From NCBI GenBank assembly GCA_051886215.1, contig JBJEXX010000038.1:341-64340 (forward strand): DNA of 64,000 nucleotides, read 5' to 3'. This stretch comes from Bacilli bacterium. Its GTDB lineage: Bacteria; Bacillota_I; Bacilli_A; RF39; UBA660. Of this stretch, positions 1 to 64,000 are shown piece by piece. The position numbers were made by a program, and so were the translations under genes. Numbering within the stretch: position 1 is the first letter of the stretch; each line of letters opens with the position of its first letter. Below the pieces are notes generated by a model. It was given only the letters and a program-made list of their open reading frames with translations. It was not told the origin of the DNA and made no database searches.

Positions 1-29
1 TTCCACATATCCAGGTGTGTCATTTTTAT

Positions 30-60
30 TATTAAATATAGTTTTGCCCTAAAGCAAAAC
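30..60 (-). terminator. possible weak stem-loop downstream of the 146-aa ORF
   Basis: Inverted repeat GTTTTGC-N6-GCAAAAC at 41-60. The minus-sense RNA has only a poor U-tract after it. Confidence 0.3.
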
Positions 61-136
61 AATTTAACCAACATTGATACTATATCATTATGATATTCCT
101 TTGTCAATAAAAATATACAAAATTTATAAAAAAAGA

Positions 137-577
137 TTATTCAGCAAAAGAACTAGAATAACCTTCACTTATATAATAATCACCACATTTAATATACGGG
201 GTAACATTCACCACATTATCATATGTAATTTTTGCATATCCATCACAACTTACTTGTCCATCAGTTAATACATTTAAATAATCCAATGCAATTAATTTTT
301 TAGAAGTTACGTACATAGGATCTTTATCATTAAAATCTGGGTAATATTCTTTTTGATATAAAGCAGCAGCGGTTTTTAAATTTTTTTCTATAGAACTATA
401 ATCAAAATCACTTTTATCATTATCTTTATATTCTGTACCATCATTAGGATTTAATAAAGGATTATCTCTATCGTCCAAATGCATATTATGAACAATTAAT
501 GAGATAACTATTAACAAAACAATAAAAATCCCCATAAAGAAAAACATATTTGATATTCCAAATCCTCTATTTTTCAT
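137..577 (-). CDS. hypothetical small membrane-anchored protein
   Basis: 146-aa ORF with an AGGTGAT Shine-Dalgarno just upstream of the ATG. Hydrophobic N-terminus (MFFFMGIFIVLLIVISLIV) followed by a polar domain. No family recognised. Confidence 0.55.
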   Translation of the reverse strand: MKNRGFGISNMFFFMGIFIVLLIVISLIVHNMHLDDRDNPLLNPNDGTEYKDNDKSDFDYSSIEKNLKTAAALYQKEYYPDFNDKDPMYVTSKKLIALDYLNVLTDGQVSCDGYAKITYDNVVNVTPYIKCGDYYISEGYSSSFAE

Positions 578-610
578 TTACATCACCTAATAATAGTATA
601 CTCTAAAACA

Positions 611-649
611 TAAAAAAAAGAAAGAAAAAGGAATAAGTTTCCTTATTCC
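611..649 (-). terminator. intrinsic terminator of rpoC
   Basis: Minus-sense GGAATAAGG-AAA-CTTATTCC hairpin overlapping the rpoC stop codon, followed by TTTTTCTTTCTTTTTTTT. Confidence 0.8.
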
Positions 650-3600
650 ATAAATTTATCTTCTAAAGCATCTATTGGTTCATCTTCCAATAATTCACTA
701 GCTAAATCATAGTCAACGTTTTGATAAGCCTTTATACCAGTACCTGCTGGGATAAGCTTACCAATAATAACATTTTCTTTTAATCCAACTAAATGATCTG
801 TTTTTCCACGTATTGCAGCATCAGTTAAGATTCTTGTTGTTTCTTGGAATGATGCAGCAGATAAGAATGAATCAGTTTCAAGTGAAGCTTTTGTTATACC
901 TAGAAGTACTGGCCTACCTGTAGCAGGTTTTTTACCATTAATAATAGCTTGTTTATTTTCTCTAGTAAAGTCATGTATATTTACTAAAGATCCTGGAATA
1001 AACATAGTTCCACCATTATCAACAATTCTCATCTTAGAAATCATTCTACGTGCGATAACTTCAACGTGTTTATCAGAAATATCAACACCTTGTGAACGAT
1101 ATGCATATTGTATTTCTTTTAATATGTATTCTTGTGTAGTAACTGGATCGGTAACAGCTAATAATTCTTTAGGACTAATTGCACCTTCTGTCAACTTATC
1201 ACCTGCTGCTACAACATCTCCTACTTCTACACGTAATTTAGAACCATAATTTGTAACATGTTCTTTAGATTCAACTTTATTTTTAATTGTAATTTTATAT
1301 TTACCATGTTCTTCGTTAACTTTAGTGATTTTACCATCGATTTCAGCAATTGTAGCTTTTCCTTTAGGAATACGTGCTTCGAATAATTCTTGTACACGAG
1401 GAAGACCTTGTGTAATATCTTCTCCACCAGCAACTCCTCCAGTATGGAAAGTACGCATTGTAAGCTGAGTACCTGGCTCACCAATAGATTGAGCAGCCAT
1501 AACACCGATTGCTTCACCAACCTCAACAACATTTCCAGTTGCAAGATTACGTCCATAACATTTTTGACAAACGCCATTAATAGTATTACATGTAAGAATA
1601 GATCTAATTTCTACTTCTTCTATTCCTGCTTTTATTATCTTATCGGCAATTTGTTCAGTTATATATTGAAGCTTATCAGCAATTACTTCACCAGTTTCAG
1701 GATTGATTATCTTCTTATTAGTAAATCTACCAACAATTCTATCATATAATCCTTCTATTACAGCACCATTCTTATCATTAACGAAGGTTTTTACTACAAA
1801 TCCATTTTCAGTTCCACAATCTTCTTCTTTAACGATTATATCTTGACTTACATCAACTAAACGTCTTGTTAAGTAACCTGAATCTGCAGTTTTTAATGCT
1901 GTATCGGCACTACCTTTACGAGATCCATGACTTGATAAGAAGAATTCAGATACTGATAATCCTTCTTTAAATGAAGATAATACTGGGATTTCTACAGACT
2001 CACCATTTGGTTTAGCCATTAATCCACGCATACCAGCAACTTGAGTAAAGTTTGAAATATTACCACGAGCACCAGAATGCATCATCATAAATATTGGATT
2101 ATCTAAATCAGAATCCGCAATAACTTGTAATTCTTTTTGAACTTCGTCTTTAGCTTTGTTCCATGTTTCAATTACTTTTTCATATCTTTCTTCTTCAGTA
2201 ATTAAACCACGTTTATATTGTTTATTAATAGTATCTACTACTTTTTGATGTTCCGCAACTATTGCATCTTTATTATTACATCCAATAACGTCACTCATAG
2301 AAACTGTAATTCCGGCAATTGTAGAATATTTAAATCCTAAATCTTTTAAATCATCCAAGAATATTGAAGTTTCTGTAGTTTTATAACGTTTAAATATTTG
2401 AGCAATAATTTTTTCTAATATTTTCTTAGCAAATGGTTTTACTAATTCCATAGAAGTGATTGCTTCTGGTATGTTAGTGCCCTTTTCTAAGAAATATTTA
2501 TTAGGTGTAATATTTTGAATATTATCATCAGTAGGTTCATTTATATAAGCAAATGAATCTGGTAAAATTTCATTAAATTTAATCTTACCAACAGTAGTAA
2601 CTAAATATTTACCTTTTTGACTATCAGTAAATAATTTATGTTTAAATGAATCAACTGGAATAGCAATTCTTGTATGTAATGTTATTTCTTTTCTTTCATA
2701 TGCCATTAAAGCTTCATTAACATCCTTAAATACTCTTCCTTCTCCAGGAAGGCCAGCCTTTTCCATTGTAATATAATAATTACCTAAAACCATATCTTGA
2801 CTTGGTGTAACAATAGGATCACCACTAGATGGTTTCAAAATATTATTAGCACCTAGCATTAACATTCTAGCTTCAGCTTGAGCTTCTTCAGATAATGGAA
2901 CGTGTACTGCCATTTGGTCTCCATCAAAGTCAGCATTAAATGCTGTACAAACTAATGGATGCAAACGAATTGCTTTTCCACCAACTAATTTAGGTTCAAA
3001 TGCTTGAATACCTAATCTATGAAGTGTAGGAGCACGGTTTAATAATACTGGATGTTCTTTAATAACATCTTCAACAATGTCCCAAACTTTTGGATCACGA
3101 TTATCAATTAATCTCTTAGCAGCTTTAATATTATGCGCTATATCACGAGAAACTAAACCATGAATAACATGGGGTTTAAATAATTCAAGTGCCATTTCTT
3201 TTGGTAATCCACATTGATACATTTTTAAGTTTGGTCCTACAACGATAACACTACGACCAGAATAATCAACGCGTTTACCTAATAAGTTTTGACGGAAACG
3301 ACCTTGTTTACCTTTTAACATACTAGAAAGTGATTTTAAAGCACGATTTCCAGCACCAGTAACACTTCTACCACGTCTTCCATTGTCAAATAGAGCGTCA
3401 ACTGCTTCTTGTAACATACGTTTTTCATTTTGAATAATGATTGTAGGAGCACCTAAATCTATTAATTTTTTCAAACGATTGTTACGATTAATAACACGTC
3501 TATATAAATCATTTAAATCACTAGTAGCGAATCTTCCACCATCAAGTTGTAACATTGGACGAAGATCTGGAGGTATTACAGGAATACAATCCAAAATCAT

Positions 3601-4275
3601 CCATTCTGGTTTATTACCAGATTTATAGAAAGCATCAAGAACATCAATTCTCTTAAGCAATCTAACTCTTTTTTGACCTTGTGCAGTTTCTAATTCTTTT
3701 GTTATTTGAGCAATTTCTTTTTCTAAATCAACTTTCTTCAAAAGTTCTTTTATTGCTTCTGCACCCATTCCTACTTTAAATCCGTTACCATATTTTTCAT
3801 AATATGCACGATATTCTTTTTCAGATAATGTTTGCTTATTTTCAAGAGGAGTATTTCCTTTATCAATTACTACATAACTAACAAAATATAAAACTTCCTC
3901 TAAATCTCTTGGACTCATATCAAGGACAATTCCCATACGTGATGGAACACCTTTAAAGAACCAAATATGAGATACTGGAGTTGCAAGTTCTATATGTCCC
4001 ATTCTCTCACGTCTAACTTTAGAACGAGTTACTTCAACTCCACATCTGTCACAAATAATATTTTTATATCTTACTCTTTTATATTTACCACAAGCACATT
4101 CAAAATCTTTGCTTGGACCAAATATTTTTTCACAATATAAACCATCTCTTTCAGGTTTTAAAGTACGATAATTAATTGTTTCTGGTTTTTTTACTTCTCC
4201 ATAAGACCATTCACGAATTTTTTCAGGAGACGCAATACCAATTCTTAAAGCAGAAAACTTATTTACTTCTATCAT
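643..4275 (-). CDS. rpoC: DNA-directed RNA polymerase subunit beta-prime
   Basis: 1210-aa ORF with the catalytic [12 protein letters not shown] motif and N-terminal Cys-rich zinc motifs. The start overlaps the rpoB stop (TAATG). Confidence 0.98.
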
Positions 4276-7200
4276 TAGTCTTCATCTCCTTCCATAACAG
4301 CTTCTTCAAAATCGCTATCATCATAATCTTCTTCATCATCTTCGTAATCGTCTATGTCATCTTCTTCACTAACAGTTGGCTCTTCAGGTAAAGGTTGAAC
4401 TTCCTCTACTGGAGTAAAATCATCTTTATACTCTTCTTCTTCTACTTGTTTTAAATCTAGTAAATTATTTTCATCATCTACTATACCTACATCAAGTCCT
4501 AATGCTTGGAACTCTTTCATAAGAACTCTAAACGATTCAGGAACTCCTGCGTGATTTATTTCTTGTCCTTTTACTAAAGCTTCATATACTTTAACACGAC
4601 CTAAAATATCATCAGATTTAACTGTCAACATTTCTTGTAATGTATGAGCAGCACCATATGCATATAATGCCCAAACTTCCATTTCTCCAAATCTTTGACC
4701 ACCGAATTGAGCTTTACCACCAAGTGGTTGTTGTGTAACTAATGAATAAGGTCCTGTTGAACGAGCATGTAACTTATCATCAACCATATGGTGAAGTTTA
4801 ATCATATACATAACTCCAACAGCAATTCTATTATCAAATGGTTCTCCAGTACGTCCATTATATAGTACTGTCTTTCCATCTGGATCCATTCCAGCTTCTG
4901 CCATCATTTCTTGAACGTCTTCCAAGCTAGCTCCATCAAATACTGGAGTTGCAACATGAACACCTAATTTTTTAGCGGCCATACCTAAATGTAATTCTAA
5001 AATTTGACCTAAGTTCATACGAGATGGAACACCTTGTGGATTTAACATGATATCAACAGGAGTACCATCAGCCATATATGGCATATCTTCTTGAGGAAGA
5101 ATAAGTGAAATAACACCTTTGTTACCATGACGTCCAGACATCTTATCTCCAACTTGAATCTTACGTTTTTGTGCAATATATACACGAATTACTTTTGAAA
5201 CACCTGCTGGTAATTCATCATTATCTTTTCTAGAGTAAATTTTAATATCATGAACAATACCTTCAGCACCATGAGGTACTCTTAATGAAGTATCTCTAAC
5301 TTCACGAGTCTTTTCACCAAATATTGCATGTAATAATTTTTCTTCTGAAGTAAGTTCTGCCATACCTTTAGGAGTAACTTTACCAACTAAGATATCTCCT
5401 TCTTTAACTTCTGTACCAATAACAACAATACCATTTTCATCCAAATTACGTCTAGCTTCATCACTAACATTTGGAATATCTCTTGTTATTTCTTCAGGTC
5501 CTAACTTAGTTTCACGACATTGAATTTGATAATCTTCTAAGTGAATAGAAGTATAAACATCATCTTTAACTATTTTTTCATTTAATATAACTGCATCTTC
5601 ATAGTTATAACCATCAAATGTCATAAATGCTACAGTAACATTTTTACCTAAAGCAAGTTCTCCTTGATCTGTACTTGGAGCATCAGCAAGAACAAAACCG
5701 CGTTTTACTTTATCCCCTACTTTAACACAAGGTCTTTGATGGAAACTTGTATCTGAGTTACTTTCTTCAAAGTTTGCAAGTAAGTATGTATCTTCTCCAC
5801 CTTTAGTTTTTACCACTACTTTTCTAGAGTCAACATATTCAACTACACCATCAGCTTTACAAACAACTACTTCTCCACTATCACGAGCTGCAACAAACTC
5901 AACTCCAGTACCAACAAGTGGTGCCTCAGATTTTAAAAGTGGAACTGCTTGACGTTGCATGTTAGCACCCATCAATGCACGAGTAGCATCATCGTGTTCC
6001 AAGAAAGGAATACAACTTGTTGTAACAGATACTACTTGTTGTGGAGAAACATCAACATAATCAACCTGTTCAGGTTTTACCATTATATTTTCTCCTCTAA
6101 AACGAGCAGTAACTAATTTATCTATTATTTTATTATCTTCATCTGTATTAACAGTAGCTTGACTAATCATAAAATCTGCTTCTTCATCTGCAGTTAAATA
6201 GTCAACTTGATCTGTTATAACACAATCATTAACTTTTCTATATGGAGTCATTATAAATCCATACTCATCAACTTTTGCATAACTTGCTAAAGAAGTAATC
6301 AAACCTATATTTTGTCCTTCTGGAGACTCAATAGGACATATTCTACCATAGTGAGAAGCATTAACGTCACGTACTTCCATTCCGGCTCTATCACGAGACA
6401 AACCTCCTGGTCCTAAAGCAGATAAACGTCTTTTATTAGTTAACTCAGCTATTGGATTCATTTGATCCATAAATTGAGATAATTGACTACTACCAAAGAA
6501 TTCTTTCATAGCAGCAGTAACAGGTCTAATATTTATCAAAGTCTTAGGAGTGATTTCATCTGTTTCTTGAGTAGTCATTCTTTCGCGAATAACTCTTTCC
6601 ATTCTTGAAACACCAATTCTAAATTGATTTTGTAATAATTCTCCAACTTGACGAATACGTCTATTTCCTAAATGATCAATTTCATCAAAATTACCAACAC
6701 CATTTAATAAATTTAAATAGTAAGAAACAGAAGCATAAACATCTGATATAGTTAATCTCTTTTCAGTAATAGTTTGATCATTACCAATTAGAGTAATCTT
6801 ATTCTTTTTATTACCTGGTTCATATATTTTTAAAGTTTGAACTTTTCCATAAGTATCTAATTCACTATTAATAGTAACTTCTTTTACATTATAACCATCT
6901 TTAAAAATATCTTTTAATTGTTCTAAAATGTCCTTAGTAATTAAAGTCCCTTTAGCAACAACAACTTCACCATTAACCTTTATATCTTCAGCAAGAACTT
7001 GATTTAAAGCTCTTTCTAATACATTTAACTTACGATTAAATTTATAACGACCAACACGCGCTAAATCATATCTAAATTCATCAAAGAATCTAGTGATAAT
7101 TTGGTTTTTAGAAGAATCTAATGTAGCTGGTTCTCCTGGTCTTAATTTTTCATAAATCTCTATTAGAGCTTCATCTGTATTTTTAGTTGAGTCTTTTGCT

Positions 7201-7862
7201 AGAGTATTTTTTATATAGTCTCCATCTCCAAATAATCCAGTAATATCATCATCACTAGATAAACCAAATGCACGAAGTAAAGTTGTTAAAGTAACCTTTC
7301 TAGTTCTATCAATTCTAACATATAATACATCTCTTGCATCAGTTTCAAACTCCAACCATGTACCACGAGTTGGAATTATTTGCGAAGTAATTAACTCACG
7401 ACCATTTTTATCAATTTCACGATTGAAATATACGCTTGGACTTCTTACTAATTGTGAAACAATAACACGTTCTGCTCCATTAATTACAAAAGTTCCAGCA
7501 TCAGTCATAACAGGTAAATCACCCAAGAATATTTCTTGTTCTTTTACTTCACCTGTCTCATGATTAAACAAACGTACTTCCACTTTCAAAGGAACTGCGT
7601 AAGTAGTCTCACGATCTTTACATTGTTTAATAGAATATCTTGGTTCATCAAAATGATAATCACCAAATTCTAAAGAAAATGTTCCTGAAAAATCTTCTAC
7701 TGGGAATAAGTCTTCAAATACCTCTTTAATACCTGTATCAATAAACCATTGATAACTTTTTTTCTGTATTTCAAGTAAATCCTTCAATTCATAAGTGTTT
7801 CTAATTCTAGAAAAACTTCTTCTTTCTCTGTGTTCACCGCATTTTATTATTTTATAAGCCAC
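4275..7862 (-). CDS. rpoB: DNA-directed RNA polymerase subunit beta
   Basis: 1195-aa ORF with conserved beta-subunit blocks ([25 protein letters not shown]). It lies directly upstream of rpoC and has an acidic C-terminal tail. Confidence 0.98.
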
Positions 7863-7957
7863 TTAATTCACCCCATTACATATATTTTAGCCAAAGAACA
7901 TATTAGTAAATATAATACATTGCCAATCTATATTATATACACAACATTCTCAACAAG

Positions 7958-8545
7958 TCAATATTTTTTACACTTTATTACAAAAAAACCTTTACTTTTA
8001 TCTAACACTTCTACATTATATATTTTTTTCAAGTCGGATATCATCGATTTAGCTCCCTGATCTTTCCTAATAACGATATATAATACACCATTCTCAATCA
8101 AATAATTATGAGCACTCATTACAATTTCATAAATAATTTTCTTGCCAGCACGTATCGGCGGATTTGTAATAATAGTATCATAAAAATCATCAACTTTTTC
8201 ATAACAGTCACTAACGAAAGCTTTACAATTCACATTATTCTCTTTTATATTCATCTGACACAAATGAATAGCACGTTTGTTAATGTCAATCATATCAACA
8301 TGACTATTAAATACTTTAGATATATAAATTCCAATAGGCCCATATCCACAACCAACATCTAAAACTTTATTTCCAATATTCTCGGTTGTTAAAACTTCAA
8401 GAAGAAATCTAGTTCCATAATCTAATTTATTTTTAGAAAAAACGCCATTGTCAGTAAAAAAAGTAAAATTCTTATCCAAAATATTAATACTATGCTTCAC
8501 TATATTACTTTTGATACTATTGTCATTATCAAAATATTGTCCCAT
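7958..8545 (-). CDS. ybxB: class I SAM-dependent RNA methyltransferase (RsmC/YbxB-like)
   Basis: SAM motif VLDVGCGYGPIG and NPPIRAGK motif. It occupies the same rplL-rpoB slot as B. subtilis ybxB. Confidence 0.85.
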   Translation of the reverse strand: MGQYFDNDNSIKSNIVKHSINILDKNFTFFTDNGVFSKNKLDYGTRFLLEVLTTENIGNKVLDVGCGYGPIGIYISKVFNSHVDMIDINKRAIHLCQMNIKENNVNCKAFVSDCYEKVDDFYDTIITNPPIRAGKKIIYEIVMSAHNYLIENGVLYIVIRKDQGAKSMISDLKKIYNVEVLDKSKGFFVIKCKKY

Positions 8546-8557
8546 TATATCACCTAA

Positions 8558-8597
8558 AGTAAAAAGACTATTATATAAAAAGTATATATAATAGTCT
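8558..8597 (-). terminator. intrinsic terminator after the 85-aa ORF
   Basis: Perfect 13-bp stem AGACTATTATATA / TATATAATAGTCT (8565-8577 / 8585-8597), followed by TTTTTAC on the minus-sense RNA. It sits immediately before the ybxB Shine-Dalgarno. Confidence 0.7.
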
Positions 8598-8689
8598 CCT
8601 TTCGTAAGTTTATTATACTAAAAAATAAAATAAAAGCAAATAAAAAATAAATATAAATTTATTTTTTACGTAAATAAAAGCTTAAATAA

Positions 8690-8947
8690 TCATTTTTTAT
8701 TCTTTTCCCAAATTTTTCTTATTAATTTTAAAGATAAAGTTGATAAAGTAAAACCAATTACAGGTACTAATGAACTCAACCAAACATTATCTATTTTTCT
8801 TATCAAATAAGAATACAACACAACTACAAAATAAGTTAAAATAGCTATACATAACTTTCTAAGTGTACTGGTCTCCCAAGCTTTATCCATTTCAACTCTT
8901 TTATTTCTTGCTTGGATATCTTTTATTTGTTTTTCTAAATCAGACAT
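8690..8947 (-). CDS. small two-TM membrane protein, unknown function
   Basis: 85-aa ORF with a GAGGTGG Shine-Dalgarno. An N-terminal coiled segment (DKAWETS) is followed by two hydrophobic helices. Confidence 0.55.
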   Translation of the reverse strand: MSDLEKQIKDIQARNKRVEMDKAWETSTLRKLCIAILTYFVVVLYSYLIRKIDNVWLSSLVPVIGFTLSTLSLKLIRKIWEKNKK

Positions 8948-8995
8948 ATTACCACCTCAACAATTAAATTATAACAAAATGCTATAAATAATTAA

Positions 8996-9018
8996 ACAAA
9001 AAAGGACCAAATTGGTCC
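8996..9018 (-). terminator. intrinsic terminator of rplL
   Basis: Minus-sense GGACCA-AUU-UGGUCC hairpin followed by UUUUUUG. Confidence 0.85.
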
Positions 9019-9032
9019 AATATAGCTTAATA

Positions 9033-9404
9033 TTATTTAAATTCAACTGTAGCTCCAGCTTCTTCAAGCTTAGCTTTAATTTCATTAGCTTCATCCATAG
9101 ATACATTTTCTTTAACAGTTCCACAAGAGTCAACGATATCTTTAGATTCTTTTAATCCTAATCCAGTAATATCTTTAACTGCTTTAATTACGTTAACTTT
9201 AGCAGCTCCTGCATCAGTTAATACTACATTAACTGAACTTGGTGCAGCATCTTCTCCTGCTCCTGCAGCTGGTGCAGCTGCTACTGCTACTGCAGATGGA
9301 TCTACTCCAAACTCTTCTTTCATTGCATCTACTAATTCTTTAATTTCTAAAAGACTCATTTCTTTTAAAGCACTAATAAAATCTTCTCTATTTAATTTAG
9401 CCAT
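9033..9404 (-). CDS. rplL: 50S ribosomal protein L7/L12
   Basis: 123 aa with the typical N-terminal dimerisation helix, an Ala-rich hinge and a C-terminal [12 protein letters not shown]. Confidence 0.97.
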
Positions 9405-9422
9405 TTTTCTTTCCTCCTCTAA

Positions 9423-9917
9423 TTAATTTTCTTCTTTTTGTTTAGCGTATAAGTCTAAACATATTGATAAATCTTTTGGTATACCAATCATTGCTCCTGC
9501 TAGCATTGTTAATAATCCATCTCTAGATGGTATAGAAGCTAATTGATCAAGCATTGCTTTATCCGCAATCTCTCCATCAACAATCCCTACTTTCATAACT
9601 AATGCAGGATGATTTTTGGTAAATTCTGATATAACTTTGATTGGAGCAACTTGATCTTTACCATAAGCTAATGCACTTGGTCCAGTTAAGTTTTCACCTA
9701 AATCAATGTTTAAATCATTAAAAGCTCTACTCATTAATGTATTTTTATAAACTTTATAATCAGCGTCGCTTTCTCTTAAAGCACATCTTAACTCTTTGAT
9801 TTCTGCATCTGTTAAACCACGATAATCAAATAATACAATACTATTATTCTCCTCAACACGTGTTTTAACTTCGTCAATAATCTTTTGTTTTTGCTCTAAG
9901 ATTTTAACATTTGCCAT
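9423..9917 (-). CDS. rplJ: 50S ribosomal protein L10
   Basis: 164-aa ORF directly upstream of rplL, with typical L10 sequence and synteny. Confidence 0.96.
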   Translation of the reverse strand: MANVKILEQKQKIIDEVKTRVEENNSIVLFDYRGLTDAEIKELRCALRESDADYKVYKNTLMSRAFNDLNIDLGENLTGPSALAYGKDQVAPIKVISEFTKNHPALVMKVGIVDGEIADKAMLDQLASIPSRDGLLTMLAGAMIGIPKDLSICLDLYAKQKEEN

Positions 9918-10071
9918 AAAACACCTCCTTATTTATATTCGGGATGCCATAAAAAATTCCTAGTCATAGACTAGGAACTTTATATACTAAAAGTATGTCC
10001 TCGGTAGGATTTATTTGTATACCTACTGTCTATGGCACCAACAAAACAACATTATTGTATACTATTATTTA
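9918..10071 (-). promoter_or_regulatory. L10-leader-like 5-prime UTR with terminator-type attenuator upstream of rplJ
   Basis: 154-nt untranslated gap between rplA and rplJ. It has a long-range helix GGTGCCAT...ATGGCATCC. A perfect 9-bp hairpin TTCCTAGTC-TAT-GACTAGGAA (9957-9977) is followed by TTTTTT just before the AAGGAGGTG Shine-Dalgarno. The position matches the Firmicute L10(L12)4 autoregulatory leader. Confidence 0.6.
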
Positions 10072-10770
10072 TTATTTGTCAAATGAATTTATACTTATTT
10101 TTATTCCTGGACCCATAGTAGTGCTTACAGAAATATTTTTAATATAATCACCTTTAACAGTTGAAGGTTTGATTTTAGAAATTGCATTTACAAAATAAAC
10201 TAAGTTTTCTAATAAATCCTCTTCACTAAAAGATACCTTTCCGATTACACCATGAATGTTTCCATAACTATCTGTTCTGTATTCTACACGTCCAGCTTTT
10301 ACTTCGCTAACTGCTTTTTCAACATCTAATGTAACAGTACCAGTTTTAGGATTTGGCATTAAACCTTTTGGTCCTAATACACGTCCTAGCTTACCTAAAA
10401 GTGGCATCATATCTGGAGTAGCAATCATAACATCAAAGTCAAACCAATTTTCTTTTTCGATTTTTTCTAAGATATCAGTATCTCCAACAAAATCAGCTCC
10501 TGCAGCTTGTGCTTTTTTAGCTAATTCTCCACGAGCAACAACTAAAACTTTTTTAGTTTTACCTGTACCTTTAGGAAGTACCATAGCACCTCTTAACTGT
10601 TGATCAGCTTTTTTAGTATCTAGATTCAAATTCATAGCTACTTCTACTGAAGCATCAAATTTTGAAATTGAAGTTTCTTTTACTAATTTAACTGCTTCTT
10701 CTTTAGTATATGCTTTACCTTTTTCTACTTTTGTTAAAGCTTCATTATACTTTTTTGATCTTTTCTTCAT
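10072..10770 (-). CDS. rplA: 50S ribosomal protein L1
   Basis: 232-aa ORF with typical L1 sequence, downstream of rplK. Confidence 0.97.
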
Positions 10771-10839
10771 TTTAATTCCTCCTTATGTGGTATGTACGGA
10801 TTTTCCTCCCACATAGATTTATAATCTATATGTTGATTA

Positions 10840-11271
10840 TTATTCTTCGCCTTCGATTTTTATTCCCATATTTTTTGCTGTACCTGCAACGATTTTCATT
10901 GCAGCTTCAACATCATATGCATTTAAATCAGGCAATTTAATTTCTGCTATTTCTTTTAATTGATCTTTTGTAATTGTAGCAACTGTTTCATTTGCTCCTT
11001 TAGCTGATCCTTTATTAATTTTAGCATATTTCTTTAAAAGAAATGCAGTTGGTGGAGTTTTAATTACAAAATCGAAACTTCTATCATCATAAACAGAGAT
11101 TTCAACTGGTAATATATCTCCCATTCTATCACGTGTTGCATCATTATATTTTGTACAGAACTCTTGTAAATTAATTCCAGCGGGTCCTAATACTGTTCCA
11201 ACGGGTGGAGCCGGGTTAGCTTTTCCAGCTGGTACTTGTAATTTTATTTTTTTAATAACTTCTTTTGCCAC
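10840..11271 (-). CDS. rplK: 50S ribosomal protein L11
   Basis: Contains [17 protein letters not shown]. The GTG at 11271 is preferred as the start because the upstream GTG of the track ORF (11280) is part of the AGGAGGTG Shine-Dalgarno. Confidence 0.96.
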
Positions 11272-11385
11272 GAAAAACACCTCCTATATTATTTTTACTT
11301 CGTTTTCGCGAGTGGTTCAAATAGCTTTATTTTAATCCGCGCTTCCCACTTGTATTTATCTATATTAATTAAATATAGCCATTAA

Positions 11386-11414
11386 ATAATAACACTAAAT
11401 AATCACTTTTGCAA
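11386..11414 (-). promoter_or_regulatory. candidate sigma-A promoter for rplK-rplA
   Basis: TTGCAA, 17-bp spacer, TATTAT on the minus strand, just after the nusG stop. Confidence 0.45.
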
Positions 11415-11419
11415 CTATT

Positions 11420-11953
11420 TTATGCTTTTTCTATTTGATTTAACTCAACTTCTACTGAAGTTTCTTGTCCAAATAAATCAATTATAACTGTTAAAATTTG
11501 TTTTTCTTTATCTATTTCAGAAATTGTACCAAACATTCCTGCGAATGGTCCATCAACAATTTTAACCTTATTACCATTTTCTAAATCTTCATCTATTTCA
11601 AGTCTACTCATTCCCATATTTCTAAGTACATTATCAACTTCTTGTGGTTGTAATGAAGTAGGTTTAGCTCCTTTTCCACTAGAACCGATAAAACCAGTAA
11701 CACCTGGAGTATTACGTACAACATACCAAGCATCATCTGTCATAACCATTTCAACCAAAATATAACCTGGAAATAATTTTTTAGTTTTTTCTTTTCTAAT
11801 ACCATCTTTTTCTTCAACAACAACTTGTTCTGGAATAATAATTCTACAAATATAATCTTTCATTCCCATAGATTCTGCTTTCATTTCAAGCTTTTCTTTT
11901 ACCTTACTTTCATGTCCAGAATAAGTATTAACTACATACCATTGTTTTTCCAT
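11420..11953 (-). CDS. nusG: transcription termination/antitermination factor NusG
   Basis: 177 aa with an NGN domain start (WYVVNTYSGHE) and a C-terminal KOW. secE-nusG-rplK synteny. Confidence 0.97.
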   Translation of the reverse strand: MEKQWYVVNTYSGHESKVKEKLEMKAESMGMKDYICRIIIPEQVVVEEKDGIRKEKTKKLFPGYILVEMVMTDDAWYVVRNTPGVTGFIGSSGKGAKPTSLQPQEVDNVLRNMGMSRLEIDEDLENGNKVKIVDGPFAGMFGTISEIDKEKQILTVIIDLFGQETSVEVELNQIEKA

Positions 11954-12292
11954 CTACATCACCACCGTTTTTAACCAAACCATTATTATATCTATTAAAT
12001 AAAATAAAATTCCTAAAAATATTACACAAGAGATAGTCGCAACAAAATTTTTCCATACATCTCTTCTACTAGGCCATGAAACATTTTTCAATTCTATAAA
12101 CAAATTTTTAAACCAATTAGTTATACATTTAAAAATATTTGTTTTTTTCTTATCAGTTTTTTCTCTTTTATTATTAACTTTAGTAACTTTATTTTTTTCT
12201 TTTGTTTCCTTAATGTTTACTTTTTCTTTTTTTTCAACCTTTTCAACTTTTTTATTTACTTTAGAAACCTTTTTATTTGTCTCTTTTTTCAT
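11954..12292 (-). CDS. secE: preprotein translocase subunit SecE with Lys-rich N-terminal extension
   Basis: The C-terminal ~55 aa (VSWPSRRDVWKNFVATISCVIFLGILFYLIDIIM) is SecE-like. The gene is adjacent to nusG. The N-terminal ~55 aa are a K/E/V/N low-complexity repeat. Confidence 0.85.
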   Translation of the reverse strand: MKKETNKKVSKVNKKVEKVEKKEKVNIKETKEKNKVTKVNNKREKTDKKKTNIFKCITNWFKNLFIELKNVSWPSRRDVWKNFVATISCVIFLGILFYLIDIIMVWLKTVVM

Positions 12293-12342
12293 AATTCACC
12301 ACCCAAATTTTATCAAAATAAAAACACCTTCGTGTCACATAT

Positions 12343-12371
12343 AAAATAACACGAATTAATCTATATGTCAA
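12343..12371 (-). promoter_or_regulatory. candidate sigma-A promoter for secE-nusG
   Basis: Perfect -35 TTGACA, 17-bp spacer, extended -10 TGtTATTTT on the minus strand, in the 82-bp gap upstream of secE. Confidence 0.55.
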
Positions 12372-12374
12372 CAC

Positions 12375-12998
12375 TTATGTGTTAGTAATAACAAAAATAA
12401 CAATCATAAATAATATTAAAACAGCTGCCATAACAAAAACTACAGGAACACTTATAAAAGCTGCTTTATTAAACACCTCTGAACTATCATCATTACTTAA
12501 CATAGCTCCTACACTAGTAGCCTTTACTAAATTTTTACTATTAGAAATACCATTTTGTTCCTTCTTCACAGCATCTATATATTCATGATAATATACTACA
12601 TCATTGTTTTTATATAAATTATAAAAATAATTATAATCAATATCATTATATGAATATTTAAAATTCTCTACTACTTCTTTTAAATAATTTTCAGAAAAAA
12701 GCATATCTGAATTGAATAAATTACTCTTATTTATATATATATTAGTAAGTAATGATGCATAATTATATATATTAGACTTAATAACTTCATCTTTTATATC
12801 AGGACGTACTTTATTTACTCTAAATATAAATTCATTGCTTTTATCATCAAATACTATTTTATCAGATCTAAAATCAGTTATATAGTAACCACTATCATGA
12901 AGTTTTTTCATCGAATGCGACATTTTATAAAAATATTTCAATAAATCATCATTATCATTTGTATAGGTACATAATGTTTTTAAATCTATCTCTTTCAT
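12375..12998 (-). CDS. hypothetical tail-anchored membrane protein with kinase catalytic-loop-like remnant
   Basis: The ORF has a GGTGA Shine-Dalgarno before the ATG at 12998 (the track ORF starts at 13010). A single C-terminal TM helix is present (FISVPVVFVMAAVLILFMIVIFVI). The segment LHDSGYYITDFRSDKIVF aligns by eye with the kinase LHxxGxxHRDLKPxNIL loop, but no N-lobe or DFG is present. Confidence 0.5.
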   Translation of the reverse strand: MKEIDLKTLCTYTNDNDDLLKYFYKMSHSMKKLHDSGYYITDFRSDKIVFDDKSNEFIFRVNKVRPDIKDEVIKSNIYNYASLLTNIYINKSNLFNSDMLFSENYLKEVVENFKYSYNDIDYNYFYNLYKNNDVVYYHEYIDAVKKEQNGISNSKNLVKATSVGAMLSNDDSSEVFNKAAFISVPVVFVMAAVLILFMIVIFVITNT

Positions 12999-12999
12999 A

Positions 13000-14289
13000 T
13001 TATTCACCATAACGTTCCACTGTTAATCTATAATTATTATTTTCTTTATTAACAGTTAAAGCTTTTGAATAAACTAAATAATTTTTTATATTAATATCTA
13101 TATTACCACCAACAACTTCTGTCTTATTAACATTAGTAATATCTTTATAAAATTCTCCATTTATATATATTTCTTTAATTACTTCTTCACCTTTTACATT
13201 ATTTTCTACTACTACTTTTTTTCTTTTAATTATTGTAATTGTATAAGATTTATTATTTTCGATAGTATACTCATCAACTAAATCACCAATTTTTAATACT
13301 CCATTTACTAAATGAATATTTACATCTCCTGTTTCTAAGATATTAATATCGCCACTAGAACTTAAAACTTTGAATGAAGTTGATACAGTATATACCTCCA
13401 TAGAAGAAGTATCATAACTAAATCCTGTATTAGTTGCATTAGTTAACTTAGTATCCAAAAATTTATCATTCCATGTATAATTACTGAAACCACTGATATC
13501 TAAATTGTTATTATTACCACTTAAATCATACCATGAATTAGTTGTATCGCTATGACCATCACTTGTATTGTTAATAGCATCATACCAAACCAATAATGAA
13601 TCAGTTTCATATGTATTTGTATTTTCACCCGCTACTGTAATCTTACCAAAATAATATTTTCCAGTTAAACTACCATCCTCATTTTTGATAAAAATATCAT
13701 TTGAAGCATCAGCTTTAATCCAGACCCTTACAGATATTTTTTTCTTTTCTCCTGGTTGTAGTTTACCATTTAATAATTCATAGTCCTTTGTTGCCAAACT
13801 TTCTAATATAACAGGACTATTACCATTTACACTTACTTTTAAATCATTTTTATTTAATAATTTTTCACTCATTTCAGCATCTGTTTTTTCTTCTCCATTT
13901 ATTACTGCAGTATCATCTAATAATTTCACAGAATAAGTAGATGCTAAACTACCAGTGTTTTGAATATAAAATGTATATGCTTTTGATTTTAAACCTTCTT
14001 CATCACTAATAGGATAACTATTGACTAATGATATAGCTCCAGATTCTTCTTGATAATCGATATGCAAATCACCCACATTTACACCATTAAAATCTTCTGT
14101 TTTATTAATTGATGAAAATACTGCATACGTAGTACCAAACATTACTAAAAGCACAACGAAAACAGATGCCATCATCACACGAGTTTGTTGTTTCATAGTT
14201 TTTGTAAAAAAATATTTTCTACTTTTACTTTTAACAGTCTTGGCATTATTATCTAAATAATACTTTTTTCTATCTTTCCATGTTTTCAT
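13000..14289 (-). CDS. secreted/surface protein with SipW-type (TasA/camelysin-like) signal region and C-terminal LamG-like domain
   Basis: GGTGAT+AAT+ATG start at 14289 (the track ORF starts at 14313). The N-terminal TM ends in GTTYAVFSS, resembling the TasA/CalY signal GTFAFFSD. The block FYIQNTGSLAS resembles TasA FENNGSLA. C-terminal WYDLSGNNNN ... YINGEFY ... VYSKALT matches LamG/concanavalin-like hallmarks. Confidence 0.6.
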   Translation of the reverse strand: MKTWKDRKKYYLDNNAKTVKSKSRKYFFTKTMKQQTRVMMASVFVVLLVMFGTTYAVFSSINKTEDFNGVNVGDLHIDYQEESGAISLVNSYPISDEEGLKSKAYTFYIQNTGSLASTYSVKLLDDTAVINGEEKTDAEMSEKLLNKNDLKVSVNGNSPVILESLATKDYELLNGKLQPGEKKKISVRVWIKADASNDIFIKNEDGSLTGKYYFGKITVAGENTNTYETDSLLVWYDAINNTSDGHSDTTNSWYDLSGNNNNLDISGFSNYTWNDKFLDTKLTNATNTGFSYDTSSMEVYTVSTSFKVLSSSGDINILETGDVNIHLVNGVLKIGDLVDEYTIENNKSYTITIIKRKKVVVENNVKGEEVIKEIYINGEFYKDITNVNKTEVVGGNIDINIKNYLVYSKALTVNKENNNYRLTVERYGE

Positions 14290-14326
14290 ATTATCACCAA
14301 TTATCATATACATTATAACATAAAAA

Positions 14327-14902
14327 TTATACTAACAAAGTTTTTTTTAATTTATTTTTACATTTTTGTATAATGTAATCTACTTTTTTATATTTAATAT
14401 CTAAAAGAGTACTTATGTCTTTATAAGAAAAACCATTAATTCTAAGCAGAAATACCAACGATTCTTCAAACTTCAATTCTAGACTAAAATTTTTTAATTC
14501 ATTATATACAATTCTTGATAATATTTTGTCTTCATCATTACATCCAAGTTCATTTTCATAATCATCATAAATATTATAATAAAATGTATTATCTAAACAA
14601 TACTTTTTATTTGTTCTAAAAACAGTCTTCATAATTTCATTATTTATACAGCGTATTGCAAAAGTATAAAACATTGCGTCTTTACTACTATCATATTGCT
14701 TAATCGCATTCTCTAAAGCAAAAAAACCACTTTGTACAACATCATCAAAATCTATTATAGTATTTCTTACATAACCATAATATTTCTTGGCAACACCTAA
14801 TACAATTGGTTTATATTTTTCATAAATATAATTATTAGCAACCTCATTATTATCACTAATTAAATATAATATTTCATTATCGTTAACATTTTTATAATTC
14901 AC
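14327..14902 (-). CDS. sigH: SigH-family alternative RNA polymerase sigma factor
   Basis: Aligns by eye with B. subtilis SigH regions 2 and 4 (YEKYKPIV..., DVVQSGFFAL, FSYKDISTLL). It sits in the conserved rlmB-sigH-secE position. A GTG start at 14902, one nt after the rlmB stop, is preferred; the track ORF extends to 14959. Confidence 0.8.
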   Translation of the reverse strand: MNYKNVNDNEILYLISDNNEVANNYIYEKYKPIVLGVAKKYYGYVRNTIIDFDDVVQSGFFALENAIKQYDSSKDAMFYTFAIRCINNEIMKTVFRTNKKYCLDNTFYYNIYDDYENELGCNDEDKILSRIVYNELKNFSLELKFEESLVFLLRINGFSYKDISTLLDIKYKKVDYIIQKCKNKLKKTLLV

Positions 14903-14903
14903 C

Positions 14904-15611
14904 TTATCCCTGCTTTCTATGATTATTGATAATTTCATATACCATAATTCCGCAGGCAACTGATGCGTTTAAACTATTAACCTTTCCATACATAGGAATA
15001 TTAGCCACAAAATCACAGGACTCTCTAACGATTCTACTCATCCCAAAACCTTCGCTACCTATTACCAAAGCTATTTTCCCTGAATAATCAATCTTTCTAT
15101 AATCAACACTATCCACCATATCCGTTCCAATTATCCAAAATCCATTCTTTTTTAGCTTATCAATAGTGTTTTTTAAATTTGTAACACTAGCTATTTTGAT
15201 ATTAGAAAGAGCTCCCGCACTAGTCTTCATTACAGTAGCGTTAACTTCAACACTTCTATTTTTAGGAAGAATTATACCATCAACTCCAGCAGCCTCACAA
15301 GTTCTTATCATAGCGCCTAAATTATGAGGATCTTCTATATGATCTAAAATTAACACTACCGCATCATCTTTATTTATAAATTCCTCTAAATTACAATACA
15401 CAAAATCATCTATAAAAAGTATTATACCTTGATGATGAGAATCTGCAAGTTTATCTAATTCATATTTACTTTTATAAAACACTGGAATTTTATTTTTTTC
15501 TATTAAAGAAATTATATTTTTATCATTAAAATTATCTTGTAAAAAAATTTTTCGCACTTTTTCATTTTTTTTCAAAATTTCCGAAGCAACATTTTTTCCG
15601 TATACTAACAT
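14904..15611 (-). CDS. rlmB: 23S rRNA (guanosine-2-prime-O)-methyltransferase RlmB (TrmH/SpoU family)
   Basis: 235 aa with a SpoU-type C-terminal knot (LVIGSEGFGMS, NSLNASVA). mrnC-rlmB-sigH synteny as in B. subtilis. Confidence 0.9.
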   Translation of the reverse strand: MLVYGKNVASEILKKNEKVRKIFLQDNFNDKNIISLIEKNKIPVFYKSKYELDKLADSHHQGIILFIDDFVYCNLEEFINKDDAVVLILDHIEDPHNLGAMIRTCEAAGVDGIILPKNRSVEVNATVMKTSAGALSNIKIASVTNLKNTIDKLKKNGFWIIGTDMVDSVDYRKIDYSGKIALVIGSEGFGMSRIVRESCDFVANIPMYGKVNSLNASVACGIMVYEIINNHRKQG

Positions 15612-15995
15612 TTATTCCTCCAATATATAATCTAATATTTCTTCTATTCTTTTTTTATTATCATCTAAAAACAAATATCCAATTAAAGCTTCAAATCCTG
15701 TAGAATAATTATAAGTTGTAATATCGCAATTTTTAGGATGATGTTTTACCTTACAATTTCTAGCTCTCTTTACTATTCTTAATTCATTTTCTGATAAAAA
15801 ATTATCATTTATCATATTCATTAAAAAATTAGTTTGACTTTTTGCTGAAACATATTTTATAGCTTCCTCTTGTAATTTTTTTACATTGTTTATACCTTTT
15901 TCTACTAAATAGATCCTAATATAGTTTTCATATATAGAATCACCAAGGTAAGCTAAAACCAACACATTGACTTCTAATGGATTCATATTAATCAT
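15612..15995 (-). CDS. mrnC: Mini-ribonuclease 3
   Basis: 127 aa with the LAYLGDSIYE RNase III-like signature. Upstream of rlmB. Confidence 0.9.
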   Translation of the reverse strand: MINMNPLEVNVLVLAYLGDSIYENYIRIYLVEKGINNVKKLQEEAIKYVSAKSQTNFLMNMINDNFLSENELRIVKRARNCKVKHHPKNCDITTYNYSTGFEALIGYLFLDDNKKRIEEILDYILEE

Positions 15996-16674
15996 CTCGC
16001 CTACTACCTGCGATTAAAAGTAGTCTTAAAAGTTGTAATAATATAGTAACCAAACTAGCAACGTAAGTGAATGCCGCTGCAAATAAAACACTTCTAGTAC
16101 CTTTATATTCATCATCTGTTACCAAATTATATTCTCGTATTTTTTGTAAAGCTCTTTTACTAGCATTAAATTCCACAGGTAAAGTTGCTATCTGGAATAA
16201 AAGAGTTGCAAGTTCCATAGCTATTGCTATATAAATAACTCTGCCATATCCAAAGATAAGACCGATTAGAATCGCAAAATATCCAGCTCTAGAAATAAAA
16301 TTGACAAATGGTACTAAGAAACTTCTAAATTTCATAAACCAATAATTATTTGCATCTTGCAATGCATGTCCAACTTCATGAGCTGCTACCGCTACGCTGG
16401 CAATACTACTTTCATGAAACACTTCAGAAGACAATCTAACTACTTTTCTATTTGGATCATAATGATCAGTTAAATAACCTCTTACTTCTACAACGTGAAT
16501 ATCCTGAAGATGATTTTGATCTAATATCTTTCTAGCAACATCAAAACCAGTTAATCCTTTCAAATTATCTAGTTTCAAATATTTTTTATAAGTAATTTTA
16601 ACAAACAAATCTGCTACTACAGAGATAATAATACCTAAAAATATTAAAATATAACCCATTATATAAACATCCAT
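15988..16674 (-). CDS. membrane zinc metallopeptidase (YugP family)
   Basis: 228 aa with the HEVGHALQD zinc motif, flanking TM helices and YugP-like overall layout. Confidence 0.8.
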   Translation of the reverse strand: MDVYIMGYILIFLGIIISVVADLFVKITYKKYLKLDNLKGLTGFDVARKILDQNHLQDIHVVEVRGYLTDHYDPNRKVVRLSSEVFHESSIASVAVAAHEVGHALQDANNYWFMKFRSFLVPFVNFISRAGYFAILIGLIFGYGRVIYIAIAMELATLLFQIATLPVEFNASKRALQKIREYNLVTDDEYKGTRSVLFAAAFTYVASLVTILLQLLRLLLIAGSRRDD

Positions 16675-16743
16675 TTAATCACGTCCTTCATAGAATATTT
16701 TACCATAGAATAATTAAAAAAGATAGTAAAGTTATATAAGTGA

Positions 16744-19023
16744 TTACTTTACCATCATCTTTTCATTAATTTTCGTAATTGCAATATTATCTAACTCTTC
16801 TTCCATAATTCTATCTATTCTTCTAGCTCCAAATTCATCATATTTACACTTACTTTTTATTTTTTCAATAAGACTTTTATTTAATGACATTTTAATATTT
16901 AAATCTGTATATAACTTTTTCTTTTCTTGGAATTTTAATTTAATTATTTTACCTATATCACTTTCCTTAATATTATTAAATATTAAAGTTTTATTTATTC
17001 TATTAACGAATTCAACACCTAATATATCTTTAATTTCATTTAAAATTTTATTATCTTTATCCTCATGAAAACCAATGTTTTTTTTCTTAAATCCTATATT
17101 TGAAGTCATTATAATAGTAACATGTGAAAACTTAATTTCTTCTCCTTTGGCATCTTTTATAATTCCATTATCAAGTATTTGTAAAAATAAATTTATTACT
17201 TCATGAGAAGCCTTTTCAATTTCATCTAACAATAATACCGCATTAGGTTTACTCTTTATTTTATTAAGTATGTTATTTCCATCGTTATATCCAACATAAC
17301 CAGATGGAGAACCCAATATTTTACTTATAGAATGACTTTCTCTATATTCACTCATATCCAGTCTTATTAAATTATCTTTTTTATATAATAATTCATTATA
17401 TAACTCTGCCATATAAGTTTTACCAACTCCACTGGAACCTACAAAAAGAAATGATAATGGTCTATTATTATACTTTAGGCCATACAGTTTCCTTTTTGTT
17501 TCAAAACATAAATCATCTATTATATTATCTTGACCTATTATTAACTTCTTTAATTTTTTATCTATATTAACATTTCTTTTGGAATATTTATAAACCGGAA
17601 TCTTACTTTTAGATTCTATTACTTTTATTACACTATCTATAGTAAGTGTTTTCTTTTTTTTATTACTTTTATTCTTTAAAAACAAACTATTTATAATACT
17701 TTCTAAATTCTTTTCTTCTTTTAAATAATAACTAGCTTTTTCAAAATCATTACTTAGTATACTATTATTTTTATTAAGAATAGCCGTATTTAATTCTTCT
17801 TTATATTTAATAATTTTATTTTCTATATTATCCTTTATTAATGAACTATGACAGCAAGCTGAATCTAAAATTTCTATTGATTTATCCGGCTGTTGATTAG
17901 TAAAAATATATTCATCAGTCAATTTTATAATTTCTTTTAAAATATTATCAGAAATTTCTAAATTATAATATTTTTCATATATTTTTTTTATTTTTAATAA
18001 TATATCCAAAACTTTTTCAGAATCTGGTTCACTCACTTTAATAACTTGAAATCTTCTTTCTAAAGCTTTATCATCTTCAATATACTTTCTATATTCATTT
18101 TCCGTAGTTGCTCCAATTAAAGAAAACCCACCTCGTGACAATACCGGTTTAAATATATTGGCTGCATCAATCGCTCCTTCTGCACCTCCCGCACCAACTA
18201 AAGTATGAATTTCATCAATAAATAAAATATAGTCTTTATTTTTTTCTAATTCTGAAATTAATTTATTGATTCTTTCCTCAAATTCTCCTCTATATTTAGT
18301 TCCAGAAACTAAAGCTGCCATAGATACGGAAATAATTTTTTTATTTTTTAAAGGTTCTGGAACTTTTCCTAAATATATTCTTCTAGCTAATTCCTCAACT
18401 ATTGCTGTTTTTCCCACACCAGCTTTTCCTATCAATAAAGGATTATTCTTCTTTCTTCTAAGTAACGTTTCTATAATTTGTTCTATTTCTTCATTCCTAC
18501 CCACAACAGGATCGAATTCCCCTTTACTAGCTTTTTCTGTAAAATCAACACCATACTCTTCTAACGTATTTCTTTTTGTTTTCTTTTTCCTACTTTGCTT
18601 AGAATATGAAATATATTCAGCATAAAATTTATCTATATCCATACCCAAAGATAACAATATTCTTACAGCAACACCTTCTCCTTCTTCTATTAAAGCAATA
18701 AATAAATTTTCTAATGTAACCATTTTATTATTTCTATCTTTAGAATCCAACATAGCATTTTCTATAACTCTCTTAAAAAGAGGTGTAAATAAAAACCAAT
18801 CATTTTCTTCCATACCACAGCCTACTAATTCTATAAGTTTATTCCTAAAAATATCATAATCTATTCCGTAACCCGATAATTTAATAGTAATATCATTATC
18901 CTTATTTTTTAAAATAGCTAATAAAAAATGTTCACTTCCTACATAAGGATGTTTTAAAGAAAGCATTTCTCTTTTTGCTTGTAAAATTATTTTTTGACAT
19001 TCTTCTGAAAATTCCATAAACAT
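16744..19023 (-). CDS. clpC: ATP-dependent Clp protease ATP-binding subunit ClpC
   Basis: 759 aa with a Clp_N repeat N-terminus and two AAA+ modules (GKAGVGKT / ILFIDEIH and GSSGVGKT / LLLDEIEKA). Confidence 0.9.
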   Translation of the reverse strand: MFMEFSEECQKIILQAKREMLSLKHPYVGSEHFLLAILKNKDNDITIKLSGYGIDYDIFRNKLIELVGCGMEENDWFLFTPLFKRVIENAMLDSKDRNNKMVTLENLFIALIEEGEGVAVRILLSLGMDIDKFYAEYISYSKQSRKKKTKRNTLEEYGVDFTEKASKGEFDPVVGRNEEIEQIIETLLRRKKNNPLLIGKAGVGKTAIVEELARRIYLGKVPEPLKNKKIISVSMAALVSGTKYRGEFEERINKLISELEKNKDYILFIDEIHTLVGAGGAEGAIDAANIFKPVLSRGGFSLIGATTENEYRKYIEDDKALERRFQVIKVSEPDSEKVLDILLKIKKIYEKYYNLEISDNILKEIIKLTDEYIFTNQQPDKSIEILDSACCHSSLIKDNIENKIIKYKEELNTAILNKNNSILSNDFEKASYYLKEEKNLESIINSLFLKNKSNKKKKTLTIDSVIKVIESKSKIPVYKYSKRNVNIDKKLKKLIIGQDNIIDDLCFETKRKLYGLKYNNRPLSFLFVGSSGVGKTYMAELYNELLYKKDNLIRLDMSEYRESHSISKILGSPSGYVGYNDGNNILNKIKSKPNAVLLLDEIEKASHEVINLFLQILDNGIIKDAKGEEIKFSHVTIIMTSNIGFKKKNIGFHEDKDNKILNEIKDILGVEFVNRINKTLIFNNIKESDIGKIIKLKFQEKKKLYTDLNIKMSLNKSLIEKIKSKCKYDEFGARRIDRIMEEELDNIAITKINEKMMVK

Positions 19024-19099
19024 ATAATCACCTTTTCTTTTAATTATATGTTTATTTTACTCAAAAAAATTATTAATAAACATACTCGACAAAAGCATA

Positions 19100-19130
19100 T
19101 AAAAAAAAGCAATAATAATTATTTATTGCT
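19100..19130 (-). terminator. intrinsic terminator after the 227-aa ORF, upstream of clpC
   Basis: Minus-sense AGCAATAA-N7-TTATTGCT hairpin followed by TTTTTTTT. Confidence 0.75.
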
Positions 19131-19161
19131 TCTAATTTTATAAAACTAACTTTTTTATGTT

Positions 19162-19845
19162 TTAAATAAACAAAACTCCTACATAATAATTTCTTAATAT
19201 TTCATTTATTCCCTCTAATTTATCTTCAGAAATATTATTATTATTTATATATTCCTCTACAATTCTATTAAATAACTCATCATAATAATAAGTAATTGTA
19301 GTATATTTACTTCTTACGGCTAAATCCACTAAATCATCAAGGACTTTATCAATGAATTCATTTACATCATTTTCTATATTTGCAGTTATATATAAATTTA
19401 AATCCACATATTCATCATCAACTTTTATTTTGTTATCTAATAATTTTGCTAATTTATCTTGTATAGGGATACTATTATTTATAATATCATTTTTTAAATA
19501 ATTCTTATATTCTATTTTTTTATTTATTGAATACTCTACAATTTCTTTAGTATCATCTTTAGAAGCTTTCTTTATTTCCTTATCTATGTAATCTTTTTCA
19601 CTAGTTTTATTAAATTCTTCTATTTCAAAAGTTTTTACATTTAACAAAACCCAATAATCAGCTTTTATATTTTCATTAATATCCCATACATTATCATCAC
19701 ATTTTGTTAATAACACTAATATTTTTAAATCATTATTATGTCTAATTAAAGTTGGTACTAATGGAGCATGTGTATCAGCCAATCCTCTTTTTGTTTTTTC
19801 TTCATTAACAATATCTAATACTTTATCCGTTAGTTTAATCATCAT
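19162..19845 (-). CDS. hypothetical soluble protein translationally coupled to the ECF sigma factor
   Basis: 227-aa ORF. Its ATG overlaps the sigma stop, with an AAGGAGAG Shine-Dalgarno inside the sigma 3-prime end. No TM helix and no zinc anti-sigma motif seen. Confidence 0.55.
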   Translation of the reverse strand: MMIKLTDKVLDIVNEEKTKRGLADTHAPLVPTLIRHNNDLKILVLLTKCDDNVWDINENIKADYWVLLNVKTFEIEEFNKTSEKDYIDKEIKKASKDDTKEIVEYSINKKIEYKNYLKNDIINNSIPIQDKLAKLLDNKIKVDDEYVDLNLYITANIENDVNEFIDKVLDDLVDLAVRSKYTTITYYYDELFNRIVEEYINNNNISEDKLEGINEILRNYYVGVLFI

Positions 19846-20317
19846 ATCTCTCCTTTATCTTTTTTCTAGCACTATATAAATAGTATTTTATATTTGACTC
19901 ACTACTATTTAATTTTATAGCTATTTCTTTTATTGAAAGGTCATTTATATAATATAGTTTAAATGAATTTAGTTCTTTATCAGTTAAATTATAATTATCC
20001 AAATTATCTAGAATCTCTTTGTAAATAATTTTATCTATTGATACATCATTTATCCCGATATCATATTTTTCATATATTGATTCATTATTTTTATTTTCTA
20101 TATATTCTTTAGCTTTTTTTGTCCATATATTGTAAGCAATTTTCCATATAAGATTATCTATCTTTTCTATATTTACATCTTTACTTAAATATTCATATAT
20201 TGCGACAAACGTACTACTAGTAATGTCTTCTGCATCTTCCTTATTTCTTGTTTTCTTTAAAGCCCAACTATATATCTTATAAAAATATTTATCATAGATA
20301 TTACTCATTTTAATCAC
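19835..20317 (-). CDS. ECF-type sigma-70 family sigma factor
   Basis: 160 aa. Region 2 is DAEDITSSTFVAIYEYL. The region 4 HTH is LSIKEIAIKLNSSESNIKYYLYSARKKI. Confidence 0.8.
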   Translation of the reverse strand: MIKMSNIYDKYFYKIYSWALKKTRNKEDAEDITSSTFVAIYEYLSKDVNIEKIDNLIWKIAYNIWTKKAKEYIENKNNESIYEKYDIGINDVSIDKIIYKEILDNLDNYNLTDKELNSFKLYYINDLSIKEIAIKLNSSESNIKYYLYSARKKIKERYDD

Positions 20318-20380
20318 CTTTCATTATTATAGTGTTTTATTTTTAATTTTGGTTAGTTATTTTTATTTTTTTAACTATAA

Positions 20381-20409
20381 TAAATAAAAAAAGAGCCCTA
20401 AGACTCTTT
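20381..20409 (-). terminator. intrinsic terminator after the YfcC-like permease gene
   Basis: Minus-sense AAAGAGUC-UUAG-GGCUCUUU hairpin followed by UUUUUAUUU. Confidence 0.7.
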
Positions 20410-20411
20410 AA

Positions 20412-21842
20412 TTATACCAACATAACAATTGTAAATATTATAAATAATACTACAACCATCTCTAATAAGAATTTCCAAATATGTTTTAACCATTTTCCAT
20501 ATGGAATATCAAGATAAGCTAATGTACCCATCAAAATAATACTAGTTGGCGCAACTAACATTGCTACACCATACATACTTTGGAAAATAATACCGATTAA
20601 TGGATATAAACTAGTATCAGTAACTAAACTTAATAGATATGGTCCAACAGAATTAATAGAATATAAGAACTCTACATTAAATATTCCTGAAACAAATGCT
20701 GTTATAGCAGTTGTAATTACATTAAATCCGCTTCCAATATTTAATAAAGCTTTATATATAACTAATTGGAATGGATTATAAGTAGTACATACAAGAACTG
20801 TATAAATTAGCATCATAATAAATGCAGGAAGAATAGCTTTCTTTAATCCATTTTTATAATTTTCAAAGAAATCATCGCTTTTTACTTTATATACAATCGC
20901 AATAATAATTGTTGCAACAAATACTAAAGTAATTAAAGTAGCAATAGTCCATTCTCCAAAAGCTGAAACATTACCTAAAAGTTTACCGAATAATGGAAAT
21001 TTAAAAATCTTAAATTCAGTAACAGCAGTGGTAGCCTTTGTAAAGATATCTAATTGAAATACATTAGACCATGAGAATGTAGCTAAAGCAATTATTAGTA
21101 ATGTTAAATCACTAATTAGTACTAAAGGCCAAATTTTCTTTCCTTTTTTCTTTGATTTCTTATCTGCTTTTTTATCTTCTTCAATTACACTTGGTACATA
21201 TTTTGCTATATCATCATTATTAACTTTCTTAACTTTGTTTTTCTTTGCATAGCTAAGTGCGTTAAATAGTAATAAAACAAGCCCAATTACTAAAATGATA
21301 ATTTTGGTAACTATTTCGTCACTTATTCCAAGTCCTAAATAACTTTGTAAATAATAAGTTACATCTGTAGAGAAAAGTGAACCCATAATACCAACCATAA
21401 TACTACCAACAGTAACAGTTGCAGATAATAGTTTATCATATCCCATTAAAAGTAGTACTGCGATTACAAATGGAAATAAGAAAATTAATGAATATGTCAT
21501 TCCAACACATGATGCTAAAAGTGCAAAAATAACAGAAACAATAATAATAAATATATTTTCTTTTCCTTTAAAACCATCAACTACTTTATCAAGTAATTTA
21601 CGATAAACTCCGGTTTTAGATACAATTCCATAAAATCCACCAACTACTAAAGCATACAATAGAATTTGAAAAAAGTATTGTAACGCCACTGTTGGATAAT
21701 TGAATATATCAAATAAACCCATCTGAGCTCTATCACCAATAGTTAGTTCACTAGAAAAAGTTGCTGTTGGTAACAACCATGTTAGTAGAACTATAACTGC
21801 TATAGTGATTAAAACTACTTTTAAAATATTATTTTTTTTCAT
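20412..21842 (-). CDS. YfcC/DcuC-family multi-pass membrane transporter
   Basis: About 12 hydrophobic segments. The N-terminus (VLLTWLLPTATF) resembles the YfcC LTWxIP start. A GGGAGGG Shine-Dalgarno precedes the ATG at 21842 (the track ORF starts at 21872). Confidence 0.7.
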   Translation of the reverse strand: MKKNNILKVVLITIAVIVLLTWLLPTATFSSELTIGDRAQMGLFDIFNYPTVALQYFFQILLYALVVGGFYGIVSKTGVYRKLLDKVVDGFKGKENIFIIIVSVIFALLASCVGMTYSLIFLFPFVIAVLLLMGYDKLLSATVTVGSIMVGIMGSLFSTDVTYYLQSYLGLGISDEIVTKIIILVIGLVLLLFNALSYAKKNKVKKVNNDDIAKYVPSVIEEDKKADKKSKKKGKKIWPLVLISDLTLLIIALATFSWSNVFQLDIFTKATTAVTEFKIFKFPLFGKLLGNVSAFGEWTIATLITLVFVATIIIAIVYKVKSDDFFENYKNGLKKAILPAFIMMLIYTVLVCTTYNPFQLVIYKALLNIGSGFNVITTAITAFVSGIFNVEFLYSINSVGPYLLSLVTDTSLYPLIGIIFQSMYGVAMLVAPTSIILMGTLAYLDIPYGKWLKHIWKFLLEMVVVLFIIFTIVMLV

Positions 21843-21900
21843 ATTTACCCTCCCAATATAATTATACAACAATTATTATGATTTACAAATAATTTCACAA

Positions 21901-21937
21901 AAAATACAAAAAAAATAGCTATATACAAGCTATTTTT
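21901..21937 (-). terminator. intrinsic terminator of lysS
   Basis: 10-bp stem AAAAATAGCT / AGCTATTTTT overlapping the lysS TAG stop, followed by a U-rich tract. Confidence 0.7.
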
Positions 21938-23405
21938 CGCCATTTGGTCTCATTAAAGGAAATAATACTACATCTCTTATAGATGGTTGATCAAAAATAA
22001 TCATCATTAATCTATCTATTCCAAAACCAAGTCCTGAAATAGGAGGCATTCCCTGTTCCATTGATAACATAAAACTTTCATCTAAATCCATAGTTTCATC
22101 ATCACCTTGAGCTTTTGCTTCTAATTGTTCTTCAAATGCTTCTCTTTGTGTAATTGGATTAACAAGTTCAGAATAAGCTTTACATAGTTCTGTCCCACAT
22201 GTTACAACTTGGAATATATCCGTAACACGAGGATCAGCATCATTTCTTCTTGCAAGAGGCATTAAAACAGAAGGATAATTGTACATAATAGTTGGTTGAA
22301 TAATATTCTCACGAATTTTTTTCTTATATACAAAATCAACAATTTGACTAACAGATTTATAATCTTCTAATTCTTCATATGTAAATAATCCTTTTTCAAC
22401 GATTTTATCTTTTAATTCCTTTGGATCACTTATACTTAAAAAATCAAAGCCAAATATTTTATTCATTTCTTCTACATAATTAATTCTTTCCCATGTTTCT
22501 TTACCAAAATCTAATGTATTACCTTGATATTCAATTGTTGTAGTTCCAACTAACTCCATTAATAACGCTCTGATAAACTCTTTATAAAATCTAATATTAT
22601 CTTCAAAATTCCAATATGAAGCATACCATTCTATTTGTGTAAATTCTTGTAGATGTTGTGTATCCATACCTTCATTTCTAAAACATTTAGCAACCTCATA
22701 AACTTTATCAAAACCACCAGCAATACATTGTTTTAAATAAGTTTCTGGCGCGATTCTTAAATTACAATCCAAATCTAATGCATTATGATGAGTATAAAAA
22801 GGTCTTGCTGCAGCACCGCAAACAGCAGTCTGAATAATAGGAGTTTCAACTTCTAAAAAACCATGACTATTTAAAAAACTATGGATAAAAGCATAAAGCT
22901 TACTACGACCTAAAAATACTTTTCTAGCATCTTCGTTAGTTATTAAATCAACATATCTTTGTCTATATTTAATTTCCGTATCATTTAAACCATGAAATTT
23001 TTCTGGTAATGGTCTTAAAGCCTTTCCTAAAAACTCAAATGTATGAACTCTTAAAGTTTTTTCTCCTGTTTGTGTTGTAAATATTTCTCCTTCTGCTCCA
23101 ATAAAATCACCAGAATCTATTTGTTTTTTAAAGAATTGGTAATTATCTTCACCTACCAAATCAATTTTAAACTCTAATTGCATATCTCCTTCAAGATCAC
23201 GAATACGTACAAAACTTAATTTTCCCATTTTACGCATGAAAATTATTCTTCCCGCAATTCTTACTCCACTAATTCCATCTTCTAATATTTTAGCTTCAAC
23301 TAAAGAATGTGTTTTTTCAAATTTTTCTGGATATGGATTGCAAACTTTTTTTATTTCTTCTAATTTTCCTCTTCTTACTAATTCTTGTTCTGAAAATTCT
23401 CTCAT
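21930..23405 (-). CDS. lysS: lysine--tRNA ligase (class II)
   Basis: 491 aa with an N-terminal OB anticodon-binding domain and class II motifs (FRNEG, GLGFGIDRL). Confidence 0.97.
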   Translation of the reverse strand: MREFSEQELVRRGKLEEIKKVCNPYPEKFEKTHSLVEAKILEDGISGVRIAGRIIFMRKMGKLSFVRIRDLEGDMQLEFKIDLVGEDNYQFFKKQIDSGDFIGAEGEIFTTQTGEKTLRVHTFEFLGKALRPLPEKFHGLNDTEIKYRQRYVDLITNEDARKVFLGRSKLYAFIHSFLNSHGFLEVETPIIQTAVCGAAARPFYTHHNALDLDCNLRIAPETYLKQCIAGGFDKVYEVAKCFRNEGMDTQHLQEFTQIEWYASYWNFEDNIRFYKEFIRALLMELVGTTTIEYQGNTLDFGKETWERINYVEEMNKIFGFDFLSISDPKELKDKIVEKGLFTYEELEDYKSVSQIVDFVYKKKIRENIIQPTIMYNYPSVLMPLARRNDADPRVTDIFQVVTCGTELCKAYSELVNPITQREAFEEQLEAKAQGDDETMDLDESFMLSMEQGMPPISGLGFGIDRLMMIIFDQPSIRDVVLFPLMRPNGEK

Positions 23406-23414
23406 AAATACCTC

Positions 23415-23996
23415 CTATATATTAACTACTTCTGTATTACATATAATATCATGTAAACCTCTATTATCTTTTCTAAAGATTACCATTAGGGCACATATAA
23501 ATAATATCAAATATTGAAATATTATTAAAGTATTATTAGATAAAATATATACATCTTTAGGTAAAAACAATAATATTATAACACTTATTAAATTAAATAA
23601 AATAGAATTAATTAACAAACTTCTAATCACAAAATCATTAACATTTAAGTCATGTTTTTTTCCAACAACTTTAATTTTCATAACCTTTTTACCTATGGTT
23701 TGACCATTATTTAAATACTGATACAAGCCAAAATATAATAAATATAGACCTATACTAACAATATTATATAAAGCATTTTTTCTCATTAAATCATAACTAA
23801 TATCACCAATTTTATTAACAAAAGCATTTTCATCAATTTCGTTTTCCATATAAGATTGATATGTTTCTGTCATTTCCAATCCTAATCTATTGTTATAATC
23901 ATTATCAATTAAAAATATTGATAACATACTACAAACTAAAGAAAGAATTAGCATATCTATTAAAAAAGCAGATAAACGTTTTAAAAAATTATTCAT
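23415..23996 (-). CDS. RDD family membrane protein
   Basis: 193 aa. N-terminal RLSAFLIDMLIL and C-terminal RGLHDIICNTEVV flank TM helices. Confidence 0.75.
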   Translation of the reverse strand: MNNFLKRLSAFLIDMLILSLVCSMLSIFLIDNDYNNRLGLEMTETYQSYMENEIDENAFVNKIGDISYDLMRKNALYNIVSIGLYLLYFGLYQYLNNGQTIGKKVMKIKVVGKKHDLNVNDFVIRSLLINSILFNLISVIILLFLPKDVYILSNNTLIIFQYLILFICALMVIFRKDNRGLHDIICNTEVVNI

Positions 23997-24975
23997 AACT
24001 CATAACCTCTTTTTTATAATTTTTTAATATATTTATTATATCATCAATATTTTTTGTTTTAAAAATATTATTTTTGATTTCATTAGAGTTTTTCATTCCT
24101 TTTAAGTACCAGGCAATATAATTTCTAATTTCTAATACCGCCACTTTTTCATCTTTTAATTTTGATAATTCTAACAAATGTTTTAAACACATATCTATTT
24201 TTTCTATATTAGTTGGATTTTCTATTGTTTTTCCAGTTTCTAAATAACAAACTATTTCTTTTATAAGCCACGGATTACCTAAAACGCCTCTACCAACCAT
24301 AATAGCATCACATTTTGTTTCATCTAACATTTTCTTTGCACTATAGCAATCAACAATATCTCCATTTCCAATAACTGGTATAGAAACACTTTGTTTAACT
24401 TCTTTTATTATATTCCAATCGGCTTTTCCACTATAACCCTGACTTCTAGTTCTAGCATGTACGCATATTGCAGCAGCACCTGCTTGTTCACAAAGTTTAG
24501 CAACTTCTACAGCATTGATACTATCTTTATCCCAACCACTTCTAATTTTAACAGTAACTGGTATAGAAACAGCTTCTACAACAGCTTTTACTATATCATA
24601 AATTTTATGAGGATTTTTTAAAAGTGCAGAACCAGCTTGTGCTTTAAGAGCCACTTTAGGAACCGGGCACCCCATATTTATATCTATAATATCAGGATGC
24701 ATGTTTTTCTCAATATATTTTGCTGCCTTAACAAAAGAATCGACATCACTACCAAAGATTTGCTGAGTAATTGGTCTTTCTTCCTCTTCCATATAAAGCA
24801 TATCTATTGTTTTTTTATTATTATAAAAAATTGCTTTATCACTTACCATTTCAGCATAAATTAATCCGCAACCCATACTTTTAATAATCTTACGAAAACT
24901 TGAGTTTCCAATTCCAGCCATAGGAGCCAAAACCACCTGATTATCTATTTTAACATTACCAATATACCATTCCAT
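23989..24975 (-). CDS. dusB: tRNA-dihydrouridine synthase B
   Basis: 328 aa with the Dus TIM-barrel signature (LAPMAGIGNSSFR, INMGCPV, TVKIRSGW). dusB-lysS synteny. Confidence 0.93.
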   Translation of the reverse strand: MEWYIGNVKIDNQVVLAPMAGIGNSSFRKIIKSMGCGLIYAEMVSDKAIFYNNKKTIDMLYMEEEERPITQQIFGSDVDSFVKAAKYIEKNMHPDIIDINMGCPVPKVALKAQAGSALLKNPHKIYDIVKAVVEAVSIPVTVKIRSGWDKDSINAVEVAKLCEQAGAAAICVHARTRSQGYSGKADWNIIKEVKQSVSIPVIGNGDIVDCYSAKKMLDETKCDAIMVGRGVLGNPWLIKEIVCYLETGKTIENPTNIEKIDMCLKHLLELSKLKDEKVAVLEIRNYIAWYLKGMKNSNEIKNNIFKTKNIDDIINILKNYKKEVMSYE

Positions 24976-25041
24976 AGACTGCTCCTTCTTTAAACTGTAG
25001 CTATTATAATATAAAATTAATAGTATTTCAATATTAATATC

Positions 25042-25076
25042 AAATAAAAAGTAAACACGGTTTTTTAGTGTCTACT
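25042..25076 (-). terminator. intrinsic terminator of ftsH
   Basis: Minus-sense AGUAGACAC-N9-GUGUUUACU hairpin (one G-U pair) followed by UUUUAUUUG. Confidence 0.75.
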
Positions 25077-25095
25077 TTCATTTTCAAACTTTGCA

Positions 25096-27099
25096 TTATT
25101 TTTCTTGCTTATTCTCTTCTTCAGATTCTGAACTAGTACCTTCTAAAGCATCAATTAACTCTTGCTTATTCATTTTACTATAACCATTGATTTCCTTTGC
25201 CTTAGCCATTTCTTTTAAATCCGCAAGAGATTTCATCATAAGATTTTCTTCTTCATCTGGCATATGACCATTTTCTACCAAGAAATCAATTTGTTCTTTT
25301 GTAAGAGTCTCATATTCAAGTAAAGCATTAGCAATTGTTTCTAATAAATCTTTATTTTCAGTAATGATCTTAGTTGTTCTTTCATAACAATTATTAATTA
25401 TTTTTCTCATTTCCAAATCTATTTCATGAGCAACCTCATTAGAAAAGTTTCTACTTTTATTATAGTCTCTTCCTAAGAAAACTCCACCTTCTTGTTGTTC
25501 TAATTGAACTGGTCCCAAATCACTCATACCATATTCTGTAACCATACTACGAGCAATTTTAGTAGCCTTTTCAAAATCATTATGAGCTCCTGTTGTTATT
25601 TCACCAAATACAATTTCTTCGGCAACTCTTCCACCAAGTAAACCACTTATAGATTCTAATAATTCTTTTCTTGTCGAAAAATATGTTTCTTCTTTTGGAA
25701 GCATCAAATTATAACCACCTGCAGCACCTCTTGGAATTATCGTTATTTTTTGAACTTCATTAGCTCCCTCTAATTTTAAACCAATAACTGCATGCCCTGC
25801 TTCATGGAACGCAACTAATCTTCTTTCTTTTTCTGTATACTTATGACTTTTTTTAGCTGGACCCATTAATACTCTATCATGAGCCTCGTCTAATTCACCC
25901 ATAGTAATAACTTCTTTATCACGACGCACTGCAAGTAAAGCCGCCTCATTAAGTAAGTTTTCCAAATCAGCACCACTAAAACCAACTGTTCTTTTTGCTA
26001 TGTTTTCTAATTTTACATTTTTAGCAAATTTTTTATTTCTAGCATGAACTTCTAATATTTCTTCTCTTCCTTTTACATCCGGCAAATTAACTGTAACTTG
26101 TCTATCAAATCTACCAGGTCTAAGAAGTGCTGGATCCAAAACATCAGCTCTATTTGTCGCTGCTATAACTATGATACCTTCATTGGCACCAAAACCATCC
26201 ATTTCAGTTAATAATTGATTAAGTGTCTGCTCTCTTTCATCGTGTCCTCCACCAAGACCTGTTCCACGTTGTCTACCAACTGCATCTATTTCATCAATGA
26301 ATATTAAACATGGTGCATTATGCTTAGCTTGTTTAAACATATCTCTAACACGACTAGCTCCAACACCTACAAATAATTCAACAAAGTCAGAACCACTTAT
26401 ATAATAGAATGGAACATTAGCTTCACCCGCTACTGCTTTAGCTAATAAAGTCTTACCTGTTCCCGGAGGACCAACTAATAAAACTCCTTTTGGTATTCTA
26501 GCACCTAATTTTTGAAATTTTTTAGGATTTTTTAAGAAATCAATTAATTCTTTTACTTCTTCTTTTTCTTCTTTAAGACCTGCAACATCTTTAAATGTTG
26601 TTTTTACATCACCGTTACTAAGTTTAGCTTTACTTCTTCCAAAATCCATGGATTTATTAGCTCCACCCATTTGTCTAGTCATAAAGAACAAACCAAGACC
26701 AACAATTAAAACTATTGGTAAAAAGTTAGTTATTACTAATAATAATGTACTAGATTCTGGATCTTTTTCTGTAGTTATCTTCATATCAGAAGTTTCACTT
26801 GCTGTCATAACTTCAGATATAACACTATCAGTTAAAGGGACTCTTATAAAGAATGATTCATTACTATCATATCCCTTCATTTTACCAGAAATTTCATATA
26901 CAACACTTCTCTCTCTAGGAATTATTGTAATTTCAGTAATTTTACCTTTATCTAAAGCCTTTGAAAACTCATCATAGCTCAACATATTTACTTTATTATT
27001 ACCTATATTAAATAAATAGAAAATTCCTAGTAAAATAAGTAATAAAAAGAAATATGGTAATATACTTTTTCTCGCGTCTTTTAAATTTTTGTTATTCAT
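25096..27099 (-). CDS. ftsH: ATP-dependent zinc metalloprotease FtsH
   Basis: 667 aa with two N-terminal TM helices, Walker [12 protein letters not shown], the HEAGHA zinc site and an extra C-terminal tail. Confidence 0.97.
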
Positions 27100-27111
27100 A
27101 ATATCACCTCT

Positions 27112-28437
27112 TTAATAATATTTAACTATTATATCATAATTACCGCTCTTTGGAACATCAAATTTAGATTTTTTCAATCCTGGTAACCAAACTATATTTC
27201 CGTCCGAATCAACTAACACTGGCCAAAGTTCTCTTTCCTTTTGAGGAATCTTACAGTCAATAAAAATGTCTTTAATTTTTTTACTACCATTTAATCCTTT
27301 GATTTTTATTCTATCACCAAGTTTTCTAGTTCTAATATATAACGGAAATTTTACATCTTTATTTGATAATCTACATACAAAATTACTATTGCTATCCTCT
27401 TCTGTTACTATTTCAATATGTTTTCCATTTGGTAAGATGGCATAATCTATAAGTTCTATTTCATAACTATCTATATTATTAGTTTCTTCTTCTAAATAAA
27501 ACTTATCATAATTTTTTACTGCTTTAACTAAATTTGGTAAATAAATAAATGTATTCTTTTTATTAGAAAAAATTAAATTTATAATTAACTCCACATGCTT
27601 ATCATTAATAAGCATTAAATCATCTTCATATTTATTTTCTAACATCATGTATATAATTTTCTTTTGAATCAAATGATCTAAATCACTAAATTTGTTAATA
27701 TCTAATACATTATTTTCACAGACCCTTTTTATTTGAATACCTACTAACTTATCTATATAGTCATTATATTCTTTTAATGTATTACTATATTTTAAAAACT
27801 TTTTATGAACATTCTCATCTTCTCTTTTTAAAAAAGGTAAAATCACTTTTCTATATCTATTTCTAGTATACTTATCTTTGAAATTTGATTTATCAACAAC
27901 AAAAGGAATTTTCTTTTTCTTATCATAATCCTCAATTTCTTTTTTAGTATAAAAAATTAAAGGTCTGACCAATGTATATTTTCCACAATCATTAACAACA
28001 TCAAAACCACTGTATCCTTTTAAAGTTGAACCTCTCACAATTCGCATTAATATAGTTTCAATTAAATCATCTCCATGATGCGCAGTCATCAAATAATTTG
28101 CTTCATACTTATCAACTAACTCTTCAAAATACTTATATCTAATATTTCTAGCTTCATTATGAAAATTATCATCACCATATTTTTCTATAATCATAGATTC
28201 AAATGTAACTTTTTTATCATGACAATAATTTTCCAAAAATTCTTTTTCTTTAAAGCTAGCCTTTCTGACATTATGATTTACATGAGCACATACTAATTTT
28301 AAATCAATTTTTTCTCTCACTTTTATTAAAAGATTTAATAAAGCCATAGAATCAGGACCACCAGATACTCCTAAAACTATTGTATCCCTATCTTTTAATT
28401 TTATATTATTAATTAAAAAATCGTACGCTTCTTTCAT
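27112..28437 (-). CDS. tilS: tRNA(Ile)-lysidine synthase
   Basis: PP-loop SGGPDS plus a TilS C-terminal domain. GGTGAT+ATT+ATG start at 28437 (the track ORF uses TTG at 28452). tilS-ftsH synteny without hpt. Confidence 0.92.
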   Translation of the reverse strand: MKEAYDFLINNIKLKDRDTIVLGVSGGPDSMALLNLLIKVREKIDLKLVCAHVNHNVRKASFKEKEFLENYCHDKKVTFESMIIEKYGDDNFHNEARNIRYKYFEELVDKYEANYLMTAHHGDDLIETILMRIVRGSTLKGYSGFDVVNDCGKYTLVRPLIFYTKKEIEDYDKKKKIPFVVDKSNFKDKYTRNRYRKVILPFLKREDENVHKKFLKYSNTLKEYNDYIDKLVGIQIKRVCENNVLDINKFSDLDHLIQKKIIYMMLENKYEDDLMLINDKHVELIINLIFSNKKNTFIYLPNLVKAVKNYDKFYLEEETNNIDSYEIELIDYAILPNGKHIEIVTEEDSNSNFVCRLSNKDVKFPLYIRTRKLGDRIKIKGLNGSKKIKDIFIDCKIPQKERELWPVLVDSDGNIVWLPGLKKSKFDVPKSGNYDIIVKYY

Positions 28438-28508
28438 AATATCACCAAACAATATTGTATATTAAATATTAATTTATATCAAGAGCAAGCAAAAAAAGAA
28501 AAGAAAAT

Positions 28509-28838
28509 TTATTTATTTTCTTCACTACTTTCTTCATCATCCGGAATTTGTATTACAATCTCCCCATCTTTAGAATACAAATATTTTTCCCTGGCATATC
28601 TAGCTACGTAATCAGGATCTTGCATCTTTTTTACATCTACTTTTAATTCCTCTTCTTTTTCTTTTAATTCAACAAGTTTATTTTCCAATTCTCTCTTTTC
28701 TTGATATTTATCAAATATTTCTACCCAACAATTTCCAACAGCCAAACATAAAACAACTATTAAAACAATACTACCTGTACATAAAAATAGTAATCTTCTT
28801 CTATTTTTTATTTTTGACTTTTTTTTGGTTCTTGTCAC
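28509..28838 (-). CDS. divIC: septum formation initiator (DivIC/FtsB family)
   Basis: 109 aa with a basic N-terminus, one TM helix and a coiled coil (ELENKLVELKEKEEELKVDVKKM). GTG start with a GAGGTG Shine-Dalgarno. Downstream of yabP-yabQ. Confidence 0.75.
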   Translation of the reverse strand: MTRTKKKSKIKNRRRLLFLCTGSIVLIVVLCLAVGNCWVEIFDKYQEKRELENKLVELKEKEEELKVDVKKMQDPDYVARYAREKYLYSKDGEIVIQIPDDEESSEENK

Positions 28839-28864
28839 TTATCACACCTCTATATTCTATAGAG

Positions 28865-28893
28865 ATTATAACAAAAAACATATCTAAATTCAA
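28865..28893 (-). promoter_or_regulatory. candidate sigma-A promoter for divIC
   Basis: TTGAAT, 17-bp spacer, TATAAT on the minus strand, about 27 bp upstream of the divIC start. Confidence 0.55.
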
Positions 28894-29167
28894 TGTTTTA
28901 AGTATTTTATTTTAAACATTACATATCTTTACAAGAACATAAGAATGAAATAAATTTCATCCGTCTTAGTTGTTGCCTTCTAAGTTGCCTACTTCTTAGA
29001 TAAAGTATCCTTTATTCTCCATAGTCTTAAATTCTGATAGTCGCTACTGTATTTTTCTTTTCTTTATTATTATTTTTTTTATTTCTTCTACATATCATAT
29101 GCTTTATACATTGCATTACCACTATGATATTTTTGTATTCATATTATACATATAAAACTTATGTTCT

Positions 29168-29443
29168 TTAATATCTTTTTTTCAAAAATATCACTTTCCT
29201 TATTAATAAAAAACCCAGCGCAAATACACCTAAAAAATATGGATGTATTACTGCGTAATTAACTTTTACCATTATAAAGAAATAAATAATTGTCATAAAA
29301 ATTACAAAAACAAAATTCGATAATATTTTATAAACAATTTTTGTGGAAAACAAAAATTTAGAAAAATAGTTATAAACAAAAAATGTGAATATACCATATA
29401 AAAAAGATATTATCAAACTAATAATCTGAATTTTTAAACTCAT
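29168..29443 (-). CDS. yabQ: spore cortex biosynthesis protein YabQ-like membrane protein
   Basis: 91 aa with three hydrophobic helices. It overlaps the yabP stop, in the yabP-yabQ-divIC order. Confidence 0.65.
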   Translation of the reverse strand: MSLKIQIISLIISFLYGIFTFFVYNYFSKFLFSTKIVYKILSNFVFVIFMTIIYFFIMVKVNYAVIHPYFLGVFALGFLLIRKVIFLKKRY

Positions 29444-29733
29444 TTAAACAACCTACTAAATACTCCATTTTCAGAATTTTTCTTCTTCACATCATCTATA
29501 TAAACAAAACTATTAACTAAACCCTTTATAGAAACATTACCTTGAACACTATCCATTTTTAAAAGTTCTAAATTATCACCTTTAATTAATAAATGTCCCA
29601 TTACAGTATCTAATAAGAATTCTTCTTCATCAAAATTTTCAATTTTTTTAATTCCCGTTAAAGTCATATTTTTTCTTTCGTTTAAATTAATCATGTGATT
29701 ATAACTATTATTTATTAAATTATCTTTATCCAT
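29440..29733 (-). CDS. yabP: sporulation protein YabP
   Basis: 97 aa. It has YabP family features (NERKNMTLTGIKKIENFDEEEF ... LELLKMD). Confidence 0.8.
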   Translation of the reverse strand: MDKDNLINNSYNHMINLNERKNMTLTGIKKIENFDEEEFLLDTVMGHLLIKGDNLELLKMDSVQGNVSIKGLVNSFVYIDDVKKKNSENGVFSRLFK

Positions 29734-29788
29734 AATATCCTCCTAAAAAATATTATGAAAAACAATAATAAAATATTAAAAAAAGAGG

Positions 29789-30064
29789 TTATTCCTCTTC
29801 TGATACTTCTTCGGCATTATTATAAGCTTCTAATATAGCGTCCTCAAACATTGAACGAACTTCAGGATTAATAGGATGAGCAATATCTCTATATCCACCT
29901 GTTGCTGTCTTACGACTTGGCATTGCTATAAATAGACCATTATCTCCTTCAATAATTCTAATATCATGTACTGCAAAACTATCATCAAGTAAAACAGATG
30001 CTATTCCTTTCATTCTAGAACCTTCTTTTTCAATTTTGCGCACATTAACTGATGTAATTTTCAT
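29789..30064 (-). CDS. spoVG: septation protein SpoVG
   Basis: 91 aa. [40 protein letters not shown] is characteristic of SpoVG. Confidence 0.95.
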
Positions 30065-30133
30065 AAGTCTACCTCCTCAACTTTTATAACTCAATTTTAT
30101 AATAAAAATCTGCCAAAAGTCAATATATTTGGA

Positions 30134-30355
30134 CTATTTATCAAATATTTCTAACGTTTCTGTCAAAACATCACTATAAGAAAAAGTTTTCAAAAATTCA
30201 TTACCATTATCTAATTTTATAGTAAATACACTACTATAAGCATTCTCTATACGGCCAGAGAATTCTTCAATCTGATTACGAGCACCATTATACTTGAATC
30301 TTAATTTTTTACCAATATCAGCCCTAATACGTTCAATAACTTTTTCTCGCATCAT
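30134..30355 (-). CDS. veg: Veg protein
   Basis: 73 aa. Aligns with B. subtilis Veg (IRADIGKKLRFKYNGARNQIEEFSG ... SYSDVLTETLEIF). Confidence 0.9.
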   Translation of the reverse strand: MMREKVIERIRADIGKKLRFKYNGARNQIEEFSGRIENAYSSVFTIKLDNGNEFLKTFSYSDVLTETLEIFDK

Positions 30356-31137
30356 CTTGGATACCCCACATACATTGTTCCATTCGTCATAATACCACCT
30401 ATACCATCACTTCCAAATTTTGTTTTCTCTAAAATATTTATCAAATCTATAGTTTTATTTCTTTCGGAAAGAGCCGTAGAAACCGCTATTATGGCAGGAT
30501 CTAAAGCATGTATATTTATTCTTTTAGGACTAGATGCAAAATTAGCTCCTGCTTTAATCAATTCTTCGTAATCAGATTGGCAAGCTCCTGCAATTATAAC
30601 TAATTTATCTTGACTTTTTTCATAATTTCTAGCTGCTTCTATAGCGGACACAAAGTTTTTACTATTTTTATAATTATCTAAATTATCTTTACTACCTTTA
30701 TTTTTGTAAAAAGCATCATGCCCTGTTATAACAACAATATCAGGTTTCAACTCTTTTAAATATTTTTCTATTGTTTTTGCTATTTCCTCTTCTTTTAAAG
30801 TAAGACCAAAAGCTCGAATATTCATCTCTTCATAAAAATTTAAACATCGTGATAAATATTTATCATCTCCATCAATATGTAAAACTTTACCCGGTAAATA
30901 AAAATACTCATCACGATTTAAATCTAAAAGAGAGCTAACTCTCCTCATAAGATCTTTATCATCATTAACAACTAATTTCTTATCAACTTTAACAAGATCA
31001 CTTAATTTGCTATCAGCAGATAATCTAATGTTATATCCCTGCAAATAAGCAATCTCACCACTAATATCAACTATTTCAAAAACAGTATCATTATTATAAG
31101 AATTTCTAGTCACTAAATCTCCAATATTAAAAGACAT
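30352..31137 (-). CDS. yabG: sporulation-specific protease YabG
   Basis: 261 aa. Close by-eye alignment to B. subtilis YabG (PGKVLHIDGD, VITGHDA, IIAGACQS, AGANFASSP, NIHALDP). ksgA-yabG-veg synteny. Confidence 0.9.
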   Translation of the reverse strand: MSFNIGDLVTRNSYNNDTVFEIVDISGEIAYLQGYNIRLSADSKLSDLVKVDKKLVVNDDKDLMRRVSSLLDLNRDEYFYLPGKVLHIDGDDKYLSRCLNFYEEMNIRAFGLTLKEEEIAKTIEKYLKELKPDIVVITGHDAFYKNKGSKDNLDNYKNSKNFVSAIEAARNYEKSQDKLVIIAGACQSDYEELIKAGANFASSPKRINIHALDPAIIAVSTALSERNKTIDLINILEKTKFGSDGIGGIMTNGTMYVGYPR

Positions 31138-31199
31138 ATAATCATCTCCACCTAATTATATGTCTTTGTTATTTATTTTATTATCAATAAAATTCAATT

Positions 31200-39198: not shown

Positions 39199-42100
39199 TT
39201 AGTCAAGATAACTTAAGGTATTAAGAATATCAATTAATAATTTAATATAATTATCCTCTATTTTAATTAAATCCAAAACTATTACTAATTTATTACCCAA
39301 AGTTTTAAATCTGAACATATTAGAAATATTAATTGAATCTACAAATAGTTTTTCTACATCTATACGTTTAGTAATTTTTTCAGAAAAAATCATCTCTACA
39401 AAATTTTTAGTTTGATTAATTTTTTCTACATGATATCTATCACATAATTTTTCAAACCATTCCTCATACATATAAAAGATTATATTCTCATCAACTTTAC
39501 CAAATCTATCTTCAATTTCTTGTTTAACTTTTGTAAAACTATCTAAAGAATCAATACTATTTATCAATTTATGTATTTCTATTTTCAAGTCATCATCATA
39601 AACATACTCATTTGAGATATGAGTCTGAACATTCAATAAAGCTTTATCATTCTTGTCTTCTTCGTCTGGCACTACATTACCTTTTAATCTTTCCACTTCT
39701 TCATTTAATATTTTTAAGTACAATTCTATACCTACAGAATCTATAAATCCAGCTTGTTCACTGCCAAGTATATCTCCTGCTCCTCTAATAGATAAGTCTC
39801 TAGTAGCAATTGCAAAACCACTTCCCAACTCTGTAAAATTTTTTATAACATCTAATCTTTTTTGAGCTGTTTCTTTTAAAATTTTCTTTCCGTCATACAT
39901 TAAATATGCATACGCTATCTTATCGCTTCTTCCAACTCTTCCCCTTATCTGATAAAGTTGTGATAACCCGAATCTATCTGCATCAATAACAATTAATGTA
40001 TTAGCATTACTAATATCAAGACCAGTTTCGATAATTGTAGTACATACTAAAACATCTGCCTCATGATTAATAAAACTAAACATTTTATCCTCTATTTCAT
40101 TTTTTGATAATTGTCCATGGACAAAATCTATTCTTGCTTCTGGAATTGCATTTTTTAATCGAAGTACCTCATTTTCTATAGTCTCTACTTTATTATATAG
40201 ATAAAATACTTGCCCACCTCTAGATATTTCTTTATAGATAGCGTCTTTTATTATATTTATGCTTTCTTCTATAACATAAGTTTGAACAGGAAATCTATTC
40301 ATAGGAGGAGTTTCAATCAAAGATAAACTTCTAATACCAACCATAGACATTTGTAAAGTTCTAGGAATTGGCGTAGCAGTCAAAGTTAAAACATCTACAT
40401 TAGTTTTATATTTTTTTATTTTTTCTTTATGTACCACTCCAAAACGTTGTTCTTCATCAATTACTAATAAACCTAAGTTTTTAGGTTTAACATCGTCACC
40501 TAGCAATCTATGTGTTCCAATTACCAAATCTATTTTTCCAGACTTCAATTCATCTAAAATACGTTTTTTTTCTTTTGCTGAGGTAAACCTATTTAATAAA
40601 CCAATATTTACTGGAAAATCCCTAAATCTATTTAAGGCATTTTCATAGTGTTGATTAGATAAAATAGTTGTAGGACATAAATACAAAACTTGCTTAGAAT
40701 TTGCAATAGCTTTAAATATAGCGCGAAATGCCACTTCAGTTTTTCCGTATCCAACATCCCCACATAATAATCTATCCATAGGATGATTTGATTCCATATC
40801 TTGTTTTATCTGTCGAATAACCAATTCTTGATCCGGAGTTAATTTATATTCAAATTGATTTTCAAAAATCAACTGCAATTCATCATCTTTTGCAAATGAA
40901 AAACCTTTTTCCATTTGTCTTTTTGCGTACAAATTAATTAATGACTTAGCTATATCTCTAACTCTATTTCTAACCCTAGCTTTAGTTTTTTGCCAGTCGG
41001 TTCCACCCAACTTGGATACTTTTGGTCTTACTCCTTCCTTACCACTAAATTTACTAATATAATCTATTTTTTCAACTGGTATATATAATTTATCAGTACC
41101 CTGATATAAAAGCTCTATATAATCTTTTTCAATTCCATTTTGCTTTAAAACTTTTATCCCATTATAAATACCTATACCATGAACATCGTGAACAATATAA
41201 TCTCCAATATTTATTTTATTTATATCATGTATTTTAGAAGCATATTTAAATTTTGTTCTATAATTTTTATGATTATTAGCTATCTTAAAAATATTTTTTT
41301 GAGAAATAAATATATAATTTTTATAAATAAATCCAGATGAAAGAGAAGCATCTACTAAGTTAACTTCATCAACATATAAATGATCGAAATCAGTTTCTAC
41401 TGAAGTATAATCCAACAATTTACTAATTTTTTTAATTTGATTAGAATTCAAACAAAAAGTTATTACTTTATCTTTATGTTTCTTTATAAATTCATTAATT
41501 TGAGATATATTTTCATTAAAATCTTCAAGTTCCTTAACCCCATAATTTATCAAATTTTTAGTAGAATAATTATTTATATTTAAATAATCTATTTTTTTAG
41601 TTATATGTATATCCTCAATATTTAAAAAATAATCTCCTTTGAATTCCTTATCACGTTCTTTATTATAATCAATACTTTCTTTTTTTATTTTAGTAAAAAG
41701 CGCACAAAGTTGCTTATAATTTTTAAATACTACTATTGGATCATTACAATAATCAAACAAAGATGATGCTGATTTAAAAGAATAAAATTTACTTTTACGA
41801 TCATCTTCATTTAAACATAAAACATCGGAAAAAGGTCTAATAATTATATCATCAATTTCATTTATAGTTCTTTGATTTTCTTCATCAAAAATACGTATTG
41901 ACTCTACTTCATCACCAAAAAATTCTATTCTCCACGGTCTTTCTTCACCTATCGCAAAAATGTCTATAATAAAACCACGTATACCAAATTCACCAGTTGA
42001 TGTTACCACCGTTTCCTTATGATATCCAAGATAATATAACTTATCTATCAAATCTTTTTGCTCAATTTCTTGCCCAACCTTAAGTTCTAATATCGAGGTT

Positions 42101-42471
42101 TCATATTCATCAACAGTTGGTAAAAAGTGAACATATCCCTCCAAATGTGTAATAATTATATTCTTTATTTTTTTATTTCCTAATTCATTTAATGTTTCTA
42201 ATCTTGTTATCATTAAATCTGGACTCATTGATAAAGCTTCACTAGTTAAAAAATCATCCATCGGAAACAATAAAACTCGATCAGTATAATTTTGAATTGA
42301 ATTATAGATTAGGTTAGCTTCATATAAGCTTGGCATTACAACTAATATATTATCATCTTTATTAATAAGCAAATTATATAAATAAACAGCAAAAAAATCA
42401 TCAGATAATCCCGTTATACTGATGTCAGTTTTTAAAAAATTATTATCTATAATTTTGCCAATTGATATCAT
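39199..42471 (-). CDS. mfd: transcription-repair coupling factor
   Basis: 1090 aa with a UvrB-homology N-terminus, CarD/RID region, SF2 helicase motifs (GDVGYGKTEV, DEEQRFG) and a TRG motif. pth-mfd synteny. Confidence 0.96.
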   Translation of the reverse strand: MISIGKIIDNNFLKTDISITGLSDDFFAVYLYNLLINKDDNILVVMPSLYEANLIYNSIQNYTDRVLLFPMDDFLTSEALSMSPDLMITRLETLNELGNKKIKNIIITHLEGYVHFLPTVDEYETSILELKVGQEIEQKDLIDKLYYLGYHKETVVTSTGEFGIRGFIIDIFAIGEERPWRIEFFGDEVESIRIFDEENQRTINEIDDIIIRPFSDVLCLNEDDRKSKFYSFKSASSLFDYCNDPIVVFKNYKQLCALFTKIKKESIDYNKERDKEFKGDYFLNIEDIHITKKIDYLNINNYSTKNLINYGVKELEDFNENISQINEFIKKHKDKVITFCLNSNQIKKISKLLDYTSVETDFDHLYVDEVNLVDASLSSGFIYKNYIFISQKNIFKIANNHKNYRTKFKYASKIHDINKINIGDYIVHDVHGIGIYNGIKVLKQNGIEKDYIELLYQGTDKLYIPVEKIDYISKFSGKEGVRPKVSKLGGTDWQKTKARVRNRVRDIAKSLINLYAKRQMEKGFSFAKDDELQLIFENQFEYKLTPDQELVIRQIKQDMESNHPMDRLLCGDVGYGKTEVAFRAIFKAIANSKQVLYLCPTTILSNQHYENALNRFRDFPVNIGLLNRFTSAKEKKRILDELKSGKIDLVIGTHRLLGDDVKPKNLGLLVIDEEQRFGVVHKEKIKKYKTNVDVLTLTATPIPRTLQMSMVGIRSLSLIETPPMNRFPVQTYVIEESINIIKDAIYKEISRGGQVFYLYNKVETIENEVLRLKNAIPEARIDFVHGQLSKNEIEDKMFSFINHEADVLVCTTIIETGLDISNANTLIVIDADRFGLSQLYQIRGRVGRSDKIAYAYLMYDGKKILKETAQKRLDVIKNFTELGSGFAIATRDLSIRGAGDILGSEQAGFIDSVGIELYLKILNEEVERLKGNVVPDEEDKNDKALLNVQTHISNEYVYDDDLKIEIHKLINSIDSLDSFTKVKQEIEDRFGKVDENIIFYMYEEWFEKLCDRYHVEKINQTKNFVEMIFSEKITKRIDVEKLFVDSINISNMFRFKTLGNKLVIVLDLIKIEDNYIKLLIDILNTLSYLD

Positions 42472-42473
42472 AA

Positions 42474-43046
42474 TTATTTTATTCCATTCTTACTATTATA
42501 TTTAGACATTAAAATATTAAAATCTTCTACAAAAAATTCTTCTAATATTTTGTTTATAACAATATGTAAATCATCTAATTTTTCTTGTTCTACTTTACTG
42601 AATTTTCCTAAAACATAATCTTTAGTAGATATTGTTTTATTATTGGAGATACCTATTTTTAATCTTTTATAATTAGATGTTTTTAAATGCAATTCAATAT
42701 TTTTAAGACCATTATGTCCTCCACTAGAACCTTTACTTTTTAATTTATAATTACCAATATATAAATCTAAATCATCACTAATAACTAAAATATCTTCAAC
42801 ATCTATATTAAAATAATTTACAAATTTTTCTACTACTTCTCCAGATAAATTCATATAAGATAATGGTTTTAGAAATAAAACATCCACATTATTAATTTTA
42901 GTTTTTAAATATTGACCATTAAATTTAGTTTTATTAAATTCTAAACCCAAACTATTAACAAATGAATCTAAAAACATAAAACCAATATTATGTCTTGTAT
43001 TAGCATATTCTTTGCCTGGATTACCTAAACCAACTATTAATTTCAT
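42474..43046 (-). CDS. pth: peptidyl-tRNA hydrolase
   Basis: 190 aa with MKLIVGLGNPG...TRHNIGF and SSGGHNGLK motifs. Confidence 0.96.
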   Translation of the reverse strand: MKLIVGLGNPGKEYANTRHNIGFMFLDSFVNSLGLEFNKTKFNGQYLKTKINNVDVLFLKPLSYMNLSGEVVEKFVNYFNIDVEDILVISDDLDLYIGNYKLKSKGSSGGHNGLKNIELHLKTSNYKRLKIGISNNKTISTKDYVLGKFSKVEQEKLDDLHIVINKILEEFFVEDFNILMSKYNSKNGIK

Positions 43047-43062
43047 AAAATCACCTTCCTCT

Positions 43063-43084
43063 AATTATTTCCCGGGAAATAATT
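43063..43084. promoter_or_regulatory. Noc-binding site (NBS) copy 1
   Basis: AATTATTTCCCGGGAAATAATT, with palindromy extending to 26 bp (43061-43086). The core 43066-43081, TATTTCCCGGGAAATA, equals the B. subtilis NBS consensus. It lies between the rsmI stop and the pth Shine-Dalgarno. Confidence 0.8.
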
Positions 43085-43089
43085 AGTAT

Positions 43090-43929
43090 CTACTTATTCA
43101 AATGATATTGCTTATATATATCAGATTTTTTTTCATTTCTGTCTTTTGCAACTAATTTTATTGCATCCTTCTCATTATTTCCCTCATCTATATACATTTT
43201 AACATGTTCTACTATAGACATATCAGAAAAATTAAGAACTTCGTTATTTCCCTCTATTACAATTACAAATTCTCCTTTTAAAATTATATCATGATCTAAT
43301 AATTCTTTAATTGTCCCACGATATATTTCCTCATGTATTTTTGTTAATTCTCTACAAATACAAATGTTTCTATCTCCAAAAACTTTATATACATCTTGTA
43401 AGAAATCATTTATTCTATGTACTGCCTCATAAAACACCAAAGTATAAGGTAAACTCTTTAAAACATTTAATTCTTTAATTCTTTTACTGCTTTTAGAATT
43501 TAAAAAACCATAAAACAAAAAATGAGTAGAATCAATTCCGGATACCATAAGTGCAGGAATTGCTGCAGTAGCCCCAGGAAGACCAATCACATTAACTCCA
43601 TTTTTTGCTAAATACTCAACCACTTTATATCCAGGGTCACTTAAAATAGGAGAGCCTTGATCTGTTACTAATCCTATATTTAATCCGTTTTTTACATCAA
43701 TTAATACTTGTTTTTTTATAATATCTTCGTTATGTTCATGACAACTAACTAATTTTTTCTTTATATTAAAATGATTTAACAATATCCTAGTGACTCTAGT
43801 ATCTTCACATAAAACATAATCAACTTTTTCTAATAAATTTAATGTTCTAATAGTTATATCTTCAAAATTACCAATAGGAGTTGGAAGAAGATATAAGCTT
43901 GACTGATTATTATAACTATTTTGAATCAT
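43090..43929 (-). CDS. rsmI: 16S rRNA (cytidine1402-2-prime-O)-methyltransferase
   Basis: 279 aa of the tetrapyrrole-methylase-fold RsmI family (LYLLPTPIGN, CEDTR, GLPGATA). Confidence 0.92.
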   Translation of the reverse strand: MIQNSYNNQSSLYLLPTPIGNFEDITIRTLNLLEKVDYVLCEDTRVTRILLNHFNIKKKLVSCHEHNEDIIKKQVLIDVKNGLNIGLVTDQGSPILSDPGYKVVEYLAKNGVNVIGLPGATAAIPALMVSGIDSTHFLFYGFLNSKSSKRIKELNVLKSLPYTLVFYEAVHRINDFLQDVYKVFGDRNICICRELTKIHEEIYRGTIKELLDHDIILKGEFVIVIEGNNEVLNFSDMSIVEHVKMYIDEGNNEKDAIKLVAKDRNEKKSDIYKQYHLNK

Positions 43930-44647
43930 CTACATCACCTAACATTTCTATAATTTCTTCTGTATATATATTTTGATTTTTATATATAATAATTGGTTTT
44001 TCTATAATTAAATTATCTTTCCCATTTTTTATACAATCTATTAAAAATAATTTACTAGGAGAATTAATATATGGATGAACAAACATAATCCTCTTTGGAA
44101 TTAAATTATTCATTCTCAGTTTATTAATTATTTCTATTAATCTTTCAGTCCTATGTATCATATAAAAATGACCTTTATTATTTAATAAATAATTTACCTT
44201 TTTTAATATATTATCTAAATCAATCATCTTTTCATGTCGGGCAATTGTTTTACTATATGCTGCATTTTCTTTATTATTTTTAAAATATGGAGGATTAATA
44301 GAAACTATATCATAAGAATTAATACTAAAATATTTATTAACATCCATGATATTGTAATTATATAAATTAATATACTTTTCCAAAGAATTTGCTTCTACCG
44401 TTTTTTCGCCTAAAGAAAATATGTTTTTTTGAATTTCAATACAATCTACTTTTATACCATATTTTTTCACTAATATTAAAGGAATTGGAATATTTCCTGT
44501 AGCTAAATCAATTATTTTCTTATTTATACCTACATTCATAAAATTAGCAAGAAGCACAGAATCTAAACTATAACAAAAAGAATCTTTATCTTGAAATATA
44601 TAAGTATTCTTATAATTTAAAAATTTTTCTTTAACTACTTTTGTCAT
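43916..44647 (-). CDS. tRNA (adenine-N6)-methyltransferase, YabB/TrmN6-like
   Basis: SAM-binding fold with the NPPYF catalytic motif. ATG at 44647 is preferred (the track ORF starts at 44674). It overlaps the ricT 3-prime end. Confidence 0.8.
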   Translation of the reverse strand: MTKVVKEKFLNYKNTYIFQDKDSFCYSLDSVLLANFMNVGINKKIIDLATGNIPIPLILVKKYGIKVDCIEIQKNIFSLGEKTVEANSLEKYINLYNYNIMDVNKYFSINSYDIVSINPPYFKNNKENAAYSKTIARHEKMIDLDNILKKVNYLLNNKGHFYMIHRTERLIEIINKLRMNNLIPKRIMFVHPYINSPSKLFLIDCIKNGKDNLIIEKPIIIYKNQNIYTEEIIEMLGDVDDSK

Positions 44648-45422
44648 TTTCCATAATAATAGATGTGTTATCATTAAATTCTACTTTATATGTATTATTT
44701 AATATATTAACTTCTACTACCTTTCCACTCCTGCCTTCTATATTAACAATATTACCTATTGCAGGCAATTCTTTTTTTAATTCAGTATATATATCATCTT
44801 CATAATTAAGACAACATAATAATCTTCCACATTGACCGTTTATTTTAGTAGGATTCAAAGATAAAAATTGATTTTTAGCCATATTTATAGAAACGCTTTC
44901 AAATTCTTCTAAAAAGCTATTACAACAAAGAACTCTTCCACAAGGACCTAAACCTCCAATTATTTTAGCTTTATCTCTTATCCCTACTTGTCTTAACTCT
45001 ATTCTTGTTTTAAATACTTGAGCCAATTTTTTAGCTAATTCACGAAAATCCACCCTATCAGCAGAAGCATATCTTATGAATAATTGTTCTCTATTAAAAG
45101 AAAAAGATGCACTAATAAATCTCATTGGTAAATCTAATTGTTTTGCTATTGATGCTGCTTTTGAGAGAGCTTTTTCTTCTTCTTTAATATTTTCATTATT
45201 CTTTTTTATATCATCTTTGTTTGCAATTCTAACAACTCTATTTAAAGGAAAAACAACGTCATCATCTTTAAATTCTTTTTCTATAGTATTAACTATACCA
45301 AAAGCTGTATAATTTTCCATTTCTACTATTACTTTATCATTTTTTTTAAAATGTTGTCCTAACGGATCACAATAACGTACAGTTTTGCTATCTTTCAATA
45401 TAACTCCTACTAGTTTATACAT
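44631..45422 (-). CDS. ricT: PSP1-domain regulatory iron-sulfur protein RicT (YaaT)
   Basis: 263 aa with a PSP1 domain and Cys clusters (GPCGRVLCC, GQCGRLLCCLNYE). holB-yaaT synteny. Confidence 0.9.
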   Translation of the reverse strand: MYKLVGVILKDSKTVRYCDPLGQHFKKNDKVIVEMENYTAFGIVNTIEKEFKDDDVVFPLNRVVRIANKDDIKKNNENIKEEEKALSKAASIAKQLDLPMRFISASFSFNREQLFIRYASADRVDFRELAKKLAQVFKTRIELRQVGIRDKAKIIGGLGPCGRVLCCNSFLEEFESVSINMAKNQFLSLNPTKINGQCGRLLCCLNYEDDIYTELKKELPAIGNIVNIEGRSGKVVEVNILNNTYKVEFNDNTSIIMENDKSS

Positions 45423-45423
45423 A

Positions 45424-46203
45424 TTACACCTCTAACATTTCTAAGACTAATGCGTCAATAAATAATTTCATATTAAGATTAAATTTCAAATTCTGTTTAT
45501 ATTTTTCTATTATTTCAATAATAGTCAAATTAGATATATCATCCTTTTTATTTAAACAGTAATTTTCTACTCTATCCAAGAAAAGTAAAAACTCCTCCTT
45601 TGTCAAAGTATATAAATTATTATTTTCTAAAAATAGTTCTAATTCTTTATCTTTAATTTTTTTTACAAAAGTTTCTACATGTTCAAAATTATTTTCATCT
45701 TGTGGTTTTTCTATAGGTACCAAAGGTAATATTTGGCATCTAGAAATAATAGTATTTATAACTTGATATCTATTATTAGAAACTAATATACCAACGATAT
45801 TATCAGCAGGCTCTTCTAAAAATTTTAATAATGTATTTGCCGAAGAAGCATTTAAATACTCTGCTCCATCTATTATATAGATTACATATTTCCCTAATAT
45901 TGGCCTTTCCATACAAGAATTTTTTAAATTAATAATATCTTCTTTTTTAATCATTTTTCCTTCAGAAGTTAAAAACTTTATTTCTGGATAATTAAATGAT
46001 TCATCTATTAAATTTATATTATTAACAGATGTACTTTCTTCTAATATTTTTTTACACATCTGTACTAAAACTTTTTTATAATCATAGTAATCATTAGTTT
46101 CTATGAAATATGCATGAGAAAGTTTTTTGTTCTCTATTACATTATTAAAATAGTTAAAAAATTCTTCTTGTTCCCTAATTACCTTCTCATCCACAATATT
46201 CAC
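45424..46203 (-). CDS. holB: DNA polymerase III subunit delta-prime
   Basis: 259 aa. It has an AAA+-like clamp-loader fold lacking a P-loop (LSHAYFIE, NTLLKFLEEP, SRCQ). Confidence 0.8.
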   Translation of the reverse strand: MNIVDEKVIREQEEFFNYFNNVIENKKLSHAYFIETNDYYDYKKVLVQMCKKILEESTSVNNINLIDESFNYPEIKFLTSEGKMIKKEDIINLKNSCMERPILGKYVIYIIDGAEYLNASSANTLLKFLEEPADNIVGILVSNNRYQVINTIISRCQILPLVPIEKPQDENNFEHVETFVKKIKDKELELFLENNNLYTLTKEEFLLFLDRVENYCLNKKDDISNLTIIEIIEKYKQNLKFNLNMKLFIDALVLEMLEV

Positions 46204-46204
46204 C

Positions 46205-46393
46205 TCAATAAATAATTAAATATAAAAAAATTAAAGACATTAAAGCCGGTGTTCCAAATATAGAAACTAACAAAATTGTTATAATATTAATTGGAATTAT
46301 ACAATTAAATTGAACCCCTATAAGATTATAACCATAAAGAATAAAAAATCCTAAAAAAATTTTTTTTATTATGAAGATTATTTTTTTTAACAT
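46205..46393 (-). CDS. bofA: BofA-like pro-sigma-K processing inhibitor
   Basis: Small two-TM protein. IIPINIITILLVSIFGTPALMSL aligns with B. subtilis BofA HIPINLVTTAISGILGIPGIAAL. GGTGAT Shine-Dalgarno before the ATG at 46393. recR-bofA synteny. Confidence 0.65.
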   Translation of the reverse strand: MLKKIIFIIKKIFLGFFILYGYNLIGVQFNCIIPINIITILLVSIFGTPALMSLIFLYLIIY

Positions 46394-46434
46394 ATATATC
46401 ACCAAAAAAATATATGATGATAAATTTGACGATA

Positions 46435-47028
46435 TTACAATGTAGTTCTGTCTTTCAAAGCTCTTTCCAAAGTCAATACATCTAAATATTCAATATCAGC
46501 GCCCATAGGAATACCACTTGCAATCTTTGATATTTTTATGTTCATATCTTCTAATATTCTTTTTATGTATAGTGATGTTGTTTCACCTTCAACACTTGGC
46601 TTGACAGCTAAAACAATCTCTTTGAAATTGCCTTTCTTAATTCTGGTAATAAGTTTATCTAACCCAATATCATCTGGAGTTATACCATCAATAGGACTAA
46701 TTAAACCATCTAACACATGATATAAACCATTATAAATCCCCATCTTTTCAAACAAGAAAATGCTTTTAGAATCATCTACTATACATAAAATTGTAGAATC
46801 TCTTAAAGTATTTGAGCATATATTACATGTATCTTCATCTGTTAAAACGTTACAAGTTTTACATTTTTTGATATTTTTTTGTAAATTAATAAGATTTTTA
46901 GCAATATTCTCAACATTTTCAGTTTCCATATTTAAAACAGAAAAAGCTAATCTTTCAGCAGTGCGTTCACCTATTCCTGGAAATAGTTTAAATGAATCAA
47001 CTACTTTTTTTAAACTATCTGGATACAT
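46435..47028 (-). CDS. recR: recombination protein RecR
   Basis: 197 aa with an HhH (LPGIGERTAERLAF), a C4 zinc finger (CKTCNVLTDEDTCNIC) and a Toprim domain. Confidence 0.97.
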   Translation of the reverse strand: MYPDSLKKVVDSFKLFPGIGERTAERLAFSVLNMETENVENIAKNLINLQKNIKKCKTCNVLTDEDTCNICSNTLRDSTILCIVDDSKSIFLFEKMGIYNGLYHVLDGLISPIDGITPDDIGLDKLITRIKKGNFKEIVLAVKPSVEGETTSLYIKRILEDMNIKISKIASGIPMGADIEYLDVLTLERALKDRTTL

Positions 47029-47029
47029 T

Positions 47030-47329
47030 TTAGAAAATACCTGGCATTAAATTAGAATACTTACTCATTCTTTTTTCTGTTTCTGCATCAACTTGTTTCA
47101 TTGCATCATTTATAGCTAAAAGTAAAACATCTTGTAACATTTCTAAGTCTTCTTTACTTAATTCAATATTATCATCAATCTTAATTTCTATAACTTCTTT
47201 CTTACCATTAACCTTAACAGTTACAAAAGAATTTGAACCTGTAAAAATTGTTTGATCAATTTCGTTTTTTGTTTTCATCATATCTTTTTGTAATGTTTGA
47301 GCCTGTCGCATAATTGCTTGCATATTCAT
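47030..47329 (-). CDS. ybaB: nucleoid-associated protein YbaB/EbfC
   Basis: 99 aa. MNMQAIMRQAQTLQKDMMK... is typical of YbaB. dnaX-ybaB-recR synteny. Confidence 0.95.
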   Translation of the reverse strand: MNMQAIMRQAQTLQKDMMKTKNEIDQTIFTGSNSFVTVKVNGKKEVIEIKIDDNIELSKEDLEMLQDVLLLAINDAMKQVDAETEKRMSKYSNLMPGIF

Positions 47330-47346
47330 AATAAATCTCCTCTTTT

Positions 47347-48996
47347 CTATTCATATTCAACAATATCTCTACCAAATATTATATCAGCTTGTACCTCATT
47401 TGCGCTACTGTTTTTTTTCTCTTCCCTCTCAATAATAGAGGAATCATCTTGTAATTTATAAGTATAACCTTCTTTCGTTTTCTTAATATACTCAGTTTTT
47501 TCTTTTTGCCATTGTTTCTTAGTAACAAAAGCAATATAAATTTCTATTCCTAACAGTTTTTCTATTGATTTTATTAATTCATCATACAATTGTAATGCAC
47601 GATTAACCAAAGACTCATACATAAAACTTAATATTACATATTTATCGCCGACCGCACATATTTCAGCATCAAGTAAAAAAGATACATTACTACCATAATT
47701 ACTATCTAAAACAAATTCATTTAATTTGCTCCACATATTCTTAAAATCATTCAATTTACTTTTAGAAGCTGTTGCAAAAGTATTATTTATAATAATATCA
47801 TTATGAACAATAACTGTGTTTGTTTTTTTATTTTCTGACTTTTCTACTTTATTATTATTATCTACTTTTTTCATAGAATCTTTATCAACAGAAACTTTGT
47901 TTTTATTTAACGAACTTGTATCTGTAAATATATTATTTTCATTTAATTTTTTTTCTTTAGTTGTATTATTAAATTCATCTTTGTTTAACATTTCTTTAGC
48001 AATCAATGCAATTGATATACCTCTAGGATTAGTAGAAGTTTTTAAAACATTACAAACTTCATTTAAGACCTCAATATAACGAACAATATTTCGTATCTTT
48101 TTTTTGTCTTCAATATCATTTATCAAACATTCTCGTAAATAATCAATTATTTGAGAAAAGAATACAGATAAATTTATTCCAGTAAGATATTTTTTATCAA
48201 TAATATTAACTACATTTTCAATATTATTTTCAAACAAATCACTTGTAAAATTTTCAATATCTTCATTACTAACAAAACCGCAAAGTTTATCAAAATCTTC
48301 AATTGTTATGTTGTTACCAAACAAACTCACCTTTTCTAGCATACCTATAGCGTCACGCATACCACCATTACAATATGTAGCGATTTTATATAAAATTTTA
48401 TCATCAACCATAATTTTTTCTTGCGACGCTATATACTTTAAATTACTAACAATATCTTCAATAGATATTTGTGTAAAATTATAACATTGACACCTAGATT
48501 TTATAGTTAACGGAACCTTCTGTGGATCTGTAGTTGCTAGAATAAAAATGATATGTTGTGGTGGTTCTTCTAAAGTTTTTAATAGAGCATTAAATGCACC
48601 AGTTGATAACATATGAACTTCATCAATAATATATACTTTATATTTTAAAGAAGAACAAGCTAATTTAATATTATTTCTTAATTCACGTATTTCATCCACT
48701 CCATTATTAGATGCCGCATCTATTTCAATGATATCCACAGCATTATTATTATTTATTTCTAAACAATTAGAACATTGTTCGCAGGAAACACCATCTTTCA
48801 TATTTAAACAATTAACAGTTTTAGCAAAAACCTTAGCAGTAGTTGTTTTTCCTGTTCCTCTTGGACCGCTGAATAAATAAGCATGTGATATTTTATTATT
48901 AATAATAGAGTTTTTTAAAATTTTTACAATAAAATTTTGTCCAACTATTCTCTCAAAAGTATCAGGACGATATTTTCTGTATAGAGATTGATACAT
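47347..48996 (-). CDS. dnaX: DNA polymerase III subunits gamma/tau
   Basis: MYQSLYRKYRP start at 48996, 6 nt after a GGGGGA Shine-Dalgarno (the track ORF starts 2 codons earlier). Walker A GPRGTGKTT, a zinc module (CxxCxxC) and DEVHML. Confidence 0.95.
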   Translation of the reverse strand: MYQSLYRKYRPDTFERIVGQNFIVKILKNSIINNKISHAYLFSGPRGTGKTTTAKVFAKTVNCLNMKDGVSCEQCSNCLEINNNNAVDIIEIDAASNNGVDEIRELRNNIKLACSSLKYKVYIIDEVHMLSTGAFNALLKTLEEPPQHIIFILATTDPQKVPLTIKSRCQCYNFTQISIEDIVSNLKYIASQEKIMVDDKILYKIATYCNGGMRDAIGMLEKVSLFGNNITIEDFDKLCGFVSNEDIENFTSDLFENNIENVVNIIDKKYLTGINLSVFFSQIIDYLRECLINDIEDKKKIRNIVRYIEVLNEVCNVLKTSTNPRGISIALIAKEMLNKDEFNNTTKEKKLNENNIFTDTSSLNKNKVSVDKDSMKKVDNNNKVEKSENKKTNTVIVHNDIIINNTFATASKSKLNDFKNMWSKLNEFVLDSNYGSNVSFLLDAEICAVGDKYVILSFMYESLVNRALQLYDELIKSIEKLLGIEIYIAFVTKKQWQKEKTEYIKKTKEGYTYKLQDDSSIIEREEKKNSSANEVQADIIFGRDIVEYE

Positions 48997-49019
48997 AAGC
49001 ATTCCCCCGTTCTATAAAA

Positions 49020-49048
49020 ATTATATCATTTTTATTTTTTAAAGTAAA
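49020..49048 (-). promoter_or_regulatory. candidate sigma-A promoter for dnaX
   Basis: TTTACT, 17-bp spacer, extended -10 TGaTATAAT on the minus strand. NBS copy 2 begins 8 bp upstream of the -35. Confidence 0.5.
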
Positions 49049-49058
49049 TTTTTAAAAT

Positions 49059-49080
49059 AATTATTTCCCGGGAAATAATT
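49059..49080. promoter_or_regulatory. Noc-binding site (NBS) copy 2
   Basis: AATTATTTCCCGGGAAATAATT, in a 26-bp palindrome at 49057-49082. The core is 49062-49077. It overlaps the tadA stop codon. Confidence 0.8.
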
Positions 49081-49498
49081 ATCTTCTAACAAAGAAAAAA
49101 GAATTTAATATTTTAGAGCATTTTTTACTTAAAAAATACTTTTTTATCCTTTTTTTTAATAATTTTTCACATATTTCATTATATAATATATCATTATTTC
49201 TAGTACCTATATATATTTTTTTTAAATTATACATAAATATTGTTCCAGAACACATAGGGCAAGGTATTAAAGTAGTATATAAAAATATAGAATTTAATTT
49301 ATTTTTATCTACTTTTTTCAAACATTCTATTTCAGCATGATAAAATTCATTTTTTTCTTTTGATTTTTGATTTTTTTCTTTTACCAAAATATTTTTTTTA
49401 TCAGTTATTATACTTCCTACTGGAACATTATTATTTAAAAAAGCAATTAAACTTTCTTTATATGCACTTTGTAAATAAAAAACATCATTATTTTTCAT
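49079..49498 (-). CDS. tadA: tRNA-specific adenosine deaminase (CDA fold)
   Basis: 139 aa with HAEIECL and PCPMCSG zinc-binding motifs. Its position next to dnaX matches B. subtilis yaaJ/tadA. Confidence 0.8.
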   Translation of the reverse strand: MKNNDVFYLQSAYKESLIAFLNNNVPVGSIITDKKNILVKEKNQKSKEKNEFYHAEIECLKKVDKNKLNSIFLYTTLIPCPMCSGTIFMYNLKKIYIGTRNNDILYNEICEKLLKKRIKKYFLSKKCSKILNSFFFVRR

Positions 49499-49511
49499 AT
49501 TTCACCTACTA

Positions 49512-49593
49512 TAAAAAAATGACGCACATAAATCAAATTATTAAGGCTGCTATTTTCCAATCCTGACCTGGTTCTAATTCTTTTTATTGCGTC
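49512..49593 (-). ncRNA. ffs: signal recognition particle RNA, minimal 4.5S type
   Basis: Minus-sense GACGCA...ACCAGGUCAGGAUUGGAAAAUAGCAGCCUUAA...UGCGUC. This matches the domain IV consensus ACCAGGUCAGGUCCGGAAGGAAGCAGCC, with a compensatory UCC/GGA to AUU/AAU change around the GGAA tetraloop. The terminal helix is GACGCA/UGCGUC, followed by a U7 tract. It has its own promoter. Confidence 0.85.
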
Positions 49594-49600
49594 GATATAT

Positions 49601-49629
49601 ATATTACTATAGAATATGTATTTAATCAA
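49601..49629 (-). promoter_or_regulatory. candidate sigma-A promoter for the SRP RNA gene
   Basis: TTGATT, 17-bp spacer, TAATAT on the minus strand. The predicted +1 falls at the G of the GACGCA terminal helix (49593). Confidence 0.6.
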
Positions 49630-49639
49630 GATTTTTTTA

Positions 49640-49655
49640 TGTTTCACGTGAAACA
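49640..49655. promoter_or_regulatory. parS site 1 (ParB/Spo0J centromere-like site)
   Basis: TGTTTCACGTGAAACA is a perfect palindromic parS consensus. The symmetry extends to 18 bp (49639-49656). It lies 10 bp upstream of the ffs -35. Confidence 0.88.
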
Positions 49656-49682
49656 TTGATTAATTTTTATTATTGTCTACTA

Positions 49683-49698
49683 CGTTTCACGTGAAACA
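49683..49698. promoter_or_regulatory. parS site 2
   Basis: CGTTTCACGTGAAACA matches the parS consensus at 15/16 positions, differing only at the outermost base. Confidence 0.85.
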
Positions 49699-49710
49699 TA
49701 ATAGAAATAT

Positions 49711-49744
49711 CAAATAAAAATGAATGTTTCACGTGAAACATTCA
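49711..49744 (-). terminator. intrinsic terminator of gyrA formed by parS site 3
   Basis: Minus-sense UGAAUGUUUCACGUGAAACAUUCA (24-nt palindrome, 49721-49744) starts immediately after the gyrA TAA stop. It is followed by UUUUUAUUUG. Confidence 0.7.
49725..49740. promoter_or_regulatory. parS site 3
   Basis: TGTTTCACGTGAAACA is a perfect consensus, embedded in the 24-bp palindrome TGAATGTTTCACGTGAAACATTCA. Confidence 0.88.
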
Positions 49745-52186
49745 TTATTCTATAGGTGTTTCTTCTTCTGTTTCTATAACTTTAACTTTTGTTACAGAAG
49801 AAACCATTTGATTATCTTTCAAATTTATTAATCTTACACCTTGTGTAGCCCTTTTTAATGTAGATACCTGTTGTAAACTAATTCTTATAATAATACCACT
49901 ATTAGTTATAATCATAATATCATCATTATCATCAACACATTGTAATGTAACCATTTTTCCATTTTTATCGGTAATATTTAGGGCTTTTACACCTTTACTT
50001 CCTCTATGTGTTAATCTAAATTCATTAATTTCTGTCTTTTTACCATAACCTTTTTCAGTTACAATTAAAACTTTAGCATTTTCATTACTAACAACTTCCA
50101 TTCCAACAACATTATCTGTATTAATATTAAAGTCGATTCCTTTTACACCAGAAGCTGTTCTACCCATATTTCTTATTTCTGTTTCATTAAACCTAACCAT
50201 TCTACCATTAGTAGCACCTATTATAATCTCATCAGATCCACTTGAAGCCTTAACAGAAATTAGTTCATCATCTTCTCTCAAGGTAATTGCAATTTTACCA
50301 CTTGTTCTAATATTATCAAATTCCGCTATAGAAGTTCTCTTTACTACACCTTTTTTAGTACAGAATACAAAATAATTTTTATTATCATCTTTTGATCCAG
50401 TAATAACAGTAGTTATTTTTTCATCTTTATCTAAAGACAATAAATTAACAATAGGTAAACCTTTAGATTGTCTACTATATTCAGGTACCTTATAACCCTT
50501 AATTCTATAAACTCTACCTTTATTACTAAAGAAGTATGCAAAATCATGAGTTTTCATAGATATTAAATGTTCTACATAATCTTCTTCATTTGTAGACATT
50601 CCTTTAATACCAACACCACCACGATTTTGAGATTTAAATGTATTCTCCACAACTCTCTTAATGTAACCATTATGTGTTAATGTTAAAATAACATTTTCAA
50701 CAGGTATTAAAGACTCATCTTCTATATATTCAATAGCCGTCATATCAATATTTGTTCGACGTTCATCACCGAACTTTTGTTTTATTTCTAATAATTCTTT
50801 TTTAATTACTGCTAAAACATTTGCGTCACTTGATAAGATAGTCTTTAATTCATCAATTAATTTAAGCAATTCATCAAGTTCATTTTCTATTTTTTCTCTT
50901 TCTAATCCAGTTAAGCGACGTAATCTCATTTCTAAAATTGCGTTTGCTTGGGCTTCTGATAATTTAAAATTATTCATTAAACCACTTCTGGCTTCGTCAT
51001 CTGATTTAGAACCACGAATTAATTTAATAACAGCGTCAATATTATCTAAAGCAATCTTTAATCCTTCTAATATGTGTACTCTTTTTTCAGCAACATCTAA
51101 ATCAAACTTAGTTCTTCTTATTATAACTTCTTTTTGATAATCGATATATTTTACGATTATATCTTTTAAACATAACGTTTTTGGAACACCTTGATCTAAC
51201 ATTAAAAATATTATTCCATAACTAGTTTGTAAAGAAGTATGTTTATATAACTTATTAAGAACAACTTGAGCATTTGCATCTTTTTTTAGAGTGATAGTAA
51301 TTTTAATACCATCTTTCAAATCAGAATGATAATCTGCAATACCCTCAATCGTCTTATTATGAACAAGTTCGGCAACTTTATTTTTTAATTCCAATGTATT
51401 TACACCATATGGAACTTCATCAATTATTATATATTGTCTACCATTTTTTTCCTCTATAGAAGCTTTACTTCTAATAGTAATAGAACCACGACCAGTCTCA
51501 TAAGCCTTTCTAATTCCACTATTACCCAATATACTAGCACCTGTTGGAAAATCTGGACCTTTTATATATTCCATTAATCCATCTAAATCAATTTCTGGAT
51601 TATCTATGTATGCAACGCATCCATCAATTACTTCTCCTAAATTATGAGGAGGAATATTAGTAGCCATACCAACCGCTATACCAGTAGTTCCATTTACTAA
51701 AATATTAGGAAAACGTGAAGGTAAAACTTCTGGTTCTTTTTCACTTTCATCAAAATTAGGTGTAAAATCAACTGTATTTTTATTTATATTTCTTAATAAT
51801 TCTAAAGATATTTTTGAAAGACGAGATTCTGTATAACGCATTGCGGCAGCACCATATCCTTCAATATTACCAAAATTACCATGTCCATCAACAAGCATAT
51901 ATCTATAAGAAAAATCTTGTGCCATTCTAACCATAGCTTCATATATACTAGAATCACCATGTGGATGATATTTACCCATTACATCTCCGACAATTCTAGC
52001 ACTTTTTTTATGAGGTTTATCAGGGGTATATCCAGATTCATACATAGAATATAAAATTCTACGATGAACAGGTTTTAATCCATCTCTTAAATCTGGAAGA
52101 GCACGTGCTACTATAACACTCATTGAATATTCCAAAAAGGAATCTTGTACTTCTTTTACTATATTATTTTTTTCTAGTCTATCCAT
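49745..52186 (-). CDS. gyrA: DNA gyrase subunit A
   Basis: 813 aa with the active-site region AAMRYTE, a QRDR-like [13 protein letters not shown] and a C-terminal beta-pinwheel. Confidence 0.98.
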
Positions 52187-52197
52187 ACTACACCCTC

Positions 52198-54123
52198 CTA
52201 TACATCTAGATTTTCTACATATGTAGCATTTGTTTCAATAAATTCTCGACGAGGTTCAACTTCCTCACCCATAAGTTTAGAAAAAACTTCATCTGCAGCA
52301 ATTGTATCTTCAACAGTTATTTGTCTTAAAATACGTTTATTAATATCCATAGTTGTCTCATTCAACTCTTCTGCATCCATTTCTCCTAAACCTTTCATAC
52401 GCATAATATCATATTTAGTATTAGGACTTAATGTGGCTAAATATTCATCGCGTTCTTGTTCATTTAAAACATATTTAATAGTTTTACCATGCTTTATAAC
52501 AAATAAAGGTGGTTGTGCAGCATATACATGTCCTGCTTCTACTATAGGTCTAAAGAAACGATAAAATAAAGTTAATAATAAAACTCTAATATGACTACCA
52601 TCAACATCGGCATCGGTCATTATTATTATCTTATGATAACGTAATTTAGATAAATCAAAATCATCACCAATACCAGTTCCAAAAGCAGTTATAATTGTTC
52701 TTATTTCTTCATTTGATAAAGCTCTATCCAATCTTGCTTTTTCCACATTAAGAATCTTTCCACGCAAAGGTAATATAGCTTGTGTCATACTATTTCTACC
52801 TTTAATGGCAGATCCACCTGCCGAATCTCCTTCGACTAAGAATATTTCACTTTCTGAAGCATCTTTACTTTTACAATCAGATAATTTTCCATAAAAATTA
52901 GTTATATCTAAATCACCTTTTCGTCTTGTCAATTCACGAGCTTTCTTAGCGGCAACTCTCGCACGACTAGCAGTCATTGACTTATCAACAATTATCTTAG
53001 CTTCATCTGGATGTTCCATTAAAAATCTTTCAAAAGCTTGTGAAAATATTTTGTCTGCAATACCACGAACTTCACTATTCCCTAATTTTGTTTTTGTTTG
53101 TCCTTCAAATTGTGGATTAGGATGTTTAATAGATATTATCATTGTAAGACCTTCGCGTACATCTTCTCCACTAAGACCATCATCATTTTGTTTTAAAAAT
53201 CCATTACTAGTTGCATATTTATTCAAAATTCTTGTTAAAGCACGTCTTACTCCATCTTCATGAGTACCACCTTCAGGTGTAGTTATATTATTAACAAAAG
53301 AATATATGCTAGAATTATATGTTTCATTATATTGTAGAGCTACTTCAACTTTTATATCCTTATCTTCACCTTCTACGTCAATAATAGTTGGTTGAATAGG
53401 ATTTTTATTTTTATTAAGCATTTCTACATATTCTACTAAACCACCCTCATAGTGAAAAGAATCTTTCTTATCGGCAACTCTATCATCATATAAAGAAATT
53501 CTTAGACCTTTATTTAAAAAAGCAAGTTCTTTTAATCTAGTTTTTAAAATATCATAGTCATAAACAGTTGTTTCTGTAAATATTGCATCATCTGGTAAAA
53601 AAGTAACTGTTGTTCCTGTTCTATTAGAATCACATTTATCAATAATTTTAAGTGGTTCTTCAGGATGTCCTCCCCTACTATATCTTTGATAATAAACATT
53701 ACCATTTTTATATACTTTAACCTCTAACCAATCACTTAAAGCATTTACAACACTGGCACCAACTCCATGGAGACCACCACTAACTTTATAGCCACCACCA
53801 CCAAATTTACCACCAGCATGCAATACTGTATAAACTGTTTCAACAGTACTTTTACCTGTTTTTGGATGAATATCAACAGGAATTCCTCTACCATCATCTT
53901 TTACTGTTATACTATTATCTTTGCCAACTGTTACTTCAATGTGTTTACAATATCCTGCTAAAGCTTCATCTATTGCATTATCTACTATTTCCCAAACTAA
54001 GTGATGTAATCCTCTCGAACTAGTAGAACCAATATACATTCCTGGTCTTTTTCTTACTGCTTCTAATCCTTCTAATACTTGAATTGAAGAAGAATCATAT
54101 GTATTATTTTCTTGTTTCATCAT
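52198..54123 (-). CDS. gyrB: DNA gyrase subunit B
   Basis: 641 aa with a GHKL ATPase ([15 protein letters not shown]), a Toprim (EGDSAGG) and [10 protein letters not shown]. Confidence 0.98.
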
Positions 54124-54125
54124 TT

Positions 54126-55235
54126 CTACCTCTCTTCTATATTTCCATTTTTTACATAATATATTTTTGATTTATTCAACAAACTTTTATTAATACCCCT
54201 AATATTAGTTGTAGTTATAATTGTTTGTATATCATTACTTATAAATTTTACCAATTTATTTCTTTTACTTTTATCAATCTCACTAAATATATCATCTAAT
54301 AACAATACTGGATGAATATTTTTTTCTTCTTTAAATAAATATATTTCCGCTATTTTAAAACAAATAACAGCCAATCTTTGTTGTCCTTGGGATCCAAAAG
54401 TTTTTAAGGTCATATCATCGATATAAAAAGAAAATTCATCTCTATGAGGTCCATATAAAGTCATACCTTGCAATTTTTCTTTATAAAAACTTTTTTTCAA
54501 TTTATCTTTATATATTTGTTCTATATTTTCATAAGAAAAGTCAGTAAATTCAAATTGATTTTCATATTTTATATTTAGACCTTTAACTCCTGTTATTTCA
54601 TAATAAATAGAACCTAAATATTTATTTATATTATTTATAAATTCATTACGTTTTTGATATATATATATACCTTTTTCTATAAGTTTATCTGTTAATATAT
54701 CAAAATATCTCTCATCAATATATCCATTAGAATATAAAAGTTTTAAAAATTCATTTCTATTTTTCAACAATTTATTATATTCATTATATATATTAATATA
54801 ATTATCCGATAATTGACTTATTTCAATATTCAATAAATTTCTTCTTATAGAAGGAGACCCCTTTATAATTTCTAAATCATCAGGTGTAAAAAGTATTACA
54901 TTTAAATTAGATATATAATTTGATATTTTTTTTATATGAGTTTTATTAACAAATACTTTTTTTTCATTTTTATTAATAAAAATTTCTAATTCGTTATTAA
55001 AATCATCATTATTTACAATACCAATTATTCTAGTAAATTCCTCATTAAATTTGATTAAATTTAATGAGGAAGAAGTTCTTGGTGATTTTGTTAAAGCTAA
55101 TACATAAATAGATTCTAAAATATTAGTTTTTCCTTGAGCATTACTTCCTACAAATATATTTATCCCTTTATTTAATTTAATATCGATTTTTTTATAATTT
55201 CTAAAATTCAATAGTTTAATTTTTTTAATTATCAC
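54126..55235 (-). CDS. recF: DNA replication and repair protein RecF
   Basis: 369 aa with a GTG start, LLNFRNY, Walker [10 protein letters not shown], the signature GSQGQQR and Walker B LLLDDI. Confidence 0.95.
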
Positions 55236-55321
55236 GTTTTTAGTTCATAAACACTCATATAATCACCTTTTATATATTTTTAATACTCCTATACACACAC
55301 AATAATATTATACCATAAATC

Positions 55322-55359
55322 AAATAAAAAAGGTCAAAAATTTAACATTTTTGCCTTTT
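55322..55359 (-). terminator. intrinsic terminator after the comK-like gene
   Basis: Minus-sense AAAGGCAAAAAU-GUUAA-AUUUUUGACCUUU hairpin (one bulge) containing the stop codon, followed by UUUAUUUG. Confidence 0.7.
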
Positions 55360-55788
55360 TCTTAATAGGGATTCTAGTCTAGTCGCACGAAATATTTGAT
55401 TTTCAATTATTCTAAATGAAGAAGGGACTACTATTTTCTTATTATTTGAAAAATATATTATTGTTTTTAGGGATTTTTTTTCTATTTTTTCTATATTATT
55501 TAGTGATAACCATATACAAGAATCGAGGAAGGGTGATTCGGTTGGGAAAAAAATTAATGATTTACTTTCTTCAATTACTATAGGTAGTTTATAACTAGCT
55601 CCTAAAATATGTTTGCTACCTAATCTTCTACCTTCGTATGTACTCCCATAATACATACAACTATTATCCATTATTTCTGTGCAACTACCATTATATTCAA
55701 AAGTTGATTCTTTTTCATATACCATAACACTATTTTCATTTATTGGAACTAATGCTAAAGTATCTTCTGTAATTTCGTAAGTGTCCAT
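55342..55788 (-). CDS. comK: ComK-family transcription factor
   Basis: 148 aa. Aligns by eye along the ComK core of B. subtilis (YEI...TLALVP, SC.YYGSTYEGRR, YKLPIVIEES, LIFFPTESP, W.S, ENQIFRA). GGGGGA Shine-Dalgarno. Confidence 0.78.
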   Translation of the reverse strand: MDTYEITEDTLALVPINENSVMVYEKESTFEYNGSCTEIMDNSCMYYGSTYEGRRLGSKHILGASYKLPIVIEESKSLIFFPTESPFLDSCIWLSLNNIEKIEKKSLKTIIYFSNNKKIVVPSSFRIIENQIFRATRLESLLRKRQKC

Positions 55789-55908
55789 ATATTCCCCCTA
55801 TACTTACAATTTCATGTAAGTACCCATACTATATCACTTCTATATGTCACATTATGTCGTTTTATATACATAAAATTAAAAAATATAAAAATTTTTAGTT
55901 TTTATATT

Positions 55909-57033
55909 TTAATAAGTCCTAATAGGTAAAACTAACTCGGTTAAAGTCTTATCTTCTTCAGAATTTAAAATTATAGGTTTAACTTCTCCAAAAAAGTTAA
56001 TATCAACATTTTCTGTGGAAAAAGCTTTTAAAGCATCCATCATATATTTAGAACTAAATGAAATTTTAATAGTTTCATTGACATCATTATTAATATTTAA
56101 TTTTTCCTCCACTCTACCTATTTCAGCAACAGTAGATCTTAATGTTAATTTATTTTGTTCTATTTCTAAAGTTATAATATTCTTTTCTTTATCATTTGCT
56201 AATATACTAGCACGATCTATAGAATTATAAAATTCACTTATATTTAATTTTATAGTAAGTATTGGATCTGTAGGTATCAAATTTGAAGTATTTGGATAAC
56301 TACCATTAATTAATCTAGATTGAAAAATACAATTATCTGTTTTAAAAATTACTTTATTATTAAATATATATAAATTAATTTTATCATCTTCATCAATAAT
56401 TTTAGAAAAATCAATAATATTTTTACTAGGAATAATAATATTAAAATTATCATCTATATTATCATTGTTTACTTCTACAAATTTTCTAGATAATCTGTAA
56501 GAATCTGTTGAATTACACTCTATTATATTACCAACAAGTTTTAAATTAATACCTGTTAAAGTTGGTTTAGATTCATCATTGCTAGTTGCAAAACAAGTTT
56601 GATTAACTATATTAAATATATCTATTCCCTCCAAAGAAACAAAGTTATTATTAATATTTAAATCTATATCAGGATATTCATTAGAATTAATTCCATTTAA
56701 ATTAAATTCACTATTATCTGTATATATTAATATTTTTAAAGAATCAATAACTTCAATATTTATATATTCATCAGGAAGTTTTCTAACAATATCTAATATA
56801 TATCTTCCTTGTATTACTATACTACCCTCTTTTTCGATAATTAAATCTTTATTATTTGATTTTAAAGTTGTTTGTATACTTATATCATTATCACTGGCAG
56901 TTAATACTAAACTATCTTTAAATAATTCAAATTTAATTCCTGCTAAAACGGGAATTATATTTTTACTGGATAAAGCTTTAGAAACCTTATTAAGTTCTTC
57001 TAACAATAAATTCTTTTTAATTTTTAATTTCAT
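55909..57033 (-). CDS. dnaN: DNA polymerase III subunit beta (sliding clamp)
   Basis: 374 aa with typical three-domain beta-clamp sequence. Downstream of dnaA. Confidence 0.97.
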   Translation of the reverse strand: MKLKIKKNLLLEELNKVSKALSSKNIIPVLAGIKFELFKDSLVLTASDNDISIQTTLKSNNKDLIIEKEGSIVIQGRYILDIVRKLPDEYINIEVIDSLKILIYTDNSEFNLNGINSNEYPDIDLNINNNFVSLEGIDIFNIVNQTCFATSNDESKPTLTGINLKLVGNIIECNSTDSYRLSRKFVEVNNDNIDDNFNIIIPSKNIIDFSKIIDEDDKINLYIFNNKVIFKTDNCIFQSRLINGSYPNTSNLIPTDPILTIKLNISEFYNSIDRASILANDKEKNIITLEIEQNKLTLRSTVAEIGRVEEKLNINNDVNETIKISFSSKYMMDALKAFSTENVDINFFGEVKPIILNSEEDKTLTELVLPIRTY

Positions 57034-57156
57034 ATTTATTCCTTCTTTCTTATATATTTATTTATTATATTGCTGTGGAAATTGTTTAAAACTTATTTTT
57101 ATCTTATATTATAAGACTTTTATAAAGTTTTCTCTGTTTATAACATGTTTAAAATT
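57034..57156. other. oriC, dnaA-dnaN intergenic part (DnaA boxes plus AT-rich stretch)
   Basis: DnaA-box-like 9-mers are TGTGGAAAT (57074-57082), TGTTTATAA (57135-57143) and TTTTCCACA (57163-57171, in the dnaA 3-prime end). An AT-only tract lies at 57050-57070. The bipartite arrangement matches Firmicute oriC. Confidence 0.65.
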
Positions 57157-58548
57157 TTATTTTTTTCCACAGTAAGTAATTTCATTTGTTAATGTTTCAA
57201 TAATTTCTTTCAATTCTTTATTAACTTTCAGTTCTCTTTCTATTTTATCACAAGAGTGAATTACTGTAGAATGATCTTTTCCTCCAAATTCAATACCTAA
57301 TTTTGGAAAAGATTCATCTGTATATTTTCTACACAAATACATAGCTATTTGTCTAGGAAAAGCTACTTTATAGTTTCTTTTTTTACTTCTAATATCCTCA
57401 ATAGTAATTTGAAAGTATTCTGCTACTATTCTTTGAATTTTATGGACATTGTCTTTTTCATATGTTCCTTTACTAACATAATCCTTTAAAGCATCCATTG
57501 CTAGATCTAATGATATTTTTGAACCCCCCATAATTGAAGAATATGCTAATAATCTAGTAATGGAACCTTCTAATTGTCTAACATCACTACCCATATTCGC
57601 AGAAATATATTCAATAACCTCTTCAGGAATATCTTTTTCAATATTACCTGCAATAATTTTTTTTCTAAGTATTTCTTTTCTTAATTCAATATCAGGTGGA
57701 TATATATCAACAGTTAATCCCCAACAAAATCTTGTTCTTAAACGATCTTCTAATAATTTTAAATCATCGGGAGATCTATCTGAAGATATAATAATTTGTT
57801 TATTATCATTATATAATGAATTAAAAGTGTGAAAAAATTCTTGTTGAGTTTGAGTTGCGCCTCCTAAAAATTGTATATCGTCAATAATCAGAACATCTAC
57901 ATTACGATATTTATTTTTAAAAAAGTCAACATAATCAAAATTTGTTCCATTACTGTCTTTTTTATTTAGACCTATGAAGTCTTGAATAAATTGATCACTA
58001 GTAACATATAGAACTTTTTTATTTGAATTTCTTACTATATAATTTCCTATCGCATGCATCAAATGTGTTTTTCCTAGACCACTATTACCGTAAATAAATA
58101 AAGGATTATACATTTTCCCTGGATTTTCTGCAACAGAAACAGCGGCGGCATGTGCAAATTTATTACTATTCCCTACTACAAATGTCTCAAAGTTATAATT
58201 TGCAATTAAATTAGAGTCAAAATTATTATCAACACTATTACATTTATTGTTAATATCATTTTCTACAAAATTATTAGTAGAAGACTTATTTTTTATATCT
58301 TCTTCCAACTCTTCTTTTAAAAAATATTTTATTTCCCTAAAATTTGAATCATATTTTAAAATAATGTTTTCAAGTATATCTTTATAATTTTCTTCTAAAT
58401 GTTTTTTGTGTATAGACATTGGAACAATTACTCTGAATATACCATCTTGTTTATCATATAATAAAGTTTCTTCAAACCAAGTTTGAAAAGATAAAGAAGA
58501 TATATGTTCTTTTAAATCATTTAAAATATTATCCCACATCTTTATCAC
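57157..58548 (-). CDS. dnaA: chromosomal replication initiator protein DnaA
   Basis: 463 aa with AAA+ Walker A GNSGLGKTH, IIDDIQFL and the domain IV DNA-binding signature (FGGKDHSTVIHSCDKI). GTG start at 58548, or ATG at 58539. Confidence 0.98.
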   Translation of the reverse strand: MIKMWDNILNDLKEHISSLSFQTWFEETLLYDKQDGIFRVIVPMSIHKKHLEENYKDILENIILKYDSNFREIKYFLKEELEEDIKNKSSTNNFVENDINNKCNSVDNNFDSNLIANYNFETFVVGNSNKFAHAAAVSVAENPGKMYNPLFIYGNSGLGKTHLMHAIGNYIVRNSNKKVLYVTSDQFIQDFIGLNKKDSNGTNFDYVDFFKNKYRNVDVLIIDDIQFLGGATQTQQEFFHTFNSLYNDNKQIIISSDRSPDDLKLLEDRLRTRFCWGLTVDIYPPDIELRKEILRKKIIAGNIEKDIPEEVIEYISANMGSDVRQLEGSITRLLAYSSIMGGSKISLDLAMDALKDYVSKGTYEKDNVHKIQRIVAEYFQITIEDIRSKKRNYKVAFPRQIAMYLCRKYTDESFPKLGIEFGGKDHSTVIHSCDKIERELKVNKELKEIIETLTNEITYCGKK

Positions 58549-58891
58549 TTCCCCACCTGAATTTATAAGATTAATAACAATTTTATTGTAAAATAATTTT
58601 TCTAAAAAATAAAGCTATTTTCTAAAAAATATTGTTATAAACAACTTATTAACAAGGTTATCAACAACTATTTTCTATGAAATATAAGAAAAAAACTAAC
58701 TTATCAACAAATTTGTTTACTTTATATAATAAACAAGGTTAATAAAATTATCAACATAATTGTGAAAAATGTTAATAACTTTTTAAAGTCATAATATATA
58801 TATAAATAAAAATAATGTTTATTAACAATAAGTGTGAATAAATAAAAAAACAAAAAAAGTTATTGTTAATAATTTTTTTTTTGCTAATTTG
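58549..58891. other. oriC, dnaA-upstream DnaA-box cluster
   Basis: TTATCAACA occurs three times (58658-58666, 58701-58709, 58748-58756). TTATTCACA is on the opposite strand (58833-58841). TTATTAACA/TTATAAACA variants lie at 58635, 58646, 58770, 58819 and 58864. An (AT)n/A-rich tract spans 58793-58817. The gene-strand switch occurs here. Confidence 0.8.
58598..58631. repeat. two 14-bp direct repeats TTTTCTAAAAAATA, 20 bp apart, within oriC
   Basis: Identical copies at 58598-58611 and 58618-58631, between the dnaA start and the first DnaA boxes. Confidence 0.7.
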
Positions 58892-58920
58892 TTGACAAAA
58901 TAATATAATTTTATTACAAT
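58892..58920 (+). promoter_or_regulatory. candidate sigma-A promoter for rpmH-rnpA
   Basis: TTGACA, 17-bp spacer, TACAAT, preceded by a T10 tract (58873-58882) in the UP-element position. Confidence 0.6.
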
Positions 58921-58949
58921 AAATGAGATTTATGTCTGGAGGTGGAATT

Positions 58950-59072
58950 ATGAAAAGACCTTATCAACCAAATAATAGAAAAAAATCAAAAAAGATGGGC
59001 TTTTTTGCAAGAATGAAAAATAAAATTGTTGCAAGACGCCGTAGAAAAGGACGCAAAAGGTTATCTAAATAA
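58950..59072 (+). CDS. rpmH: 50S ribosomal protein L34
   Basis: Not in the ORF track because it is too short. Sequence [40 protein letters not shown] (40 aa), with a GGAGGTGG Shine-Dalgarno. Upstream of rnpA. Confidence 0.92.
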
Positions 59073-59073
59073 T

Positions 59074-64000: not shown

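Follow-up and report, generated by a model that had tools for sequence, protein, structure and literature searches.

Candidate loading sites for ParB and a derived Noc protein in one origin-proximal region of an uncultured pig-gut Bacilli bacterium

The textbook case of a duplicated DNA-binding protein with a division of labor between the copies is that of ParB and Noc, the first acting at the centromere and the second across the whole chromosome. In the ParABS system of Firmicutes, represented by Spo0J/ParB-parS and Soj/ParA of B. subtilis, the parS sites are clustered and origin-proximal, with several of them spread over the origin domain. In the Noc-NBS system of B. subtilis and S. aureus, the Noc-binding sites (NBS) are scattered over the chromosome except near ter (PMC7383237, PMC8429893, PMC4331003). 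CTP-bound Noc leaves its NBS and slides, and in B. subtilis a 10-residue N-terminal amphipathic helix of the protein is required for membrane binding and nucleoid occlusion (PMC8429893). A single lysine at position 179 or 184 is enough for NBS preference (PMC7383237). Here we describe a locus at which the two site types lie close together and the cognate Noc is altered. The reading that we favor, with a probability of roughly 70%, is that the NBS at 49063 and three parS sites serve as true loading sites for a pair of paralogous CTP clamps, ParB/Spo0J and a derived Noc, within one origin-proximal region.

The DNA analyzed, a stretch of 64,000 nucleotides called the window below, comes from an uncultured pig-gut bacterium with an assembly of 1.19 Mb in 120 contigs (24.8% GC, 83% complete). 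Every gene left of ~58.6 kb is on the minus strand, and to the right of 59.1 kb every gene is on the plus strand. The minus-side order is dnaA, dnaN, recF, gyrB, gyrA, three parS sites, ffs, a tadA-like gene, an NBS and dnaX, continuing with ybaB, recR, holB, ricT, a methyltransferase gene, rsmI, an NBS, pth and mfd; on the plus side it is rnpA, yidC, jag, an NBS, mnmE, an NBS and mnmG. Since DnaA-box-like nonamers cluster in the dnaA-rnpA spacer, oriC probably lies at ~58.7 kb, which would put the parS array ~9 kb away. Between recF and dnaN is a 148-aa ORF (55342-55788, minus strand), matched by no NCBIfam model, whose position is kept in most relatives examined at 38-50% identity. The sites and the genes around them are as follows.

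43063-43084, no strand: NBS copy 1, between rsmI and pth, immediately upstream of the pth ribosome-binding site and without a promoter
47347-49002, minus strand: dnaX (DNA polymerase III gamma/tau), profile match of 478 bits
49059-49080, no strand: NBS copy 2, the 22-bp palindrome AATTATTTCCCGGGAAATAATT with its core at 49063-49076, overlapping the tadA stop codon, with the dnaX -35 lying 10 bp downstream
49079-49498, minus strand: tadA-like deaminase ORF, weak TadA match (46.9 bits against a cut-off of 150)
49507-49603, minus strand: ffs, small SRP RNA (Rfam RF00169, 57.9 bits, match of 97 nt)
49640-49655, no strand: parS site 1, TGTTTCACGTGAAACA, a perfect palindrome of 16 bp, with the predicted ffs -35 lying 10 bp downstream
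49683-49698, no strand: parS site 2, CGTTTCACGTGAAACA, 15/16, from the pattern search
49725-49740, no strand: parS site 3, TGTTTCACGTGAAACA, perfect, within a 28-bp palindrome adjoining the gyrA stop codon
49745-52186, minus strand: gyrA, marking the conserved slot gyrA-(sites)-ffs-tadA-(sites)-dnaX
58549-59126, no strand: probable oriC, the dnaA-rnpA spacer, with the gene-orientation switch and a DnaA-box-like cluster (TTATCAACA three times, TTATTCACA once)
61036-61057, no strand: NBS copy 3, in the jag-mnmE spacer, its core ending 6 bp upstream of TTGAAA-17-TATAAT (mnmE promoter)
62475-62496, no strand: NBS copy 4, between mnmE and mnmG, immediately upstream of the mnmG ribosome-binding site and without a promoter

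The parS sites follow the same 16-bp consensus as those of other Firmicutes, TGTTNCACGTGAAACA, which at no more than two mismatches matched three times in the window, against 0.01 matches expected in shuffled sequence. The center-to-center spacings are 43 and 42 bp. Sequences flanking the sites are dissimilar (6-15 of 27 positions alike), which indicates that the sites are individually maintained and do not stem from a recent duplication. parS site 3 is the center of a 28-bp perfect palindrome, AATGAATGTTTCACGTGAAACATTCATT (49719-49746, minus strand), which starts 1 nt past the gyrA stop codon and is followed by a T-rich run; because this is the sole terminator-like match in the region, parS site 3 may also act as the terminator hairpin of gyrA. 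Compared with ParABS of other Firmicutes, the sites form one small cluster in the conserved gyrA-ffs-tadA-dnaX slot rather than several across the origin domain, and sites of a second ParB-family protein lie beside or between parS.

The NBS consensus, ATTTCCCGGGAAAT, is identical to that of the described Noc-NBS system. Four exact copies, at 43067, 49063, 61040 and 62479, occur in the window against 0.10 expected, and all four are embedded in the identical 22-bp palindrome. These are all the NBS of the assembly, and each lies within 16 kb of the probable oriC. A search of the 1.19-Mb assembly (83% complete) at no more than one mismatch found no further parS or NBS; the missing part may hold extra sites, but a closed relative described below argues against many. 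CCCGGG occurs six times in the assembly, and four of these are the NBS copies with their shared 22-bp context. An origin of CCCGGG as a relic of restriction avoidance was considered and rejected, given six occurrences against ~4 hand-estimated from base composition and the identical context of four of the six.

NBS copy 2 lies 560 bp from parS site 1 edge to edge (577 bp center to center), as a preliminary description of the locus had stated, and the three other NBS are 6-13 kb from parS. The site types are not interleaved in this genome. The same description had placed only tadA and the SRP RNA gene in between, and this agrees with the Rfam match for ffs and the weak match for the tadA-like ORF. 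The latter shows 27-43% identity among relatives, and its assignment as a tRNA adenosine deaminase is tentative. As for the 73 nt that had been given for the SRP RNA, the figure is close to the ~75-nt span of the closing helix (CGACGCA...TGCGTCA, 49594-49520), whereas the Rfam match covers 97 nt.

Both cognate proteins that the preliminary description presupposed are encoded, with intact CTP-clamp motifs. The contig C79 carries noc-parA-parB, with ParB at 7365-8249 and ParA at 8236-9024. Its head overlaps the tail of the window's own contig, C38, in the end of rsmG and the noc promoter, which places noc-parA-parB just past the right end of the window and makes noc the neighbor of both rsmG and parAB; the order rsmG-noc-parA-parB is present in L105 and is that of ParABS loci in Firmicutes. 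The overlapping ends (C38 65331-65574 and C79 10410-10602) have ~90 bp in common, comprising the rsmG end and the noc promoter TTGTCA-17-TATAAT, and then diverge. This divergence indicates an assembly fork, reflecting strain heterogeneity or an rsmG-noc insertion in part of the population. A third ParB-N-domain protein of ~318 aa with partial matches (C86 180-1157, minus strand) is encoded on a 2.3-kb contig together with two lysine/glutamate-rich ORFs, and is probably from a phage or plasmid.

ParB is ordinary. It contains R173/G201-type residues (GKSR...MGHAR), the motifs GERRVKA and ENLQR and the N-terminal KRRALGRGLEELF, it adjoins ParA, and it resembles the ParB of other Firmicutes in its parS-type specificity residues, CTP-clamp motifs and ParA-stimulating N-terminal peptide. 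With a parS consensus above chance level, an origin-proximal position and genes for cognate ParB and ParA, the locus has the elements of a ParABS system. The Noc paralogue, of 428 aa, reads GKSQ..ANK..ERHAR, corresponding to Q173, K179 and R201 as in described Noc proteins, with T at position 184 (numbering after Jalal et al. 2020). With three of the four specificity residues in place it is predicted to bind NBS. It shares the CTP-clamp motifs GERRxxA and ENLQR with ParB, has an intact CTP-binding N-terminal domain, and aligns best to solved Noc structures (200 bits, compared to 175 for Spo0J).

The same protein departs from described Noc in other respects. Its score against NCBIfam TIGR04285 is 283 bits, below the cut-off of 315. 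The N-terminus, MDNEKLNDATPNF..., does not form an amphipathic membrane-targeting sequence, and when the protein is aligned with 7ol9, the structure of B. subtilis Noc, its residue 14 corresponds to residue 22 of the solved chain, leaving no counterpart of the stretch that bears the 10-aa membrane-targeting helix; the absence of a membrane element is judged here at the Noc N-terminus alone. Before the C-terminal domain there is instead an insert of ~190 low-complexity, acidic residues. Thus the NBS palindrome, three of four specificity residues and the proximity of noc to rsmG and parAB are as in Noc-NBS systems, while the membrane-targeting sequence, the chromosome-wide scatter of sites and a TIGR04285 score above cut-off are absent. 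The preliminary description had assumed a canonical Noc. Lacking a membrane-targeting peptide and having origin-restricted sites, this Noc does not fit the canonical nucleoid-occlusion picture.

From public genomes, 80 Noc orthologues of the clade were fetched; the genomes are labeled uncultured Bacilli or Tenericutes, Candidatus Scybalousia and Candidatus Faecimonas, the last of which was placed in the order RF39 by its describers. The residues Q/K/R (173/179/201) are kept in all 80, and lengths range from 322 to 519 aa. Position 184 is S, T or A, rarely V, L or E, rather than K. In the same 80 proteins the motif PNRFQPR is preceded by 14-30 (nearly always 14-21) polar or acidic residues. Family members score 265-288 bits against TIGR04285 and match only model positions 1 to ~200-248. 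The insert, a trait of all 80, varies in length, and an alignment of 81 orthologues showed almost no conservation in it when a conserved motif or a relocated amphipathic helix was sought.

By contrast, the Noc of several sister families is canonical, scoring above 315 bits at 253-306 aa (one 681-aa open frame apart), with F-rich N-termini, such as MFNIFSR or MFSFFSK, similar to the membrane peptide of B. subtilis. In closed sister-family genomes NBS-like sites occur all around the chromosome. The comparison with organisms that have a canonical Noc is drawn from these sister families and the literature. Because the sister families keep a canonical Noc with scattered NBS-like sites, the anchor-less, insert-bearing Noc with centromere-restricted sites is, on this sequence comparison, a derived state of the family. 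For the same reasons, namely a canonical Noc, an N-terminus resembling the membrane-targeting sequence and scattered sites in the sister families, we considered it unlikely that this Noc is an ancestral ParB-Noc intermediate.

The arrangement of sites was compared in relatives whose site regions were fetched (genomes G001, G002, G004-G018, G044 and G094, and those behind L100, L094 and L078). parS occupies the gyrA-ffs-tadA-dnaX slot in every one of these family genomes, and in most of them NBS are interleaved with parS in the same slot. The NBS are few, four here and 1-13 in relatives, and are confined around parS and oriC, unlike those of the described Noc-NBS system. Across 18 family genomes, 51 NBS are on the same contig as a parS site; none is more than 17 kb away from it, and 27 of them are within 700 bp; the window's 577-bp distance is near the middle of this range. 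In G013 a parS-NBS-parS series fits within 63 bp, and in G014 NBS stand at 2-bp gaps from parS at both ends of the array, an arrangement in which NBS flank parS that is also seen in G011. Strictly alternating NBS/parS tandem arrays of 5-13 units are found in G010, G044 and G094, and strict 1:1 alternation inside arrays in these three and G562. The tandem units, of 66-115 bp, differ between genera, which suggests repeated independent co-amplification. The closed circular chromosome OZ006981.1 (1.31 Mb) contains all 13 of its exact NBS and 12 parS-like sites in one alternating ~1-kb array with an 83-bp period, located in the tadA-dnaX spacer ~10 kb from oriC; outside this array no further sites above chance level were detected.

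Tight pairs were then counted with a pattern consisting of an NBS core, 3-33 nt and a parS core, and the reversed pattern served as control. In the family, 47 of 201 genera have such pairs and the reversed control gave 0; outside it, the pairs were absent from all 351 genomes sampled from 30 other families and from all 384 genomes of a second sample (other families of the same class only). A search for transcript evidence brought up public runs from pig gut, manure and digesters that were either DNA metagenomes or contig sets of unrecorded kind, and these gave no information on transcription starts. In one of the runs (X25, kind not recorded) there are contigs on which the NBS palindrome and a parS palindrome stand only 7-38 unrelated nt apart, matching the window at 49059-49080, 49638-49658 and 49715-49742. 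The sampled community thus seems to include related strains whose sites are tightly paired. Exact NBS also occur inside coding sequences of relatives, within dnaX, at about codon 360 in most (L009 5698, L011 7778, L020 13608, L108 10866), and within rsmI at about codon 198 (L004 3415, L006 4347, L007 2722, L017 6531). Their conserved codon positions imply that NBS are also maintained within genes near the origin. No NBS was found upstream of noc in the present genome, where it could indicate autoregulation; in G009 an NBS variant, ATTTCCTGGGAAAT (L021 18257-18270), stands immediately upstream of the noc promoter and suggests Noc autoregulation in some genera.

We propose from these comparisons that ParB and Noc clamps would nucleate side by side, all four NBS and the three parS sites forming one loading region ~9 kb from oriC, and that both clamps would slide over the same few kilobases to give one mixed nucleoprotein complex at the origin region. 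Having lost the N-terminal peptide and gained a long disordered insert, the Noc of this clade, which consists of gut bacteria with small genomes (RF39-type by their record titles), would not be a chromosome-wide membrane-tethering division inhibitor. It would have a new, origin-restricted role in which co-occupancy by two clamps is the normal state. The overlapping ParB and Noc territories envisaged in the preliminary description are in keeping with the relatives, which pack the site types closer still, with 2-bp gaps and alternating arrays. The mutual exclusion that it raised is less so, as shared territory appears to be a selected state rather than a conflict. The interleaving in relatives, its restriction to the clade and the single alternating array make the overlap of the clamps look designed and not accidental, although tandem amplification of a unit carrying both sites can give alternation without selection on each copy. 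The present genome appears to be a weak, split form (three parS, ffs, tadA, NBS) of a clade-wide composite centromere, with ParB-Noc coupling apparently looser than in its relatives.

A more elaborate version of this proposal is a bipartite centromere, in which ParB and the anchor-less Noc form one mixed CTP-clamp complex, the Noc insert recruits a division, sporulation or condensation partner to the origin while Noc no longer tethers bulk DNA to the membrane, and the complex covers the ffs, dnaX and mnmE promoters and may tune them. We put it forward tentatively, as an attractive possibility that is more probably wrong than right in its full form. Among known systems, plasmid centromeres built of tandem repeats, such as sopC of F and parS/parC arrays, are resembled by the 66-115-bp units of the relatives in that these carry predicted protein-binding palindromes. 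Those plasmid arrays bind one protein, whereas the relatives' units carry candidate sites for two paralogues; the window's version differs further in that it is not a tandem repeat, the flanks of its parS sites being unrelated.

The proximity of the sites could instead be a coincidence of packing, if origin-proximal sites survive only in the few short spacers of a dense 25%-GC genome and ParB and Noc are not coupled at all. All sites of the window do lie in short spacers, NBS copies 1 and 4 have no adjoining promoter, and in five relatives (G002, G005, G008, G009 and G018) the nearest NBS is 1.7-16 kb from parS. Dense packing does not, however, explain why 2-33-bp pairs are confined to the family when other families also have both proteins, nor a closed genome with every site in one alternating array, nor the genus-specific repeat units that point to repeated independent co-amplification. 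We therefore consider uncoupled packing improbable as an account of the sites, although short spacers may well account for where they stand relative to promoters. The two predicted promoters next to NBS copy 2 and parS site 1 are the following.

49020-49048, minus strand: predicted dnaX promoter, TTTACT-17-TGaTATAAT, the best-scoring match on the correct strand (10/12 plus TG)
49601-49629, minus strand: predicted ffs promoter, TTGATT-17-TAATAT (8/12), below the scan threshold and read directly from the sequence

The ffs prediction puts the transcription start at ~49594, where the SRP helix begins, and for dnaX a start at ~49014 is predicted. A generic promoter scan gave no enrichment (12 promoter-like matches compared to 9.3 +/- 3.4 in shuffles), and with ffs at only 8/12 the promoter calls are based on conservation across genera. 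Eight genera share the ffs -35, TTGAnn, at a constant distance from the RNA 5' end, and the extended -10 of dnaX, TGnTATAAT, is conserved among the four genera with an NBS in the tadA-dnaX spacer. Both promoters are thus probably real, and a bound clamp would be expected to occupy their -40 to -65 region. The gap between parS site 1 and the ffs -35 is exactly 10 bp, the value first reported. For dnaX the reported promoter stands, but the NBS copy 2 palindrome ends 10 bp, not 8 bp, from the -35, and the 14-bp core 14 bp from it.

This geometry recalls ParB-family regulators such as KorB of RK2, and the effects of ParB near parS, where CTP-clamp palindromes likewise lie a few bp upstream of a -35. 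On such a view ParB and Noc, bound in the UP-element position, would chiefly regulate ffs, dnaX and mnmE, and segregation would be secondary. Several relatives share the arrangement. Of the eight genera, four have their nearest site, a parS in three cases and an NBS in the other, 8-11 bp upstream of the ffs -35, and a fifth has it at 20 bp; the dnaX -35 is preceded at 14 bp by the NBS core in G000 and G013, and the core overlaps the -35 position in G012 and is ~50 bp away in the remaining genus; and NBS copy 3 stands 6 bp upstream of a good mnmE promoter. However, G010 and G015 have no site near ffs and in G007 it is far off, many relatives have no site in the tadA-dnaX spacer or have tadA and dnaX overlapping, arrays of 9-13 units go far beyond what an operator needs, and the promoter-like matches do not exceed those in shuffles. 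An operator function as the main purpose is consequently doubtful, about as unlikely as uncoupled packing. Two of the four window NBS have no promoter, adjacency is not conserved across the clade, and, in contrast to the established regulators, the arrangement here is known from sequence. The UP-element placement first claimed for the sites is accordingly right in its geometry and partly conserved across genera, but it is not universal, NBS copies 1 and 4 leaving no room for a promoter, and the abutment may be mostly a packing effect of very short spacers. It does not appear to be a defining property of the sites. On the composite loading region that we favor, promoter adjacency would arise mainly because no other spacers are free to take the sites, and transcription of ffs, dnaX or mnmE would be affected secondarily at most.

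Least probable, by a little, is a boundary function, in which NBS-bound Noc would be a roadblock to sliding ParB clamps (or ParB to those of Noc) and would keep them confined, NBS thus delimiting the ParB zone: DNA-bound proteins do block ParB sliding, NBS flank both ends of the parS array in G014 and G011, and in the window the parS array and oriC each have NBS to either side, but a boundary has no need of the 1:1 alternation seen inside arrays (G562, G044, G010, G094), and CTP-bound Noc itself leaves its site and slides (PMC8429893).

Each of the three readings last discussed fits part of the data, but none explains the 1:1 alternating arrays or the restriction to the clade with the derived Noc, which leaves a composite loading region for ParB and Noc as the simplest interpretation. 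In the literature on Noc, NBS and parS we found canonical work, and found no description of mixed arrays, of an anchor-less Noc or of a mixed two-protein "centromere" with interleaved arrays, of which the window would be a spread-out version. In a large clade of gut bacteria, two site types that are kept apart in the textbook systems appear to have been reunited at one locus, and the membrane anchor of Noc to have been removed. Annotation by homology as a "nucleoid occlusion protein" would then mislabel the function of this protein in hundreds of species. The clade would offer a natural system for asking whether two paralogous CTP clamps can share DNA, what Noc does without membrane binding, and how loading sites coexist with the strong promoters of essential genes.

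Follow-up and report, generated by a model that had tools for sequence, protein, structure and literature searches.

Most of the strong parS sites of B. subtilis lie within genes, and in sopC of the F plasmid tandem units of 43 bp carry one SopB site each. In Caulobacter crescentus, parS1-7 are located ~8 kb from ori, with five strong sites within 5 kb and sites 3 and 4 within 260 bp (PMC5815017), and P. aeruginosa has the clustered sites parS1-4 (PMC5815017, PMC4368675), of which one was found to suffice for segregation (PMC4368675). The strong parS sites of B. subtilis are single and 5-39 kb apart (PMC5815017), as was correctly stated in the first-pass annotation of the locus described here (single sites, kilobases apart). 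The clustering of parS is recognised (PMC7333895, PMC5815017) and its cause was put forward as an open question (PMC7333895). The core sequence of the B. subtilis parS was confirmed from PMC8429893, and the methods of the same paper give TATTTCCCGGGAAATA as the core of the Noc-binding site (NBS) of B. subtilis; NBS are known to be scattered around the chromosome (PMC7383237).

We analysed a 64-kb stretch of DNA (hereafter the window) from an uncultured low-GC Bacilli lineage. Three parS sites, which together span 101 bp, lie in the gap that separates gyrA from the gene for the small SRP RNA (ffs; Table 1). All three match the 16-bp palindromic parS consensus TGTTNCACGTGAAACA, two of them at 16 and one at 15 of the 16 positions, with a start-to-start spacing of 43 and 42 bp, which reproduces exactly what the first-pass annotation had read in this gap. 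A perfect palindrome of 26 bp (ATGAATGTTTCACGTGAAACATTCAT) is centred on site 3, and site 2 lies, on the minus strand, inside a longer imperfect palindrome. With up to three mismatches allowed on both strands, the window holds five parS matches where 0.29 were expected (dinucleotide-preserving shuffles). Two of the five lie elsewhere, with three mismatches each, and beyond the trio no parS with at most two mismatches was found in the 64 kb, which span oriC. The exact consensus, the origin-proximal position and the conservation at the same locus while the spacers diverge (see below) all argue for the Firmicute parS identity that had been proposed. We regard the array as a true cluster of parS sites that very probably serves the chromosome as its ParB loading centromere (with a rough probability of 0.85); the gap between gyrA and ffs would then be the conserved home of the putative centromere in this lineage. 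In addition, A and T (A...T) flank each of the 40 parS sites at the clade loci, which makes the effective motif an 18-bp palindrome, ATGTTNCACGTGNAACAT.

Table 1. Positions of features in the window and in related contigs (numbered within each sequence; GyrA, amino acid identity to the GyrA of the window)
Sequence	Feature	Positions	Strand	Description
Window	parS site 1, nearest ffs	49640-49655	.	TGTTTCACGTGAAACA, perfect, 16/16
Window	parS site 2	49683-49698	.	CGTTTCACGTGAAACA, 15/16, mismatch at the outermost base
Window	parS site 3, nearest gyrA	49725-49740	.	TGTTTCACGTGAAACA, perfect, 16/16
Window	18-bp versions of sites 1, 2 and 3	49639-49656, 49682-49699, 49724-49741		
Window	gyrA	49745-52186	-	NCBIfam NF004043, 1169 bits
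Window	Intrinsic-terminator-like hairpin for gyrA	49709-49746	-	Stem around parS site 3
Window	Hairpin stem	49746-49719	-	12 pairs, overlaps the TAA stop of gyrA by 2 nt
Window	Hairpin tail	49718-49709	-	TTTATTTGAT, on the gyrA strand
Window	Putative SRP RNA promoter	49601-49629	-	TTGATT-17 nt-TAATAT; sequence reading and aligned relatives
Window	Small SRP RNA gene (ffs)	49507-49603	-	Rfam RF00169, 57.9 bits
Window	Perfect NBS	49062-49077	.	TATTTCCCGGGAAATA; tadA/dnaX, 563 bp from the array
Window	Perfect NBS	43066-43081		pth/next gene
Window	Perfect NBS	61039-61054		jag/mnmE
Window	Perfect NBS	62478-62493		mnmE/mnmG
Window	dnaA	57157-58548	-	
Window	Probable oriC	58549-59126	.	dnaA upstream region, DnaA-box-like sites, GC-skew sign change
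Window	DnaA-box-like sites (four)	58658-58841		Upstream of dnaA; TTATCAACA (three) and TTATTCACA (one)
Window	148-aa ORF	55342-55788	-	Between dnaN and recF
Window	T-box leader	37525-37725	-	Rfam, 133.5 bits
Window	Ribosomal protein L10 leader	9942-10053	-	Rfam, 53.7 bits
L131	Array			GyrA 92%; 2 parS
L135	Array			GyrA 91%; 2 parS; parS-NBS-parS
L135	Second parS pair	6086-6164		tadA/dnaX gap
L136	Array	5453-5604		GyrA 90%; 4 parS; parS-NBS-parS-parS-parS
L002	Array	12450-12630		GyrA 90%; 4 parS; parS-parS-NBS-parS-NBS-parS
L003	Array	12517-13002		GyrA 82%; 6 parS alternating with five NBS
L005	Array			GyrA 81%; 4 parS
L193	Alternating parS/NBS array	1-663		
L008	Noc-like gene	12584-13891		rsmG/parA interval
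L010	Noc-like gene	12605-13921		rsmG/parA interval

The genes around the array are all located on the minus strand, and in the order of transcription the region reads dnaA, dnaN, an ORF of 148 aa, recF, gyrB, gyrA, the array, the SRP RNA gene, a gene for a TadA-like deaminase, dnaX, ybaB and recR. On the other side of oriC we found rnpA, yidC, jag, mnmE and mnmG, the last of which runs past the end of the window. The window carries standard-code ORFs at ~26% GC. The GC skew changes sign at ~58-60 kb, and this switch together with the cluster of DnaA-box-like sites upstream of dnaA confirms a distance of 9 kb between the array and oriC, as had been estimated. The three TTATCAACA boxes are on the same strand, 43-47 bp apart, and represent a variant, not the canonical TTATCCACA. 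The 148-aa ORF has no NCBIfam match and its orthologues in all relatives are annotated with the Pfam ComK domain (PF06338), a conserved yet unusual place for a ComK-like gene, within the dnaA operon region. The T-box leader and the ribosomal protein L10 leader are ordinary elements and unrelated to the array.

The locus was compared with contigs fetched via GyrA homologues of the window. All of the relatives studied, with a GyrA identity of 48-92%, carry a parS array in the corresponding gap, between gyrA and ffs/tadA/dnaX, for instance the six relatives with a GyrA identity of 81-92% listed in Table 1, and in L051, a species-representative MAG (GyrA 69%), this position holds a parS pair. The SRP RNA gene follows the array in all seven (L131, L135, L136, L002, L003, L005 and L051). 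The spacers are largely unalignable among relatives and the parS 16-mers are intact. The comparison of related genomes that the first-pass annotation called for thus placed an array at this locus in every relative, and showed that neither the 42-43 bp phasing nor the number of three is kept: even relatives with a GyrA identity of 90-92% have two to four sites, 37-62 bp apart, in the six relatives of Table 1 the spacing ranges from 37 to ~300 bp, and over all relatives the site number varies from 2 to 12. Site number is fluid in evolution and changes as sites are lost or duplicated in tandem. In the relatives' 22-kb loci from gyrB over oriC and parB to dnaB, the parB gene included, no parS was found even at three mismatches. 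Since the array is the only parS cluster in 64 kb and this stretch of the relatives has none, the earlier suggestion that it is the main centromere appears plausible, although other contigs of the MAG may carry additional parS. The whole gyrA-dnaX zone can host sites, beyond the one gap: L135 has a second parS pair in the tadA/dnaX gap, where the window carries an NBS, and L092 has parS sites 3' of ffs and around dnaX.

The first-pass annotation also considered a tight array to be unusual, and here we came to a different view. In a scan of 185,579 species-representative genomes, we looked for pairs of parS cores with 15-45 bp between them (pairs 29-59 bp apart) and found at least 120 such loci across many phyla. 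Among the matches listed are Actinomycetota (including Streptomyces), Alpha-, Beta- and Gammaproteobacteria, Bacteroidota, Planctomycetota, Acidobacteriota, Clostridia, Negativicutes and others, and most of the listed pairs adjoin parAB, mnmG, rsmG, dnaA or gyrB. At 18 of the 118 listed loci outside the clade (the two clade loci left out), at least three sites follow one another at gaps of at most 110 bp, and at 15 of these, among the matches listed, the gaps are at most 60 bp. Examples are L084 with five sites at 33-35 bp, Cohaesibacter with spacings of 42/47/49 bp, a Christensenellaceae MAG with 40/42 bp and Collinsella with 39/39 bp. A tight parS cluster is an ordinary kind of feature. The commonness of such pairs and triplets across phyla bears on the question why parS sites cluster (PMC7333895). 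Nor does a stronger hub follow from the site count, since a single parS suffices in P. aeruginosa.

Inside the 64-kb window no ParB or Noc gene was found, and the contig, which is 65,574 bp long, stops ~1.2 kb past mnmG. Beyond the window, a 6.7-kb Logan contig was the only match to the exact MnmE and the exact MnmG was unmatched, and ParB was therefore studied in relatives, on contigs reached via MnmG homologues (82-87% identical). Past the position of the window's end these contigs carry rsmG, a ParB-like gene (435-438 aa), ParA, ParB (292-293 aa) and DUF951, with ParB and ParA encoded ~5 kb past that position. The best match of the 293-aa ParB is B. subtilis Spo0J (6sdk, E = 5e-64), and the protein has the motifs GERR and ENLQRE and an N-terminal LGRGL (the ParA-interaction motif). 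The first-pass annotation had made its reading depend on a parB/spo0J gene in the genome; this was borne out for close relatives, which do encode a Spo0J-type ParB, and the window itself is without one. From the relatives and the perfect parS sites we infer that the source genome encodes a ParB as well. The 435-aa protein has the Noc structures 7ng0, 7nfu and 7ol9 as its best matches (E ~1e-57) and carries Noc-type residues in the recognition region (KSQ...ANKLRLL...ERHAR). This Noc-like protein, in L008 and L010, has no N-terminal amphipathic membrane helix, and its C-terminus is an acidic extension of ~215 aa, rich in E, D and P, with a small conserved domain at the end.

In the mechanism that we propose, ParB (Spo0J) dimers would bind specifically to the three parS palindromes, and a bound dimer would take CTP and close into a sliding clamp. 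The clamps would then diffuse onto the flanking DNA of gyrA/gyrB on one side and ffs/tadA/dnaX on the other, and an origin-proximal partition complex would result, on which ParA could act and which, as the same complex does in other Firmicutes, may load SMC. Three sites would mean three loading points in 101 bp, and a terminator at site 3 (see below) should stop RNA polymerase from running through them. ParB binding, clamp loading, spreading, SMC recruitment and termination activity are thus predicted, as is any benefit of having three sites or a spacing of 42-43 bp. If this reading is right, the array marks the most likely segregation grip point on the chromosome of an uncultured gut/rumen Bacilli lineage.

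A side finding was the association of the arrays with NBS. The window contains four perfect NBS, all intergenic, where 0.32 would be expected even at three or fewer mismatches. Within the array (49640-49740) no NBS with at most three mismatches was found, the nearest being the one between tadA and dnaX. The NBS pair that flanks mnmE is conserved in L008-L010. In most relatives, NBS interleave with parS in the gyrA-ffs gap itself (Table 1). A metagenome scan for the order parS-NBS-parS gave 66 contigs, of which 65 have a GC content of 20-31%; in these 65, the arrays lie between gyrA and tadA/dnaX wherever flanking genes are present, with GyrA 48-82% identical. Alternating arrays were seen in L193, L158, L160 and ~60 other metagenome loci, with up to ~10 sites of each kind. 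True tandem units were found in L193 (61 bp x 10.8) and L003 (95 bp x 3.5). For the array of the window a tandem-repeat origin was rejected, as TRF found no repeat in 49400-49900 and the spacers are mutually unrelated.

The parS-NBS distances in the clade were analysed after spacers less than 30% divergent had been collapsed, which left 145 clusters. These distances peak at 26, 35, 46-47 and ~59 bp, with troughs between, close to half-integer helical turns. For a periodicity of 10.5 bp the Rayleigh R is 0.40 (p ~1e-10, a value that overstates independence, as lengths may be inherited from common ancestors), and R is 0.53 when one parS-NBS pair is sampled per locus. Four evenly spaced peaks despite heavy spacer divergence are suggestive of a rotational constraint. 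Of the directly adjacent clade parS at up to 60 bp, 15 of 20 are spaced 39-43 bp, with a mode of 42 bp, and the 43 and 42 bp of the window fit this pattern. The phasing that the first-pass annotation had proposed is therefore found as a clade-level preference for 39-43 bp and not as strict conservation, as distances of 37 and 39 bp occur at a GyrA identity of 90-92%. The opposite view, of no conservation of phasing whatsoever, is too strong in the light of this preference and of the periodic parS-NBS distances. A universal helical phasing of adjacent parS was ruled out: 123 distances outside the clade, among the matches listed, were aperiodic (R = 0.12, p = 0.15).

These observations leave room for a wider reading, which we regard as possible, at clearly less than even odds, namely that the array of the window is an NBS-less member of a clade-wide composite ParB/Noc-like centromere, with two coupled clamps side by side. 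The half-integer-turn spacing would put ParB and the Noc-like protein on opposite faces of the DNA, and the arrays would have been amplified as tandem units of 61 or 95 bp. It would mean that two paralogous CTP-dependent clamps are loaded together and are physically or functionally coupled, and that a Noc-like protein without the known membrane helix has an origin-centred role instead of one in classical nucleoid occlusion. We found no description of interleaved parS/NBS arrays in the literature searched (full text, a limited collection). The alternating, periodic arrays and the helix-less Noc-like paralogue offer an opening for the study of ParB-family CTP clamps that share a loading zone.

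The position next to ffs raises the question whether ParB here mainly regulates the SRP RNA promoter and/or readthrough from gyrA, rather than marking a segregation centromere. Upstream of the putative ffs promoter, 10 bp separate its -35 element from the end of site 1. This promoter was not listed by a consensus promoter scan (score 8/12) and is proposed on the basis of its conservation: relatives repeat the TTGnnn-17-TAnTAT architecture, 6-7 nt ahead of a conserved CGACGC. The distance from the last parS to the Rfam start of the SRP RNA is 34-37 nt in the window, L002 and L051, which speaks for a regulatory role, but 50 nt in L003 and 69 nt in L005, while in L131 the promoter-proximal site is an NBS, not a parS, and the sites of L092 lie 3' of ffs. 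Moreover, regulation has no need of 3-12 sites, and neither the window nor the relatives' gyrB-dnaB stretch has another origin-proximal parS that could act as the centromere. We therefore consider a mainly regulatory role unlikely.

We also found an intrinsic-terminator-like hairpin for gyrA on parS site 3. It combines a stable stem-loop with a U-rich tail, just past the stop codon and on the sense strand. A terminator scan of 48900-50000 returned this single candidate, with 0.1 expected by chance, and the RNA fold has a free energy of -13.4 kcal/mol (z = -4.9). Six relatives share this terminator anatomy at their first parS past gyrA, with different outer-stem sequences (ATGAA/TTCAT, TAGA/TCTA, AGTAA/TTACT, GAGAA/TTCTT and GTATA/TATAC), and in L003 and L005 a separate terminator hairpin precedes the first parS. 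Over the six relatives, all 66 of 66 pair cells of the stem are paired, both sides change in 5 of 11 pairs, and cells with a double change number 10 against 2.8 in shuffles, a signal that a DNA palindrome gives equally under selection for an RNA hairpin or for DNA symmetry. We infer that parS site 3 doubles as the putative stem of the gyrA terminator, which would be a dual use in a compact AT-rich genome.

The same data could be taken to mean that these palindromes function first of all as hairpins, in RNA or in DNA, serving as terminators or insulators between gyrA and ffs, with an incidental or secondary likeness to parS. Site 3 has a complete terminator anatomy, and stable RNA folds are predicted at all three sites. 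In line with this, palindromes that reach at least 4 bp past the 16-mer are commoner than chance, both at the clade loci (12 of 40 parS sites against 2.1 expected) and in other phyla (37 of 290 against 2.5, among the matches listed, L011-L130), which suggests that intergenic parS sites commonly double as hairpins or terminators; nothing relevant on parS as terminators was found in the literature searched (full text, a limited collection). Yet variation is confined to the outer stem: the inner 16 bp never change and are identical to the ParB consensus, and a terminator would not need this exact sequence. Sites 1 and 2 are without a T tail on either strand, the relatives encode a Spo0J-type ParB, and arrays of up to 12 sites go far beyond what termination needs, so that a hairpin function as the primary one seems very improbable. 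It is harder still to believe that the array arose as an artefact of assembly, or that it represents a dispersed repeat of a generic kind or a miniature mobile element: the array of the window comes from a single MAG assembly, but no further copy was found in the 64-kb window or in ~40 kb of the relatives' origin regions (many equivalent arrays being what the first-pass annotation had thought would betray a generic repeat), there is no tandem unit beyond the 16-18-bp motif, the orthologous array of the relative with a GyrA identity of 92% (L131) is identical in four independent Logan assemblies, and the locus is conserved over dozens of independent metagenomes.

As a very probable ParB loading centromere, the locus resembles the clusters of Caulobacter and P. 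aeruginosa in the 16-bp consensus, in the distance of 8-9 kb from ori on one arm and in having several clustered high-affinity sites (with binding predicted here) near dnaA, gyrB or parAB. In contrast to these clusters, the sites occupy one intergenic gap of 101 bp, with none in parB or nearby genes, the locus is that of gyrA-ffs, and one site doubles as a putative terminator stem. With the Spo0J-parS system of B. subtilis, which also loads SMC, it shares the identical core TGTTTCACGTGAAACA, the closest match of the relatives' ParB (Spo0J) and the noc-soj-spo0J gene order, common to the clade relatives; it differs in its tight intergenic array and in that the relatives' gyrB-oriC-parB-dnaB region, parB gene included, is without parS. 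The site periodicity of ~43 bp recalls sopC of plasmid F, and so do the true tandem units of L193 and L003, whereas the array of the window is chromosomal and has unrelated spacers and no repeat unit, and the units of the relatives carry both parS and NBS. Finally, the Noc-NBS system of Bacillales is matched by perfect NBS cores in the window and its relatives and by a Noc-like paralogue in the noc position. Unlike in Bacillales, the NBS of the clade gather within the parS array, where they alternate with the parS sites (the array of the window being without NBS), and the paralogue differs from B. subtilis Noc by its missing N-terminal amphipathic helix and its ~215-aa acidic C-terminal extension.
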